A DNA stretch of 63,183 nt from Acidobacteriota bacterium (GCA_022561975.1 JADFQD010000003.1:1-63183), one strand, 5' to 3'; positions 1-63,183 are shown, numbered from the stretch's first letter. Translations and numbers: made by a program. Notes: generated by a model not told the origin, from the sequence alone.

Positions 1-1
1 T

Positions 2-421
2 TTGACCCTCGAAACCGCGTTCTCGGGCGGAATCCTGCTGTTGGCGCGGGACGGTGTCTTGAGGGACCTCGCCGCGCTCAGTGCGCACTACCGGCGGCTG
101 GCGGTGACCCGGCCTGCGGTCGAGCTTCTGGTACGGGCTCTGGCCGAGAGCAAGGTCGCTCGGGTCGAATGCCTGCTCGACCGGCCGATTTCGAACAGTG
201 CTCGGCTCAAGAAGGTGATCGAAGAGATCGCCGCCGCCGCCGGCGCGACCTGGGACGTGCGCCTCTCGGCGCGGACCGACCGAGATCTAAAGATCTCGCC
301 TCACGTCGTGGCCTCGGCCGACAGCGCGGTGATCGATGCCTGCGACCGCTGGGTGAATCTGGCGCGTTGGTTGGTCGAGACCCACTTGCCGGAAGCGTGG
401 ATGGTCGATCTGTCAATGTAG
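2..421 (+). CDS. hypothetical protein, 3' fragment (gene probably starts left of the window); PIN/NYN-like DUF434/DUF5616-type C-terminus suspected
   Basis: Frame is open from the window edge to TAG 419-421 with high GC3. The run RPISNSARLKKVIEE...VVASADSAVIDACDRWVNL recalls DUF5616-type proteins (from memory only). Confidence 0.55.
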   Translation: MTLETAFSGGILLLARDGVLRDLAALSAHYRRLAVTRPAVELLVRALAESKVARVECLLDRPISNSARLKKVIEEIAAAAGATWDVRLSARTDRDLKISPHVVASADSAVIDACDRWVNLARWLVETHLPEAWMVDLSM

Positions 422-483
422 CGGTCGACCGCCATGAAGATACTGGCGTCGGTCCGACAACTCGATTCTTGAAGGAGGTCTCA

Positions 484-939
484 ATGAGCTGGAAGCTGAT
501 CATTCTCGGTGGCTTGGCGTTCTACGTGGTCATGTTCATCGTTTCGATTCCGAGCGGCATGCTTATTCACAATGGCGTCTTGGATGCGCCCTATCGCGCC
601 AACTCAGAGTTCTGGCGGCCGGAGCTGAATCAGGATCCGCCCGATATGGCCGCTTTGATGCCTCGATGGATCGCGACCGGCCTGCTGACGACGTTCGTCT
701 TTGCCGCGATCTATGGTTGGCTCCGTCCGGCATTTTCGGGCGCGCCGTGGCAGAAAGGCCTGAAGTTCGGCCTGCTCCTGTCGGTTGTAGGGTGCTGCTT
801 CATGGCGGGGTGGTCCGGAGTCTTCAACCTTCCCGCCAAGATCTGGATGTGGTGGGGATTCGAACAGTTCCTCTACTACCTGCCGGGCGGCGCCGTCCTG
901 GGCTGGATCGGTCAGAAGCTGGCTCCCGAAGCCGGCTGA
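484..939 (+). CDS. small integral membrane protein (about 4 TM helices)
   Basis: ATG 484 follows GGAGG (474-478). Hydrophobic segments: LIILGGLAFYVVMFIV, ATGLLTTFVFAAIYGWL, FGLLLSVVGCCFMAGW, LYYLPGGAVLGWI. The upstream part of tracked ORF 169-939 is Arg-rich and not credible. Confidence 0.7.
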   Translation: MSWKLIILGGLAFYVVMFIVSIPSGMLIHNGVLDAPYRANSEFWRPELNQDPPDMAALMPRWIATGLLTTFVFAAIYGWLRPAFSGAPWQKGLKFGLLLSVVGCCFMAGWSGVFNLPAKIWMWWGFEQFLYYLPGGAVLGWIGQKLAPEAG

Positions 940-1063
940 TCGGGCGAGAGGGGGTTTTCGTCGAAAAGCGGGAACTTTCGTGCCCCCGGCCCGTTATACG
1001 TGCTGAAGTCCCGAGGTCTCGGAGCCAGGGGCTGAAAACCCACACGAAACTGGAGGATCCCGA

Positions 1064-2011
1064 ATGCGAGTAAATACCTGGAGAACGCCTGTGCTGTGCC
1101 TGACCGCAGTACTGAGCCTGATCGCCCTGGCCGGGCCGGCAGTCGCCGACGATGAAATCGAGGACGGCAAGAACGTGAAGATTAAGGTCATCGAGTGCGA
1201 AGACGGCGATTGCCAGGAGATGATCGAAAATTTGGTGGGCGGCGAAAAGATGAAGTTCTTCCTCGGCGACGACGTGGCCAAGAAGATCGTGATTCGTAAG
1301 ATTCACTGTGAAGGTGAAGACTGCGAAGAGCATTCGGGTGATTACAAGATGGTCTTCGTCAGGAAAGTCGGCGACGTCCAAGTCATAGCCGGGGACGGCG
1401 GTCACGCTTGGTTCGGCCACGGTGGTTTCGGAAGTGGTGGTGGCTACCTCGGGGTCGGCCTCACCGAGCTCACACCCGAGCTGCGCGAGCATTTCGGGGT
1501 GCCGGCGGGCACCGGGGTCATGGTCTCGAAAGTGATGGATGCCAGCCCGGCGCTCGAGGCCGGGCTGGAGGTCGGCGACATCATTGCCGGCGTAGACGGT
1601 GAGACGATCGACGGCGGCTGGGCTCTGGGCAAGAACATTCGCGGTCACGCAGCCGGTGAAGAAGTGGTGCTCGACGTGTGGCGCGACGGCGTTGCGCGCT
1701 CGATCACCGCCGTGGTCGAAGAGCGCGAGGGTGGCGGACTCCATGCCCTGCACATGGGCGACATGCACCACAGGGGAGACAGGCGGATGCACAAGATCAT
1801 CATCCGGTGCGACAGTGATGACGAGGATTGCGAATCGAGCTTCGACTTCGACCTGGATTTCGACTTCGATATCGCGGGGCTGGATGATTTCGACTGTGGC
1901 GGGTCCGATGAGTGCGACGTTCGAGTCGAATGCGAAGATGGCGGTTGCACCTGTACGATCAACGGCGAAGACGCCGACTGTGCCGGCATCCCGGGCGTTC
2001 CCGGTCTGTAG
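1064..2011 (+). CDS. secreted PDZ-domain protein with acidic Cys-pair repeats
   Basis: GGAGG 1052-1056 lies 7 nt before the ATG. Signal peptide LCLTAVLSLIALAGPAVA. PDZ core GYLGVGLTEL...GVMVSKVMDASPALEAGLEVGDIIAGVDGETI. Flanked by CEDGDC/CEGEDC/CDSDDEDC/CGGSDEC/CEDGGC motifs. Confidence 0.85.
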   Translation: MRVNTWRTPVLCLTAVLSLIALAGPAVADDEIEDGKNVKIKVIECEDGDCQEMIENLVGGEKMKFFLGDDVAKKIVIRKIHCEGEDCEEHSGDYKMVFVRKVGDVQVIAGDGGHAWFGHGGFGSGGGYLGVGLTELTPELREHFGVPAGTGVMVSKVMDASPALEAGLEVGDIIAGVDGETIDGGWALGKNIRGHAAGEEVVLDVWRDGVARSITAVVEEREGGGLHALHMGDMHHRGDRRMHKIIIRCDSDDEDCESSFDFDLDFDFDIAGLDDFDCGGSDECDVRVECEDGGCTCTINGEDADCAGIPGVPGL

Positions 2012-2035
2012 GTCCGCCCGCTGGATAGAGACCAT

Positions 2036-2072
2036 AGACCCGGCGTCCGACAGGTCGCCGGGTCTACGTTTG
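2036..2072 (+). terminator. intrinsic terminator candidate after the PDZ gene
   Basis: Perfect 10-bp stem AGACCCGGCG (2036-2045) / CGCCGGGTCT (2056-2065) with a 10-nt loop, followed by ACGTTTGT. Confidence 0.55.
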
Positions 2073-2169
2073 TCGAGCCGCGGCCCAAAGCCGACGGTTG
2101 CTCGCAAAAGCCAACTTTAGAGGGGTCGCGAGGGGCGCCCTTGGCGACATCGCGTATCCTTAGCGCACC

Positions 2170-4053
2170 ATGAAGAGGCTATTCGGACTCTCCGCACTCA
2201 CTCTCACGGCCCTGCTCTTCGCCGCGCTGCCGCTCACCGCGCAGCGCACCGTCAAACCCGTTCTTCACGGCAAGCACTGGGTGGCGATCACCGGCAAGCC
2301 CCTGGCGGCCACGGCCGGGGCCATGACCTTCATCCGCGGCGGCAACGCGGTCGATGCGGCCTGCGCCATGCTGGCCGCGACCGCGACGATGTGGGACACG
2401 CTGGGCTGGGGCGGCGAGACCCAAGCCCTGATCTACAATCCGAAAACCGGGAAAGTCATCGGCATCAACGCGCTCGGCGTCGCGCCGACGGGCGCGACCG
2501 TCGAGTTCTTCCGCGCGCGGGGGATGCCCTACCCGCCGGAGTTCGGACCCTTGGCTGCGGTGACTCCCGGGACTCCGGGTGGACTTCTGCTGATGCTCGC
2601 GGAGTACGGCACCTTGAGTCTGGCCGAAGTGCTCGAGCCTGCGATTGGGATGGCCGAGGGCTATCCGATCGAGGCCGCGCAGGCCGACAACATGGAACGG
2701 CGGCGCGAGATTCTGGCGCAGTGGCCGGACTCGAAGAAGGTGTTCCTGCCGCACTGGGACGGCGACGACCCGAAGGCCCGTGCCGCTCCCTACGCGGGTG
2801 AGATGTTTCGCCAGCCGGATCTGAAGAGGACCCTCGAGAAGCTGGTCGCGGCCGAGCGCAAGGCCTTGGCCGCGGGCAAGAGCCGCAAAGTTGCGATCGA
2901 GGCCGCCTACGAACGCTTCTATCGCGGCGACATTGCCGACGAGTTGGTGCGCGCAACCCAGGAGCACGGTGGCCTGATCACCAAGGACGATCTGGCCAGC
3001 TGGCGCGCCTATCTCGAAGAGCCGGTTTCGACCACCTACAAGGGCATCGAGGTCTTTAAGCTCACCCACTGGGTGCAGGGACCGGTAATGCTCCAGGCGC
3101 TCAATATTCTCGAGAATGTGGATCTCGTAGCGCGGGGGTACAACACCTCGGCCTACATTCACGCGCTCTATCAAGCGATGAATCTGGCATTCGCCGACCG
3201 AGATTTCTACTACGGAGACCCGTACTTTCCGCCGCAAGAGCCGATCGCCGGTTTGCTTTCCCGGGAGTACGCCAAGGCGCGCTTCGAAACCATTGACTGG
3301 GAGAAGAACGACGAGAGTGTTCGACCCGGGAATCCCTACGACTTCCAGGAGGGCGAGCACCCGTTCCCGGATCTGCTCGACCAATGGACGCCGATTCCGC
3401 CGCCGGCCGAAGCCCAGGGGGAAGAGGGGTTTCAGCAGTCTCTGGTGTTGACCGGTGAGGAGGCCTTCCGCGCCGGTACGACCTCGATTCAAGCCGCCGA
3501 CCACGAGGGCTGGGTGGTGTCGATCACCCCGAGTGGCGGCTGGATTCCGGCGTTCATTGCCGGTTCCACCGGCGTCGGACTCTCCCAGCGAATGCAGAGC
3601 TTCGTGCTCGACCGACGCATGAATCCCTACAATCTGGTCGAACCCGGGAAGCGCCCGCGCGCGACCTTGACCCCGGCGCTGGCGCTCGAGGACGGCAAGC
3701 CGTATCTCTCGTTCGCCGTCCAGGGAGGCGACACCCAGGATCAAAATCTTTTGCAGTTCTTCCTGAACGTGGTCGAATTCGGAATGAATGTGCAGCAGGC
3801 GGCCGAAGCCGCCAACATCACGAGCTATCAGATGCAGTCGTCCTTCGGCGCCCACAAAGCCGAGCCCGGGAGGCTGGTCGTTCGAGACGACGTCCCGGCA
3901 CGGGTTCGCGCCGAGCTGCGCGATGCCGGCTACCGCGTGGAAACCCGGAGCCGAACCTCGGGGCCGATCACCGCGATCTTCTTCGACCGCGAGCACGGTA
4001 CGCTCTGGGGAGCGGCTAGCGATTTTGGCGAAGACTACGGAATCGCATGGTAG
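2170..4053 (+). CDS. ggt: gamma-glutamyltransferase family protein (periplasmic)
   Basis: Signal peptide. N-terminal GKPLAATAGAMTFIRGGNAVDAACAM. Autoprocessing/nucleophile region AGTTSIQAAD. C-terminal GGDTQDQ. Length 627 aa is typical. Confidence 0.95.
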   Translation: MKRLFGLSALTLTALLFAALPLTAQRTVKPVLHGKHWVAITGKPLAATAGAMTFIRGGNAVDAACAMLAATATMWDTLGWGGETQALIYNPKTGKVIGINALGVAPTGATVEFFRARGMPYPPEFGPLAAVTPGTPGGLLLMLAEYGTLSLAEVLEPAIGMAEGYPIEAAQADNMERRREILAQWPDSKKVFLPHWDGDDPKARAAPYAGEMFRQPDLKRTLEKLVAAERKALAAGKSRKVAIEAAYERFYRGDIADELVRATQEHGGLITKDDLASWRAYLEEPVSTTYKGIEVFKLTHWVQGPVMLQALNILENVDLVARGYNTSAYIHALYQAMNLAFADRDFYYGDPYFPPQEPIAGLLSREYAKARFETIDWEKNDESVRPGNPYDFQEGEHPFPDLLDQWTPIPPPAEAQGEEGFQQSLVLTGEEAFRAGTTSIQAADHEGWVVSITPSGGWIPAFIAGSTGVGLSQRMQSFVLDRRMNPYNLVEPGKRPRATLTPALALEDGKPYLSFAVQGGDTQDQNLLQFFLNVVEFGMNVQQAAEAANITSYQMQSSFGAHKAEPGRLVVRDDVPARVRAELRDAGYRVETRSRTSGPITAIFFDREHGTLWGAASDFGEDYGIAW

Positions 4054-4076
4054 AGGAAGAGAAAGGGAGAGCAGTC

Positions 4077-4256
4077 ATGACCCAGACAGAGGACGGCTCC
4101 GAGGCCGAGCGGATCGAGGAGCTGATAGCGAGCGAAGCGAGCCCGGTCGGCATCGACGCCAAGAAGACACACGTCTTGATCATCCAGAAGCTACTGGAGA
4201 TCGAGCGCCGGCTTGAACGGATCGAGTTGCGGCTCGAGTCGCGCGCGGAACCGTAA
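4077..4256 (+). CDS. small acidic/coiled-coil protein (59 aa; alternative start ATG 4047 overlapping the ggt stop)
   Basis: GGGAGA 4065-4070 lies 6 nt before ATG 4077. High GC3 in this frame, including where it overlaps the tail of the opposite-strand ORF. Heptad-like KLLEIERRLERIELRLE. Confidence 0.4.
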   Translation: MTQTEDGSEAERIEELIASEASPVGIDAKKTHVLIIQKLLEIERRLERIELRLESRAEP

Positions 4257-5442
4257 CCCCCGTCTTCGAGATGTTCCCGAGCGCCGCGGTTCGGGCTGCC
4301 GCCAAGGGATGCTCGGACTTGTCGGGGGGTTCTTGGCGCGAGGCTCGAGTGGCGCGCTGCGGCAACTCGCCAGGGCTCTTGGTGAGCATCAGGGCGCGAC
4401 GCCCCTCGATCGCGTTGAGCCAAATCGGAACGTAGGCCAGTAGATCTTCGATCGAATGCTCGATGCGGGTCATGACCTCGAGGAGAAAATCGCTGATCAC
4501 ATGGTGGCTTGCCAGGAGGTCAACGATCCGGCGAGTCCGCTCGTCGAGGGTCTCTACCGGGCGCGCCATCAGTTGGTCGATCGAGCGCCGACCCAGCGCG
4601 TAGGTCTCTCTCAAGAGATAGCAATTATGAGGCACCTTGAAGGCGTACTCGTCGAGCGGCTCCATTTCGTCATAGCGAATCCCGGTCATCGCGAGGACTT
4701 CTTTGAGCTTCGGAGACAGGCCGTCGATCACCTCGTCGAGGAAGTGTTCGACCTTGTGCCAACTGGCCTGAGTCGGCAGGTGCGGTTCGTCACTGAGGCG
4801 GGCCGCGACCTCCTGCAGATCGCGCATGAGAACGCTGCCGATCTCCCGCATGTAATCGTTGAGTTTGTCCACGGATGCGTACAGCCACTCGGCTTCTTCG
4901 ATATCTTGGGGAAAGCGCTTCGACAGGTAGTAGTCCGAGTCATGCAGGCTGCGCGGATCGCACGCGACGATCTCGCCGAAGGTGTCGCGGAGAAACTCGT
5001 AGATCCTGCCGATCGAGCGGCACAGAAGTCTGCGCACGGCCGTGATGTCGTCTTCGGCAATGCGATAGGGGTACTGCTCCAAGCGGCAGATGACCGTATT
5101 GTTGAGCGCGAAGTAGGAAAGCTCGGCGTTTCGCCTTGCGGTGTCGAGCGCCGGGATCAGCGACGGCTCGTTCAGAGTCGGCGCCAACCGAGTCTGAATG
5201 ATCTGGCAGACTCTGCGCACCCGCCGCCAGATCTGGAGCAAGCGCCCGGGAGAGCAATGCAGGATGGCGTAGTTGCTTTCGTTGGTCTGGTCCAACAAGC
5301 GCAGCGAGCCGAGGTATACGCGGATCCGGGGGTTCTGCGTCCGGACCTTCTCGAGGGACCAAGAGACCACGCTGACACCCGGCGGCAGAGAGACCTGGTG
5401 CTCTCCAACCTGGATGTATTGCTTGGGCAGTGGTTCGGCCAT
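4180..5442 (-). CDS. hypothetical protein, no recognisable domain (420 aa from MAEPLPKQY)
   Basis: Long ORF with high GC3 and a diverse residue composition (Y, W, I, N, K), unlike the antisense ORF 4456-5826. The last 25 codons have low GC3 and overlap the convergent small ORF. Confidence 0.75.
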   Translation of the reverse strand: MAEPLPKQYIQVGEHQVSLPPGVSVVSWSLEKVRTQNPRIRVYLGSLRLLDQTNESNYAILHCSPGRLLQIWRRVRRVCQIIQTRLAPTLNEPSLIPALDTARRNAELSYFALNNTVICRLEQYPYRIAEDDITAVRRLLCRSIGRIYEFLRDTFGEIVACDPRSLHDSDYYLSKRFPQDIEEAEWLYASVDKLNDYMREIGSVLMRDLQEVAARLSDEPHLPTQASWHKVEHFLDEVIDGLSPKLKEVLAMTGIRYDEMEPLDEYAFKVPHNCYLLRETYALGRRSIDQLMARPVETLDERTRRIVDLLASHHVISDFLLEVMTRIEHSIEDLLAYVPIWLNAIEGRRALMLTKSPGELPQRATRASRQEPPDKSEHPLAAARTAALGNISKTGVTVPRATRAATRSVQAGARSPVASG

Positions 5443-5668
5443 GTTTCGAGAAACTCGCTTCCGACTCACCGAGACGGCGTGTCACCTTCGGTGACGAGCC
5501 CAAGACTTCGACCAGACGGGGGCGGGAAGCCTAACACAAGGATCCGCCGTAACCGCCTTGTTGTCAGAAGGTTCGGACCGAAGGAGGAGAACACTGTTGA
5601 CGTCCGTCTACGGCGCCGTGCCAGAATGTCGCGAGGCCCTGAAGGGCCCGTTCTCAAAAGGGGGATCG

Positions 5669-6298
5669 ATGAGACGCTATCTGACGGAAACTATCGGCAC
5701 ATTCTTTCTGGTCCTTACCATCGGCCTGACAGCGGTCTCTGGGTTCGACCAAGCGCCGCTTGCAATCGGTGCGATTCTCATGGTGATGGTCTACATGGGC
5801 GGCCACGTCTCGGGTGCTCACTATAATCCGGCGGTCAGCCTGGCCGTGATGATGCGCGGCAAACTTTCTCGCGGCGATTTCGGCGCCTATTGCGGGTCGC
5901 AGCTCGCCGGCGCGTTGCTGGCGGCGCTGGCCGTCAAAGCCATGACGGGTAGCACCTTCGCGCCCATGCCGGACGCCGGTGCGAGCCTTACCTCTGTGCT
6001 TCTGGCCGAGTTCTTGTTCACCTTCGCGCTGGCGTTGGTGGTTCTGCAAGTCGCGACTTCACCCAAGACAGAAGGCAATTCGTATTACGGTCTGGCGATT
6101 GGAGCCACGGTCGCGGCCGGCGCCATGGCGGTTGGCGGGATCTCGGGTGGAGCGTTCAATCCCGCGGTCGGCTTCGGGCCGACGATCATAAACACCGTGT
6201 TCGGCGGAGGCTCGCCGGAGTCTCTTTGGATCTATCTTGTCGCCCCGTTGCTCGGAGGCGCGGTCGCGGCGACCGCCTATCGTTTCCAAGAGCGGTAG
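5669..6298 (+). CDS. aquaporin/MIP-family channel
   Basis: Two NPA boxes (SGAHYNPAVS and GGAFNPAVG). Six hydrophobic helices. ATG at 5669 within tracked ORF 5558-6298. Confidence 0.95.
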   Translation: MRRYLTETIGTFFLVLTIGLTAVSGFDQAPLAIGAILMVMVYMGGHVSGAHYNPAVSLAVMMRGKLSRGDFGAYCGSQLAGALLAALAVKAMTGSTFAPMPDAGASLTSVLLAEFLFTFALALVVLQVATSPKTEGNSYYGLAIGATVAAGAMAVGGISGGAFNPAVGFGPTIINTVFGGGSPESLWIYLVAPLLGGAVAATAYRFQER

Positions 6299-6319
6299 CG
6301 GTAAATCACCGCGGTATGA

Positions 6320-6562
6320 TTATTCGCCCAGATCTACCCAGGCCTTGCAGACTTCGCGGATTGCGTCACCGTGGCTTTCCGAGAGTGCCTGTTCGGAGAA
6401 GCGGTCGATTTCGCTGGCTTCGACTCGGGCGAGGCGAAGTTCTTCGCGCACCGCGGCGACAAGAGCAAGCGGGTTCTCGCTGTCGGTGCGAACGCGGATC
6501 TTTGGATAGCGCACGAGGTTGTAAGTCTGCGAAGAGACAAATTGCTCTAAGAGCCTATGCAA
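6320..6562 (-). CDS. small hypothetical protein (80 aa or shorter)
   Basis: ORF lies between convergent and divergent neighbours with moderate GC3. The pattern VRTDSENPLALVAAVREELRLARV..EIDRF..EALS..HGD.I.EVC..WV recalls a small protein family often seen in phage and actinobacterial contexts (memory only). Start is uncertain. Confidence 0.45.
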   Translation of the reverse strand: MHRLLEQFVSSQTYNLVRYPKIRVRTDSENPLALVAAVREELRLARVEASEIDRFSEQALSESHGDAIREVCKAWVDLGE

Positions 6563-6743
6563 GAGGGTTGCCGCCAGGTGTTCGATGTCGAGTGCGTGTC
6601 AGGCGGTATTTCTGACTAGTCGCTTCGCCTTTATTGCCAACATCTAACGCCTGGAAGGTCAGCTTGGCTCGGTGCAAGCCAATCTGGCGAACTTGACCGT
6701 ACCGCTTGCGCTGTCCCGCCGAGACTCGATATGTTTCAGACGC

Positions 6744-7697
6744 ATGGAAGGCCGCTATGAAACAGCTATTGTCGGCGGAGGTCCGGCGGGCCTGACGGCA
6801 GCCATTCACCTGGCGTGGCACCAGCGCAAGGTGGTGGTGATGGATCGGCGCAGCGGACCGCTCTTTTTTACCCTCGAAGGCCTCCACAATGTCCCGGGAG
6901 TACCGGTGGTGCGAGGACTCGATCTTCAGAAGAAGCTCATGGCGCAGGCCAAGGAGCTCGAAGTCGAGATCGTGCGCACCAACGTTGTTTCGGCTTCCGG
7001 CACGGCCGGCGAGTTCCTACTCGAAGGCGAGAGCGGCGACCGATGGCTAGCCGATACAGTACTGTTGGCTACCGGAGTGGCGCGTTACCATCCTACCATC
7101 GACGGCGATTTTCGCCCGTGTTTCAAGTACGCGGGCAAGGGCAACCTCTTCTACTGTCCGGATTGTGAAGCGCCCGAAATTCGCGACAAGAAGACCCTGG
7201 TCATAGGCGTCGGATCGGCCAATGACGCGGCGGGAATGGCGATCGGACTGTCTCGCTACACCGATGATCTTTCGATTCTTCTGACCGGCGACGTTGCCAT
7301 GTCGCGAGAGCGTGCCGAGCAGCTCGAGACCAAGGGCATCACGGTCGCCGCGGGCGATATTGTCGAGATGATAGGCAGTGGGCGCCGTCTCGCGGGGCTT
7401 CGAGTTCGAGGCCGGGACCAGGGCGAACGCAGGTTCGACGCCGAGGCTTTTTTCGTTTCGAGCCCCGCCCGGGGGAGGACCGATCTGGCCCAGCAGCTCG
7501 GTGTTGAAATGGCGGCGACGCAGAACCACGCGCAACCCCGCTCTCAGCGCGGCGACACCAATATCGAAGGCGTCTGGATCGCGGGCGATCTGAGGCCGAT
7601 GACTCAACAGGTTGCCGTCGCGATGGGAACCGGCAATATCGCCGCCGTCATGATCGACCAAACCTTGCGCCGCAAAGAAGTACTGCCCGGATCCTGA
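6744..7697 (+). CDS. FAD-dependent pyridine nucleotide-disulfide oxidoreductase, thioredoxin-reductase-like
   Basis: GGGPAGLTAA dinucleotide fold at the N-terminus. CxxC (FYCPDCEA). Second Rossmann motif LVIGVGSANDAAG. C-terminal VWIAGD. Confidence 0.85.
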   Translation: MEGRYETAIVGGGPAGLTAAIHLAWHQRKVVVMDRRSGPLFFTLEGLHNVPGVPVVRGLDLQKKLMAQAKELEVEIVRTNVVSASGTAGEFLLEGESGDRWLADTVLLATGVARYHPTIDGDFRPCFKYAGKGNLFYCPDCEAPEIRDKKTLVIGVGSANDAAGMAIGLSRYTDDLSILLTGDVAMSRERAEQLETKGITVAAGDIVEMIGSGRRLAGLRVRGRDQGERRFDAEAFFVSSPARGRTDLAQQLGVEMAATQNHAQPRSQRGDTNIEGVWIAGDLRPMTQQVAVAMGTGNIAAVMIDQTLRRKEVLPGS

Positions 7698-7786
7698 GCG
7701 CTCCGGCCGACCACCAGCCGGAAGGAATGGCTGCTATGATCGACGGGTGAGGCCCTTGCAATGTTCGAGTCCGAGAGGTGGCTTCT

Positions 7787-8584
7787 ATGCCCAGAGGTAG
7801 ACAGATATTGTTTCGAAGCCTGAGTACGTCGATCATTTCGTGGCTCGCGTTATGCGCGGTGCCGCTCGGCGCCTCCGAGACGGCTTCGGAGATCGTCGAT
7901 GCCATGATCGAAGCACATGGCGGCATGGAGGTGTGGCGCCAAGCTCCTACCGTGAGCTTTGTCGACGAGTTGGCCCCCGCGGGCGCGGAAGAAACTCGGT
8001 CGAGCGTCACCGTGGAACAGAGCCGGCGGCGCGCCTACATCGATTTTCCGGGAACCGAGATGCGCCTCGGCTGGGATGGCGAGAAGGCGTGGAGCGAGAA
8101 TTGGCAGCTACCCTTTCCGCCGCGGTTCTTGGCGCTTCTCAATTACTATTTCCTGAATCTTCCCTGGCTGGTCAAGGACCCGGGTGTGGTTCTTTCCGAA
8201 CCCGAAACGGCGCGGCTCTTTGACGACCCCACCGACTACGTGACCATCCGGATGACCTTCGAAGCCGGCGTGGGTGACACGCCCGAGGACTACTATGTCC
8301 TCTACATCCATCCCGAAACCAACCGGCTCGCGGCCTGTGAGTACATCGTGACCTACACGTCGCTGCTTCCGGAAGGCGCCGAATCAACGAATCCGCACGT
8401 TCTGATCTACGATCAGTGGACAGAGGTGAGTGGCCTTCGGGTCCCGACGCACTACACGATCTATGAGCAGGACCACTCTGTCTACGCGACCTGTGACGTG
8501 TCGGACTGGTCCTTCGAGAAAGGTTTCGATCTCGCTCGCATGACTGTGCCTCCGGGCGCGGTCGTTGACACGTCGACGCCTTGA
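7787..8584 (+). CDS. secreted hypothetical protein (LolA-like/DUF6503-like suspected)
   Basis: ATG 7787 follows GAGAGGTGG. Signal peptide SIISWLALCAVPLGA. Beta-rich sequence. The family name is from memory only. Confidence 0.7.
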   Translation: MPRGRQILFRSLSTSIISWLALCAVPLGASETASEIVDAMIEAHGGMEVWRQAPTVSFVDELAPAGAEETRSSVTVEQSRRRAYIDFPGTEMRLGWDGEKAWSENWQLPFPPRFLALLNYYFLNLPWLVKDPGVVLSEPETARLFDDPTDYVTIRMTFEAGVGDTPEDYYVLYIHPETNRLAACEYIVTYTSLLPEGAESTNPHVLIYDQWTEVSGLRVPTHYTIYEQDHSVYATCDVSDWSFEKGFDLARMTVPPGAVVDTSTP

Positions 8585-8695
8585 AGCCGCGCTGGGTCTG
8601 GCTCAGGTAGCCGGCTTGCCGTCTGGATAAGCCGAGCCGTTCAGGTTCTCACCCAGCTCAGCAGAGCTGAGCCAGTGTGCGTCGGATGGCTGCGA

Positions 8696-9149
8696 TCAGA
8701 CGCTGCTGGCCAGCCGCTCGAGCGCAGCGGAGAGATCACGACCGCGGTTGTACTTACGACCCTCGATGAGACGCACAAGCGCGCGCCCGGTCTCGAAATG
8801 CGCGGCAGTCGCCAAAGAGGCCAACGCGACGAGATCGGCGGCGTCCTGCGGCCGAGTGCTGTCGTCACGCGACAGCAGCTTGAGTGCGATCAGCTCCGGC
8901 AGACCCGCGACGGGCACGGTAAGACCCGGTAACACTTCGAGCGGCTCGGCCGAAGACACTACTTCGGGTTCGATGCCCGAGCTCGCGAAGAGCAGGTCGA
9001 CGATAACGCCGCCAGGATCCCGGCCGGGCGGCACAAGGCGTGCGGTGGCGAAGCGGCCTGTGGTCCAGCCCACCGACAAGTGCCCACCCGAATCCTTTCT
9101 GATTCAGAAGCTTGCCGATGTCGCCGAGTGCGGTCTGCAGGCGATTCAT
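8696..9149 (-). pseudogene. nucleotidyltransferase-family (AbiEii/MNT-like) gene remnant: core deleted plus frameshift
   Basis: N-terminus MNRLQTALGDIGKLLNQKGFGWALVGG (frame from ATG 9149) joins, in another frame near 9060-9079, to ..TGRFATARLV..VIVDLLFASSGIEPEVV...IALKLLSRDD.TRPQDAADL (ORF 8696-9079). The expected roughly 50-aa DxD catalytic segment between them is missing. Confidence 0.55.
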
Positions 9150-9355
9150 CGCGCCGCGCGAGAAGGCCCAGGGCAATCCCCGCGCTCGGCGCCGGGTCGT
9201 TGTCGAAGCCAATCGACCAACAGATCCTCCACCTCGTTCGCGGTCATTGTCGGGTCGCTACGCGTGAGCTTGAGCCGCATCATGCCTTCACCTGCCGCGA
9301 AGAGATCGAGGGCGGTTTGGAAGTGAGATAGCGCCAAGTTTTCTTCGCTCTGCAC
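9146..9355 (-). CDS. small partner protein of the NTase module (antitoxin-like, 69 aa)
   Basis: Stop overlaps the NTase ATG as ATGA (9146-9149). C-terminal WLRQRPGAERGD motif. Confidence 0.5.
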   Translation of the reverse strand: MQSEENLALSHFQTALDLFAAGEGMMRLKLTRSDPTMTANEVEDLLVDWLRQRPGAERGDCPGPSRAAR

Positions 9356-9517
9356 GAGGTAATTCTACCAGACCGTGGACGCGATGCCAGGCCTGCAAGA
9401 TGCAAGTCGCCCGTCGCGTGTAGGCGCCTTTGCTACGATCACCGCCGTGCCACAGAAGACACCTCCGCTGCGCGTCGAGCTCGCGGCGTCTTCCAAAGCC
9501 GACGAGAACAACTCATC

Positions 9518-10537
9518 GTGAACCGGAGAGCGGTATTGCTGAAGTTCTGGGCGCCGGTGCTGGCACTGTGGGTCTTGAGTTGCGGTCATTCTCAGATGCA
9601 GCGGCCGGCAGCCTCGGCAACCCAGGCATCCAAAATCGCGATCGACCTGCCGACACGGCAAGTGATTCAGCCGGAAACCGCGCCTCGACCAGAGGGTGAA
9701 GTGCCGCCGCCGCCGACAGATATTTTTCTGGTTGATCTCGACACGGCTGCCGCCCTCTGGCGGGTGGTCACGGTCACACGACTGACGGATCGCGATGGCT
9801 ATGACAACCAGCCCTTTTTCGAGGCTGGCGGCGACAGCCTCCTGTTTGCGTCGATGCGCGATGGCCAGACCGACATCTTTCGCCATCAACTGGATCTCGA
9901 TGAGACCGAGCGGCTCACGGAAACCGCCGAGAGCGAATACTCGCCGACTCCGATTCCGGGCTGGCCGGGTTTTTCGACGATCCGGGTCGAGGCCGACGGA
10001 ACCCAGCGGCTGTGGCGGTTTCCGCGTTCGCAGGGAGCCGGTCGCGAGCCCGAGCTGGTCTTCGAGGCGATTGCGCCGGTCGGGTACCACGCCTGGATCG
10101 ATCCACAGACCGTGGCGATGTTCGTGCTCGGCGAGCCCCACAGGCTGGTGATCGGCGATCTTCTCTCGCAGGAAGTTCGGACGGTCGCGACCGACATTGG
10201 CCGCGCGCTTCACCGAGTACCCGGCCAAGAGGCCGTGAGCTTCGTCGACAAGAGCGATCCCGAGCACTGGATGGTCTCGATCCTGGATATCCCAACCGGC
10301 AAGACGCAGAAGATCATCGAGACTCCGTCCGGGAGTGAGGACTTCGCTTGGTGGAGTCCCCACGAAGTCCTGATCGCGAGCGGCTCGAAGCTGTACCTGT
10401 TCGATCTCGATTCTCCGGACGCTTGGCGAGAGGTCGTCGATCTTGCCGAGCACGAGATCCATGGCATCACGCGTCTGGCGCGCTCGCCGGTGGGTGACCG
10501 CCTTGCAGTGGTCGGCGAGCGCAAAGGGGGCTGCTAA
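9518..10537 (+). CDS. TolB-like beta-propeller lipoprotein
   Basis: GTG start. Lipobox LWVLSCG. Repeated WD40-like/TolB-type blades (DGYDNQPFF, DIFRHQLD, EYSPTPIP, WWSPHEVL). Confidence 0.8.
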   Translation: MNRRAVLLKFWAPVLALWVLSCGHSQMQRPAASATQASKIAIDLPTRQVIQPETAPRPEGEVPPPPTDIFLVDLDTAAALWRVVTVTRLTDRDGYDNQPFFEAGGDSLLFASMRDGQTDIFRHQLDLDETERLTETAESEYSPTPIPGWPGFSTIRVEADGTQRLWRFPRSQGAGREPELVFEAIAPVGYHAWIDPQTVAMFVLGEPHRLVIGDLLSQEVRTVATDIGRALHRVPGQEAVSFVDKSDPEHWMVSILDIPTGKTQKIIETPSGSEDFAWWSPHEVLIASGSKLYLFDLDSPDAWREVVDLAEHEIHGITRLARSPVGDRLAVVGERKGGC

Positions 10538-12708
10538 CCAGGCCTCTTTCCCAGCGCTATCAGCCCGGATGGCGTCCGTAAAACCAGGAGGCCTTCGGAA
10601 ATCGCCGGCGTCGCCATCAGTGGCTCGCCGAAGTCGTGCACCGCCAGCTCTTTGTAACGGGTTCCGGCTTCGAGCACATAGAGCAACCCCTCTTCGGTAG
10701 CCACATAGAGCTTGCCGTTGGCCGCCACCGGCGAGGCGGTGAACGCTCCTGTGCGCGAGAACCGATTCTTGTAGATCGCTGAGCCGTCTCGAGCGTCATA
10801 GGCCACGATGCGACCGTTGTGGTGCACGATGTAGAGAAGGCCACGGTAAAGGAGCGGCGTTGGCATATAGGCGCCGCCTCTTGCATGGCTCCACAGGAGA
10901 CTCGCGTGCGCCTTTCCGGGTTTCACCTCGAGGTCGCCACGGGTTCCCGCAGGGATGGCATAGATCGGCTTGATCGGTGGGTAGCCGGCAGAGACGAAGG
11001 CCACGCCGTTGTGGACAATCGGCGTTGCGACTACCAGCTCTGAGTTGGGCCCGAGACTCCACAGCTCGATACCGGTCTCGGGGTCGTAGGCGTGGATGGT
11101 CGAGCCGTTGACGATCAGCTCGTCGCCATCCGGGCCTTCCAAGAGGGTCGGCGTGGCCCATGAAGGTGCCACGTCTCGCTCGGTGCGCCAAAGCTCTCGG
11201 CCGCTCTCGAGATCCCATGCCGCCAGATACGGGCCGCCGTGAATATCGACTTGTAAAATCGCTTGGTTGCCGTAGATCACCGGTGAGCTGGCGAATCCCC
11301 ACTCGATACCCGGATCGGTGAACGCTCCAGCGTTCAGGCCGCCGAGATCGTGGCGCCAGAGGAGCTCGCCGGCCATGTTCAAGCAGGCGAGTCCGGCGGT
11401 GGGGAAGACGACGACGATGTGCCTGCCGTCGGTTGCCGGGGTGGAGTTGGCCTGGGTGGCCTTGACGTGGCGCTTGGTGATCGGTACGGCACGCGCGACT
11501 TCGGTATCCCAGACCTGTTCACCCGTCCACTTGTCGAAGGCCAGAACTCGCCAGCTGTGCTCGACCTTCTCGTCGACAGCATCGCCGGCGCCGGTGAGGC
11601 CGGTGCGAATCGTTTGGTCGAGGCCCGCGGCAACCGCCGTGGTCACGAAGACCCGGTCTCCCCAAATCACCGGGCTCGAGTTGGCGAGGCCCGCCACCTC
11701 GGCTCGCCACAAGACCCCGTCTCCGGTTTCGAGGTCCCAGGTGGTCGGGACGTCGGCGCCATCGCCATTACCATCGGCATTGGTGCCCCGGAAACCCGGC
11801 CAATGGACGGTTCTTCGACGGCTCTCAGACTGGGCGAAAGCCGCGAATCGCGCCAGGGCTTCCGGGTCGGGCTCCGCCACGCTTCGCCGCAAACGCTCGG
11901 TTGGAGCGCCATCTCGTCGGATGGTGACGGCTTCGGAGGTTCGCGCGCGGCCGCTGAAATCCGCGGCGATCCCGGAGGCCGAGCGAAAGGAGTTCTCTCC
12001 GACGAGTTCGAGTTTGCCCATGGATTCGCCGTTCAGCGACATCACGAGGGTGCCCTCGCGAAGCGCGATCTCGACCGTGAGATCCGAGGTCCAGCCTTCG
12101 AATTTGCCGGTGAGGGCGTTCAGAGCTTCGAGACCGTATTCCGGAAGCGGCGGATCGGGGCGGCCTTCGATGGTGTCGAGTAATTCGAGCCACTCGGGCA
12201 AATTGGGCAATTCGGGCCAGGGCGTGTCGAGGCTCTGCGCTCGAGTCTTCAAGGTGTCACGACGCGAGGCGTAGAACGGACCTCCGGCGACCGCCGCCCG
12301 AGCCAGCTCGAGATCTTTGCCTTCGAGCGCGAAGTCGAATGCGTCCTCGCGTCCCTCGGCTCCGTGCCTCAGAAGAACCTTGGCCACGTCGAGTCGGCCT
12401 CTGAAGAAAAGGGCCATGTCGAGCGCTCGCGCTGCGTAGAAACCCTCTGCATGATTGATGTCGGCGCCCTTCTCCAGGAGCAACTCGACGATCTCGAGAC
12501 GACCTTCGCTTGCGGCCATCAAGAGGGCGGTGGCGCCGTACTTGTCGGTCGCGTCGACCGGAACTTCGGCCTCCAGGTGGGCGGTGACACTCTCCGCGTC
12601 TCCCGACCGAGCCGCGGTGAAAAGTCCATCCGGGGCCAGGGGGACCTGAGCCAGGCCTGTGCTTGCGATCATTAGGCACAGGCCGACCGAGCGGGTGAAA
12701 CAGGGCAT
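10534..12708 (-). CDS. ankyrin-repeat plus PQQ-like beta-propeller protein (secreted)
   Basis: AAGGAGG before ATG 12708. Signal peptide. Ankyrin repeats (GATALLMAASEGRLEIVELLLEKGADINH). C-terminal PQQ/BamB-like repeats (GELLWRHD, GRELWRTE, GIELWSL). Confidence 0.9.
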   Translation of the reverse strand: MPCFTRSVGLCLMIASTGLAQVPLAPDGLFTAARSGDAESVTAHLEAEVPVDATDKYGATALLMAASEGRLEIVELLLEKGADINHAEGFYAARALDMALFFRGRLDVAKVLLRHGAEGREDAFDFALEGKDLELARAAVAGGPFYASRRDTLKTRAQSLDTPWPELPNLPEWLELLDTIEGRPDPPLPEYGLEALNALTGKFEGWTSDLTVEIALREGTLVMSLNGESMGKLELVGENSFRSASGIAADFSGRARTSEAVTIRRDGAPTERLRRSVAEPDPEALARFAAFAQSESRRRTVHWPGFRGTNADGNGDGADVPTTWDLETGDGVLWRAEVAGLANSSPVIWGDRVFVTTAVAAGLDQTIRTGLTGAGDAVDEKVEHSWRVLAFDKWTGEQVWDTEVARAVPITKRHVKATQANSTPATDGRHIVVVFPTAGLACLNMAGELLWRHDLGGLNAGAFTDPGIEWGFASSPVIYGNQAILQVDIHGGPYLAAWDLESGRELWRTERDVAPSWATPTLLEGPDGDELIVNGSTIHAYDPETGIELWSLGPNSELVVATPIVHNGVAFVSAGYPPIKPIYAIPAGTRGDLEVKPGKAHASLLWSHARGGAYMPTPLLYRGLLYIVHHNGRIVAYDARDGSAIYKNRFSRTGAFTASPVAANGKLYVATEEGLLYVLEAGTRYKELAVHDFGEPLMATPAISEGLLVLRTPSGLIALGKRPG

Positions 12709-12794
12709 TCCAAGACCTCCTTGGGACGCTAAGGAGGATAACAGGGTAGTGATACCCTAACCGCCGTTTTGACTATGCAACTCGGGAGGTTTCG

Positions 12795-15700
12795 ATGAAG
12801 CGACCGGCCTTGATCTTTCTTGTCTTGGCAGCTCTGACGGCGAGCGCGGGCCTGGCCGCCCCGAAAAAGGCCGACAAGGCCGAGTCCGAACCGAAAGCCC
12901 TGTTTAGCGCCGACCTGCTGGCCGGATTGCCGCTACGCGCGATCGGGCCGGCTCTAGTCTCGGGCCGCATCAGCGACATCGCCGTCCATCCCCGACACCG
13001 CAGTACCTGGTATGTGGCCGCCGCGTCGGGCGGGGTATGGAAAACGGAGAACGCGGGCACGACGTGGACACCGATCTTCGACGATCAGGGCTCCTACTCG
13101 ATCGGGTGCGTCACACTCGATCCCAACGACCCGAAGGTGGTGTGGGTGGGCACCGGCGAGAACAACTCGCAAAGATCCGTCTCCTATGGCGACGGCGTCT
13201 ACAAGTCTCTCGATGGGGGTACGAGCTGGACCAACATGGGGCTGGCCGAGTCCGAACACATTGGCCGGATCGTGATCGATCCGCGAGATTCGAACGTCGT
13301 TTACGTTGCAGCCCAGGGACCGCTGTGGCGCGCGGGCGGGGACCGCGGCCTCTTCAAGAGCACCGACGGCGGCGAGAACTGGAAGAAAGTGCTCGATATC
13401 AGTGAGCACACCGGCGTCAACGAAGTCTGGATCGATCCGCGAAACCCGGACACGCTCTATGCTTCGTCGTATCAGCGGCGCCGTCGCGTTTGGACGTTGA
13501 TCAACGGCGGCCCCGAATCGACCATTTACAAGTCGACCGATGCCGGAGCAACCTGGGCGAAAATCGACAAGGGCCTGCCCGAGGAGGACAAGGGCAAGAT
13601 TGGGTTGGCAATATCGCCGGCCGATCCGGACGTGCTCTACGCGATTGTCGAATCGCTCGAGAAGAAAGGCGGTTTCTTTCGCTCGACCGATGGCGGATCG
13701 AACTGGGAAAAGCAGTCCGACTACGTCTCGGCGAGTCCGCAGTACTACAACGAGATCATCCCGGACCCGCACGATGTCGATCGCGTCTATTCGAACGACA
13801 CCTGGCTTCACGTCACGGAGAACGGCGGCAAGTCGTTCGAGAAGGTCCCGGAGTTCGCCAAGCACGTCGACAACCACGCACTCTGGATAGATCCGGACGA
13901 TACTCGGCACCTGATCGCGGGTTGTGACGGTGGCGTCTACGAGACTTGGGATCGCGGTCAGGCCTGGGACTTCAAGGCCAATCTGCCGATTACCCAGTTC
14001 TACAAGATCGCGATCGATAACGACCTGCCGTTCTACAACCTCTACGGCGGCACTCAGGACAATTCAACCCTGGGCGGTCCTTCCCGGAACACCTCCGAGC
14101 ACGGCATCACCAATCGGGACTGGTACGTGACCCGGGGCGGCGACGGTTTCGACCCCGGCGTGGACCCCGAGAATCCGAACATCGTGTACTCGCAGGCGCA
14201 GTACGGCAATCTGGTTCGGCTCGACAAGAAAAGCTGGGAAAAGACCGATATCCAGCCACAGACCGAGCCCGGTGAGGATCCGCCACGCTGGAACTGGGAC
14301 TCGGCGTTTCAGATCTCGCCACATTCGGCGGCGCGACTCTATTTCGCCTCCCAACGTCTCTACCGATCGGACGACCGCGGCGATTCCTGGCGGCCGGTGA
14401 GCCCGGATCTGACCCGTAACCTCGACCGCAACCAGCTCGAGGTCATGGACCGAATCTGGGGGGTGGACACGGTAGCGAAGAACAGAGCGACGTCGTTTTT
14501 CGGCAACATTGTCTCGGTCTCCGAGTCACCTCTGGTCGAAGATCTTCTCTACGTCGGCACCGATGACGGGTTGATTCAGGTGTCCGAGGATGGCGGCGCC
14601 AATTGGCGCAAGGTCGATTCGTTTCCGGGCGTGCCGGGTGTGCCGAAGATGGCCTATGTCAGCGACCTCGAGGCCTCATGGCACGATGCCGACACGGTGT
14701 TTGCGGCCCTGGAAGATCACAAGTCGGGCGACTTCAAGCCGTATCTGCTCGAGTCGTTGGATCGAGGGCGCACCTGGCGCTCGATCGTCGGAGATCTGCC
14801 GGAGAACGGCGTGGTCTACGCGTTGGCACAGGACCACGAGGTCGAAAAACTGCTCTTTGCCGGCACCGAGTTCGCGGCCTACGCGAGCGTCGATGGCGGC
14901 GCGCACTGGGCCAAGCTGGGCGGCCTGCCGGTGATCGCGGTTCGTGATCTGGAGATTCAGCGCCGGGAGAGCGACTTGGTCGTGGGTACTTTCGGACGGG
15001 GAATTTTTGTCCTCGACGACTACTCGCCACTGCGGCGAATGAGCGAGGAATCGCTCGGCGCGGAAGCGATTCTGTTTCCGATGCGTCGCACTTGGATGTT
15101 CCAGAAGAGTTTCGAGCTTGGCTACAACAACATTGCCTTCTTGGGCGACGCGTTCTACTCGGCGCCAAATCCGCCCGTGGGAGCGGTCTTCACCTACTAC
15201 CTGAAACATGACATCGAGTCGCCCCTGGAGGCTCGCCGGGAAGCCGAGAAGAAGAAACAAGCGGCGGGCGAGACCATCGGGTATCCGAGCTGGGAAGAGC
15301 TACGCGTCGAGGATCGGGCCGAGGAGCCGGCCATCGTTCTCACCGTGCGCGACGCCGACGGCTACGTGGTTCGACGCCTCACCGGACCGGTGAAGCAGGG
15401 AGTTCACCGGGTAGCCTGGGATCTTCGCTACCCGCCTTCAGAACCCGCCCAGCTCGAGCCGCCGGAGAAGAACGCTTTCTCGAGCGAACCGATGGGTCCC
15501 ATGGTCGTGCCGGGCACCTATTCCGTGTCTTTGGCCAAGTGGGAAAATAACCAGCTCACCCAGCTGGCGTCGGGCCAGAGCTTCGAGACCATTCCGACCG
15601 GCGCGGTACAGCTCGCAGCCGCAGACCGTGACGCCCTGCTCGCGTTTCAAAAGAAACTCGCCCGGCTCCAGCGTGCGGTCCTGGGCGCGAATCGGTTGGT

Positions 15701-16100
15701 GGAGGAGACCCAAAAACGGATAGACCATCTACGTCGCGCGGCGGTCGATACTCCCAATGGCAAGGCGGAGTGGATGTCGCGATTGGAGGATACGGAAACT
15801 GCGCTCGAGAGCCTAAAGAGCGAGCTCGAGGGTGACGAGACCGTCTCGAGCCGCAGTGAGCCGACTCCGCCGTCGATTACCGGTCGCGTGGAGCGCGCGG
15901 TTTCGCAGGGCTGGACCTCGAGTTCGGCGCCCACCGCGACGCAGAAAAGAGGCTACGAGATTGCCGCCGAAGCGTTCGCGCCGGTGCTCGCGGGCCTGCG
16001 CGATCTGATCGAGAAAGATCTCGGCGCCCTCGAGCTCGAGATGGAGGCCGCGGGAGCGCCGTGGACACCGGGCAGGATTCCAAGCTGGCAACCGGAGTAG
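12795..16100 (+). CDS. BNR/Asp-box repeat, sortilin/VPS10-like 'glycosyl hydrolase' family protein
   Basis: GGGAGG before the ATG. Signal peptide. At least 8 SxDxGxTW boxes (SLDGGTSWT, STDGGENWK, STDAGATWA, STDGGSNWE, SDDRGDSWR, SEDGGANWR, SLDRGRTWR, SVDGGAHWA). 1101 aa. Confidence 0.9.
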   Translation: MKRPALIFLVLAALTASAGLAAPKKADKAESEPKALFSADLLAGLPLRAIGPALVSGRISDIAVHPRHRSTWYVAAASGGVWKTENAGTTWTPIFDDQGSYSIGCVTLDPNDPKVVWVGTGENNSQRSVSYGDGVYKSLDGGTSWTNMGLAESEHIGRIVIDPRDSNVVYVAAQGPLWRAGGDRGLFKSTDGGENWKKVLDISEHTGVNEVWIDPRNPDTLYASSYQRRRRVWTLINGGPESTIYKSTDAGATWAKIDKGLPEEDKGKIGLAISPADPDVLYAIVESLEKKGGFFRSTDGGSNWEKQSDYVSASPQYYNEIIPDPHDVDRVYSNDTWLHVTENGGKSFEKVPEFAKHVDNHALWIDPDDTRHLIAGCDGGVYETWDRGQAWDFKANLPITQFYKIAIDNDLPFYNLYGGTQDNSTLGGPSRNTSEHGITNRDWYVTRGGDGFDPGVDPENPNIVYSQAQYGNLVRLDKKSWEKTDIQPQTEPGEDPPRWNWDSAFQISPHSAARLYFASQRLYRSDDRGDSWRPVSPDLTRNLDRNQLEVMDRIWGVDTVAKNRATSFFGNIVSVSESPLVEDLLYVGTDDGLIQVSEDGGANWRKVDSFPGVPGVPKMAYVSDLEASWHDADTVFAALEDHKSGDFKPYLLESLDRGRTWRSIVGDLPENGVVYALAQDHEVEKLLFAGTEFAAYASVDGGAHWAKLGGLPVIAVRDLEIQRRESDLVVGTFGRGIFVLDDYSPLRRMSEESLGAEAILFPMRRTWMFQKSFELGYNNIAFLGDAFYSAPNPPVGAVFTYYLKHDIESPLEARREAEKKKQAAGETIGYPSWEELRVEDRAEEPAIVLTVRDADGYVVRRLTGPVKQGVHRVAWDLRYPPSEPAQLEPPEKNAFSSEPMGPMVVPGTYSVSLAKWENNQLTQLASGQSFETIPTGAVQLAAADRDALLAFQKKLARLQRAVLGANRLVEETQKRIDHLRRAAVDTPNGKAEWMSRLEDTETALESLKSELEGDETVSSRSEPTPPSITGRVERAVSQGWTSSSAPTATQKRGYEIAAEAFAPVLAGLRDLIEKDLGALELEMEAAGAPWTPGRIPSWQPE

Positions 16101-16110
16101 GAGTGACCCA

Positions 16111-17916
16111 ATGAACCGAACCAGAATCTTATTCAGGCTCGTGGTTGCCATTGTGGCAATCGGCGGCACGGTCGCGACGGCGTCGGCGTTGTCCGCGGCC
16201 AATCCGGTGGACGAAGTCGCTCGACTGCAGGATCTGTTTGACCGCGAATGGGAGTTTCGACTCAAGTCGAGTCCGCTATTGGCGACCAGCGTCGGACGCA
16301 ACGAATGGAATCATCTTCTTCCGGATGTCTCGGCGGCCGCGCTCGAACGGCAAGCGCAGGCGACGCGAGATTTCCTCGTGGAGCTTGCGGCGATCGATCG
16401 TCTAACGCTCGAGCGAGTGGACCAGGTCAACTACGACATTTTCAGACGCCAGCTCGAGCTACGCGTCGCGAGTCACGAATTCAGCGAGTACCAGATACCG
16501 CTCAACGCCGACTCGGGCTTCCACAGCAACTTCGCTCGCCTGGGCAACAACATGCCCTTTGCGACCGTCGAGGACTACGAAAACTACATCGCGCGGCTGC
16601 GTCTGTTCGCCGGCTATGCGGGCCAGCAGATCGAGAACATGCAGGCCGGCCTTGAGCGCGGCATGGTCCTACCCAAGGTCGTTTTACGGGGACTCGAAGG
16701 GACGATTTCGTCGCACATAATTGATCGGGCCGAGGACAGTGTCTTCTGGGCGCCGTTTGCGAAGTTCCCGCGCCTGTTCACGGATGACGAGCGCGCGCGG
16801 CTGAGCGAATCGGGAGCCAAGGCGATCCTCGAAGGCATCGTGCCGGGCTATGCGGCCTTTCTCGAGTTCATGACCGAGGAGTACATCCCCGGATCGCGGG
16901 ACTCGTTGGGGGCTTCCGAGCTTCCCAACGGCTCCGACTACTATCAGTACACGATCCGAAAGTTCACGACCCTGGACCTGACCGCGGCCGAGATTCACGA
17001 GATCGGCCGCTCGGAAGTGGAGCGTATTCGCGCCGAGATGGAGGCGGTCATCGAGGCGGTCGAGTTCGACGGCAGCTTCGATGAGTTCCTGACGTTCCTG
17101 CGCACCGACCCGCGCTTCTACGTCGACACCCCCGAGGCGCTGCTCAAGGAGGCCGCCTGGATCGCGAAGCGTATGGACGGCAAACTGCCGGCACTGTTCA
17201 AGACCCTGCCACGCCTGCCGTATACCGTCGAGCCGGTGCCGGACTACCTGGCGCCCAAGTACACGACCGGGCGTTACGTCGACCCGCCCCAGGGGAGCGT
17301 CGAGCCGGGCCGCTATTGGGTCAATACCTACAATCTGCCGGCGCGACCGCTCTACAACCTGGAAGCACTGTCGTTGCACGAGGCGGTTCCCGGGCATCAC
17401 CTTCAGATCTCACTCAACCGTGAGCTCGAGGGGCTGCCCGACTTTCGTCGCTTCTCCTATATCTCGGCCTTCGGGGAGGGCTGGGGGCTGTACTCCGAAT
17501 GGCTCGGCCTCGAAGCCGGCTTCTACACCGATCCGTATTCGAACTTCGGCCGTCTGACCTACGAGATGTGGCGAGCGTGCCGGCTGGTGGTCGACACCGG
17601 AATCCACGCCATGGGTTGGACCCGCGAGGAGGTGATCGATTTCCTGGCCTCCAACACCGCCCTGCCACTGCACGAGGTCGAAACCGAGACCGATCGCTAT
17701 ATCTCGTGGCCCGGGCAGGCGCTCTCCTACAAACTCGGCGAGCTCGAGATCAAGAAGCTGCGCCGACGAGCCGAGGAGCGACTCGGTGATCGCTTCGACG
17801 TGCGCGAGTTTCACGACGCCGTGCTGCTCAGCGGCTCGGTGCCGCTGCCGGTGCTCGAGGAGAACATCGACCGCTTCATCGAGGCGAAGACGAGGACCGT
17901 GGCCCCGCTGGATTAG
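16111..17916 (+). CDS. DUF885-family protein (metallopeptidase-like)
   Basis: Lies 10 nt after the previous gene. Signal peptide. HEAVPGHHLQ and EGWGLYSE motifs characteristic of DUF885. Confidence 0.9.
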   Translation: MNRTRILFRLVVAIVAIGGTVATASALSAANPVDEVARLQDLFDREWEFRLKSSPLLATSVGRNEWNHLLPDVSAAALERQAQATRDFLVELAAIDRLTLERVDQVNYDIFRRQLELRVASHEFSEYQIPLNADSGFHSNFARLGNNMPFATVEDYENYIARLRLFAGYAGQQIENMQAGLERGMVLPKVVLRGLEGTISSHIIDRAEDSVFWAPFAKFPRLFTDDERARLSESGAKAILEGIVPGYAAFLEFMTEEYIPGSRDSLGASELPNGSDYYQYTIRKFTTLDLTAAEIHEIGRSEVERIRAEMEAVIEAVEFDGSFDEFLTFLRTDPRFYVDTPEALLKEAAWIAKRMDGKLPALFKTLPRLPYTVEPVPDYLAPKYTTGRYVDPPQGSVEPGRYWVNTYNLPARPLYNLEALSLHEAVPGHHLQISLNRELEGLPDFRRFSYISAFGEGWGLYSEWLGLEAGFYTDPYSNFGRLTYEMWRACRLVVDTGIHAMGWTREEVIDFLASNTALPLHEVETETDRYISWPGQALSYKLGELEIKKLRRRAEERLGDRFDVREFHDAVLLSGSVPLPVLEENIDRFIEAKTRTVAPLD

Positions 17917-20753
17917 TCGAGCCGGTCCGAGGGCTGAAAGCGAAACGCGACGGCGGCGCGTCTCGGCCCGGGGCTGCTTCGTCTCAGGCTCATTGGCCCG
18001 AGTTCGTCGAAGCGGTGGAACTTGGTGCCGATGGCCGGAATCTCGTGGAGTATTGCGAGGTCGAAGGCCGGCAGGGGAGGGGCGGTGAAGCGGGCCATGG
18101 GCTTGCCATCGACGGCATCGCCGCGAGGAAATCTGGGCTGCAGAAGGCCGAGAAAAACCTCGTCGTCCGATTCGAAGAGCATCGTCAGCTCACCTTCGGT
18201 GGTTGTCAGTCGAGCCCAGTAGGGGGAGGCGTAGAAGCCTTCGAGGACCGGGTAGTCCCAGGTCCGCCAGGGCGGTGATGGGTTGGGTGTGCCGGACCAG
18301 AATCCGAGGCGCGAGCCCGCGGTCCGATTCCGCCACACCCGGTGGGGCCCGGCAGCCAGCCAATCGATCCGCTCTATCTGCGCCTTCGGATAGTCGAAGA
18401 AGATGCCCTCGACCTCGGCTGCGCCTTCACTCCGATATTGCACCTGAAGGTGCAGCCAGCCGCGATCGTCGAGGCGCCAACGCACGTAGTTGAAGTGCGA
18501 GTCGTAGCGGAAAAGCGCGGTGGTCGATCCTGGTTCGTCCGATACCGAGACCGACGAGACCCGCGGTAGTCCGCCCGGGCGCGAGACACGCGGCCCACCC
18601 GACAGGGATAGCCGGCGGCCATCGTGCTCGATCGTGGCGAGCGTGCCGTGGGCGGCGTCGAGGGTGATGCGATGTGAACCGCTGCGAAGCTCGATGCGAT
18701 CGTCCTCGTGCCGTCCGATCGGTGAAGCTCGGTCGCCGGTCTCCCCGTTCAAGACTCGACGAGCGAAGTCGGAGGGGCCGCGTAGCGGCCAGACGCGTTC
18801 GAGAACCCGCCGGCCCTGGGGGTCGAGAGCGACGACCCGGAGCGCGTCGACCCGGCTCCGGGGAGGCTCGATGTCGAGCTCGAACTCGGTGATGCCGCCC
18901 GGCTCGAGGTCGGGCCCGACCAGGCTGCCTTGTGTCAGCACCTCGGTGCTGTCAGGGCCAGCGGGACTAGCGGGAGAGGGCCAGCCCAACCAGGCCCACT
19001 CCAGGCGGCAGTCGCGGAGATTGGTCCGGAAGAACCGATTCTCGATCCGCAGGATCGGAGTCGAGCCGTGGGCGAGGCGCTTTACATCCAAGGCAATCGG
19101 AGACCAGATCTCCTGCACCGCCAGGAAGCTCGCTTCTCTCTCTCGGTAGGGGCCGACGATGCCATCGGGGGCGAAATTGGAGAAGGTGTCGAGACGGCCA
19201 TCGCGATCGGTACGGGCGATGCCTTCGTCGAGAAATGCCCACAGGAAGAGTCCGGCCCCTCTCGGAGAGGTTCGAAGGAGCTTCCAGTAGTCGTCGAGAC
19301 CCGCACCCAACCCGCCGTCGTAGAGGCCGTGAAGCGCTTCGGTTGGCATCACGGGCACCGCCGGCCCAAAGAGCAGTCGGCTGAGCAGTCCGGGTTGCAA
19401 ACGCTCCTGCAGCTCTTCGAAGCTGGGATAGTGCTGCGTGTCGAGTCCGCCGGCGATGGCGCCGGGGTGGAGAACCGGACGCTGCTGCGGGTCGTGGTCG
19501 GTGAAATGTCGATCGAGGCTGCCGTTCCAGCCGCCCTCGTTGCCATTGTCCCAGAACAGGATCGACGGGTGGTTGCGATCGCGAACCACCAATTCCTCGA
19601 CCAGCTTTGCTCCGACCTCGGTGTCGTAGGCATCGTGCCAGCCGGGAAGCTCGTCGAGCACGTAGAGCCCGATGCGGTCGCAGGCCTCGAGAAAGGCGAC
19701 GTCGGGAGGGTAGTGAGACGAGCGAACGGCGTTGGCGTTCATTTCCTTGATCATCCGTGCGTCCTGCTCGTTCTGCTCGCGGCTCAGGGTCCGTCCGGTA
19801 TCGGGCCAGAACGAGTGACGGTTGATGCCCTTGAGCAGTACTCGCTTGCCGTTGACCAGGATGCCGCGATCGGGATCGATCTCTACGGAACGAAATCCGA
19901 AAACCTCGCTGTGACGATGAAGCACTTCGCCGTGAGCATCGAGCAACGACAGGTCGACACGGTAGAGCTGGGGATCCTCGGCACTCCAGGGCCGGATCGA
20001 GGGAACCCTGCGCGCGGCCTCGGCGCGCTCGCCGTTCACCGGTACGCGAAACGAGTCGAACCTTCGATCGCTGTTGAGCTCTCGAATCTCGACCATGAGC
20101 TCGACGCCACGTTCTCCGAGAAGCTCGACTTGGAGCTCGAGTTCGCCCGAATGATCGGCGGCGATGGCGATTCGTCGGATGCCGTCGACTGGAAGAATCT
20201 CGAGGTAGACCGGTCGGAAGATGCCTCCGAACACCCAATAGTCGGCATCGCGCTCGGCTTCGTTGACCGAGCGATTGGCGGATTCCTCCGCCACTCGGAC
20301 CTCGAGCAGATTGGACTCGCCGGGCCGTAGCCAGCGATCGATCGAGTAGGAAAAGCGGGTGAAGCCTCCCTGGTGGATCTCGCCGACCGATTCTCCATTC
20401 CAACGCACCTCGGTGTCGGTCATCGCGCCTTCGAAGACCAGCCACACCCGCTTTCCCGCGAGGTCAGGCGGCGCATCGAAACGATATCGGTACTCGCCGA
20501 CCTCGCTGGGTCTGCTGTCTTGACGGCCGTAGGCGTAGGTGCCGAAGCCCTGCTGCTCCCATTGCGAGGGCACCTCGATGGTGGTCCACCCTGCCGACCG
20601 CCTTCCGGCCGAGATCCGGAAGTCCCACTCGACGCCGTCTGCAGGGCCGGTCCCGGAAAGATAGAGTCGCTCGGTGTCGTTGGCAGCGTCGCTTTGGACC
20701 GCCGACACAGTCAGAACAGAGGCGAGCAAGAAGATCGGCGACCGCGTTGACAT
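17913..20753 (-). CDS. glycoside hydrolase family 2 (beta-galactosidase/mannosidase-like), secreted
   Basis: Start taken at MSTRSPIFLLASVLTVSAVQS (signal peptide). GH2 motifs NANAVRSSHYPP and ILFWDNGNEGG. The tracked ORF extension to 21134 overlaps arsR and its promoter and is rejected. Confidence 0.9.
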   Translation of the reverse strand: MSTRSPIFLLASVLTVSAVQSDAANDTERLYLSGTGPADGVEWDFRISAGRRSAGWTTIEVPSQWEQQGFGTYAYGRQDSRPSEVGEYRYRFDAPPDLAGKRVWLVFEGAMTDTEVRWNGESVGEIHQGGFTRFSYSIDRWLRPGESNLLEVRVAEESANRSVNEAERDADYWVFGGIFRPVYLEILPVDGIRRIAIAADHSGELELQVELLGERGVELMVEIRELNSDRRFDSFRVPVNGERAEAARRVPSIRPWSAEDPQLYRVDLSLLDAHGEVLHRHSEVFGFRSVEIDPDRGILVNGKRVLLKGINRHSFWPDTGRTLSREQNEQDARMIKEMNANAVRSSHYPPDVAFLEACDRIGLYVLDELPGWHDAYDTEVGAKLVEELVVRDRNHPSILFWDNGNEGGWNGSLDRHFTDHDPQQRPVLHPGAIAGGLDTQHYPSFEELQERLQPGLLSRLLFGPAVPVMPTEALHGLYDGGLGAGLDDYWKLLRTSPRGAGLFLWAFLDEGIARTDRDGRLDTFSNFAPDGIVGPYREREASFLAVQEIWSPIALDVKRLAHGSTPILRIENRFFRTNLRDCRLEWAWLGWPSPASPAGPDSTEVLTQGSLVGPDLEPGGITEFELDIEPPRSRVDALRVVALDPQGRRVLERVWPLRGPSDFARRVLNGETGDRASPIGRHEDDRIELRSGSHRITLDAAHGTLATIEHDGRRLSLSGGPRVSRPGGLPRVSSVSVSDEPGSTTALFRYDSHFNYVRWRLDDRGWLHLQVQYRSEGAAEVEGIFFDYPKAQIERIDWLAAGPHRVWRNRTAGSRLGFWSGTPNPSPPWRTWDYPVLEGFYASPYWARLTTTEGELTMLFESDDEVFLGLLQPRFPRGDAVDGKPMARFTAPPLPAFDLAILHEIPAIGTKFHRFDELGPMSLRRSSPGPRRAAVAFRFQPSDRLD

Positions 20754-20823
20754 CGGAGAGCCGATCCTACTGCGAGACGATTCTCCGAATGGCCTCGGTC
20801 CTTTGGTGGGGATCCGCGCCGGC

Positions 20824-20852
20824 TTGACACAAGAAGAGGCACGGCCTATAAT
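20824..20852 (+). promoter_or_regulatory. consensus sigma70 promoter of arsRM
   Basis: TTGACA (20824-20829), 17-nt spacer, TATAAT (20847-20852). The ATG of arsR starts 7 nt after the -10 box. Confidence 0.6.
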
Positions 20853-20858
20853 TGCATT

Positions 20859-21236
20859 ATGACGCAAACAAGCAATGAATCTACAGTGTGCTGTTCGGAC
20901 ATCGAGAACCTGTTCCCAACAGGGTTTTTCAAGGCCCTGGGCGACCCGAACCGGATCGCGTTGATGGCGCGACTGGCGATCTGTTGCGACTCGAAGACAG
21001 TCTCCGAGCTCTCGGACTGCTGTCCGACCGATCTTTCGGTGGTGTCCCGGCATCTCGGAACACTGCGTGAAGCCGGCATCGTGGAATCTGAGAAACGCGG
21101 CCGGGAGGTCTTCTACCGGCTGCGCTACGACCAACTGGCGAAATCGCTGCGGCAGATGGCCGACGCGATCGAAGAATGTTGTGCGGGCCCGGGCCAGTGG
21201 CGCTCCGCCGCGGAAACTATCGGAGGTTCAGAATGA
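20859..21236 (+). CDS. arsR: ArsR/SmtB-family metalloregulator
   Basis: wHTH core FKALGDPNRIALMARLA....VSELS......SVVSRHLGTLREAGIV...KRGREVFYRL. Four Cys-Cys pairs. Stop overlaps the arsM ATG (ATGA 21233-21236). Confidence 0.9.
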   Translation: MTQTSNESTVCCSDIENLFPTGFFKALGDPNRIALMARLAICCDSKTVSELSDCCPTDLSVVSRHLGTLREAGIVESEKRGREVFYRLRYDQLAKSLRQMADAIEECCAGPGQWRSAAETIGGSE

Positions 21237-22117
21237 ATAAGAAAGATCAGATCCGCAAGAGCGTCTCCCGTGCCTATGCCGAGGCCGTGACCACGGGTAG
21301 TGGTTGCTGCGGCGGATCGAGCTGTGGTGAAGCGACCTCCAATAAGACCCCGAAGGGCGTTGCGGCCAAGACCGCTGGGTACTCCGAAGAGGAGTTGGCG
21401 TCGCTTCCGGTCGAAGCGGCGGTCAACTCGTTCGGCTGCGGCAACCCGACCGCGTTCGCCGGCGTCCAGGAGGGCGAGGTCGTGGTCGATCTCGGCTCGG
21501 GGGCCGGGATCGATCTCCTGCTGGCGGCCAGGAAAGTCGGCACCACGGGTAGGGTGATCGGCATCGACATGACCGACGAGATGATCGTGCGAGCCCGGCA
21601 GGCCATCGCGTCGGCCGGCGCCGGCAACGTCGAGGTGCGCAAGGGCATTATCGAAGACCTGCCGCTCGAGGACGGCTTGGCCGATCTGGTGATCTCGAAC
21701 TGCGTGATCAATCTGTCCCCCGACAAGCCACGCGTTTTTTCCGAGATCGCGCGGGTGCTCAAACCGGGCGGTCGAATGTCGGTCTCGGACATCGTGGTCG
21801 AAGAGCTGCCGTGGTGGCTGCGGCGAATCCCGAGCGTCTACAACTCATGCGTCGGCGGCGCGATCAGCGAGAGCCGCTACGTCGAGGGCCTCGAAAGTGC
21901 CGGACTGGGAGACGTGGAAGTACTGGACCGGCTGGTCTACGATGCCGACCAGATGACCGCTCTCATGCTCTCCGAAGTGCCGAGCCGGCTCAAGACCGTG
22001 GTCAAGAAGCTCGGCCTCACCTGGCTGGTCCGCTTCTTTGCCCGCCGCCTCGAGGGCAAGATCTGGAGCGCCCGCTTCTCGGCGCGTAAACGGATGGTGA
22101 CCGCCTCGGCCGCCTGA
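21233..22117 (+). CDS. arsM: arsenite S-adenosylmethionine methyltransferase
   Basis: N-terminal SRAYAEAV..GSGCCG, FGCGNP, SAM motif VVDLGSGAGID, ISNCVINL, LKPGGRMSVSD. Typical ArsM cysteines are present. Confidence 0.9.
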   Translation: MNKKDQIRKSVSRAYAEAVTTGSGCCGGSSCGEATSNKTPKGVAAKTAGYSEEELASLPVEAAVNSFGCGNPTAFAGVQEGEVVVDLGSGAGIDLLLAARKVGTTGRVIGIDMTDEMIVRARQAIASAGAGNVEVRKGIIEDLPLEDGLADLVISNCVINLSPDKPRVFSEIARVLKPGGRMSVSDIVVEELPWWLRRIPSVYNSCVGGAISESRYVEGLESAGLGDVEVLDRLVYDADQMTALMLSEVPSRLKTVVKKLGLTWLVRFFARRLEGKIWSARFSARKRMVTASAA

Positions 22118-22178
22118 CACCACCCATGGGGTACGATTCCGCGGTCGATACAGAACCGCGTTTCGGAAGGAGACTCCC

Positions 22179-22619
22179 ATGGCCGAGAAAGAACCGCAGA
22201 GCCTGGCCAATCACCGGCGCATCGTGCCGATGTACCACTTGGTCTTGTTTTTCATCCTGGCAGCCAATTTCCTCCGGGCGGATTGGCTGCTCTACAAGCA
22301 CCCGAGTATCGATGCCGGGATGAGCCTGTTGCTGGCCTTCGGACTGGGCATACTCTTCCTCTACACGCGCACCTTTGCCGTGGCGGCACAGGATCGGCTG
22401 ATTCGGCTCGAAGAGCGCCTGCGCTTTGCTGAAATCCTGCCCGATGACCTCAAAGGTCGAATCGGTGACCTCAAGGAGGGCCAGTTGACCGGCTTGCGCT
22501 TCGCCTCCGACGGGGAAGTGCCCGATCTCGTCCGCCGGGTCCTGGACGGCAAGCTCGCCGGGCGCGAGGACATCAAGAAGGCGATCAAGACCTGGCGCCC
22601 CGACACCTACCGGGTCTAG
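22179..22619 (+). CDS. two-TM membrane protein (DUF6526-like, from memory)
   Basis: GGAAGGAG before the ATG. NHRRIVPMYHLVLFFILAANFL and LLLAFGLGILFLY helices, then a soluble tail. Confidence 0.7.
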   Translation: MAEKEPQSLANHRRIVPMYHLVLFFILAANFLRADWLLYKHPSIDAGMSLLLAFGLGILFLYTRTFAVAAQDRLIRLEERLRFAEILPDDLKGRIGDLKEGQLTGLRFASDGEVPDLVRRVLDGKLAGREDIKKAIKTWRPDTYRV

Positions 22620-22666
22620 AAGGGCCGGGTCTGACTCTTCTCATCGCCTCGCGTCACGTGCGAAAT

Positions 22667-23404
22667 CTAGTCCGGCAGTCGCACCGAGATGCCGAGTCCC
22701 ACAAACCAATCCGGAGCCTCATCCGAGAGACCGACACCGGCGGCGACGTCGAACTGCAGGTTGGACTTGACCAGATAGGTCCAGCCGGCGTCGAATGAGT
22801 GACTCGACTCACTGTCACCAAAGATTTCCAGGAAGAAGCCGTTCTTGTCGTCGATTCCGACGCCGGCAGCGAGCGTGTAGAAGAGGATCTCGTCGTCTTC
22901 CGGGAACTCGGCGCCGACATTGAAACCGATGCCGAGAGAGTCGCCGAAGTCCTTCGACAGCGCAAGGCGAGCCGAAGGCGCGTAATCAGCGGAAGTGAAT
23001 CCGTCGTCGCCGATCGGTACAGAGGTCTCGACCAGCACCGCAACCTGAGGTCGATCGGCTGTTTCCTCGGCAATCACCACCTTGGCGCCGAGCGAAGCGT
23101 CGCCGAGACCGCTCGCGCCGGGCACCAAAATGAAGCCGTCGAAGCCGATGCGAAGCTCGAGGCGGTCGCTAAGCCCGATACGAAGCAGGGTTCCAAGGGC
23201 TTCGGTGACCTCAGAGGTAGCGCCACCGCTCTTGCCGCGAGTGAAGAGAACGCCGGTTTCGATCTGAATCTTGCCGGGCTCGACGGTGACCGCCGATTCG
23301 GTTTGGTCGGGCCGGTCGGTCACCAGATCGGCCTGGGCCCAGGCCGGCGCGGCGTTGAATATGACCAACAAAAGCATGACGCCAAACTGCGGTAACCGGC
23401 TCAA
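22667..23404 (-). CDS. outer-membrane beta-barrel, 'MetA-pathway of phenol degradation'-like transporter family
   Basis: Start proposed at TTG 23404 (TTGA overlap with the phnE stop); GTG 23425 and ATG 23377 are alternatives. Signal peptide ...VIFNAAPAWA/QA. DRPDQTES motif. Alternating beta-strands. Terminal aromatic-rich strand. Confidence 0.8.
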   Translation of the reverse strand: MSRLPQFGVMLLLVIFNAAPAWAQADLVTDRPDQTESAVTVEPGKIQIETGVLFTRGKSGGATSEVTEALGTLLRIGLSDRLELRIGFDGFILVPGASGLGDASLGAKVVIAEETADRPQVAVLVETSVPIGDDGFTSADYAPSARLALSKDFGDSLGIGFNVGAEFPEDDEILFYTLAAGVGIDDKNGFFLEIFGDSESSHSFDAGWTYLVKSNLQFDVAAGVGLSDEAPDWFVGLGISVRLPD

Positions 23405-24180
23405 CGTACCCACCTCCGCACCCAAAAGGTCAGATTGTCTAGCATCAAAACAACGCCTATGATGACGGCGAGAAGCACCGCGACTTTCTCGTACTGGAAC
23501 CCGCGCACGTAGAGCAGGATGTAGTAGCCGACGCCACCGGCGCCCACCAGCCCGAGCACCGCGGCGTCGCGAAAGTTCATCTCCAGGCGGTAGACCGTAA
23601 ACGCCACGACTTGCGGGATGGACTGTGGCCAGAGCCCGTAGCGCAGAGTTTGACTCCAGGTGGCGCCGGTGCCGGAGACCGCATCGAGGATTCCCTTCTC
23701 CGCGGTCTCGAACTCTTCGGCGTAGAACTTACCCAGCATGCCGACCGAATGAAACGCGATCGCGAGCATGCCCGGGAACGGGCCGAGACCCACGGCCGCG
23801 ACGAACAGCATGGCAACCACAATCAGAGGAATCGAACGGATGAATCCCAAGAGCCATTTGACCGGATGGGAAATCCATGGCGGTGACACGTTCGAAGCGG
23901 CGAGAAAACCCAGCGGCAGCGAGAACACGACCGCCACGGCGGTTCCGGCGATCGCGATCATCAAGGTCTCGATGGTCGAGCGAAACACCAGCTTGCTGAC
24001 GCTCCAGTCGGGCGGCACGAGCCGCGAGAAGAACTCGACGAAGCGATCGCCCGAGCCGAGGAGCACGGCGAGGTCGAACTCCGACCAGCGAAGGGCCCAG
24101 AGAACGAAGCTGCTAATCGCCAACCAGGCGAATGTCCGAGCGAGGATTCGCCGTCGCCAGGCCTGTTTCAACGTCGACAT
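23401..24180 (-). CDS. phnE: PhnE-type ABC permease
   Basis: Start at MSTLKQAWRRR. Motifs LVPPDWS, ETLMIAIAGT, IRSIPLIV and the EAA-like loop GATWSQTLRYGLWPQ. Confidence 0.85.
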   Translation of the reverse strand: MSTLKQAWRRRILARTFAWLAISSFVLWALRWSEFDLAVLLGSGDRFVEFFSRLVPPDWSVSKLVFRSTIETLMIAIAGTAVAVVFSLPLGFLAASNVSPPWISHPVKWLLGFIRSIPLIVVAMLFVAAVGLGPFPGMLAIAFHSVGMLGKFYAEEFETAEKGILDAVSGTGATWSQTLRYGLWPQSIPQVVAFTVYRLEMNFRDAAVLGLVGAGGVGYYILLYVRGFQYEKVAVLLAVIIGVVLMLDNLTFWVRRWVR

Positions 24181-24982
24181 GCGAGGTCTCCTGAACGTCA
24201 AGGGGTGGTCGGGGCGAAGCCAGGTCCGAGCCGGTGGCTTCATCGGATGGGCGGCCGCGGTAGACCAGCTCGGCGATCTCATCCGTGAAGCCCTCGGGCG
24301 ATCCGTCATATACCAAGCGGCCCTGGGCGAGGCCGAGGAACCGGGTGGCGTATCGCCGAGCGAGTTCCGGCTGGTGGAGATCGACTAGCAGAGTCACCTC
24401 GCGCCGTGCGACGCAGGCCACGAGCAGTTCGAGGGCATCCTCGGCCAGCTCCGGGTCCAGCGCCGACACCGGCTCATCGGCCAGAATGATGTCGGCTTGC
24501 TGCATCAAGGCTCGGGCGATCGCGGTGCGCTGCTTCTGGCCGCCCGAGAGGGTTTCGACGCGCCGGTGTCCAAGGCCGTCGAGCTCGACCTCGGCCAGGA
24601 CCGACTCGGCCTCTATCCATTCGGTTCGCGGATAGATACCGAAAAAACTCATCCAGGGCGGCACCCTCCCAAGGGCTCCCTGGAGAACATTCTCGACCGC
24701 GGTCAATCGAGGCACCAGAAAGTACTCCTGGTCGATCATCGCCACGCGCCGCTGACGGCGCCTGCGGTCGCGCGCCGAGGCCGGGTCCCGGCCCAACACG
24801 CGAACGGTTCCGCTCGAAGGCCGAAGCCGGCCCTTGATCAGCCGGGCAAGCGTGGTCTTGCCCGAGCCGCTGTGGCCGAGCACGAAGACTCTTTCACCGG
24901 CACCGATCTCGAGGTGCTCGATGTCGAGGGCGAGCGATGAGCCGTAGAGCACATGGACCGAGTCGAGCTCGATCACCGTCAC
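24113..24982 (-). CDS. phnC: PhnC-type ABC ATPase
   Basis: GTG start overlapping the phnD stop (GTGA). Walker A GHSGSGKTT, signature LSGGQKQR, Walker B IILADEP. A 45-aa low-complexity tail overlaps phnE by 68 nt. Confidence 0.9.
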   Translation of the reverse strand: MTVIELDSVHVLYGSSLALDIEHLEIGAGERVFVLGHSGSGKTTLARLIKGRLRPSSGTVRVLGRDPASARDRRRRQRRVAMIDQEYFLVPRLTAVENVLQGALGRVPPWMSFFGIYPRTEWIEAESVLAEVELDGLGHRRVETLSGGQKQRTAIARALMQQADIILADEPVSALDPELAEDALELLVACVARREVTLLVDLHQPELARRYATRFLGLAQGRLVYDGSPEGFTDEIAELVYRGRPSDEATGSDLASPRPPLDVQETSHVDVETGLATANPRSDIRLVGD

Positions 24983-25881
24983 TTCAAGAATCCATTCTTG
25001 CGCGCCAGGTTTGCGACCTCGGCGTAGGTGTCATCGTCGGCCACGATATAGCCGTCGACCGCGTAGAGGTTTTTCAGCAGGCCGTGATGCTCACCCTCGT
25101 TGAGCGCTAAGAGCGCCGTTTGGAGGGCGGTCGTGACCTCGGGGTCGAGCCCGCTTCTCACCACCACGCAGTGGGAGGGAATCGGGCGCGATTCGGCAAT
25201 TGCCAGGAGTTGCTCGCGCTCCTCGGGCCGGAGAAGCCTGACCGAGTACTGTCCGACGCCGGCGGCATCCACGAACTTGTTGAGCACGGCGCGGATCGCC
25301 TGCTCGTCGCCGCCGGCGAAGTAGATCTTGCGGAAGAATTTCTCTGCGTCCTGCCGGCGCGCGATCAAGCCGGATTCGATGAAAGTCTCCAGGGGAAAAA
25401 GGTATCCGGAAGACGACAGCGGGTCGACGAAAGCCATCGACTTGGCCTCGAGCTGCGCCAGCGTCTCGATACCGCTGTCCTTGCGGACGAAGATTTTCGA
25501 CAGGTAGGTTGGCGAGCCGTCGTAGATCTCGCCCAGAATCGGCACCGCCCCCGACTGCTGGTGGGCGATGACGTACTGGAGCGGGCCCATGAAGCCGACA
25601 TCGGCAGTACCGGCCTTGAGAGCTTCGACGATGCCGGCGTAGTCGGTCGCGGCGAAGGTCTTGATCGGGCGGCCGATGGCCGCCTCGAGATACTCGGCCA
25701 CGGGTTCGACGCTCTCGAGCAGTTGGTCCGGGTTCTGGTAGGCGATGAACGCGATCCTGAGCGGTTCGCCGGTCGCGGCCTGCTCACCGTCGCCGGGTGT
25801 CGGGTCGCCGCAGGCCATCAGACCACCCAGCGCGACCACTACGGCGGTCGCGATTCGCGAAAGGGTCTTCGAGTGCTTCAT
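24979..25881 (-). CDS. phnD: PhnD-family periplasmic substrate-binding lipoprotein
   Basis: Lipobox GGLMACG. Motifs LRIAFIAYQNP, DYAGIVEALKAGTADVGFMGPLQY, DPLSSSGYLFP. ATGA overlap with the upstream gene. Confidence 0.9.
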   Translation of the reverse strand: MKHSKTLSRIATAVVVALGGLMACGDPTPGDGEQAATGEPLRIAFIAYQNPDQLLESVEPVAEYLEAAIGRPIKTFAATDYAGIVEALKAGTADVGFMGPLQYVIAHQQSGAVPILGEIYDGSPTYLSKIFVRKDSGIETLAQLEAKSMAFVDPLSSSGYLFPLETFIESGLIARRQDAEKFFRKIYFAGGDEQAIRAVLNKFVDAAGVGQYSVRLLRPEEREQLLAIAESRPIPSHCVVVRSGLDPEVTTALQTALLALNEGEHHGLLKNLYAVDGYIVADDDTYAEVANLARKNGFLK

Positions 25882-27830
25882 TCGAGGATACCTGCGTTGC
25901 TTCTGTAGAGGGCTCGGTATTCGTTGACCATCCTGTCGGTTGTACTGAGGTCGCCGGCGGCCAGCGCCGCCCGAGCCCGATCCATGAGTCCCGCAAGCCG
26001 GTCCAGTAGCGGCAAGTTAGCGGGATCTTGCACGTCCCACTTGTGGGCGCGGATCTCGAAAGCGATGGTTCCGAAGGTCGTGTCGATGAGGTTGGTCTCT
26101 CCCCGCTCGACGAGCAACTCGTAGGGCGACAGGAAAAAGTCGAACTCCTCGAGTTCGGAAGCCAGGGTATACACGGTGTCTTCGTAGGCTTCGATGCCGT
26201 CGCCGACGGTTTCGAGATAGGCGCTCAAGTCCATACGCTGGCTCCCGCTCAGCCGTAGAGAATACCGATCGTTGAACCAATCCACGACCTCTGCCAGGGT
26301 CGCCAGGCGGCCGTCATGGAAGTACGGCGCGCTATATTTGATGCCCAGCAGAGTCGGTGTGTCGAGCGCTCGGTCTCTCGAGTCGGGCTCGGCACCCCGG
26401 AACGTGCCGATGTCATGTCGCTTGCGGTCGAGAAAGTGATCCGAAGGGTCGTGGCAGGAGGCGCAGGAGCGGCCGGCCATGTTCGCGAAGGGCCGGTTGA
26501 AGAGAGCTTCACCGCGGCGAGCCGCGGCCGGCGCCCGGGCGTTCAGAGTGCCGTCCGGCTCGAGGGCCGGGTTGGGCAGGAACTCGAACTCGAGCATGTA
26601 GGCAACGAGAGCGTCGAGCAGCATCGGCTCCGGTTCTTTTCCTGAGAACTCGTTGACGATGACGTTACGGATGAATTCGCGCAACGAATCGAAGCGGCCG
26701 TTGCGCCCGTAAGGGGCAGTGAAGCGCAGACCGCGCAGGTCGGGTATGTCGAGCGGATCGAAGATGCCATTGTTGGCGTGAGCGCCGAAGAAGCTGTTGG
26801 AAACGTCCATGCCGCCGGGAATCCGAGACAGCCCCGGGATGAAGAAGTTCGGATTCGTGACGCCCTTGTTGTGGCAGGTGTTGCAGGTAATGGCGAGCGA
26901 GCGGGCCGGCTCTCCGAAGATCAAGGCGCTGTCGAAGGCCATGTCACCGAGAGCGATCAGGGGCGTTTCGCGCTCGTCGACGCCGCGGGTGACCATGCCC
27001 AGAATCTGTCGCGGTCGCGGGATCTGCTTGTTGACGTTGAAGCCGGGCGGCAGTCGCTGGCCCGGGGAGTAGGCGTCGCGGGCTACGCCGGGAAGCGCCG
27101 CCAGCCGAGGAAGGGTTGGCCCGCGGGTCTGAGTTCCGACCTGATCGATGAAGTTAGCGTCCAGGTATTCGACGATTTCTCCGGATTCTTCGTCGAACGT
27201 CGCCGTGTCCGGCCGCCGAACACCGATGCCCTCGAGGCCCGGATAGCCGAGCGCGGACACCATCGCCAACCAGCATTCGCCCAAGCGGACGAACTCGGCG
27301 GGCTGAGCCGCTTCGATCGCCGGCTCGAAGGCGGCCCACATCTGCCGGGCGCGCTCGAAGTGGGCCGAGGCCGACGAATAGTCTGCCAGGTTGGCGCGGG
27401 CGGTGTCCAAATCGAGTCGAATGGCGCGCGCCACGGTCCGGGTTGTGCGCGACAGAACCCGGTGCGCGATCAGCCGTCGTTTGTCCGCGGCCGGCATGGT
27501 GTCTTCGTCTTTGGCTGCGACCCGAGCCAGGGTTTTCTTGCCGAGCTTGCGTAGATCGACGGCGCCGGCCGTGTCGAAGCTCTCGAGCTGAGCGGCGATG
27601 GCCGCGAGATCCAGGTGGACCGAATCCCACGGAATCGGGTTCAAATTGAGCAGGAACTCGATGCGGCGGTAGCTGGTGGCGACCGGGTGGAGCTGCTGAG
27701 GCGGCACGATATGGGCCCGAGCCGCGGGATCTGCGGCCACGAGAATTGTCAGCACGGCTAGGACCCCGAGGGCCCTTGATGCCCGGCCAGGCCGAGAGGG
27801 GGGCGCAGTATGTCGAGCGTTTCGAGGCAT
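25878..27830 (-). CDS. di-haem cytochrome c peroxidase/MauG-family protein with an unplaced ~300-aa N-terminal domain
   Basis: Signal peptide LGVLAVLTILVAADPAARA. Two CxxCH sites (ITCNTCHN, RSCASCHD). CCP-type TPTLLGIKYSAPYFHDGRLATLAEVV. 650 aa. Confidence 0.85.
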   Translation of the reverse strand: MPRNARHTAPPSRPGRASRALGVLAVLTILVAADPAARAHIVPPQQLHPVATSYRRIEFLLNLNPIPWDSVHLDLAAIAAQLESFDTAGAVDLRKLGKKTLARVAAKDEDTMPAADKRRLIAHRVLSRTTRTVARAIRLDLDTARANLADYSSASAHFERARQMWAAFEPAIEAAQPAEFVRLGECWLAMVSALGYPGLEGIGVRRPDTATFDEESGEIVEYLDANFIDQVGTQTRGPTLPRLAALPGVARDAYSPGQRLPPGFNVNKQIPRPRQILGMVTRGVDERETPLIALGDMAFDSALIFGEPARSLAITCNTCHNKGVTNPNFFIPGLSRIPGGMDVSNSFFGAHANNGIFDPLDIPDLRGLRFTAPYGRNGRFDSLREFIRNVIVNEFSGKEPEPMLLDALVAYMLEFEFLPNPALEPDGTLNARAPAAARRGEALFNRPFANMAGRSCASCHDPSDHFLDRKRHDIGTFRGAEPDSRDRALDTPTLLGIKYSAPYFHDGRLATLAEVVDWFNDRYSLRLSGSQRMDLSAYLETVGDGIEAYEDTVYTLASELEEFDFFLSPYELLVERGETNLIDTTFGTIAFEIRAHKWDVQDPANLPLLDRLAGLMDRARAALAAGDLSTTDRMVNEYRALYRSNAGILE

Positions 27831-27881
27831 CGTCGTTAGCAGGTTTGTCCTCTAGGGGGAGAATATTTTGAACACTCAAAA

Positions 27882-27910
27882 AGTGTAGACCGGGCAACTC
27901 TATTTGTCAA
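27882..27910 (-). promoter_or_regulatory. sigma70-type promoter of the peroxidase-phnDCE-barrel operon
   Basis: On the minus strand: TTGACA (27910-27905), 17-nt spacer, TACACT (27887-27882), in an AT-rich patch. The inverted repeat ACACT-CAAAA-AGTGT (27872-27886) overlaps the -10 box. Confidence 0.5.
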
Positions 27911-27952
27911 GGGCTTCAGAATTGCCCAAGGCCGTCAGCGGGTGCCGAGAAT

Positions 27953-29500
27953 TCAGGGTTCCAGCCAGAACGCTCGCGAGTCGGCCTCGGGATCCATGAG
28001 AACCGGCTCCGAGGGTCCGGACGCTGTGAGAATTCGGGTGGAGCGCGAGACCGGATCGTAGCGCGGCCAAGCCGACATTTCCGAGTCACGCGGCACCCCG
28101 CTGTGCGCAAAAGATAGCCAGGCATCCTGCATCACAGTCGAGAGTCGATCGGCCTGCTTGCTCCCCAGATAGATCGGCTTGAGCCACGATGTGCGTTGGG
28201 TGCCGAAGACCAGCGGTATCTCCGCGGCATGACAGGCGCCGAGGGCGCGGCGGAATGCCGGAATCGGATAGTCGAAGCGATACATAAAGCTCTTCGAGCC
28301 GGTTCGCGCGAGCGATTCGGCGAGCGCGATCGCCGGCATGCGGAAATACTCGTCGCTGCGGAAGGCGACCCAGGCCTCGTAGGCCGTTTGCCGGCTGCCG
28401 CGCTGCTTGGTGATCTCGCGGTAGAGTGCGGCCGCCTCGGCGGCTGACCGGTGGCCCTGGCCGCTACGCTGGAGGAGGCGACGAATGCGCCGTTCGAGTT
28501 CGTCGAAGCCCATCGCCCGGAGCGCGATCGAAGCCGAGGTGAAGAGCTTCCATTCGTCTCGATTGGTTCCGATCAAAACCTCGGTCCGGCGGGCGCCGTG
28601 GTGCTCGAGCATGGCGAGCGGCTGCTTCGGGAGAAGGTCTCGGTCTTCGCACGGCTGCCAGGGTAGGCGGCCGATTCTGTCGCTTCGGCCCAGGAGCACG
28701 GAGTGCTGTGCCTTCAGAAGATTCTTGACGCTCTGAGCACGAAGGCTCTCGAGGTCGCCTGCTCCCAGGCCCAAGGCGCCGAGAAAGCGTTCGGCCACAT
28801 AGGCCGACTCGCCTTGTGTCGAGATGTTGGCGCACGCTCCGCTCTGGAGAATGGCTCGCCGGAAAAGAGGCGATGCCGTGGCCAGCAAAGCGCCGAGACT
28901 CATGGCGCCGGCCGATTGGCCGAACACCGTGACATTGCCGGGGTCGCCGCCGAAGGCCTGGATGTTGTCACGCACCCATTCGAGCGCTGCGATCTGATCG
29001 CGCACCCCCAGGTTCGATGGCGCATCGGGGCGCGACGAGAGAGCGGCCAGATTCAAGAAACCGAGAGCGCCCAGACGATAGTTGAGGGATACCACCACAA
29101 CGCCGCCCCTGGCGACCAGGGACTCGGCGTCGTAGAGAAAGGTCGAGCCGGCGCCGAGCACGAACCCACCGCCGTGGAGCCAGACCAACACCGGGCGTTT
29201 CTCTTCGTCGATCGCCGGAGTCGACACGTTGAGCGTCAGGCAATCTTCGCTCATCGGTCCCCGCACCAGTCGTGAAATCTGGCTGATCGGACCCAGGCGA
29301 CCTACGGCGAGTTGTGGAGCCGCGGGCCCCGGTGCCATGGCGTCGCGTACCCCGGACCAGGGTTCCGGAGGGTGAGGTGGGGCGAAACGCAGTTCGCCGA
29401 CCGGCGGCCTCGCGAATGGAACCGCGCCGAAGTAGATGCCGGATTCGAGAATTCGTCCGCGCAGCCGCCCGCCGGTTGTATCGACGGTCCGTGTTTTCAT
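27953..29500 (-). CDS. type-B carboxylesterase/lipase
   Basis: Motifs FGAVPFARPPVGELRF, oxyanion VWLHGGGF, nucleophile elbow FGQSAGA. 515 aa. Confidence 0.92.
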   Translation of the reverse strand: MKTRTVDTTGGRLRGRILESGIYFGAVPFARPPVGELRFAPPHPPEPWSGVRDAMAPGPAAPQLAVGRLGPISQISRLVRGPMSEDCLTLNVSTPAIDEEKRPVLVWLHGGGFVLGAGSTFLYDAESLVARGGVVVVSLNYRLGALGFLNLAALSSRPDAPSNLGVRDQIAALEWVRDNIQAFGGDPGNVTVFGQSAGAMSLGALLATASPLFRRAILQSGACANISTQGESAYVAERFLGALGLGAGDLESLRAQSVKNLLKAQHSVLLGRSDRIGRLPWQPCEDRDLLPKQPLAMLEHHGARRTEVLIGTNRDEWKLFTSASIALRAMGFDELERRIRRLLQRSGQGHRSAAEAAALYREITKQRGSRQTAYEAWVAFRSDEYFRMPAIALAESLARTGSKSFMYRFDYPIPAFRRALGACHAAEIPLVFGTQRTSWLKPIYLGSKQADRLSTVMQDAWLSFAHSGVPRDSEMSAWPRYDPVSRSTRILTASGPSEPVLMDPEADSRAFWLEP

Positions 29501-29527
29501 GGTAAGTCAGCCGGCGAGAAGAAAGGG

Positions 29528-31396
29528 CTAGCTCTCGACTTCGCGGACGTTTTTGAGAACGAAGGCTTCGGTGTCGAGCGACGCCTCGAGGGCGGTGCGA
29601 AACGCCTCACTCGAAAGCGCTCCCGCGGGCTTGGCGAAGCGCTGCTCGAGCCCGAGCACGAAAGCCCACCAGACCTTCTCCCGCCGGGAGATCTCGACCG
29701 CGTCCTTGATCTGGCCGAAGTTCTGGACCCACTTGTTGTGCCGGCAGAGCATGCGGAACGAGTGCTCGGCGCTGGGCCGCTCGGGCGAAAGACCGAGAAT
29801 TTCGACATCCTTTCCGACCTCGTGGATCGGCTGCCCCCATTCGCTGTACCCGGAGAAGATGCCGCCCAGTTTCTCGAGCGCCTTCGCGGTTCGTCCCTGT
29901 CCCAGCCGGGTCAGCACCTTGGTCAGCAGCGGCAGGGTGACGGTGCGATGAAGGGTGGGTTCGGCGAGCTTGATCTTCACGTCCAGCTCCTCGCCCACGA
30001 TCGTTCGGATCTGATCCGAGGTTACCCGGGTGTCGCTCGCCAGATGGACTCGTTCGCCAACGACATCGGGCTTCTTGAGCGCCGCGAGGATGCCCTCGAC
30101 CACGCGGTCCACCGGAATCAAGTTGATCTGTGCCGAAGGGTCGCCCGGAAAGATGCAGGCCAGACGAGCGATGATCGCCGCCTTGGAACGGTCGCGCCAG
30201 CGGCCGCTGGTCGTCGCAAGGGCCTGTTTCGCGCGACCGAAGACGTTGACCGGCGCGTTCACGACCTTGGTGTCGCCGCGGTTATTACCGGCACGAGATT
30301 CCCCGATGACGATCGCCGGACACAGCTGTGCCAGGCGCAGGCCCTTCTCCAACATGAAGCGCTCCGCCTCGATCGACGCGATGGCCTTGGTCAGCTCGTA
30401 GTAGTTGTTGTAGAAGTTTCTCGGGAAAGCGATCTCGTCCTCGAGCGCCTGATCCTTGGTTTGCCGGCCGTGAATGTAGGAGGTCTCGATGCCCACGTGC
30501 GCCACGAACGGGCTTCCCGGATGCGACTGGAGGCCGAGTGAGAAGTGGAGCGCGTTGAGGCTGCCGTGGACGTTCGCCCGGAACGATTTCTCGTAGGGAT
30601 CGTCGAAGGCCACGCTCGCCGCGCAGTGGATGACGTGGGTAAGGGTCGAGCGAAGAGAGTCGAGTTCCTCGGCGGAGATACCGAGGTTCGGTCGCTCGAC
30701 GTCGCCGGCGATGAAGCGGAACTTGGCCGCGGCGCCGCTGTCGGCGAGCCAAAGCTCCTCGAGCAACCGTCGCCCTCGCTCTGCCGGGGACAGGGTTTCG
30801 AGAACCTCTCCGGTCTTGCGATCCTTGATCTCCTTGGGTCGGATCAGGGTCACGAGTTCGGCGATGTCCGGGTCGTGGGCGGCCTGCCAGAGGACCTCCT
30901 TGCCGACGAAGCCGGTTCCGCCGGTCAGCAAGACTCGCAGGGCGAGCCGACCGTTCTTGCGGCGCCCCTCGAGCTCTCGGCGGGCCGCGGTCTTGAGCTC
31001 GGAGAGTCGCTCTTCGATCTCCTGGTGCGAAAACTCGTGGCGCTTGTAGCGAAAGTAGTACTCGCGATCTTTGAGACCGAAGAGTTTTTGCGCCAGTTTC
31101 TTCGGGTCCTGTTTGCCGATCATGCGCGCGAGAATCCGAGAGGTCCTGTGTCCCAGCCGGCGCATTTCTTTCATCTTCTTGCGGGCCAGGCTCTCGTCGC
31201 CGGTGGCCTTGATCACCCGGCTCATCATGAAGCGGGCATGGATGTCGACCAGGTGATAGTCCCGGTGACTATGCACCAGGAGGCGCCGGGGCTCGAAATC
31301 GTCTTCGAGCACTTCGCCTGTTGCCAGGCTCACCTTCTCGATGTAGCGGGATGGCCACATCTCGGGGGGCAGGTTGTGAATCTCTGATGTGGTCAC
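29528..31396 (-). CDS. fatty acyl-CoA/ACP reductase-like SDR (NAD_binding_4 / thioester-reductase type)
   Basis: GTG start after AGAGG. Motifs LLTGGTGFVGK, HCAASVAFD, YxxxK (YELTK). Extra ~150-aa N-terminal and ~200-aa C-terminal regions. 27 nt upstream of the esterase gene. Confidence 0.85.
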   Translation of the reverse strand: MTTSEIHNLPPEMWPSRYIEKVSLATGEVLEDDFEPRRLLVHSHRDYHLVDIHARFMMSRVIKATGDESLARKKMKEMRRLGHRTSRILARMIGKQDPKKLAQKLFGLKDREYYFRYKRHEFSHQEIEERLSELKTAARRELEGRRKNGRLALRVLLTGGTGFVGKEVLWQAAHDPDIAELVTLIRPKEIKDRKTGEVLETLSPAERGRRLLEELWLADSGAAAKFRFIAGDVERPNLGISAEELDSLRSTLTHVIHCAASVAFDDPYEKSFRANVHGSLNALHFSLGLQSHPGSPFVAHVGIETSYIHGRQTKDQALEDEIAFPRNFYNNYYELTKAIASIEAERFMLEKGLRLAQLCPAIVIGESRAGNNRGDTKVVNAPVNVFGRAKQALATTSGRWRDRSKAAIIARLACIFPGDPSAQINLIPVDRVVEGILAALKKPDVVGERVHLASDTRVTSDQIRTIVGEELDVKIKLAEPTLHRTVTLPLLTKVLTRLGQGRTAKALEKLGGIFSGYSEWGQPIHEVGKDVEILGLSPERPSAEHSFRMLCRHNKWVQNFGQIKDAVEISRREKVWWAFVLGLEQRFAKPAGALSSEAFRTALEASLDTEAFVLKNVREVES

Positions 31397-31461
31397 GGCT
31401 ACCTCTGGGGAGGGTTCAAATTAACCGTTGCTCTTTCGAGGCGCAAGTGTCCGGCGGAGTA

Positions 31462-31521
31462 GGAAGGGACACAATGCGTAAGGCTGCGGCATTGGGTCGC
31501 CTTACGTATTGTGTCCCCTTC
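31462..31521. repeat. 23-bp near-perfect inverted repeat with a 14-nt spacer
   Basis: GGAAGGGACACAATGCGTAAGGC (31462-31484) pairs with GCCTTACGTATTGTGTCCCCTTC (31499-31521). There are 19 consecutive pairs with one G-T, then a 1-nt bulge, then 3 more pairs. Confidence 0.85.
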
Positions 31522-31583
31522 TCCCCCACTCCTGGAAGAAAAGGCTGTCTTGGATTGTTGTCACAGGAGGAGTCACCCGAAGA

Positions 31584-33368
31584 ATGTCCGAGCCCACGAG
31601 AATTCCAGCCGGCGGCGAAAAGCGCGAAGGGTTCGCAACCCCGGAGCGCGCGATGCGGAACATGCTGCATGCGATTCGCGATCTCGATTCGAGCCGGGAT
31701 CTCTCCGAGGGTTTGAAGCGCGTCGCCGAGACGGTCAAGCGATCGATCCGATACGACACCTTCGCTGTTCTGCTCCTCGACGAGATGGGCAGTGAGCTTC
31801 GGTTCGTCCACGCGGAAGGGTTCCCGGACGAGGTCGTAGAGCACTGGCGGTTCGGAATCGGCCAGGGCATTGTCGGCACCGCCGCCGAGAGCCGCGAGAC
31901 CCTCAACGTGCCCGACGTTCGGGTCGAATCGCGCTACATCTCGGCTGCTGACGAGGTCGGCTCCGAGATCGCCTTGCCGCTGCTGGTCAAGGACCGGGTG
32001 ATCGGCGTTCTCGATGTCGGGTCGAAGCAGCCCGGCTTCTTCTCCGACGGCGACGTCGAACTCCTGGAGCTTCTGGCGGATCATCTGGCGGGTGCTATCG
32101 AGATGGTCCGAATCCATCAGAACATGCGCGAGCAGGCCAGCTCTCTCTCGCTGTTGCACGAGATGAGCCGCGAGATGACCTCGATTCTGAACCGTCGCCA
32201 GCTGTTGCGGAAGGTCGCCGAGAGGCTACGGCAGATTATCGACTACGACGTCTTTTCGGTGATGCTGTGGGACGAGGGCAAGCAGGTGCTCGAGCCCTGG
32301 TTCTCGGTCTACCGGGATGGGCGCAAGGTGGACTGGGCGGGCCCGGTTCGGCTCGGAGAAGGCATTTGCGGCACCGCGGCGGCTTTGCGCCAGCCGGTGC
32401 GGGTGACCAACGTGGATCTCGATCCTCGTTACGTCGCCTGCCCGTCGGAGATCAGGGTTCGATCCGAGCTGGTGGTGCCGTTGTTGTTCAAGGACCGCCT
32501 GATCGGTGTGCTCGACCTCGAGAGCTCGAAGTACAATGCCTTCTCGAACCGGCACCAGCAGCTGCTCTCGACCATGGGCTCGTCGCTGGCCATCGCCCTC
32601 GAGAACGCCCGGCTCTACGAGAAGCTGCGTCATGACGAGCAGCGGCTCGAGAAAGACCTTTCGACGGCACGCGAGGTGCAAAAGCAACTCCTGCCCAAGC
32701 AGACACCGTGGCTGCAGGGGGTTCAGCTCGGTGTGGCCTACCAGCCGGCGCGCCATCTGGGGGGCGATTTCTACGACTTCTTGCCCTACGGTGACAGGTG
32801 CCTCGCCGTGGCGGTAGGTGACGTGGCCGGCAAGGCGACGTCGGCGGCTCTTTTGGGCTCTTTGGCGGTCGGGACCCTGCGCGAGTTCGCGGCCCGGAGC
32901 CATCTGCCTCCCGGCCGGATCCTGGCCGCGATGAACGACAAGCTGGGCCGGCTGGGTTTCTCCAGCCGCTTTGTCGCCATGGTGTTCGCCGTCTACGACG
33001 CCGAGAGCAGAGTCCTGACGATTGCCAATTCGGGTCTGCCCTATCCGTATCTGGTGCGCGGGCGAACGGTGCGGCGAATCGAGGTGGCGGGAGTGCCTCT
33101 GGGCCTGCTGCCGGATCGAAAATACGAAGAAGTCGAGATCGAGCTCCAGCCTGGAGATGCCGTGGTGATCGCATCCGATGGCGTCGAGGAGAGCCTCAAC
33201 ACGAGCGAGGAGGAGTTCTCGTTCGCCCGGGCGCGGGGTACGCTCGAAAGACTGGCCGACCGATCGGCCAGTCAGATAGCCGACGGGCTCCTGGACGCGG
33301 TGCGGGCGTTTTCCGATGGCGCCGAGATCTCGGACGACCGCACGATTCTGACCCTCAAGGTCGATTGA
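31584..33368 (+). CDS. GAF-GAF-PP2C (SpoIIE-family) protein phosphatase
   Basis: AGGAGG lies 14 nt before ATG 31584. Two GAF domains (GIVGTAAESRETLNVPDV; GICGTAAALRQPVRVTNV). PP2C motifs GGDFYDF, VGDVAGKA, ASDGV. Confidence 0.9.
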   Translation: MSEPTRIPAGGEKREGFATPERAMRNMLHAIRDLDSSRDLSEGLKRVAETVKRSIRYDTFAVLLLDEMGSELRFVHAEGFPDEVVEHWRFGIGQGIVGTAAESRETLNVPDVRVESRYISAADEVGSEIALPLLVKDRVIGVLDVGSKQPGFFSDGDVELLELLADHLAGAIEMVRIHQNMREQASSLSLLHEMSREMTSILNRRQLLRKVAERLRQIIDYDVFSVMLWDEGKQVLEPWFSVYRDGRKVDWAGPVRLGEGICGTAAALRQPVRVTNVDLDPRYVACPSEIRVRSELVVPLLFKDRLIGVLDLESSKYNAFSNRHQQLLSTMGSSLAIALENARLYEKLRHDEQRLEKDLSTAREVQKQLLPKQTPWLQGVQLGVAYQPARHLGGDFYDFLPYGDRCLAVAVGDVAGKATSAALLGSLAVGTLREFAARSHLPPGRILAAMNDKLGRLGFSSRFVAMVFAVYDAESRVLTIANSGLPYPYLVRGRTVRRIEVAGVPLGLLPDRKYEEVEIELQPGDAVVIASDGVEESLNTSEEEFSFARARGTLERLADRSASQIADGLLDAVRAFSDGAEISDDRTILTLKVD

Positions 33369-33393
33369 CGTCGTCTCGAGTTACGATTTGCGG

Positions 33394-34122
33394 ATGCCGT
33401 CCGCGAGAATCTGCCTTTGGTCGGGGCCCCGCAACGTATCGACCGCGCTCATGTACTCTTTCGCTCAGCGCGCGGATACTCTGGTCATCGACGAGCCCCT
33501 GTACGGGCACTACCTGCGGGTCAGTGGCGTCCGGCACCCCGGCCGTGAGGAAGTTCTGGCGGCGGTGGATACGGATGGCGAGCGAGTTGTCCGGGAAGTG
33601 ATTCTGGGGCCGAGCGAGCGCCCGGTGCTGTTCATGAAACACATGGCCCACCACCTGGTCTCTCTGGGCCGGAAATTCTTGCAGGAGACGGTCAATGTCT
33701 TGCTGATTCGGGATCCCCGCGAAGTCCTGGCGTCACTGGTACATCAGCTGCCGAATCCGAGCCTCGCCGACACCGGCGTGGCAATGCAAAGCGAACTCCT
33801 CGAGCAACTCGAGAGCCGGGGCCGGCCGCCGGTGGTCCTCGACTCCCGTGAGCTCCTCCTCGATCCGTCCAAAGTACTGGCGGCGTTGTGCGAGACCATC
33901 GGTATCGACTTCGACTCGGCGATGCTGTCGTGGCACCGAGGTGCGCGGCCCGAAGACGGAGTCTGGGCGCCCCATTGGTACGAGAGCGTGCATCGCTCGA
34001 CCGGGTTCGCGCCCTATCGGCCCAAGACCGAACCGTTCGCCGAACATCTGTTGCCGCTGCTCGCAGAGTGCCGGCCGCACTACGATCGCCTGTACGAGCG
34101 TGCGATTCGAGCCGGAGGCTGA
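33394..34122 (+). CDS. sulfotransferase-fold (P-loop-like) family protein
   Basis: Motifs ICLWSGPRNVSTALMYSF, LVIDEPLY, FMKHMAHH, LIRDPREV. Confidence 0.7.
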   Translation: MPSARICLWSGPRNVSTALMYSFAQRADTLVIDEPLYGHYLRVSGVRHPGREEVLAAVDTDGERVVREVILGPSERPVLFMKHMAHHLVSLGRKFLQETVNVLLIRDPREVLASLVHQLPNPSLADTGVAMQSELLEQLESRGRPPVVLDSRELLLDPSKVLAALCETIGIDFDSAMLSWHRGARPEDGVWAPHWYESVHRSTGFAPYRPKTEPFAEHLLPLLAECRPHYDRLYERAIRAGG

Positions 34123-34129
34123 TTACGAG

Positions 34130-35104
34130 ATGAAAGAGTACCTCCCGGACGAACTGCCCGACCCGCGCAACGCCGAGATCAAGGTCCATGTGGGAGGCGA
34201 GCTCCTACCGAGGAGCCAAGCCAAGGTCTCGGTGTTCGACAGCTCGGTCCAGGGTGGCGATGCTGTGTGGGAAGGGTTGCGCGTCTACGACGGCAAGATT
34301 TTTCGACTCGATGCCCATCTGGATCGCCTGGAGGCCTCGGCTCATACGCTGGCGTTCGAAGGTGTCCCGAGCCGGAGCGAAATCAAGGCTGCGATCTTCG
34401 AGACGCTCGAGGCCAACCGGATGCGCGATGGCGTCCACATCCGGCTGACCTTGACCCGCGGACCGAAGGTCACCTCCGGCATGAGCCCGGCCATGAACCT
34501 GGCGGGTTGTTGCCTCATTGTGCTCGCGGAATGGAAGGGGTTGGTGTATGCGGAGAACGGTATTCGGCTGATCACCGCTTCGGTGCGCCGGAACTCGCCG
34601 CAAACGCTGGACTCGAAGATTCACCACAACAACCTCATCAACAACATCCTGGCTAAGATCGAGGCCGACGTCGCCCGAGTCGATGATGCCGTGATGCTCG
34701 ACCTGCAGGGGTTTCTTTCGGAGACCAATGCCACCAATCTCTTCATCGTTCGCAGTGGCGAGTTGTTGACGCCCAGCGCCGACAGCTGCCTACCCGGGAT
34801 CACCCGCGGCGTGGTTCTGTCGCTCGCCCGAGGCGACGGAATACCGGCGATCGAGCGCAACCTCAGTCTCTCCGAGCTCTACAGCGCCGACGAGGCATTC
34901 ACGATCGGTACGGCCGGCGAGCTGGTTCCCGTGGTCGAAGTCGATGGGCGGGCCATTCATCCCTACCGGAGTTGTCGCGAACAGGGGCCTGAGCAGGGGT
35001 CCGAGCCGGGGCTCGAGCGCGTGCCCGGTCCGGTCACCCAAAGACTCCAGGTTCTCTTCCGGGAACTCACACAATCTGCGGGCGAGCCCCTACCCTCCTC
35101 GTAA
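34130..35104 (+). CDS. class IV (branched-chain/D-amino-acid) aminotransferase
   Basis: Starts 7 nt after the previous gene. Motifs VFDSSVQGGDAVWEGLRVY, FRLDAHLDRL, ETNATNLFIVRSGELLTP, LPGITRG. Confidence 0.9.
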   Translation: MKEYLPDELPDPRNAEIKVHVGGELLPRSQAKVSVFDSSVQGGDAVWEGLRVYDGKIFRLDAHLDRLEASAHTLAFEGVPSRSEIKAAIFETLEANRMRDGVHIRLTLTRGPKVTSGMSPAMNLAGCCLIVLAEWKGLVYAENGIRLITASVRRNSPQTLDSKIHHNNLINNILAKIEADVARVDDAVMLDLQGFLSETNATNLFIVRSGELLTPSADSCLPGITRGVVLSLARGDGIPAIERNLSLSELYSADEAFTIGTAGELVPVVEVDGRAIHPYRSCREQGPEQGSEPGLERVPGPVTQRLQVLFRELTQSAGEPLPSS

Positions 35105-35214
35105 TCGCGGGCCATTTGACATCTCGCAAGACTTTCTGCAACATGAACCATCGTTTCCGCGGGTGCTCCCTCGAGGATCGTCACGCGGCGGCTCTCTAGG
35201 CTCGGGCGGCTAGT

Positions 35215-35400
35215 AGAGCTGGGCGGGTTGGGTCCTGCCGATTAGTGGGTACGCCCAGAAAGGAGGTGGTCCAGTGGAATTTGATAAACGCGGTTTGATG
35301 GAGGTGGTGTCCTCTTAGAGGGCTCTCCAACGCGCCGTGGCGCACTGGAGGTGACCCCGAACGGAAGGGGGAACCCAACGCCACCGAAACAAACCATCTG
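35215..35400 (+). ncRNA. candidate structured RNA / cis-leader of unknown class
   Basis: Lies in a 398-nt gene-free gap. Local 7-bp hairpin 35219-35258. Loop GTTGGGT is complementary to ACCCAAC at 35374-35380. Three GGAGGTG copies (35262, 35300, 35347). Followed by a strong terminator hairpin. Confidence 0.3.
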
Positions 35401-35431
35401 AGCCCCGGCCGGCAACGGCCGGGGCTCTTCC
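35401..35431 (+). terminator. intrinsic terminator / attenuator hairpin
   Basis: AGCCCCGGCCG-GCAA-CGGCCGGGGCT: an 11-bp stem with a GNRA loop, followed by CTTCCTC (a U-poor tail, common in high-GC genomes). Confidence 0.6.
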
Positions 35432-35502
35432 TCATCTATCGAGAGGCGCCCCGCAGCCGTGCCGCCGTCGAATCCCCAGTCGTCTCAGAGTAAGCTTGGC
35501 CG

Positions 35503-36318
35503 ATGCGGGCGCGACTCGATCCGGAGGGCCGCCGCCTGACCCTGGTCTTTGCCGGCAAGGATGCGGCGGGTGCCTACCTGGCCGAAGTCAGGGCCGTCGG
35601 CGGTCTCCAGGTCGGGCTCGATCGGCGGCTCTCGCAGTACGATGTCGTCGCGGTCCATTGGGAGATCGAAGGCCGGACGCGCGAGGCGTTCAAGTCCTAC
35701 GTCGCGAGAATCACCGGCTCCGGCGCGGAGTCATTCAAGACCGCCTTCGTGGTGCAGGACTGGAGCGAAGCGAGCGAACAGGAGCTTCTGAAATGGCTCG
35801 ATGGGCCCTTGGAAGGCTCTGCTGAGGAAGACGAGGCGGCGGAGTCAAGCGAGTCAGCCGAGCCAGTTGAGACAGGCGAGCCAGGCGAGGGTGAGGTCCG
35901 CGGGGTCGCCGCGATTCATCGGATTCAAAAGATGAACATGGGTCAGAAGACGATTCGCGCGCAACGAGCCGATCGCGCCGAGAGACAGGTTCTCTTGCGC
36001 GACACCGCGCCGCAGGTCCTACAGGGTCTGCTCGTCAACCCGCGGGTCGAGGCCAAGGAGATTCTGCGCATCGCCAAATCCACCTATGCCACCGGTGCCA
36101 TCCTGCAGCGCGTTGCCGGCGATGCCCGCTGGGGTAAGAACCAGGAAATCCTGGCGGCGATTGTGCGCAACCCCAAATCGCCGACGCTGGTGGTGACGCG
36201 CCTGATCGATAAGCTGCGAACCTCTGATCTGCGCACGATGGCCAAGATGTCGTCGGGTCTCAAAGAGATGGTGCGCAAGGCGGCACTGCGCGAGTACCTC
36301 AAGCGCTCGGGGCAGTAA
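35503..36318 (+). CDS. hypothetical protein (beta-rich N-domain, acidic linker, helical-repeat C-domain)
   Basis: High GC3. Acidic linker EEDEAAESSESAEPVETGEPGEGE. C-terminal repeats LLVNPRVEAKEILRIAKS / AIVRNPKSPTLVVTRLI. Confidence 0.75.
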   Translation: MRARLDPEGRRLTLVFAGKDAAGAYLAEVRAVGGLQVGLDRRLSQYDVVAVHWEIEGRTREAFKSYVARITGSGAESFKTAFVVQDWSEASEQELLKWLDGPLEGSAEEDEAAESSESAEPVETGEPGEGEVRGVAAIHRIQKMNMGQKTIRAQRADRAERQVLLRDTAPQVLQGLLVNPRVEAKEILRIAKSTYATGAILQRVAGDARWGKNQEILAAIVRNPKSPTLVVTRLIDKLRTSDLRTMAKMSSGLKEMVRKAALREYLKRSGQ

Positions 36319-36326
36319 CGAAAGAG

Positions 36327-38399
36327 ATGCAATTCGGTCTGACGCCGGTAGACTTCGCGGTCATCGCGCTCTACTTCGTGTTCGCGATCGGGCTCGGCCT
36401 CTACCTTTCCCGGCAGTCCGGCGATAGCGTCGAGAGTTTTTTCGTCAGCTCGCGTCAGTTGCCGTGGTGGTTGGCGGGCACCTCCATGGTGGCGACGACC
36501 TTCGCCGCCGACACGCCGCTTGCGGTGACCGGGATTATCGCCGCCGACGGCATATCGGGCAACTGGCTGTGGTGGTGCTGGGCGATCGCTCACCTTACCG
36601 CGACTTTTTTCTTTGCCCGGATGTGGCGCCGTTCGGGCGTCATCACCGACGCCGAAATCGTCGAGTTGCGCTACTCCGGGCGTCCAGCCGCGGCGCTGCG
36701 AGCGTTCAAGGCGGTCTACTTCGGACTCTTCATCAACTGCCTCACCATGGCCTGGGTGATCGCCGCCATGGTGAAAATCTCGCGTGCTTTCTTTACCGTC
36801 AACCCGGTGGTGGTGATCGTCGTGTGCATGACCGGCTCGGTTCTGTACACCTCGTTGGGCGGCTTCCGCTCGGTGGTGGTCACCGACTTTCTGCAGTTCG
36901 CCCTGGGCATGGCCGGCGCTCTGACGCTCGCGTACTTCGTGGCGGCCGAGTTCGGTGGGTTGGGATCACTGCCGACGGATCAGGCCGACGGCGCGGGGCT
37001 CCTCGGGGCCCTGGCGACATCTCTCGAGGGCACGACCCGTTCGCTCGGCGATGTCTTGGATTTCCTGCCGTCCCGGGATCATCCTACGATTCCGCCGGTT
37101 TATCTGGCGGTTCTCCTGGTGGCCGGTTGGTGGCGTTTCGCCGAGGGCAGTGGCTACATCGTCCAGAGGCTCGCCGCGTGCCGGGACGAACGCCACGCCC
37201 AGGCAGCGAGTCTCTGGTTTGCCGTGGCCCACAACGCGCTCAGGCCCTGGCCGTGGATTCTCGTCGGTCTGGCGGCCCTGGTGGTGTATCCCGACACCGA
37301 ATCCTCGGGACAGCTATCGCTCGAGGCCGTGATGGTCCGAAATGGGAGGGTCGAGATCCTGCGAGTGCGCCCGCAGCGCATCGATCTGGCCGGCGACACG
37401 GCTCTCTATGCGGGCAGCCTGCCGGCGGATTGCGAGACCGAACTGGGCGGGCGGCCGGTGAAATGGAGCGCGTGGACCGATACCGGCACCGATACCGGGA
37501 CCGGCGCGGACGGGCTGCGCGCCGATCTCACGGGTTGGCCCGAAGGCGGCCATCTTGCTCTGGTGGTTCGCTGTCCGGGAGCCGAAGCGGTGCACTTGGG
37601 GCACCTCGACATTGTCCTCGGCGACCGCGAGATGGCCTATCCGCTCTTGATGCGCAGCGCTCTGCCGCCGGTCGTGCTGGGTCTGGTCGTGGCGAGCTTG
37701 CTGGCCGCGTTCATGAGCACCGTGGATACGCACATCAACTGGGGTGCCTCCTACCTCATCCAGGATCTGTACCGTCGCTTTATCCGGCCCGATGCCTCGA
37801 CCCGCCACTACCTGGCGGCGAGCCGGGTGGCGATTCTCGTGATGGCCGTACTGGCGGGCCTGTCTGCGCTCTTCGTGGACAACATCGCCACGGTGTGGAG
37901 ATTCTTGATCACCCTCGGTGCCGGCCTCGGAAGTGTTAGTGCGGTGCGCTGGTTCTGGCCGCGGGTGACCCCGCACGCCGAGTTTGCGGCTCTCGGCGTG
38001 ACCACGGTGTCGGCCATTGCTCTGGAGCTGGCGAATCCGCTGTTTGGGGTGACGATTGCTGCGTCCACGAAGATCATGGCGGTTGCCCTGGTGAGTCTTG
38101 CCGCCTGGGTGCCCACGGCCCTCTGGGGCCCGCAGAACCTTCCGGCGACGCTCGAGTCGTTCGCGAGAAAAGTGAGGCCGCCGGGTCCCGGCTGGCGGAG
38201 GTATATCGAGGGCCCGACCGAACCCTTGGCACCTTCGGTCGCCCGCTTCGCGGCCGGTCTCGTGGTGGTGTTTGGAGGGCTCTTCGGCATCGGGGCGGTC
38301 ATTCTCGGCCGCACCATGATCGGAGTGGTCTGGATTGCGGTTGCCGCGGTCCTGGCGTTCACGAGCTCGGTTCAGACCCGACCCGGCGCACTCCGTTAG
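36327..38399 (+). CDS. sodium:solute symporter (SSF) family transporter with a ~110-aa loop insertion
   Basis: Starts 8 nt after the previous gene. About 13 TM helices. Motifs FFVSSRQLPWWLAGTSMVATTFAADTPL and AAFMSTVDTHINWGASY. Insertion at aa 323-433. Confidence 0.9.
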   Translation: MQFGLTPVDFAVIALYFVFAIGLGLYLSRQSGDSVESFFVSSRQLPWWLAGTSMVATTFAADTPLAVTGIIAADGISGNWLWWCWAIAHLTATFFFARMWRRSGVITDAEIVELRYSGRPAAALRAFKAVYFGLFINCLTMAWVIAAMVKISRAFFTVNPVVVIVVCMTGSVLYTSLGGFRSVVVTDFLQFALGMAGALTLAYFVAAEFGGLGSLPTDQADGAGLLGALATSLEGTTRSLGDVLDFLPSRDHPTIPPVYLAVLLVAGWWRFAEGSGYIVQRLAACRDERHAQAASLWFAVAHNALRPWPWILVGLAALVVYPDTESSGQLSLEAVMVRNGRVEILRVRPQRIDLAGDTALYAGSLPADCETELGGRPVKWSAWTDTGTDTGTGADGLRADLTGWPEGGHLALVVRCPGAEAVHLGHLDIVLGDREMAYPLLMRSALPPVVLGLVVASLLAAFMSTVDTHINWGASYLIQDLYRRFIRPDASTRHYLAASRVAILVMAVLAGLSALFVDNIATVWRFLITLGAGLGSVSAVRWFWPRVTPHAEFAALGVTTVSAIALELANPLFGVTIAASTKIMAVALVSLAAWVPTALWGPQNLPATLESFARKVRPPGPGWRRYIEGPTEPLAPSVARFAAGLVVVFGGLFGIGAVILGRTMIGVVWIAVAAVLAFTSSVQTRPGALR

Positions 38400-38446
38400 C
38401 CATCAGGCTAGACGATGCCGGGCCCGGCGCCTGCTACAGTCCCGGA

Positions 38447-38806
38447 ATGTGGTGCTCGACGTGTCGCGGCGAGTTCGTCGATGAAGTCACAATGTGCCCG
38501 GACTGCGGAACTCCCCTGGTCTCGGAGTTGCCCGAAGGAGAGCAGCTGGACGAGCCCTTGGTGCAGGTCTTTCGGAGCGCCGATAGCTCGCTCTGGCCGG
38601 TGATCAAATCGGTACTTTTGGGAGCCGGGATTCCGCACTTGATTCAGGGCGATGAGGCTCAGGGCCTGTATCCCTTCGGCTCGTTGGGCGGCGGGTCCGA
38701 CGACCGGCTTCTGGGGGCGGTGGTCTTGGTCCCCGAGTCGCGGCGCGAAGCCGCCGAGGCGGTGCTCGAGGAAATCGACGAAACCACCACCGATCAATCT
38801 TCGTAG
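38447..38806 (+). CDS. zinc-ribbon plus DUF2007-like small protein
   Basis: CSTCRGEF...CPDCGTP (CxxC-x12-CxxC), then a VQVFRSAD...IKSVLLGAGIP...VLVPESRREAAEAVL fold typical of DUF2007. Confidence 0.75.
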   Translation: MWCSTCRGEFVDEVTMCPDCGTPLVSELPEGEQLDEPLVQVFRSADSSLWPVIKSVLLGAGIPHLIQGDEAQGLYPFGSLGGGSDDRLLGAVVLVPESRREAAEAVLEEIDETTTDQSS

Positions 38807-38831
38807 CCCGTCTCTGTTGTTCAGGGCGACC

Positions 38832-40148
38832 ATGGCACCCAGCTCGTCTCGCCGGACTCCGCTCACCGCGGCCGATAGCGCCTGGCTGCGGATGGAGGAT
38901 TCGACCAATCTCATGACCATCACCAGCGTCATGACGTTTCGTCAACCACTGGCCTTCGAGGCGCTTTGCCGACGGGTGGAGTCGACCTTTCTTCCCTACG
39001 ATCGTTTCCGTATGCGGGTGGCCGACCCCAAGGGCAAGCTCGGCAAGCCCGCTTGGGTGGAGGCTGACTTTCGGCTCGACCAGCACATTGTTCGAATCGA
39101 GCTTTCACCGGCCGACGACAGGCAGGCCCTTCGGGATTTCGTCAGCCAGGAGATGTCGACTCCGCTCGACTTTGCCCGGCCGCTGTGGAAGTTTTATTTC
39201 ATCGAGAGCTTTCGCGGCGGGTCGGCACTGGTGAGCCGGATTCATCACTGTATCGGTGACGGGATTTCTCTGATGAAGGTGGTGCTCGGAATGACCGATC
39301 CGGAAGCTGATGCTCCGGAAGCCGCGAAGGTTGGTGCCCACGGACAGGGAGCCGGTGGTCACGGGCCCTTGGTTTCGGGCTCGAGACTTCTGCGGGTACT
39401 CAAGGCCGGAGGCAGCATCACGCGGTCTTTGGGACATCTCTTGTCGATGCGCGCGGACCCGAAGACCCTCTTCAAGGGACCGCTTGGCAAAGAGAAGCGA
39501 GCGACCTGGTCGGCCGAAATACCTTTGGCAACGGTGAAAGCGATCGGCAAGAGCATGGGCGCTACGGTCAACGACGTACTCTTGGCCGCAGTGACCGAGA
39601 CCTTGCGCACCTACCTGGCCGGTCGTGGCGAGGCCGCTCCCGAGCGGGACGTGCGGGCGGTGGTTCCGGTCAACATTCGTGCTGCCGGGGACGACGCACT
39701 CGGCAACCAGTTCGGCCTCGTCTACCTGGCGCTTCCGGTTGCCGAGACCGGCTCCCGCGAGCGGGTTCTGGCGATCAAAGAGCGAATGGACCGGCTCAAG
39801 AAATCGCCGGAAGCCCTTGTGGTGTACGCGGTGCTTAAGGCCCTGGGCGCTACCCACGCGGGGCTTCAGAGCAAGGTGATCAAGCTGCTCAGCAAGAACG
39901 CGACGGCAGTGGTGACCAACGTGCCTGGCCCGCGCCGCCCGCTCCACGTATGCGGCTGCGAGATCGACGACATGATGTTCTGGGTGCCGCAGTCCGGCCG
40001 CTTGGGCCTAGGAGTCAGCATTCTCAGCTACAACGATCAAGTGCGTGTCGGCGTCGCCACCGACGCGGGACTGGTGCCGGATCCCGAGGCCTTGACGAAG
40101 GGCTTCGAACGTGCGATCCGGGAGCTGGAGAAAAGCGCTCTCGGCTGA
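38832..40148 (+). CDS. wax ester synthase/diacylglycerol acyltransferase (WS/DGAT)
   Basis: Active-site HHxxxDG (RIHHCIGDGIS). N-terminal LTAADSAWLRMED. C-terminal NVPGP motif (VVTNVPGPRRPL). Confidence 0.9.
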   Translation: MAPSSSRRTPLTAADSAWLRMEDSTNLMTITSVMTFRQPLAFEALCRRVESTFLPYDRFRMRVADPKGKLGKPAWVEADFRLDQHIVRIELSPADDRQALRDFVSQEMSTPLDFARPLWKFYFIESFRGGSALVSRIHHCIGDGISLMKVVLGMTDPEADAPEAAKVGAHGQGAGGHGPLVSGSRLLRVLKAGGSITRSLGHLLSMRADPKTLFKGPLGKEKRATWSAEIPLATVKAIGKSMGATVNDVLLAAVTETLRTYLAGRGEAAPERDVRAVVPVNIRAAGDDALGNQFGLVYLALPVAETGSRERVLAIKERMDRLKKSPEALVVYAVLKALGATHAGLQSKVIKLLSKNATAVVTNVPGPRRPLHVCGCEIDDMMFWVPQSGRLGLGVSILSYNDQVRVGVATDAGLVPDPEALTKGFERAIRELEKSALG

Positions 40149-40184
40149 AGCGACGCGCTGTTGAAGGGAAGCCCAAACGCCAGC

Positions 40185-41708
40185 TCAGCTCTCGGCTGGG
40201 CGTACCACCTTGAGAAACATGCAGTATCCGGTGTCGTCGTAGACGATCTCGCTACTCGAAGGCTCGGGCTTCAGGCCCCTTGCCAGACTCAGCATCTGCT
40301 CAGGCTCTCGGTACTCGAGGATCCACGCACTGACGTACTCCATCATCCAGGAGGAGTCAGCGCAGTCTCTCAGGTTGCCGATGAACAGACGACCACCTGG
40401 AGCTAGCATGGAATAGAGACGCCGGGTCAGTCGCGCGGTCAGCGGCTGAGGCAAGTAATCATAAAGGCCCGCGGAATAGATCAAGTCGATGTCTCTCAAG
40501 TTGGAGGAGACGAACTCTCGCTCCTTCCGGTCTTTCGGACTGAGCACTTGCAGGATCGACAGGTGGAGGCAGTTCAAGCTCAGAGCTTCGCCGTCTCTGG
40601 GCCGCGAGAGGAGCGCGCGGTTCAGCTCCTCATTGCAGTAGCGCATCGTCTCTTCGTCTTGGTCGACAAGGATCAGCTCCACCGGATGAGCGATGGGTCC
40701 GATTTCTCGAATGAGGCGTTGAAGCTCGAGCGCCGGTCCGCAGGCCAGAGACATGATGCGAATGGGCCGATCCAAGGACGTCACGGTCTGGCTCGCGGCT
40801 ATGAGCAGGGTCTTTTCACGGGACCGGACTGCTCGTCCCAGAGTGTAGTTCTGGGTAAGAAAGTGCAGGAAGCGGCCGAAAATGCCCTCTCCCTCGAGAA
40901 CGTCCGTCATAAGCAGAAGCATGAGCTTGTAGTCGCCGGCGTAGCCCAACGGCTTCTCGAACGCTCTGCTGTGAATCGGACAAGGGTAGACCAGGGATAG
41001 GAGCTCACGGCCGGCATAGCCGCGGGCCACCGTGGCGACATCTTCGTCGAAGGCACGCGACTGTGCGTGAAGCTGACTGAGCTGTTCGTGGAAAGGACCC
41101 TTCCATTTCTCGAAGATGCGTTCGATGAGTGCTCGCTCTTCGCGTGCCCTTGCGTCTGGGTCTTTGCTCAGCATAGCTTCCGATTCGCGAAGTACGTCTC
41201 GTGCACTCAGGAGCATCTGACGTATTCTGGCAACGGCGGCTCGCCAGTCGGCTGGCAGAGTCTCGACGGCCCGGCGGTCTTGCTCAAGATGGGCCGCGAG
41301 TAGCGTCTCGATGACATTGTCACTCAGGTACAGGAGCTGGAGATCGAACAGGTTTGACGTGAATTGCAGACCCGCACGAGCTGGTGGGCCCTCGACGTTG
41401 TAAACAGCCTTGGCTTGACCCTCCCAGACGCGGGAATCCCGGTAGTCGATCTTCAGGTCATCGACCAAGCAGCCCGGGAGCAGGTCGACCCTCGAGCTGA
41501 GTTCTAATGCGACTCCGGTCGGAGAAATATCGACGATCGCTATGGGTCCGATGCTCACTCCGTCGAGAATAAACTGACAAGAGAGATCGAAGCGCAGGTC
41601 TTCCGAGGTCAAGCGGCGAGGCCTGAATCTAAGGGATTCGACGCCGCCGATGAGGTCGGAGTGCGAAGCGCCCAGATCGTCCCGGGCAAGTTTCACGGGG
41701 CTACTCAT
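40185..41708 (-). CDS. PilZ domain fused to a class I SAM-dependent methyltransferase (PhcB-like)
   Basis: PilZ motifs RFRPR (RxxxR) and DISPTG (DxSxxG). KPLGYAGDY. SAM motif I IMSLACGPALE. Post-I LILVDQD. YSAGLYDYL. APGGRLFIGN. Lower GC3 than the flanking genes. Confidence 0.85.
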   Translation of the reverse strand: MSSPVKLARDDLGASHSDLIGGVESLRFRPRRLTSEDLRFDLSCQFILDGVSIGPIAIVDISPTGVALELSSRVDLLPGCLVDDLKIDYRDSRVWEGQAKAVYNVEGPPARAGLQFTSNLFDLQLLYLSDNVIETLLAAHLEQDRRAVETLPADWRAAVARIRQMLLSARDVLRESEAMLSKDPDARAREERALIERIFEKWKGPFHEQLSQLHAQSRAFDEDVATVARGYAGRELLSLVYPCPIHSRAFEKPLGYAGDYKLMLLLMTDVLEGEGIFGRFLHFLTQNYTLGRAVRSREKTLLIAASQTVTSLDRPIRIMSLACGPALELQRLIREIGPIAHPVELILVDQDEETMRYCNEELNRALLSRPRDGEALSLNCLHLSILQVLSPKDRKEREFVSSNLRDIDLIYSAGLYDYLPQPLTARLTRRLYSMLAPGGRLFIGNLRDCADSSWMMEYVSAWILEYREPEQMLSLARGLKPEPSSSEIVYDDTGYCMFLKVVRPAES

Positions 41709-41769
41709 GAACAAACCAACGGCAGCTATTTCTTCAAAGTTGTAGTGGGTGCGTCGAAGGAGGCTATGA

Positions 41770-44484
41770 TTGCACAGAAAAGTGGACAGCGCATCTCAAT
41801 CGATAGGCAAGCAGCCGCTCGAAGACCGGCCGCCGGATTCGGCTACCGGCGAATCCCGCGGCTCGTTGAGAGAGATGGGCAGGCAAAAAGGCTTCGACCG
41901 TGTGTACTCGGCAGAGGTTAAGCAACTACTGCTCGAGAGAACGCGGTTGGCGGTTCCGGTCGGAATGCTGCTTTTTGGCGCGTTCTGGATCCTGGATCTG
42001 ATTTCGGCACGGGAACACGTTCAGACGTTCCTGTACATACGACTCATCGTTGTGGCTCTGTCGGCAGCCACTTTGTGGTTGACCTATACGCGAGTGGGAC
42101 AGAAATACCTGGTTCCCGTATCGGCGGGGATGATTCTGTTTGCGTCCGTAGGTATGTCGCTCATGACGATGTATCTTGGTGGTTTCGGAAGCGACTACTA
42201 CTTCGGCAATCTTCTAGCTCTTTTCCTCGTCGGACTTTTCATGCCGTGGCAATTAAGCGTGACGGTTCTTTTCTCGTTCGCGCTCTGCGTTGGGTACTTC
42301 GGTATCAATGTTTTCGTTCACGGCGCCAGCCTCGAGATGGTGCCCCCGGCCTTCTTTATGGTGGGCACGGCTGTTTTCACATGCATCGCCACCGTGGTCG
42401 GAGATCGACTGCGTCGGCGAGACTTGGCTCTTAGGTTGAGGCTGGAGAAAGCCAACGAAGACCTAAAGGAACTCGACAAGGCCAAAACAACTTTCTTTGC
42501 CAATGTGAGCCACGAGCTTCGCACACCGCTAACGCTGATGCTCGGTCCGGTTGAGACGCTTCTGAAAGAAGAACAGAGCGAAGACCACCGAACGCTGTTG
42601 CGAGCGATGCTTGCCAACTCGCATAGATTGCTGCGTCACGTGAACCTACTTCTGGACACGGCGAAGCTCGAAGCCGGCCAGTTGCAACTCAACCTCGCCG
42701 TCGGCAGTTTGTCCGATCTCATTCGGGACCTGGTCACGGCGAGCCTGCCCCACGCCGGGCGAAAAGGGGTCGAGATTGTAACCGAGGGTTTCGAGACTCT
42801 GCCGGACGTCTCGTTCGACGCGGACAAAGTCGAGATGATTGCCGCCAACTTGCTTTCGAATGCGCTCAAGTTCACCCCTGACGGTGGACGAATCGTTGTT
42901 CGGGCTCGGACCGAGGTTGGTGTCGTAATCTTCGAAGTCGAAGATAACGGCCCTGGAATACCGCAGGACCAACGCGGATTGATCTTCGATCGGTTCCATC
43001 AGGTCGACAGCAGTCTGACGCGGAAGGAAGAGGGCACCGGGCTAGGGTTGGCCCTTGCACGGGAACTCGCTCGACTCCACGGTGGTGATGTTGTGGTGGA
43101 GAGCGAAGTCGGCAGAGGCTCGGTCTTTCGGGTCACTTTGCCACGGGAGTCTGACCTGGCCGGCGACCGCAGGGTCGGCCCGCGGAGGAGAGAAGATCAG
43201 ATGGTTCGGGCTCGCGCTGACGCCATGGCGCGGCGGGAGTACCAGCGGCGGTCGCGTCAAGAAACGCTTCTCGCCGACATCCACCAACCGCGGCTCTCGG
43301 ACGAGTCACTCGAGCAGAAGGAGGGGCCCCCGGGGGCGCCGCTGATTCTCGTGGTTGACGACAATGCCGATCTCAGAGCCTACTTGGCGAGCGAATTGTC
43401 CCGTGAGTACCGAGTGACCACCGCCGTAGACGGAGTCGAGGGCTTGAAGACGGCGCTCAAGCTGCGCCCGCAGCTCGTAATCGCGGACGTGATGATGCCG
43501 AGAATGAGCGGCTATGAGCTCTGTCGGCGGTTGCGCGCGGAATCGATGATGAAGGCCACCCCGATAATTCTGGTGACCGCCAAGGCCGGCTCGGAGGCCG
43601 TCGTCGAGGGACTCGAGGTCGGAGCGGACGACTACGTGACCAAACCCTTCTCCATGGAGGAGCTAAGGGCTCGGATCGCGGCCCAGTTGCGGGCCAAAAC
43701 CATCGAAAGCCAGTTGAGCGAGCGTGAGACACGCTTGGCAGCGATTGGTCATATGACCAGTACGGTGGTGCACGACTTGCGCAACGCCCTGACCTTGATC
43801 AAGGGCTATTCGGATCTTGCGCATTCGATCGCCGTGGGCGGCGGGCACCAAGACGAGTTGGTAGCTGATATCGAGCAGGTGCAATCCGCGACACTGAGAC
43901 TGCAGAGAATGGCCACCGAGATTCTGGAGTATGCGCGCGGAGGGGCTACCGAACTGAGCCTGGTCGAGATTCCGGTCAGGGACTACCTCCGTGGGACGCT
44001 CGAGCCGATGAAGAAACACCTTGCGAGCCAAGGTGTCGAGTTGAGATTTCGAGATGAGCTACCCTCGGACTTCATGGTCAAACTGGACCCAGACCGATTC
44101 GCCAGGGTTCTCGAGAACTTGGTTGGCAACGCCCGCGATGCTCTCGTAAATCACCCGGGCACTCGAATTGTTTTCGTTCTGAGTGAGATCGCGGAAGGAT
44201 CTTTCCGCGTCAGGATCGCCGATACCGGACCGGGGATTCCACCCGAGCTGGTTGACTCGCTGTTCGAGCCGTTTGCCACCGGCAAGAGCAAAGGCACTGG
44301 ACTCGGGCTGGTCACGGTCCGTAATCTGGTCAAAGCGCATGGCGGTCACGTAGACGTGGAGCCGAAAGCGGAAGAGGGCGGCGCCGCATTCACCGTCCGA
44401 ATTCCAATCGACGACGGATCGAGAACGGACTTGTCGAACGATGTCGCGGGGTCCGGTCAGCCCCGGGCACCAGCGCCAAACTAA
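41770..44484 (+). CDS. membrane sensor kinase with HK-REC-HK architecture
   Basis: TTG start 6 nt after GGAGG (41759-41763). About 5-6 TM helices. H-box SHELRTPL (H248), N/G boxes, GTGLGLALAREL. Receiver LVVDDN...IADVMMP (D573)...LVTAK. Second H-box VHDLRNAL (H668) plus DTGPGIP, GTGLGLVTV. Confidence 0.9.
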   Translation: MHRKVDSASQSIGKQPLEDRPPDSATGESRGSLREMGRQKGFDRVYSAEVKQLLLERTRLAVPVGMLLFGAFWILDLISAREHVQTFLYIRLIVVALSAATLWLTYTRVGQKYLVPVSAGMILFASVGMSLMTMYLGGFGSDYYFGNLLALFLVGLFMPWQLSVTVLFSFALCVGYFGINVFVHGASLEMVPPAFFMVGTAVFTCIATVVGDRLRRRDLALRLRLEKANEDLKELDKAKTTFFANVSHELRTPLTLMLGPVETLLKEEQSEDHRTLLRAMLANSHRLLRHVNLLLDTAKLEAGQLQLNLAVGSLSDLIRDLVTASLPHAGRKGVEIVTEGFETLPDVSFDADKVEMIAANLLSNALKFTPDGGRIVVRARTEVGVVIFEVEDNGPGIPQDQRGLIFDRFHQVDSSLTRKEEGTGLGLALARELARLHGGDVVVESEVGRGSVFRVTLPRESDLAGDRRVGPRRREDQMVRARADAMARREYQRRSRQETLLADIHQPRLSDESLEQKEGPPGAPLILVVDDNADLRAYLASELSREYRVTTAVDGVEGLKTALKLRPQLVIADVMMPRMSGYELCRRLRAESMMKATPIILVTAKAGSEAVVEGLEVGADDYVTKPFSMEELRARIAAQLRAKTIESQLSERETRLAAIGHMTSTVVHDLRNALTLIKGYSDLAHSIAVGGGHQDELVADIEQVQSATLRLQRMATEILEYARGGATELSLVEIPVRDYLRGTLEPMKKHLASQGVELRFRDELPSDFMVKLDPDRFARVLENLVGNARDALVNHPGTRIVFVLSEIAEGSFRVRIADTGPGIPPELVDSLFEPFATGKSKGTGLGLVTVRNLVKAHGGHVDVEPKAEEGGAAFTVRIPIDDGSRTDLSNDVAGSGQPRAPAPN

Positions 44485-45398
44485 CCTTCCTTCTCCAACC
44501 CGTACTTGGCGATGCGTCTGCGAAGGGCGGCCCGTGAGATTCCCAAGGCGTGAGCGGCGGCCACTTGATTTCCGTCGGTGCGTCGGAGCGCTTCTTGAAT
44601 CGCGGCACGTTCGAGTTCGTCGAGTCGAAGCTCGCGCTCACCGCGAAACAGAGTGTGTGCGATTGCGGTCGAAGGCGCAGCCGTCTCGATTTGGTGAATT
44701 CGCCGGGAGTCGATCACCTCTCCGTCGGGGGTTGCGTGAACCGCGCGAAGCACGGCATGCCGAAGTTCGCGCACGTTTCCCGGCCAGTCGCGCTCCGTGA
44801 GAGCTTTGAGCGCAGCGTAGGTGATTCCCTTGACGCGTTTGCCGGTCTCTCTGGAGCTGGCAAGGAAGAAATGTTCCACGAGTGCCGGGATATCGCTCTT
44901 GCGATGCCGGAGCGCGGGAACTTCGAGGACAAAGCCGGCGAGGCGATAGTACAGATCGGGTCGAAAGCGCCCGGTCGAGATGTCTTGGCGCAGATCGTGA
45001 TTCGTGGACGCGACGATTCTGATGTCGAGTGGACGGGAGGAACCGCCTACCGGCTCGACACTTTTTTGCTCCAATACCCGCAACAGCTTGACCTGGAGTT
45101 CTCTTTTCATCTCGCCGATCTCGTCCAGCAGAACCGTGCCGCCATTCGCGGTTTCGAGTTTGCCGGTCCGGGGAGAGACGCCGGTCGCGGCACCGGGCGA
45201 GACTCCAAAGAGTTCGGCCTCCAGCAAGTCGGGCGGGATTGGCGCGCAGTTGATCGGCAAGAACGGGCCGCGAGACCTCTCGGACGAGCGGTGCACGATG
45301 GCCGCTATCGATTCCTTGCCAACGCCCGTTTCGCCCTCAATGAGGACGGGAAGGTCGGAGTCGGCCGCGAAGCGAAGATCCGCGTACAGACGGGTCAT
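44481..45398 (-). CDS. sigma54-interaction-domain AAA+ activator with Fis-type HTH and no N-terminal sensor domain
   Basis: Walker A GETGVGKE, Walker B LLDEIGE, WPGNVRELRH, C-terminal HTH AAAHALGISRAALRRRIAKYGL. The GAFTGA position reads GAATGV. An in-frame stop lies 8 codons upstream of the ATG. Confidence 0.9.
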   Translation of the reverse strand: MTRLYADLRFAADSDLPVLIEGETGVGKESIAAIVHRSSERSRGPFLPINCAPIPPDLLEAELFGVSPGAATGVSPRTGKLETANGGTVLLDEIGEMKRELQVKLLRVLEQKSVEPVGGSSRPLDIRIVASTNHDLRQDISTGRFRPDLYYRLAGFVLEVPALRHRKSDIPALVEHFFLASSRETGKRVKGITYAALKALTERDWPGNVRELRHAVLRAVHATPDGEVIDSRRIHQIETAAPSTAIAHTLFRGERELRLDELERAAIQEALRRTDGNQVAAAHALGISRAALRRRIAKYGLEKEG

Positions 45399-45625
45399 GC
45401 TCCGCGAGGGGGTCGCGGGACATTAGTGCACCCACTACCCGCGAGGGACAACGAACATGGTTTTCGGGAAAGACCATGGTCCAAGCGCTCGTAGTATCTG
45501 AAAGGCGAGCGGTCAGGCCGGCGGCGATCGGGTCCTGCGCGCCTTGTGGGCTCGATCAACGGTTGATCGGGTATTGCCTTGATACTGGGCATTCGACTAT
45601 TCCGGTTGCGTCGGCGCCCCGAAGC

Positions 45626-45640
45626 GCAAGTCCGATGCCA
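45626..45640 (-). promoter_or_regulatory. sigma54 (-24/-12)-like promoter candidate
   Basis: The minus strand reads TGGCAT-CGGAC-TTGC with correct GG-N10-GC spacing, about 230 nt upstream of the activator ATG. A match of this quality is expected about 0.5 times by chance in the window. Confidence 0.3.
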
Positions 45641-45790
45641 TTTCTCTTTGCGGACACGAACCCCTTGCGCTGATTGGCTTTCTTGGCGCCTTCCATGGAA
45701 GAGCGCGAAGGCAGGTGTTCGAAACCGAACAGTTACACTAGAGCTTACGCAGATGTGTCGCGATGCGCTTCGCGGTGACGAAACCCGCGG

Positions 45791-46732
45791 CTACGAACCA
45801 AACAGCACGGCCATGTACATCACATATCCGCCGACGAGCAGAAAGCCTTCCCAGCGTTCGAGCTTCATTCGGGTGGCGAGGAAGGGCCAGATCAGGGCCG
45901 AGAGCGCGAGCATGACGACGAGATCCGGCCAGCTCGAGAGCCAGTCGATTTCGACCGGGCGCGCCAGAGCCGTGATGCCAAGGATGCCGAGTACGTTGAA
46001 GATGTTCGAGCCGATGATGTTGCCGAGCACGATGTCGCCTTCTCTTTTGAGTGCGGCGACGATCGATGCGGAAAGCTCGGGCAGACTGGTCCCGAGGGCT
46101 ACCAGGGAGAGTCCGATGATCCGTTCGCTGATGCCGAAACTGCGCGCGATCGAAAGCCCGCCCTGGATCAGGGATTCCGCGCCTAAGAGGAGCAGCGCGA
46201 GGCCGAGGACAACAAGAGCCACAGAGGCCCAAGGGCCGCTTTTCTTTCCGCCGTACTCGGTCTCGAATTCCTGGCGGGTCTCGGGCCTGGCGTCGCGGAC
46301 GCCCCAGATCAGGTAGGCGAGGAAGACCACCAGCAGGGCGAAGAGAAACAGTCCCTCCAGCCGGCCGATGCGTCCGTCGGCCGCGAGTGGGAACAACAGG
46401 CCCGAAGCCACCAGCATGAAGGGTATTTCCCGGCGCAGGATGCGAGCCTGCGTCGCGAGCGGCCAGATCAACGCCGTGCAACCGAGGATCAAGCCGATGT
46501 TGGCGATGTTCGAGCCGACGATGTTGCCGAACGCGACCGCGGGAGCGTCTTCGAAGGTTGCCGCCAGGGTCGAGGCGAGCTCCGGAAACGAGGTGCCGAA
46601 GGAAACCACGGTCAGCCCGATGACCAGCGGACTCATGCCGAGGGTACGGGCGAGTTGCACCGCGCCGCGCACGAGCGCTTCGCCGCCGCCATAGAGGAGG
46701 CCAACACCGAGAAGGACGAGGAAAACGTCCAT
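45791..46732 (-). CDS. CaCA-family Ca2+/Na+ antiporter (YrbG-like)
   Basis: Two alpha-repeats: GTSFPELASTL...GNIVGSNIANIGLILG and GTSLPELSASI...GNIIGSNIFNVLGILG. Confidence 0.9.
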   Translation of the reverse strand: MDVFLVLLGVGLLYGGGEALVRGAVQLARTLGMSPLVIGLTVVSFGTSFPELASTLAATFEDAPAVAFGNIVGSNIANIGLILGCTALIWPLATQARILRREIPFMLVASGLLFPLAADGRIGRLEGLFLFALLVVFLAYLIWGVRDARPETRQEFETEYGGKKSGPWASVALVVLGLALLLLGAESLIQGGLSIARSFGISERIIGLSLVALGTSLPELSASIVAALKREGDIVLGNIIGSNIFNVLGILGITALARPVEIDWLSSWPDLVVMLALSALIWPFLATRMKLERWEGFLLVGGYVMYMAVLFGS

Positions 46733-46766
46733 TACTCGGGCTTCCGGATGTGGCTTTCAGCGGCGG

Positions 46767-48671
46767 TCAAACTTGTCCACTGCCGAAGCCGCCCAGGCCC
46801 GGGTCGGGAGACGAAGCTGGGCTCGGCTTCGAGTCCGAGTCGTCGCGCCCGGTCTCTGCGATGGTATCCGGGGCTCCGACGGTCTCGCCGGGGTTGATGA
46901 ACCGGTTGCTCTCGATTCGATATTGTTTCTCGTAGAGTTCGCGATAACGACCGTTGCGCTCGAGAAGTTCTTCGTGGCTGCCGCCCTCGACGATCTCTCC
47001 GCCTTCGAGCACCAGGATCTGGTCGGCGTCGCGGATGGTGGACAAGCGGTGCGCGATGACGAAGGTGGTGCGGCCGCTGCGGAGCTCCTGGAGGCCCTCT
47101 TGAATGAACTGCTCGCTCTCGCTGTCGAGGCTCGAGGTGGCCTCGTCCAGAACCAGAATGCGTGGATCGGCGAGCATTGCCCGGGCGATCGAGACCCGCT
47201 GGCGTTGCCCGCCGGAGAGTTTGACGCCGCGTTCACCGATCACCGTGTCGTAGCCATCGGGGAATCCCTCGATGAACTCGTTGCAGTGCGCGAGCTTGGC
47301 CACCGCGACGACTTCCTCGTGGGTCGCGTCGGGCTTGCCGTAGGCGATGTTCTCGGCGAGGGTGCCGTCAAAGAGGAAATCATCCTGCAGCACCACCGCG
47401 AGGCGAGAGCGGTAGTCTTTGAGTCGGATCTGAGAGAGGTCTTCGCCATCGACGAGGACGCGGCCTTTGGTTGGTCGTCGGAAGGTCAAGATCAGGGCAA
47501 TCAACGTGCTCTTGCCCGCACCGCTCGAGCCGACCAGGGCGGTTGTGGTCCCCGCCGGGGCTTCGAAGGACACGTCCCGTAGGACCGGGACGCCTTCGTT
47601 GTACTCGAACGAGACGTTCTCGAAGCGGACATCACCGCGCAACTCGGTAAGCGCCTTGCGGCTCTCTTCGCCATCGTATTCGGTGGTTTGCTGGAGGATT
47701 TCGTTGATCCGGTCGAGACCGGCAAAAGCCTCGGTGATCTGGGTGCCGATCGCGCTCATCTGAATCAGTGGCGTGACCATCAGACCGGTGAAGATCAGAA
47801 ACATGAAGAGGTCGCCGACCGTCATCGTTCCGGCCGCGACGAAGCGAACGCCGAGAACGCCGATGGTGAGCGCCACGAGGGAGAAGATCAGGCTCGCCAG
47901 GGTCGACATCGATGAAATGCCCACCACCGCCTTGACCACGAGGTCCACGAACTTCTGCGTGTGCGCGGCGAACGTCGCCTCTTCGCGAGCTTCCGCCGTG
48001 TAGGCCTTGACGATCCTGGCGCCGTTCAGGGACTCGACCAGACGGCCGGTGATCTCGGCGTTGACCTTGCCTCGCTCGCGGAAGAGTGGCCGCAGCCGGT
48101 TGAAGCCGATGACCATGATCAGCCCGAACAGCGCGAGAAACACAATCGTGACCAGGGTCAGCCGCCAGTTGAGCCACAGCAGCACCGAAAAAGCGACGGC
48201 CGACGAAAGCACCCCGCCGATCAGTTGCACGAAACCGGTGCCGACCAGATTGCGAACCCCTTCGGGGTCAGTCATGATGCGCGAGATCAGCTCACCACTC
48301 TTGTGGTTCTCGAAGAACTCGATCGGCAGGCGCCCGATATGGCTCTGGACACGGAGACGAAGTGTGTTGATCGAGCGCTGGGCTGCTGCGCCGAGGAGAA
48401 CCGCAAGCGAGAACGAGGTGATGGCCTGGACGATCGCCCCGCCCCCGGCTGCCAGCGCGATCGTGGGCAGCATGTCGTAGCGGTTGTTGCCGATGACCTC
48501 GTCGATCAGGAACTTTGACGATGCCGGCAGGATCATCCCGCACAGTCTTCCGATGACCAGAAGCACGAGGCCGAGCGCGAGCCGCCAACGGTACGCCCAG
48601 ATCACTCGCTTGGCTTCGCGACGGACTGCGGCCAGCGACAGTTTCTTTTTCTTGGCTTTTTCTTCGCGCAA
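46767..48671 (-). CDS. ABC exporter, fused TMD-NBD (MsbA/ABCB-like)
   Basis: Six TM helices, then GSSGAGKSTL, LSGGQRQR, ILVLDEATSSLD. A ~45-aa low-complexity C-tail. Confidence 0.9.
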   Translation of the reverse strand: MREEKAKKKKLSLAAVRREAKRVIWAYRWRLALGLVLLVIGRLCGMILPASSKFLIDEVIGNNRYDMLPTIALAAGGGAIVQAITSFSLAVLLGAAAQRSINTLRLRVQSHIGRLPIEFFENHKSGELISRIMTDPEGVRNLVGTGFVQLIGGVLSSAVAFSVLLWLNWRLTLVTIVFLALFGLIMVIGFNRLRPLFRERGKVNAEITGRLVESLNGARIVKAYTAEAREEATFAAHTQKFVDLVVKAVVGISSMSTLASLIFSLVALTIGVLGVRFVAAGTMTVGDLFMFLIFTGLMVTPLIQMSAIGTQITEAFAGLDRINEILQQTTEYDGEESRKALTELRGDVRFENVSFEYNEGVPVLRDVSFEAPAGTTTALVGSSGAGKSTLIALILTFRRPTKGRVLVDGEDLSQIRLKDYRSRLAVVLQDDFLFDGTLAENIAYGKPDATHEEVVAVAKLAHCNEFIEGFPDGYDTVIGERGVKLSGGQRQRVSIARAMLADPRILVLDEATSSLDSESEQFIQEGLQELRSGRTTFVIAHRLSTIRDADQILVLEGGEIVEGGSHEELLERNGRYRELYEKQYRIESNRFINPGETVGAPDTIAETGRDDSDSKPSPASSPDPGLGGFGSGQV

Positions 48672-48715
48672 GGGGTTCGCGGCTCCAGGTCGGGAGTTGC
48701 CGCTATCATTGTCGC

Positions 48716-50254
48716 ATGAGCACTCGACAAAAACTCAGATGGTGGCCGGCAACAGGGGTGCTGCTCCTGTTTGTCGGTTTTCTCGTCTGGTCTTGGGGGA
48801 TCGCGGACCAGAGCCGCCAGGACAGGGTGATCCAGACCCTGGCGGCGGCCTTTCTGGTTCTTGTGCTGCTGCTGCTGTGGTTTTTGTTGGCGTCGCGGGC
48901 TCCCTGGAAGTGGCGAGTTGTGGCTCTGGCGATAGCGGTAATCGGGGGATTCGGCGTCGCGCGATTCCTGACCGTTACCGGCGTTTCGGGCGATCTGGTG
49001 CCGATCATTGGTTTGAAGAGCGCCGGCGACGCCCTGGCGGGGGCGGCTGAGACAGGCGAAATTCGAGCGAGCGGCCGGCTCACTGCGGCAGCCCGGGGGA
49101 ATTACCCGCAGTTTCTCGGGCCGCAGCGCAATGCCTCGGTAGCGGGCGTTCGCCTGGCCCGAGATTGGCAGGCCGTGCCGCCGCGTGAAATCTGGCGCCG
49201 CGACGTCGGCCCGGCGTGGTCAGGGTTTGCAATCCAGGCCGGTTGGGCCGTGACCCAGGAGCAGCATGGCGAGGAGGAACAGGTTGTGGCGTATGAGCTG
49301 GCAACCGGCCATGCGCTCTGGCGCCATGCCGATGCGACCCGCTACGAAACCACGATCGGCGGCGTCGGCCCGCGGGCCACCCCGACCATCGCAGACGGGT
49401 TGGTCTTTGCGCTCGGTGCGGGCGGCATTCTCAATGCGTTGGACCTAGAGAACGGAGAGCTCGTGTGGTCGCGGAACATCCTCGAGGAGCACGGCGCAAG
49501 CAACCGGGATTGGGGCAAGAGCTGCTCGCCGCTGGTGGTCGACAATCTGGTGGTGGCGAGCGCGGGCGGCCCCGACAACCAATCCCTGGTCGCCTACGAC
49601 CGCGTTTCCGGCGAACTGGCGTGGGCTGCGGGAACCGATACCTCGAGCTACTCCTCTCCGGTCCTGGCGACCCTCGCCGGGCGCGAGCAGATCCTGATCC
49701 GCAACCAGCACTCGATCACCGCCCACGATCCCGCCACCGGTGCCATGCTGTGGTCTGAAGACTGGCCCGGCGAAACCCCGAACGTGGCGGTGCCGCTCCT
49801 TCTCGGGGACAATCGCGTGCTGGTGTCGAGCGGCTACGGCATCGGTTCGAAGCTCTACCGAGTCGAGGAACGAGACGGCGTGTTCGAGACCACCGTTCTC
49901 TGGAGTAGCCCGCGGATGAAGGCCAAGTTCACCAATCTGGTCGAGCACGACGGCTACGTATACGGACTCGACGACGGCGTGCTGGCCTGCCTCGACCCCG
50001 CGACCGGTGAGCGCCGCTGGAAGAAGGGCCGCTACGGCCACGGCCAGATCATCCTGGCCGAAGACCTTCTCCTGGTGACCACCGAGAAGGGCGAAGTCAT
50101 CCTGATCGAGCCGAATCCCGAAGAGTTCCGGGTGCTCGGAAGCATGGCTCCGTTCGAGGGCAAGACCTGGAATCCGCCGGCTCTGGCGGGCTCATTGCTA
50201 CTGCTGAGAACGGACCGCGAAGCCGTGCTTTTTGAGTTGCCGGTAGCGGGCTAG
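48716..50254 (+). CDS. membrane-anchored PQQ-like beta-propeller protein
   Basis: Three N-terminal TM segments, then BamB/PQQ-like repeats (GHALWRH, GELVWSR, GELAWAA, GAMLWSE, GERRWKK). Confidence 0.85.
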   Translation: MSTRQKLRWWPATGVLLLFVGFLVWSWGIADQSRQDRVIQTLAAAFLVLVLLLLWFLLASRAPWKWRVVALAIAVIGGFGVARFLTVTGVSGDLVPIIGLKSAGDALAGAAETGEIRASGRLTAAARGNYPQFLGPQRNASVAGVRLARDWQAVPPREIWRRDVGPAWSGFAIQAGWAVTQEQHGEEEQVVAYELATGHALWRHADATRYETTIGGVGPRATPTIADGLVFALGAGGILNALDLENGELVWSRNILEEHGASNRDWGKSCSPLVVDNLVVASAGGPDNQSLVAYDRVSGELAWAAGTDTSSYSSPVLATLAGREQILIRNQHSITAHDPATGAMLWSEDWPGETPNVAVPLLLGDNRVLVSSGYGIGSKLYRVEERDGVFETTVLWSSPRMKAKFTNLVEHDGYVYGLDDGVLACLDPATGERRWKKGRYGHGQIILAEDLLLVTTEKGEVILIEPNPEEFRVLGSMAPFEGKTWNPPALAGSLLLLRTDREAVLFELPVAG

Positions 50255-50340
50255 GCGAGGCGACGGACTCCGTATCTAACTGCAAGCGTTCCGGCCGCGT
50301 GGCTGGCGATTCCGCTAGGAAGCTCTGCTAAGCTGCCGCA

Positions 50341-51390
50341 ATGTCTACGGGGTATTTGCTTTCCCGGGCCGCGGTTGCCATGGTTCTTGCTGCCACTCTG
50401 ACTTTCGCAGCGGCCTGCTCAGGAGGCGGCTCCGACACCGGTGACGCGCCGCCCTCCAACCGATTCTTGAGCATCGGGACCGCGCCTCCGGGTGGTGCCT
50501 TCTTTGTGGTCGGCGGCGCGCTGGCCGAGGTGCTGAACGCGCATCCGGGCGCGGCGAACTGGCAGGTGACCGCGGAAGCCACCAAGGGCACGCAGGAGAA
50601 CCTGCGTCGTCTCGACAGCGGCGAGCTCGACTTCGCGCTCGCCAACGCGGCGATCAGTTATTTCGCGGCGCGCGGAGAGGGAGCCTGGGATAAGGAGTAC
50701 CCGGTGCGGGTGGTGATGACCCTGGCGCCGAACGTAGCCCTCTTCATAGCGCCCGCGAAGGGCGACGTTGCGACCATTGCCGACCTGCGCGGCAAGCGGG
50801 TCGTGCTGGGGCCGGCGGGCGCCGGCTTTGCGTACTTCCTCGGGCCAATCCTGGCGGCGCACGGACTCACCTACGACGACATGTCACCGCTCAACGCGAC
50901 CCAGGCCGGCGCCGTGGATCTCCTGGCCGACGGTTCGGCGGCGGCGGCGTTTCTGGGCGGCGCCGTGCCCACGGCGTCGATCACCCAGGCCTCTTCGTTG
51001 CGGGACATCACCTACGTGCCCTTCGACCGCGAAGCAGTCGAGCGACTGGTTACCGACTATCCGTTCTTCGATCGGGCGACGATTCCCGCCGGGACCTATC
51101 GAGGTCTGGACGAGGATTTCTCGGGCCTCAACGTCGGCTCGATGCATTTGGTGACCTCGGCCGCGGTAGACGAAGAGCTGGTCTACCAGGTGACCAAGAC
51201 GATCTACGAGAACCGTGCCGAGGTGGTCGAGAAACATCCGGCCGGTAAGGCGATCAATCCCAACGTGGTGGTTCGCAACACCGGCACCGAGTTTCATCCG
51301 GGCGCCATACGGTTCTACCGTGAGATCGGCATCTGGCCGGATGCTTCGGACGAGTCGCCCTCTGAGACTTCGGTCGCCTCCGGCGAATGA
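50341..51390 (+). CDS. TAXI-family TRAP transporter solute receptor
   Basis: Lipoprotein-like signal TFAAACSG. Motifs LSIGTAPPGGAFFVVGGALAEVLN, ENLRRLDSGELDFALAN, HPGAIRFYRE. Confidence 0.9.
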   Translation: MSTGYLLSRAAVAMVLAATLTFAAACSGGGSDTGDAPPSNRFLSIGTAPPGGAFFVVGGALAEVLNAHPGAANWQVTAEATKGTQENLRRLDSGELDFALANAAISYFAARGEGAWDKEYPVRVVMTLAPNVALFIAPAKGDVATIADLRGKRVVLGPAGAGFAYFLGPILAAHGLTYDDMSPLNATQAGAVDLLADGSAAAAFLGGAVPTASITQASSLRDITYVPFDREAVERLVTDYPFFDRATIPAGTYRGLDEDFSGLNVGSMHLVTSAAVDEELVYQVTKTIYENRAEVVEKHPAGKAINPNVVVRNTGTEFHPGAIRFYREIGIWPDASDESPSETSVASGE

Positions 51391-53375
51391 CGCTCGAAGA
51401 GGGTCTGAGATCTCGCATCGCGGCTGTAGCGGCGGTTATTCTGCCGATCTTCGCGCTCGCCGAGATCAACTACCCGCACCTCAGGCCGCAGTCGCAGCTC
51501 GCGATCTTCGCTGGCCTGGGTTTGACGATCTGCTTTCTCGGCGGACGACGAAAACTCGGCGAGCACTCCCCCCTGGCGGCCTTCGGCGACGTGGTCTTGG
51601 CCGCCCTGGCGATTGCCGTGTGCGCCTGGGTCGTGGTTCAGACCGAACCCTTCTTTGAGAACTCCTGGCTTCTCGGATCGTCCCTGGGAGACCGCGCCGG
51701 CGCCGAAACCGGACTCGATTTTCTCATCGGAGCCGTGGGTTTGATCGTGGTGCTCGAGGCCACGCGCAGGACCATCGGCTGGGTGTTGCCGGCCCTTGCG
51801 GGCACGTTTCTTCTCTATGCGTACCTGGGTGCATCGCTCCCCTCCTGGCTGCTCCCCCACCGTGGCTACGGCGTCGAGCGCATCGTGGCGCAGACTTTTC
51901 TCCAGAGCCAGGGAGTCTTTGGCATCGCGCTGCGGGTCATGTTTACCTACGTTTTTCTGTTCGTGCTCTTTGGAGCTCTGCTCGAGGCCACGGGCGCGAC
52001 CGGCTTCATCGTCGAGGCGGCCCGGCGCCTGTTTCGCAAATCCACCGGCGGCGCCGCCAAAGTAGCCGTTCTCTCCAGTGGACTCATGGGGTCGCTTTCG
52101 GGGAGCGCGGTCGCCAACACCGCGACCACCGGCACCTTCACGATTCCGATGATGAGGAGCTCCGGTTTCCCGCGCCATGTCGCCGCCGGGATCGAGGCCG
52201 CGGCCAGTTCGGGCGGTGCGTTGGTGCCCCCGGTGATGGGCGCCGGTGCGTACATGATGCTCGAGATCGTCACGCCTCCGGTGACCTATTTCGAGATCAT
52301 TCGAGCGGCCTTGCTGCCCGCGCTGGTCTACTACTTCTCGATCTTTGCCGTCGTGCATCTGACGGCCCGTCGCTTCAGCGCCCGCGGTCTTACTCGAGAG
52401 ACGCCCGAGGGTGATGACGCGCGAGAGGTCGAGTCGAAATCCCCGCCTGTGATAGCCCGTTACGAGGGCATCGTGTTTCTCTCGGCCCTGGGTGGTCTGG
52501 TGCTGTTTTTGATCATGGGCTTCTCCGTGTTTCGCTCGGTGAGTCTCGCCTTGGGCACGGTGCTCCTGGTCAGCAGCCTTCATAGCCGGACGCGGTTGAG
52601 TTCGGGGCGCCTGCTGGAAGCGGTCTTGAAAGCGGGACGCGATTCGGTGCCGCTGGTCTCGGCCGCGGCCTGTGTCGGCATCGTCATCGGGATCGTGACC
52701 TTGACCGGCATCGGCACGCGTCTGCCGGCTTTGATTCTGCCGTTGGCGCAGAACCACCTGCTGCTTGCTCTGATCGCGATCATGGTCTCGTCGATCATTT
52801 TAGGCATGGGCCTGCCATCGGCGGTTTGCTACCTCTTGATGGCGACCTTGATCGGCCCGGTTCTCGGAAAGCTCGGCGTGGTGCCGCTCGCGGCGCATCT
52901 CTTTATCTTCTACTTCGGCATGATGTCGATGGTGACGCCGCCGGTGGCGCTCGCGGCCTATGCCGCGAGTTCGATCGCGGGTTCGTCGTTCTTGAAGACC
53001 AGCTGGTCCGCATTTCGCTTTGCGCTGGTGGGCTTTGTCCTGCCGTACGTTTTCGTCCTGCGCCCGGCGCTCCTGATGCTCGCACCGGATGGCTCGCGAG
53101 CGCCGTGGGGTGACACGATCGCCGCCCTGGTGATCGCCCTTCTGGGGGTTCTGCCGTTGGCCGCGGCATTGACGGGCCGGCTTTTCACCGAACTCAACCC
53201 GGTCGAGCGCATCGCCTTGTTCGCGGTTGCGATCTTTACACTCCTGCCGGGAGGCACCGGCATGATGGGCAGGAGTTTCGCCTGGTGGAACCTGGTGGCG
53301 ATCGCGCTCTACTTGGCCGCACTGCTCTACGACCGTTCGCGTCGGGTATCGGCGATAGCGATCAGTCGCCCTTGA
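51387..53375 (+). CDS. TRAP transporter fused permease (TAXI-associated)
   Basis: ATGA overlap with the receptor gene. 662 aa polytopic protein. Motifs AKVAVLSSGLMGSLSGSAVANTATTG and GMMSMVTPPVALAAYAA. Confidence 0.9.
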   Translation: MTLEEGLRSRIAAVAAVILPIFALAEINYPHLRPQSQLAIFAGLGLTICFLGGRRKLGEHSPLAAFGDVVLAALAIAVCAWVVVQTEPFFENSWLLGSSLGDRAGAETGLDFLIGAVGLIVVLEATRRTIGWVLPALAGTFLLYAYLGASLPSWLLPHRGYGVERIVAQTFLQSQGVFGIALRVMFTYVFLFVLFGALLEATGATGFIVEAARRLFRKSTGGAAKVAVLSSGLMGSLSGSAVANTATTGTFTIPMMRSSGFPRHVAAGIEAAASSGGALVPPVMGAGAYMMLEIVTPPVTYFEIIRAALLPALVYYFSIFAVVHLTARRFSARGLTRETPEGDDAREVESKSPPVIARYEGIVFLSALGGLVLFLIMGFSVFRSVSLALGTVLLVSSLHSRTRLSSGRLLEAVLKAGRDSVPLVSAAACVGIVIGIVTLTGIGTRLPALILPLAQNHLLLALIAIMVSSIILGMGLPSAVCYLLMATLIGPVLGKLGVVPLAAHLFIFYFGMMSMVTPPVALAAYAASSIAGSSFLKTSWSAFRFALVGFVLPYVFVLRPALLMLAPDGSRAPWGDTIAALVIALLGVLPLAAALTGRLFTELNPVERIALFAVAIFTLLPGGTGMMGRSFAWWNLVAIALYLAALLYDRSRRVSAIAISRP

Positions 53376-56300
53376 GGGCGGGCAGTATCTGAGCAGCGGT
53401 CGCACCGGTCGCACCCACGGTGACCGCGAGTGCGAACGAGCTGGCCAGCATTCCGACAACAAAGACCAGTGCGATGGTCGCCACCAGAGAGACCCCTGGC
53501 AGGTGGTGGCCTGCGGTCAGCAGGTTCGGCAGAACGCCGACGATGCCGGCGAGGGAGCCGATCGCGATGCCGATCAGCAGCAGGACTCCGTTCTCCGCTA
53601 GCACCATTTTGGCCAGCAGGCTCCTGCGGAAGCCGAACGCTTGCAGGGTGGCGAGCTCACCACGGCGCTCGAGAACGTTGCGCAGGAGAACCACACCCAA
53701 ACCGATGGTGCCGAGCAGCAGGCCGAGGCCGCCGAGGGTCTGGAAGGTTGCGATGTAGGTGTTTTCGACGGCTTGGAAGGTCGCTATGCGTTCGGCGGTG
53801 GAGGTGACGTCGAAGCCGAAGCGGTCCAGATTGCCCTCCAGGATCTCGGTGATTTGCGCCTGGGCGGCGTCGTCACCCGGTGGAGACTCGATCAGGAAGA
53901 AGGAGTAGCCGGTCTGGCGGGGAAAATGGGCGAGAAAATTTCGTTCAGAAACCAGGATCTCGCTCTGAAAAACGCTTTTCTTCAGAAGGCCGACGAGGCG
54001 CAGACGCACCTCCTCGCCGTTCTGATCCTCGAGGACCAGGTCTTTGCCGAGGCCGAGGTGAAGGATCCAGACCGCCGAGTTGTAATCGGCGATCGCCGGG
54101 ATCACTCCGGGTTCGAGCTCACGATCGAGAAGCTCCCAGGGGTTCTCGACGTCGTCGGCAGTCGACTGGAAGGCGAAGCCTCCCCGCGCGATCATCTCGG
54201 CCGGGACCCCGAGGACGTTCGGCCGGCCGGGCCGGTAGAGGTTGAGGCAGCTCGCGTCTTCGCCGGGGAGGCGGCGCAGCGGCACGATTCGAGCCGCAGG
54301 CGGGCCGGCGAGAGCGGCCGAATCCTCGCTCGAGAAGCCGAGCTCCGACTGCCGCTCGGGATCGTTCAAGTCAATGTGAATCGGCACGTCGCTTGCGGCC
54401 AGCAGCCGGAAGCCACCCGCGCCGGAGTCGAGGACATCGACATCGACGACCCCGCTTCTGCGATTGGCTCCGACGATGACCAGCAGGAATACCGCGCTCG
54501 CGATCAAGGCGACACTCGCGAGGCTACGCCCGGCGTTGCGAGTGGTGTTGCGTGCGCCCATCGCCAGGACGGGCGTTCGACCTGAGACGCCCGTGAGTTG
54601 ATTGGCCCCGCGTCGAACGCTACGCCGGTCGCCGCGCAGCCTGTGCGCGAAGAAGGCGATGCCGGCGATGAGCAGGAGAAAGCCAATCCCCATGGCGACC
54701 AGCGGCGGGGCCTGCGAGCCCAGGAACGGAGCCGATAGAAGTAGGACGAGCGCCGCTGCTGTGGCAACCGACGCCACCGTCTTGGAAGCAACGCGGGCCG
54801 GCTTCGTGCGCACGGTTTCGACCGCTCCGGCGAGCAGACTCGGCGCCGGGACACGGCGCAGGTTTCGAAGCGCCAGCCAGAGCGTGAAGGCGACGGTCAG
54901 AACCGAGGCCAGCCAGCCGATGGCAAGCGACATCGGCGTCAGGTGAAGTGTGAGCACAGTGGTGCCGACCGCCGACAGCCACCAGGTGCGAAGCGCCGCC
55001 AGCATGGCGGCTGCGTAGCCGGCAGCAGCCGCCACGCCGATCACAGAACCGACGGCAGCCAGCATCAGACCTTCGCCGAGAAAACGCCGTCGAACCTTGG
55101 CCTCCGGGAACCCGACCGCTCGTAGGAGGCCGACCTCGCGCGCGCGTTGCTCGACGGCGAGTCGAAATAGCAGTGCCACCAGAAGAGCCGCGGAACCGAT
55201 CAGGAAGAAGCTCAAGGCCAGAAACAGGCCGCCGAAGTCCGTGGCACCGCGCGCGGCCTCGAGGCCGTCGGCGCGCAGGTCGAGGACCCTCAGTCCACCG
55301 CCGCCTCCGCTTCTTGCTAACCGTCCGGGCAGACTCTCGCGCAGCAGGAGCTCGAGATCCTCGACGGAGCCATTGGAGCCAGTAGAACCATCCGAGACAG
55401 GCGGCGCGGGGGCGATCTCGAGAGTCGTGGTGTGGCCGAACCGGCTGGTCCAGAGCCTGCGGCCGGTGGCCAGAGAGACAAAAGCCTTGGGCGCCGCGCG
55501 GTAGAGGTCCCAGTACTCCTCGTCGCGGTCCCGGATTCGCGCCAGCTCGACCGGAAATGGCGGGTCCCAGGCGGCGATGTCTTCGGCGTCGGCCATGCCG
55601 GGAAAGTCGGGGGTCAGCCCGGCGTCGATTGCCGGCCCGTCCAGGGTCACGACGCCGGCAAGCTCGAGCGTGACGGTGGTCTCCGAAAGCTCGTCGCGGG
55701 CTCCGAGTTCGTAGTAGGTGAGTTCGATCAGTTGGCCGACTTCCATGCCCAGATCTTTGGCGGTCCAGGCGTCGATCAGAATCTGGCCGTCGGAGAGTGC
55801 TGGTGCCGGTTCGCCGCTGGTGAGAGAAAGCTCGGGCAGTTGCGAATCGGCCCCGGAATCGAGTGCCGTGATCGTGCTGTAGGGCACCGAGCCCTTCGAC
55901 GACGTAATCGAGTTGGCGAGGTAGGTCAGCGACGGGCGCAGAGCGAGGTCGTGCTCGCCGGCGAACTCGGTGATCGCTTCGGTGGTGGCATCGGCGAGCA
56001 CAAACTGCCGGCTACCGATGCGGAAGCCGTACTCCGTGGCCGCGAGCGTGAGCGAGAGATCCTCGAGCTCGACGACTTCGGCGAGCAAGTCGGAGACGTC
56101 GGGTATGCTCGCAGTCGACGTTCCTGACACCCCCGGCGCGTCCGCGCCCCACGCCAGCAGAAACGTGTTGACACGCCCCCGGTGGTCTCGCCCCAGAAGC
56201 GCTCTCTGGAGCCGATCCAGCGGGACGAACAGATTGAGCGGCGCGGCTTGTCCGGGGCTGAAACGAAAGCCGCCGGCGCCGGTGTCCGGCACGATGGCCG

Positions 56301-56892
56301 TCACCGCCAAGCGGATGCGTTCGATCGTGTCTTCGGTGTCCTGCCGCCCGACCAGGGTCTCGCGAGGCACTTCCGAGGGTCGCTCGACGGCCACCAGGAT
56401 TACGTCGCCCCTCTCGAGGTCGAGTTCACGGGCCAGCGACTCGTTGACGATGGCACCTGGCGCCCCTGGCACCGACACCGTTATCTGTCCGGCCCGTCTC
56501 TCGGCTTGGCGCTCGAAGTCGAACGGCTCGGTCTTTGGAAAGAGCTCCGAAAAGCCGGAACCGACTCCGAAGACCTGGACTCCCGAGGCTCGCCGCTGCC
56601 GGTGGATTACCGATCCGCGAATCGAGATAATCGGCTCGACGCGAAGGTGGTCCGCGCCTTCTCTCGCGCCCTTTGCAGCAATGGACGCGAGGTCTCCGGC
56701 CAGTTCGCTGCGCACGAAACTGTCGCTGACGATGGCCTGATCCACCTCACCGAGGCGATCCAGGACCAGGTCACTCAGGCTTCCGCGCACCGAATCCCCC
56801 ACGATGAGAGCCCCGGTCAGAACCGCGCAGGCGACCGCTGCACCCAGCGTCACCGCCAGATGGGAGCGCCAGAAGTAGAGTAGGCTTTTCAT
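53362..56892 (-). CDS. duplicated FtsX-domain ABC permease (YbbP/MacB-like), 1176 aa
   Basis: Two TM1-periplasmic domain-FtsX (3 TM) units. Motifs LLRAVGFPEAKVRRRFLGEGL and TLQAFGFRRSLLAKMVLAENG. Confidence 0.85.
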   Translation of the reverse strand: MKSLLYFWRSHLAVTLGAAVACAVLTGALIVGDSVRGSLSDLVLDRLGEVDQAIVSDSFVRSELAGDLASIAAKGAREGADHLRVEPIISIRGSVIHRQRRASGVQVFGVGSGFSELFPKTEPFDFERQAERRAGQITVSVPGAPGAIVNESLARELDLERGDVILVAVERPSEVPRETLVGRQDTEDTIERIRLAVTAIVPDTGAGGFRFSPGQAAPLNLFVPLDRLQRALLGRDHRGRVNTFLLAWGADAPGVSGTSTASIPDVSDLLAEVVELEDLSLTLAATEYGFRIGSRQFVLADATTEAITEFAGEHDLALRPSLTYLANSITSSKGSVPYSTITALDSGADSQLPELSLTSGEPAPALSDGQILIDAWTAKDLGMEVGQLIELTYYELGARDELSETTVTLELAGVVTLDGPAIDAGLTPDFPGMADAEDIAAWDPPFPVELARIRDRDEEYWDLYRAAPKAFVSLATGRRLWTSRFGHTTTLEIAPAPPVSDGSTGSNGSVEDLELLLRESLPGRLARSGGGGGLRVLDLRADGLEAARGATDFGGLFLALSFFLIGSAALLVALLFRLAVEQRAREVGLLRAVGFPEAKVRRRFLGEGLMLAAVGSVIGVAAAAGYAAAMLAALRTWWLSAVGTTVLTLHLTPMSLAIGWLASVLTVAFTLWLALRNLRRVPAPSLLAGAVETVRTKPARVASKTVASVATAAALVLLLSAPFLGSQAPPLVAMGIGFLLLIAGIAFFAHRLRGDRRSVRRGANQLTGVSGRTPVLAMGARNTTRNAGRSLASVALIASAVFLLVIVGANRRSGVVDVDVLDSGAGGFRLLAASDVPIHIDLNDPERQSELGFSSEDSAALAGPPAARIVPLRRLPGEDASCLNLYRPGRPNVLGVPAEMIARGGFAFQSTADDVENPWELLDRELEPGVIPAIADYNSAVWILHLGLGKDLVLEDQNGEEVRLRLVGLLKKSVFQSEILVSERNFLAHFPRQTGYSFFLIESPPGDDAAQAQITEILEGNLDRFGFDVTSTAERIATFQAVENTYIATFQTLGGLGLLLGTIGLGVVLLRNVLERRGELATLQAFGFRRSLLAKMVLAENGVLLLIGIAIGSLAGIVGVLPNLLTAGHHLPGVSLVATIALVFVVGMLASSFALAVTVGATGATAAQILPALKGD

Positions 56893-57011
56893 CTAGGAGT
56901 TTGTCGGGGCAAACCGGCTGTTGAGGCGGATATGAGTTACGACGGTAGCTTATCGAAGAAGGGCATTGGAATGGATATGCTCAAGGCCGGACATTCAGGG
57001 AGGATCGAAGG

Positions 57012-57902
57012 GTGAGCAATCGGGATGACCATAGCCTTCAATTCAAGATTACGCTGAAGGGAGTGCGGCCCCCGATCTGGCGGCGGATTCAGGTTCCCTC
57101 ATCGTATTCATTCTGGGATCTTCACGTGGCGATTCAAGATGCGATGGGGTGGCTCGATTACCATCTGCATGCCTTTCAGCTTCGCAGTCCCGTTGGCGGA
57201 CCTCGCATCGAGATTGGTATTCCTTCGGACGAGCCGTTTCTGGATCTACGTGAGACTCTTCCTGGTTGGGAGATAGCGGTTCCCAGCTACTTCACCCTTT
57301 CCAATCGCAGGGCGACGTACCTGTACGATTTCGGTGACGGCTGGGAGCACTCTGTGGTGCTGGAAAAGATAGAGCCGCTCGAGAACTCGAGAAGCCTTCC
57401 GGTGTGCCTTTCCGGGCGCCGTCACTGCCCTCCCGAGGACTGTGGCGGCATCCGCGGCTACCAGCGTTTCTTGGAGATCATCGGAGATCCGACCCACGAA
57501 GAGCACGAAGACATGCTTGGCTGGGTCGGCGGCTCGTTTGATCCCATGCACTTTGACAAGAACTCGATTCGATTCGACGATCCCGACGAGCGATGGCGGC
57601 TTGCATTTGAGTACGAGTCAGAAGAAATCGAGACGGGCAGAATCCGCGTCGGTGTCGACGAGCGAATCCCGGTGGCGTTGTCGTTTGCGGATCGTCAGCT
57701 GATCATGGACCATGCTCTCGGCGAGCCCGATCTCGTGGACCGACTTCGCCTTAGCGAGATTCGCGACGGCGAGTTACGGGTCGGCTTTACGCTCTCGGAA
57801 CTCGACGAACTACTGGGCTACATCGCTGCCGAGGCCAACCACACAAAAGACGCCACGCTCGAGGATAGCCTTGACGCGCTCTTCGGGAAGCTCAAAGGCT
57901 AG
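57012..57902 (+). CDS. plasmid pRiA4b ORF-3-like family protein
   Basis: GTG after GGGAGG. Motifs FKITLKGVRPPIWRRIQVP, FWDLHVAIQDAMGW, YLYDFGDGWEH, CPPEDCGGIRGY. Many T-ending codons (low GC3). Confidence 0.85.
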   Translation: MSNRDDHSLQFKITLKGVRPPIWRRIQVPSSYSFWDLHVAIQDAMGWLDYHLHAFQLRSPVGGPRIEIGIPSDEPFLDLRETLPGWEIAVPSYFTLSNRRATYLYDFGDGWEHSVVLEKIEPLENSRSLPVCLSGRRHCPPEDCGGIRGYQRFLEIIGDPTHEEHEDMLGWVGGSFDPMHFDKNSIRFDDPDERWRLAFEYESEEIETGRIRVGVDERIPVALSFADRQLIMDHALGEPDLVDRLRLSEIRDGELRVGFTLSELDELLGYIAAEANHTKDATLEDSLDALFGKLKG

Positions 57903-58018
57903 GACGATCGCTACGAGGATGAACTCTCGCCAGGAGTGAACTAGGAATCCGTCGTAGAACCGATCAGAGGCCCTCGGGTGTGAAGTTCGGTACTGCCCCG
58001 AACACACGCTTGCCCTGT

Positions 58019-58696
58019 CTACGAGAGCTTGCCGTCGGCCAGGTCGAGCTTGCGTTCGAATTGGGCGGCCAGCTCCTGATTGTGGGTCACGACGATCAGC
58101 ACGTTGCCGGCATCGCGATGGAGCTCGAACAGGAGCTTGGCGACGGCGTCGGCGTTGGCGCGATCCAGATTGCCGGTGGGCTCGTCGCACAGCACCACTT
58201 TCGGGCTCTGAATCAGTGCGCGCGCCACCGCCGCCCTCTGTCGCTCGCCTCCGGAGAGTTGTGTCGGCCGGTGCCCGAGCCGGTGGCTCAGGCCGACCCG
58301 TTCGAGCAGCTCGAGCGCGGTTGCCTCGGCGGTTTCGGGCGCTGGCGGAAAGGCGAGCGTGGGCAGAAGGACGTTTTCGAGGACGGTGTACTGCGGCAGG
58401 AGATGGTGCTCCTGGAAGATGAAGCCGAGAGTTTGATTGCGGAAACGGGCGAGGTCTTTCTCCTTCAGGTCGAAAGCGCTCGCGCCGTCGATCTCGATCG
58501 TCCCTGACGTCGGGGTATCGAGAGCGCCCAGAAGATGGAGCAAGGTGCTCTTGCCGGACCCCGACGGGCCGGTAATGGCGACCGCCTCGTTTTTGCGAAG
58601 CTCGAAGGAGATGCCATCGAGCACGACCACGGTCTCATCCCCGGTCGAGAAACTCTTGTGCAGATCCCGGACGCGGAGCGCGGCCGCTTCGGTCAT
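58019..58696 (-). CDS. ABC transporter ATPase (LolD/YbbA/MacB-type)
   Basis: Walker A GPSGSGKST, signature LSGGERQR, Walker B VVLCDEPTGNLD. ATGA overlap with the thioesterase stop. Confidence 0.92.
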   Translation of the reverse strand: MTEAAALRVRDLHKSFSTGDETVVVLDGISFELRKNEAVAITGPSGSGKSTLLHLLGALDTPTSGTIEIDGASAFDLKEKDLARFRNQTLGFIFQEHHLLPQYTVLENVLLPTLAFPPAPETAEATALELLERVGLSHRLGHRPTQLSGGERQRAAVARALIQSPKVVLCDEPTGNLDRANADAVAKLLFELHRDAGNVLIVVTHNQELAAQFERKLDLADGKLS

Positions 58697-59148
58697 GGCT
58701 TTCCCCCTGTCTCCGTGTTGGATCTCTTCGAGCGTAGCTTGTCGGCGATGAACGCCGGAATCGGAATCGTCTGGAGACTGCCGTTGTCCTCCAGGACGCA
58801 GCAGACCGAGGACATCGTGCCCTCGGCCACCTGCTCACCCCGGCAGTGGAACTCGAAACGGTAGGTCATCGATTTTGTGCCCTGGCGCTCGACGAACACC
58901 CGAATCTCGAGTTCGTCGCCGAAGCGAACCGGCCGTAAGTACTTGCAGTGGGCATCGACTCGTGGCCAGCCGATCGTCCGGTCGCCATCCTCGAGGTGCA
59001 CCGTGGTGCCGAGCGAGCGTAGCAGCTCGTGCTCGGCGGTCTCCATGAAGATGAAGAATCTGGAGAAGTGAACGTTGCCGCTGACGTCGGTATCGACGAA
59101 CTCGATCCGGCGGCGGTAGGCGTGGACGGGCTTCGCCAAGTCGTTCAT
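58693..59148 (-). CDS. 4HBT/hotdog-fold acyl-CoA thioesterase (YbgC-like)
   Basis: Motifs RRRIEFVDTDVSGNVHFSRFF (catalytic Asp region) and GDELEIRVFVE. Confidence 0.85.
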   Translation of the reverse strand: MNDLAKPVHAYRRRIEFVDTDVSGNVHFSRFFIFMETAEHELLRSLGTTVHLEDGDRTIGWPRVDAHCKYLRPVRFGDELEIRVFVERQGTKSMTYRFEFHCRGEQVAEGTMSSVCCVLEDNGSLQTIPIPAFIADKLRSKRSNTETGGKP

Positions 59149-59196
59149 GAGTCCTCAGAGTACCGGATAGTTTCCGCTACCGGAGCGAAGATCCTC

Positions 59197-59451
59197 TTAG
59201 CGGTAGATGTCGCGCCGGTGCCCGACGTGGAGGACGGTGATTTTCTCCTCTGCGTCGTCGATCTCGTAGACGACCCGATAGTTCCCAACCCGGAGGCGCC
59301 AGCCCTCTCGGCCCACGAGTTTTAGGCAGCCTGGGGGCCTGGGGTCCTCAGCCAAGGCGCGGATTCGATCCCGCACCCGCTCGTAGGAGTCTTTCGGTAG
59401 GCGGGCGAGTTCCTTCTGCGCTCGTCGGAGAACCCAGACCGAGCGGTTCAA
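59197..59451 (-). CDS. relE: RelE/ParE-family type II toxin
   Basis: 84 aa. Motifs AQKELARLPKD, IRALAEDPRPPG, LRVGNYRVVYEIDD...ITVLHVGHRRDIY. TTG start in a TTGA overlap with the antitoxin stop. Confidence 0.85.
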   Translation of the reverse strand: MNRSVWVLRRAQKELARLPKDSYERVRDRIRALAEDPRPPGCLKLVGREGWRLRVGNYRVVYEIDDAEEKITVLHVGHRRDIYR

Positions 59452-59651
59452 CGATGCGCTTTCTCAATCTCAGTGAAGGCCCGCTCCGCGGGGATCGCTT
59501 CGTCGGCTTCAGCCTTGGCGACATCGAAGGCCCGGATCGACTCCAGCTCCTCGAGTTCCTCGAGGAGCCGCTCGTAGTCCTCTATCAGTAGGATCACTTC
59601 GGTCCTGTTGCCCTGATCGTCAACTACAAAGCGTTCGCTGACCTTGGACAT
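59448..59651 (-). CDS. type II antitoxin (Phd/YefM-RelB-like)
   Basis: 67 aa, acidic. GGAGG lies 8 nt before the ATG. EVILLIEDYERLLEELEELES. Translationally coupled to the toxin. Confidence 0.7.
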   Translation of the reverse strand: MSKVSERFVVDDQGNRTEVILLIEDYERLLEELEELESIRAFDVAKAEADEAIPAERAFTEIEKAHR

Positions 59652-59715
59652 CACCCTAGCCTCCGCCCATCAATCTAGCACGATCGACGGCCCTTTCTTG
59701 TATCGGGCGAGGCCC

Positions 59716-62163
59716 CTACTCGAGGCGGAGTTCACGCCGGAGCACGGAGAAATCGAAGGCCGCACCGCCCGCCGAGCGCTGCTCGCGATTCTCCATGTCC
59801 TTGAGCAGGACATCGACGGCAGCCTTTCCCTGCGCCGTCCGCACCGCTTCGCGGGGGGTCTTGCCGTCCAGCGCCGGCAGCGGCTGGTCGGCCCAGTCCG
59901 CGTAGTGACGCTGCTTGAACTTGAGCAGGAGCTGCTCCACCTCGGGCCCGGTTGGCCCCGGGGCCGGATCGCGCTCTGCGGGCGCCGCTTTGGCCGAGAG
60001 CGGATCCGTGTGTTCCCGGGCTCGGTGCCGGATCAGGTCGCCGCACGCGTTCTCGACCCGCTCGCGCAGCGCGTCCGCACGCACGCGCGAGTTGGTCTCG
60101 AGCTGCAATGCCGTGTCGGACAGCCGCGCGTGGCCGACCACCGTATTGTCCCAGTCTGCGTGTTGCGCATTGCCGGGCCGCAGGAAGACATAGACCGCCC
60201 TATCCTCGCCGGCCTCCTGCGGCTCCGCACCTTCCAACGCGGCGAGCCGAGCTTCGACTTCGGACCGGGCCCCGGCCACGACCTCGAAGTGATCCGTGGT
60301 GAGAAGAAGGGGGTCGCCATCTGTGTTGACGAGCGTGGGCGGGGTCTTGTGCGCCGCGTCCAGCTCCTCGACGGCCTCCTCCCAGCGGCGGATCAGGTAG
60401 CGGCCGAAGGGCTCGGCGCGGAGCCTCTCGACCGGCACCGCGCGCTTGCGCCGCAGCCTCCCCCGTGCACGCCGGACGACCTCGGCCGCTTCAAAGGGAG
60501 GCAGCGGACGCGGATGCACACCGCAGAGCAGGGAGAAGCCATCGTGGTCAGCCACCCGTGCCAGCAGTGCGTCGCGCACCACGAGCGTCCGCGAGCCGCT
60601 CTCCTCGTGAACCGAGCGCGTCTCGCCGGAGAGCAGGTCGTGCAGCGTCACCGTCTTTCCGGGATCGACCTCGGTCACCTCCCACACCGAGAGCCAGGCG
60701 GCCTGCTGGGTGGTGAACCACGCGCGCTCCGCGCGCGACAGGCGCCGGCCCTGGTCCTCGAGGTAGTGGTCGAGTACGGTCGCGCCCTCGATGCGGTAGT
60801 GGTAGACCGACCAGGGGGCCGAGAACTGGACGACCAGCGCTGCGTCGGTGAAGTCTTTCGTGAAGCCGCGCGCCGCGAGGCCGAAGCGCGCCACGGCGAA
60901 CTCCGTCAGCCTACGGACCAGGGACGCGTCGAGTTCGTGAAGCGAGTCACACTCGCGCCGGGTGAAGTGCTCCTCCCTGTCAAGGGGTAGGTGGCACTTC
61001 TTGTACTTGCGGCCGCTGCCGCAGGGGCACGGGTCGTTGCGGCCCACCTTGGCTCGCTCGCGCTCGGTGGCCGGCGCGGGCGCGTGCGCCGCCGGATCGG
61101 CCTCGATCTTGAACTCCGGAAAAGCCTCGTAGGGCAGAGTGAAGCGCACCTCGAGATCGTTTTCGTCGAAGTACGACTCGCAAACGGGCTCGAAGTCGTC
61201 GGCCTCGAACAGACGGCGGTGCTTGACGAAGAAGGTGCAGAGCGAGGTGGCGCAAGCCGTCGCGATCTCGACGTCCCGGTCCACGAGCGGCCGCACCGCA
61301 CCGTCCCGCTCCCAGCGCTCCACAGTCGGGTAGGCTTCCGCATTCGCGATGGGCCAACCGTATTTTGCCACCTCGCGCCGAATCGACGCGGGCAGATCCG
61401 TCCCGCGCTCGAAGCAGAGAGCGAGCCACCCCGTGCCCAAGTCGGTGGCCAAGTCCATGGCACCGCGTGCCTGTTCCGGGTATTCTGGGTGTTCTCGGTG
61501 CTCCGCCGCCGCGGCCGCTTTCCAGAAGGCCTCGTAGCCCTCGAGAGCGGGAAAGATCAGAAAGCCCAGCTTCTCGCCGAGCGCGCCGATGATCGAGACG
61601 CACGCCCCGTCTACGCCCAGCGCCGGAATGTCCATCCTCAGCACCTGATCGTCGTCGGCCACCTCCCACGGCTTCATGGTGTACAGGAGTCGTGCCGCCG
61701 AGAAGAGACCGGCCACGGCCTCCGGGGAGACGCGACCGCCTTCGAGATAGCTCGCCTCCTCCTCGCCTCTGGACATCTCGCTGGACATGATCTCGAGGAG
61801 TTCGTCCAGTTCGGGCGTCGGCGCCACCTCGATCAGAATCCCGTCACCCACAGCTTTCCGGACCTCCTGCGTGAGGGAAGCATCCGCCAGGCGGATGCGC
61901 GCGGGCCGCCGCGGGGCTCCCACCAGAGGTTCCTCCATGGCGGTGAGGAGCGTGCGGCCGACGGCACCCGCCGTGGCTTCCGGCGCCACTACCTCGTGAC
62001 CCACCACCAGTCGATCCGGCATCTCCATCCACACGATCAGCGCCGGGTAGTAGGGTTCGTCGCGGTCCGTGACGACAAAAGGTGCCGTCAGAAGGCCTCC
62101 GATCCACTCCAGACCAGCACCGCCGCGCCGGCGCGCGCGCCGACTTCGCGTTCGACGTTTCAT
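59716..62163 (-). CDS. 815-aa SEC-C-motif protein of unknown function
   Basis: GGGAGGAG before the ATG. Arg-rich N-terminus. Internal SEC-C zinc motif [16 protein letters not shown] (aa 375-391, nt 60991-61041). High GC3 throughout. Confidence 0.85.
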
Positions 62164-62315
62164 GCGCTACCCATCTCCTCCCGGAGGCTAGCATCGAGAG
62201 CAATCCCAGGGGAGATGTGGCAGCCGCATCTCGACAGCCAGCTATGAACTGCTCTCTGTCGCGGATTCGGACCGCTTTTCTTGGGCAGACCCCAGGACAG
62301 CGCGCTCGTCGCTCC

Positions 62316-62831
62316 TCAGTGCTTCCATGGCCCGCCGGCGGGCCACCTCTTGTCGAAGGCGTCACGAGTGGCCAGGGCCAGCAAGACGAGCTCTACGAAG
62401 TTCCTTACTTGTTGGACGACGGCGCTCAACTCCTCACGGGGAAGGTCGGCCCGACGCTGGAATGCATACCACTGAGCCTGCTTGTCGGCGTCCGCTGCAA
62501 ACTCCGGCTCCAGTGCCTCGATGCGGCCCTCAGGCACCGGCGTGTCCCGCCGTCGAAGCGTCGCCTCGAGGGCTTCTTGGAGCCTCGTTCCGTCGAACTC
62601 ATAGGTCTGAGCGAGATAGGAGACATCGAAGTAGTCCTTCAGCCTGCTGTTGAGCAGGCCTAGCTCGATCATGGCCTGTGTCTTCTCAGCCACGACTGCC
62701 TCTCTCGGATAGGCCAAGACCTTCGGAGCCGGAAAGTCCAGGAGCGTCGGGTACTCTCCACGCCTCCGCGCCACCCGCAAGAGACGTGCGTGTACCGAAG
62801 CCGGCAGGTTGCGAATCTCTCTAGGGGTCAC
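62316..62831 (-). pseudogene. AbiEii/AbiGii-family nucleotidyltransferase toxin remnant (in-frame loss of the catalytic core)
   Basis: GTG start in a GTGA overlap with the AbiEi stop. N-terminal ASVHARLLRVARRRGE runs directly into YPTLLDFPAPKVLAYPREAVVAEKTQAMIELGLLNSRLKDYFD. 171 aa versus the roughly 250-300 aa I expect for the family. Confidence 0.6.
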
Positions 62832-63183
62832 AGAAGGGCCTCCACGTAGGGGCGGATCACCCGATCCACGCGGCAAACGCGTGCCGCTTCCCGCAGGTCC
62901 GGAATGCGGAATCGGCGGTCTTGCCAACCCTCACGTAGGGCTTCCACCGCGACATCCAGGCCCACCTTGTTTCGGTACTTGAAGCAGTCGGCCACCGTCT
63001 TGGCAGTCGAGGTCACCGGCAGATCTATGCCCTCGACCCGATGCCGCTCCACGCCGTGTCGCAGAGCGTCCTCGGAGAAGCGGACGACGCGGATGGCGAC
63101 CTGCGAGACCTTCGGGTGACGGGCCTTGCTGCCGACCGCGATCCACACGCGGTGCGGAAGCTGTGTGCCAATGCCATGGAAGG
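62828..63183 (-). CDS. AbiEi-family type IV antitoxin, C-terminal part (5' end beyond the window)
   Basis: Frame stays open to the window edge (..FHGIGTQLPHRVWIAVGSK..). Motifs VTSTAKTVADCFKYRNKVGLDVAVEAL and RVCRVDRVIRPYVEAL. Confidence 0.7.
   Translation of the reverse strand, partial: FHGIGTQLPHRVWIAVGSKARHPKVSQVAIRVVRFSEDALRHGVERHRVEGIDLPVTSTAKTVADCFKYRNKVGLDVAVEALREGWQDRRFRIPDLREAARVCRVDRVIRPYVEALL

Follow-up and report, generated by a model that had tools for sequence, protein, structure and literature searches.

The divergent gene pair at positions 40185 to 44484 of the window (the whole analysed stretch of 63,183 nucleotides) is probably a signal-synthase/receptor cassette of the Phc family, carried by a Thermoanaerobaculia-like (Acidobacteriota) genome and possibly gated by c-di-GMP. 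Homology and synteny place the methyltransferase in the PhcB family and the sensor among MASE8 sensors of the PhcS kind, and show that the pair stays linked across phyla. Both open reading frames, the 61-nt divergent spacer, the KPLGYAGDY and IMSLACGPALE motifs and residues H248, D573 and H668, on which the sequence-only reading was built, were all present as claimed. The features of the locus are the following:

40185..41708, minus strand: gene for a PilZ + PhcB-family class I SAM methyltransferase, 507 aa (ORF, homology)
41349..41630, minus strand: predicted PilZ-fold domain, residues ~27-120, with R27xR29xxR32 and D60-I-S62-P-T-G65 (structure models, Foldseek, profile)
40776..41342, minus strand: helical region, residues ~123-311, with the hallmark R248, K252-P-L-G-Y-A-G-D-Y260 and R297 (predicted helices)
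40203..40763, minus strand: Rossmann-type SAM methyltransferase core, residues ~316-502, with LACGPALE (motif I), D349, D408 and GGRLFIGN (Pfam, Foldseek, invariant columns)
41709..41769, no strand: divergent intergenic region, 61 nt (sequence)
41770..44484, plus strand: sensor kinase gene, 904 aa, encoding a MASE8-like sensor, HK1, REC and HK2 (Pfam, precomputed MASE8, neighbouring orthologues)
41932..42465, plus strand: membrane-embedded MASE8-like sensor, residues ~55-232 (hydropathy, MASE8, PhcS sensor alignment)
42466..43164, plus strand: first kinase module HK1, H248, PhoR/BarA-like HisKA + HATPase_c (Pfam, NCBIfam, motifs)
43327..43695, plus strand: receiver domain with D530/D531, D573 and K623 (Pfam Response_reg, E 1.7e-27)
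43717..44424, plus strand: second kinase module HK2, H668, AtoS/ZraS-like HisKA + HATPase_c (Pfam, NCBIfam)

The longest version of the methyltransferase ORF starts at a TTG at 41714 and would encode 509 aa; the stop codon of the gene lies 36 nt from the end of a WS/DGAT gene at 40148. The kinase gene starts with TTG, with a GGAGG 6 nt upstream.

By sequence comparison, the 507-aa protein is a true, distant homologue of PhcB, that is, a PhcB-family SAM methyltransferase, in agreement with the sequence-only reading. BLASTP aligned it with Cupriavidus PhcB (31% identity over 293 aa, E 2e-36) and with the methyltransferase of a phcBSRQ-type operon of Paraburkholderia (E 4e-38), identity to the operon methyltransferases of these two genera being 29-31% over 293-359 aa. 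The Cupriavidus phc operon has its genes in the Ralstonia order, and the encoded proteins are of matching size (comparison with PMC8578825); the Cupriavidus Phc proteins are reported to be 56-75% identical to their GMI1000 counterparts (PMC2842291). An hhalign comparison with the Burkholderiales PhcB clade gave 100% probability and E 2e-43 over 422 columns, the homology spanning the whole length of the methyltransferase beyond the PilZ domain and extending outside the generic SAM-binding core. When the Paraburkholderia PhcB orthologue is set beside the subfamily of the window protein, 24 columns are invariant, including R248, the K252-Y260 motif and R297. The PhcB-family motifs found were R248, KPLGYAGDY (from residue 252), R297, GxGPAxE, D349, D408..Y411..GLxDY, GGxL..N445 and W462..YR467, and IMSLACGPALE begins at residue 318. 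Many relatives bear the JGI name [quoted passage not shown], which is JGI's PhcB-type label. Since the identity is about 30%, the enzyme may act on another substrate than PhcB does.

The AlphaFold2 model of the 507-aa protein showed a pLDDT of 90, and its best Foldseek matches were small-molecule methyltransferases (3ocj, PsoF, SgvM and CMeT); the Rossmann core gave weak matches to Pfam Methyltransf_12/23/25. It is quite improbable that the enzyme is instead a CheR-like protein carboxyl methyltransferase, which would methylate its partner kinase, or some other protein, in an adaptation process controlled by PilZ and c-di-GMP. In Pseudomonas aeruginosa, MapZ controls CheR1, and MapZ-CheR1 complexes are among the structural matches of the PilZ domain; in addition, the Pfam CheR SAM-binding model matches 23 of the 37 family members (best E 1.2e-5) and the PDB CheR structure 5ftw matches the family profile at E 0.021. 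A non-homologous PilZ-methyltransferase that stands in for the PhcB-type enzyme beside kinase homologues in other Thermoanaerobaculia also speaks for such a role. However, the CheR similarity covers no more than some 45 residues, within the SAM-binding core that such enzymes have in common, none of the best whole-fold matches is CheR, the homology to PhcB is full-length beyond the PilZ domain, and PMC8578825 treats PhcB as the enzyme that makes a small, diffusible ester.

The PilZ domain that had been read beside the methyltransferase was borne out, at the N-terminus, by structural modelling. AlphaFold2 gave a pLDDT of 83 for residues 22-150, and in both models the domain consists of six beta strands and a subsequent helix. 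When the N-terminal domain was compared with the PDB by Foldseek, the first 41 matches were all PilZ domains (probability 0.99-1.00, best E 2e-4). In the profile comparison DISPTG fell in register with the [D/N]xSxxG motif of the PilZ domains of YcgR and PA0012; D60 and S62 are each kept in at least 90% of the sequences and G65 in all. The first PilZ motif is atypical, the family conserving R27xR29xxR32 versus the canonical RxxxR; R27-F-R-P-R31 of the window protein fits RxxxR, yet R31 is not conserved in the family. The Pfam PilZ model did not match the window protein even at E<=10, and it matched 7 of the 37 relatives (best E 3e-4). As Pfam gives no match, the PilZ assignment is built on the AlphaFold2 model with its Foldseek matches, which confirm the fold, on the register of DISPTG and on the conservation of R27, R29 and R32. 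A limited literature search found no link between PilZ and PhcB, and a survey of PilZ domains mentions no such fusion.

In the 904-aa protein Pfam recognised HisKA and HATPase_c twice and Response_reg once. The H-boxes are SHELRTPL (H248) and VHDLRNAL (H668), the N, G1 and G2 boxes are found in both kinase modules, and the catalytic residues of both modules and of the receiver are complete; NCBIfam AtoS and ZraS matched HK2 at residues 646-883. Hydropathy indicated about 5-6 hydrophobic segments between residues 59 and 212, so that the sensor would be almost wholly membrane-embedded. MASE8 matched the sensor fragment at E 0.073, and precomputed Pfam assignments give MASE8 on the identical whole protein and on nearly all of its homologues. 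PhcS, which also carries MASE8, aligned with the sensor segment of the window protein (30.8 bits, E 2e-5).

In the Phc system the membrane sensor histidine kinase is PhcS, with H230 as the phospho-acceptor in Ralstonia, and PhcR is the soluble receiver + histidine-kinase protein of the Phc operon. The 904-aa protein had been equated with PhcS and PhcR fused in one polypeptide, which proved partly right: it is not simply the two joined. The true PhcS kinase core (Cupriavidus, Paraburkholderia) clustered with HK2 of the fused proteins in 200/200 bootstraps, its identity being 39% to HK2 versus 24% to HK1, and HK1 formed a clade apart from the PhcS and PhcR kinases. HK1 therefore appears to be without a counterpart in the Phc system, because the PhcS core groups with HK2 and not with HK1. 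The PhcR kinase core was nearest to the HK2 group in 184/200 bootstraps, the HK2 type being weaker in PhcR than in PhcS. Taken alone, the window protein scores 55-62 bits against the PhcS and PhcR kinase cores, which is a generic level, PhcS giving near-equal scores with its HK1 (55.5 bits) and HK2 (61.6 bits); with HK2 of the planctomycete (L035) and verrucomicrobial fused proteins PhcS reached up to 195 bits. Residues 524-878 are collinear with PhcR (27% identity, E 4e-15), at 63.9 bits again a generic level, and an identity of 24% to PhcR is likewise generic. In many genomes the fused gene is accompanied by separate REC-kinase genes built like PhcR, which follow it in many of the loci, so the fusion does not appear to be a plain merger of PhcS and PhcR.

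To survey the pairing, 87 loci of the methyltransferase family, the window counted in, were inspected, and a locus was taken as paired when a fused sensor-HK-REC-HK gene lay less than 400 bp away. Of these loci, 51 were paired (37 co-directional, 10 convergent and 4 divergent), and the paired ones belong to Acidobacteriota, Planctomycetota, Myxococcota, Verrucomicrobiota, Proteobacteria and further phyla, the pair occurring in at least seven phyla; at 15 of the 87 no kinase adjoined the methyltransferase. The proposed pairing is thus conserved far beyond the close relatives. The absence of an operon, the genes being divergently transcribed, and of a shared promoter signal in the 61-nt spacer, where matches to the sigma-70 and sigma-54 consensus did not exceed chance, would fit two functionally unrelated neighbours. 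Such incidental adjacency is hardly credible and is largely refuted by the survey: the pairing is more than chance because it recurs in 51/87 loci from many phyla, in three orientations, and it is still there at 50% and 40-45% identity, amid different flanking genes. The sequence-only reading had also regarded a fused, PilZ-gated version as undescribed; a limited literature search found no paper on it, nor any study of the gene pair outside the Burkholderiales, but the fused form is no rarity, being the commonest arrangement in the survey.

The connection to fatty-acyl enzymes that had been drawn from the neighbouring genes did not hold. Among the loci surveyed, a WS/DGAT gene near the pair was confined to the closest relatives (L002 and L003, 76%; L011, 45%) and absent from all the others. 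This linkage bears on a rather unlikely alternative, cell-autonomous lipid or envelope homeostasis instead of quorum sensing, in which the methyltransferase would modify a lipid of the membrane or some free fatty acid, to be used by the cell itself, the MASE8 kinase would monitor membrane composition and adjust expression, and c-di-GMP would tie the process to lifestyle. The adjoining WS/DGAT gene and an acyl-reductase-like gene about 9 kb from the pair, both present in the window and its closest relatives, are consistent with homeostasis, as is the membrane-embedded nature of the sensor. A phmmer search of the 63-kb window with the window's domains and the C-terminal part of PhcQ, which found neither a PhcQ-like gene nor a PhcR-like gene of its own nor any further receiver, points the same way. 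Against homeostasis, the WS/DGAT linkage is confined to those three relatives, close synthase-receptor pairing across phyla is typical of signal systems, and the sole characterised members of these families are PhcB, which makes a secreted signal, and PhcS, which senses it (PMC8578825, PMC11960443).

In the preferred reading, a Phc-family signalling cassette, the methyltransferase would esterify a small lipid acid at its carboxyl group and so give a hydrophobic, diffusible methyl ester. The analogy with PhcB, whose product is methyl 3-hydroxymyristate or methyl 3-hydroxypalmitate, suggests a 3-hydroxy fatty acid as the substrate. The ester would enter the membrane and be sensed there by the MASE8 helices of the kinase. 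HK1 would then autophosphorylate at H248 and pass the phosphoryl group to D573 of the same protein, the state of the receiver would govern the activity of HK2 (H668), and HK2 would act on a response regulator encoded outside the window. The fused PilZ domain probably couples signal synthesis to c-di-GMP, or else serves as a docking module, and this is the most speculative step. A c-di-GMP link in relatives counts in favour of the cassette reading: kinase homologues at 53% identity share their operons with a REC-HD-GYP-type protein and with another methyltransferase, one that bears a canonical PilZ domain.

As a tentative and somewhat doubtful extension, lipid methyl ester signalling of the Phc type might reach beyond Ralstonia and Cupriavidus and be a widespread, unrecognised cell-cell family in Acidobacteriota, Planctomycetota, Myxococcota and Verrucomicrobiota. 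Its ancestral form would then combine a PilZ/c-di-GMP-gated synthase with a two-step kinase cascade in one polypeptide, and the Burkholderiales systems would be reduced, having lost the PilZ motifs and HK1-REC.

Compared with the known systems, the window methyltransferase is homologous to PhcB over ~350-420 residues, comprising the helical region and the Rossmann core, and like PhcB it is encoded beside a MASE8 histidine kinase. It differs in its low identity, in being divergent from the kinase gene whereas the PhcB gene lies in an operon, and in keeping PilZ-type motifs at an N-terminus that in the Burkholderiales clade lacks them and is not detectably PilZ by sequence. The Ralstonia phcBSRQ/PhcA system has a co-directional phcB-phcS-phcR-phcQ operon with separate PhcR and PhcQ, whereas the window holds the divergent pair only. 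Like PhcS, the kinase has a membrane-embedded sensor of the MASE8 type ahead of HisKA/HATPase; aligned pairwise, the two match through the transmembrane region, and the PhcS core shares a clade with HK2 of the fused proteins. Unlike PhcS, the window kinase is twice as long, carries an extra HK1-REC between the sensor and the PhcS-type core, and has a diverged HK2. PhcR shows the same domain order as residues 524-878 and likewise no DNA-binding domain, but is a stand-alone, soluble protein, whereas REC-HK2 of the window belongs to a membrane protein, as its C-terminal half. Finally, the N-terminal domain shares with the canonical PilZ domains of YcgR, Alg44, BcsA and MapZ the six-stranded barrel with a C-terminal helix, the [D/N]hSxxG motif (DISPTG) and an arginine-rich N-terminal loop, and differs from them in its R27xR29xxR32 motif, in falling below the Pfam threshold and in its fusion to a PhcB-type methyltransferase.

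The methyltransferase and kinase genes lie in the window on opposite strands and are separated by a spacer of 61 nt (ORF calls, sequence), in agreement with the sequence-only reading. The genes of this region are:

From about 31400 downward: Epimerase/NAD_binding_4 acyl-reductase-like gene, about 9 kb from the methyltransferase gene.
38447–38806, plus strand: zinc-ribbon and DUF2007 gene.
38829–40148, plus strand: wax-ester synthase/DGAT (WS/DGAT) gene, ending 36 nt from the methyltransferase gene.
40185–41708, minus strand: methyltransferase gene, 507 aa; the longest form starts at TTG 41714.
41770–44484, plus strand: kinase gene, 904 aa, TTG start.
44481–45398, minus strand: sigma-54 activator gene, 305 aa, with AAA+ and HTH_8; convergent with the kinase gene, with a 4-nt overlap at its end.

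A GGAGG sequence was found 6 nt upstream of the kinase TTG start, and sigma-54 and sigma-70 scans of the spacer gave no match exceeding chance. The 904-aa protein was matched in Pfam by two HisKA/HATPase_c modules (HK1 and HK2) and one receiver; H248, D573 and H668 were verified, and N, G1 and G2 boxes were found in each of the two kinase modules. The 507-aa protein contained the motifs KPLGYAGDY (from residue 252) and IMSLACGPALE (from residue 318); its class I methyltransferase matches in Pfam all fell below threshold. The G+C content over positions 40001–44000, covering the pair, was 0.59, as compared with 0.62–0.65 in the flanks, which could reflect a different origin or just a different gene composition.

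In the Cupriavidus locus, genes for a methyltransferase (463 aa), a MASE8-HisKA-HATPase protein (443 aa), a REC-HisKA-HATPase protein (381 aa) and a REC protein (332 aa) follow one another in the order phcBSRQ, and their sizes agree with those published for Ralstonia PhcB (464–468 aa), PhcR (368–374 aa) and PhcQ (336–337 aa) (PMC8578825). For C. necator JMP134, a complete Phc system with 56–75% identity to that of GMI1000 has been reported (PMC2842291). Tblastn of plasmids revealed an operon in Paraburkholderia graminis with a methyltransferase of 468 aa, a MASE8 kinase of 445 aa, a receiver and a 344-aa receiver protein; among the matches listed, this methyltransferase groups with those of Cupriavidus, Massilia, Janthinobacterium and Pseudoduganella in a tight Burkholderiales clade (65–92% identity). 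Since the Cupriavidus order and sizes fit Ralstonia and the JMP134 system is 56–75% identical, these operons were taken as the Phc reference, and the Phc comparisons rest on Cupriavidus and Paraburkholderia sequences standing in for the chromosomal Ralstonia locus.

The window methyltransferase was 29% identical to the Paraburkholderia enzyme (359 aa, E 4e-38) and 31% identical to that of Cupriavidus (293 aa, E 2e-36). Twenty-four invariant columns were common to the subfamily of the window enzyme and the Paraburkholderia orthologue, including R248, KPxGxxGD, R297, G324, E328, D349, D408, Y411, GLxDY, G439, N445, W462 and YR467, and profile-profile comparison with the Burkholderiales PhcB clade (hhalign) gave a probability of 100% (E 2e-43, 422 columns). 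The assignment of the enzyme to the PhcB type was thus upheld. Its nearest relatives were found in Thermoanaerobaculia MAGs (76–81% identity), and in a large protein collection relatives often carry the JGI name 'extracellular factor (EF) 3-hydroxypalmitic acid methyl ester biosynthesis protein'. Clustered at 50% identity, the family comprised 5,607 representatives at E ≤ 1e-3, 4,010 at E ≤ 1e-10 and 1,311 at E ≤ 1e-30. The AlphaFold2 model (pLDDT 90) comprised a beta domain (residues 42–116), long helices (123–311) and a Rossmann core (316–502); the top PDB matches in whole-protein Foldseek were small-molecule methyltransferases (3ocj, PsoF, SgvM and PKS C-methyltransferases). Relatives of the helical and Rossmann part (residues ~205–500, without PilZ; 26–31% identity) were observed on 123 Rhizobium plasmids or chromids, and one more PilZ-less relative, adjoining a HAMP histidine kinase, on a Pseudanabaena plasmid.

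The Pfam PilZ profile did not match the window methyltransferase even at E ≤ 10; among 37 relatives it matched 7 (best E 3e-4). When the PDB was searched with a profile of this domain, only PilZ proteins came up at E < 0.6 (YcgR, E 0.16; PA0012, E 0.33), with DLSxTG aligned on their [D/N]xSxxG. Since whole-protein Foldseek returned methyltransferases only, the N-terminal domain was modelled alone. The model of residues 22–150 (pLDDT 83) showed six strands and a helix, and its first 41 Foldseek matches were all PilZ (best E 2e-4, probability 0.99–1.00), including YcgR, the PA4608-like 4xrn, Alg44, BcsA, MrkH, MotI, PlzA and MapZ. The N-terminal domain is thus predicted to be a PilZ fold, with a weak signal in sequence and a clear one in the model, which bears out the earlier assignment of this domain. 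The second c-di-GMP motif is complete (D60-I-S62-P-T-G65). The first is non-canonical, with conserved arginines R27, R29 and R32, and the window sequence RFRPR meets RxxxR only via a non-conserved residue. The pattern RxxR...[DN]x[SA]xxG was present in 44 of the 90 surveyed methyltransferases and, within this family, absent from the verrucomicrobial group and the Burkholderiales PhcB clade. On sequence profiles, the N-terminus of Burkholderiales PhcB, which may be a degenerate PilZ, gave an hhalign probability of 13% against PilZ and no PilZ match in the PDB search.

Conservation of the pairing was followed through related loci. Next to a methyltransferase at 76% identity, a gene of about 880 aa for a MASE8-HK-REC-HK protein was found, divergent and with WS/DGAT present; at 50% identity the pair was again divergent, with different remaining neighbours. 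Two loci at ~40–45% identity, one from a Planctomycetota MAG and one from a 1-Mb JGI metagenome contig, had convergent genes followed by a stand-alone receiver. On metagenome contig L006 the fused kinase was not beside the methyltransferase. With one genome scanned per species, at least 600 stretches were obtained, 595 of them confirmed; 80 loci were kept, from Acidobacteriota, Myxococcota, Planctomycetota, Verrucomicrobiota, Alpha- and Gammaproteobacteria, Methylomirabilota and others. ORFs were called and domains labelled by phmmer, giving 87 loci with the methyltransferase, the window counted in. A fused sensor-HK-REC-HK gene, the commonest receptor type, was located within 400 bp of the methyltransferase in 51 of the 87 (37 co-directional, 10 convergent, 4 divergent); in 15 the adjacent kinase was missing, and in 21 the sensor-kinase gene was truly shorter or interrupted by a contig end. 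The survey thus bears out the pairing proposed earlier: in many environmental phyla, the PhcB-type methyltransferase and a MASE8 kinase are conserved as a pair.

Two further arrangements were observed. In eight loci with a convergent fused kinase (L005, L007, L013, L014, L018, L019, L022, L026; five are Planctomycetota or Planctomycetales MAGs, and the L005 protein is named Planctomycetota), a stand-alone receiver of 121–141 aa regularly comes after the kinase, divergent from it; this receiver is a candidate partner of HK2, and such a gene is missing from the window. In a second group (L031, L037, L052, L060, L064, L066–L072, L074, L076, L079–L081, L084, L085, L089), nearly all Verrucomicrobiota MAGs, with L060 from Candidatus Limnocylindria, the methyltransferase and fused sensor-HK-REC-HK genes are followed by one or two separate REC-kinase genes (~416–447 aa); the pattern RxxR...[DN]xSxxG was not found in the methyltransferases of these loci.

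WS/DGAT and DUF2007 genes were close to the pair only in the nearest relatives (L002, L003, L011). The sigma-54 activator, which lacks a receiver and any other regulatory domain at its N-terminus, adjoined the pair in the window and in no related locus. Because none of the three is kept with the pair, they were rejected as parts of the module. Of the proposed association with fatty-acyl enzymes, the proximity of WS/DGAT (36 nt) and the reductase (~9 kb) holds in the window, and the WS/DGAT linkage is limited to the nearest relatives.

For the PhcB-family enzyme and the MASE8 kinase, which homology and conserved gene neighbourhood show to be present together across phyla, the following route may be proposed. 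The enzyme would produce a hydrophobic methyl ester sensed inside the membrane; phosphate would move from H248 to D573, the receiver would govern HK2 (H668), and HK2 would pass the signal to a regulator encoded outside the window. Phmmer with the domains of the window proteins and the C-terminal part of PhcQ found no further receiver, PhcQ-like ORF or separate receiver-kinase ORF in the 63-kb window. The PilZ domain may tie synthesis to c-di-GMP, a link supported by retention of the motifs in about half of the family and by the location of kinase homologues near HD-GYP/PilZ proteins. Two Thermoanaerobaculia contigs (L093:649-7601 and L094:545-7613) carry window-kinase homologues (53% identity) in a co-directional operon encoding REC-HD_5 (HD-GYP type), a PilZ-methyltransferase protein of 1,072–1,076 aa and MASE8-HK-REC-HK. 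In the second protein, Pfam detects a canonical PilZ domain (E 1.9e-14) and, at the C-terminus, a Methyltransf_23/11 domain that is not PhcB-type; PilZ and methyltransferase beside such a kinase therefore recur with a non-homologous enzyme.

Quorum sensing is little known beyond Proteobacteria and Firmicutes. In the literature found, the Phc system was described for Ralstonia and Cupriavidus only, and a limited search yielded no paper tying PhcB-like enzymes to PilZ or to the surveyed phyla, in line with the view that the fused, PilZ-bearing variant is undescribed; kinase homologues bear only generic names in source annotations. This cassette of the Phc family, in which the synthase bears PilZ and the receptor has two kinases, is frequent in genomes and uncharacterised. 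Should the product of the enzyme be a diffusible ester, signalling could be tested in uncultured lineages of soil and water, the evolution of PhcS and PhcR would have to be reconsidered, and the enzyme would be, as far as known, the first signal synthase to carry a c-di-GMP receptor domain of its own. If no such ester is made, the pair nonetheless offers a well-defined target with a clear assay.

The kinase had been read as PhcS and PhcR in one polypeptide. Its residues 75–459 aligned with PhcS (24%, E 3e-19), spanning the membrane part, and residues 524–878 with PhcR (27%, E 4e-15), both collinearly; the PhcS sensor matched the window sensor with 30.8 bits (E 2e-5). The architecture thus agrees with a fusion, but the kinase cores do not. 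Residues ~185–441 of Cupriavidus PhcS matched fused proteins of planctomycetes (L035, L073) and verrucomicrobia in their second kinase, with up to 43% identity (195 bits), group means for the PhcS core were 110 bits to HK2 versus 56 to HK1, the latter similarity being generic, and a neighbour-joining tree (capped distances) placed PhcS within the HK2 sequences. Nearest-group bootstraps were used because the groups are not monophyletic and bipartition bootstraps uninformative: PhcS was nearest to HK2 in 200/200 column bootstraps (39% versus 24% identity), and the PhcR core in 184/200, at 24% identity only. Taken by itself, the window protein gave a flat signal (PhcS core, 61.6 bits to HK2 and 55.5 to HK1; PhcR core, 56.6 and 38.5). 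HK1 is a PhoR/BarA-like module without counterpart in the Burkholderiales system, and in many verrucomicrobial and myxobacterial loci separate receiver-kinase genes of PhcR architecture come after the fused gene. From these comparisons, the 904-aa protein is most fairly described as a putative PhcS-type receptor in which an HK1-REC insertion separates the sensor from the PhcS-type core; no less plausibly, PhcS could be the version that lost the HK1-REC module. Because the receiver lies upstream of the second kinase, the function of the protein would still resemble PhcS feeding PhcR.

In loci L041 and L046, the methyltransferase adjoins a shorter sensor-kinase with a core of HK1 type (200/200 bootstraps), followed in L041 by separate receiver, kinase and REC-kinase genes. 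This arrangement resembles a split version of the fused gene and is distinct from the Burkholderiales system, in which PhcS has a core of HK2 type.
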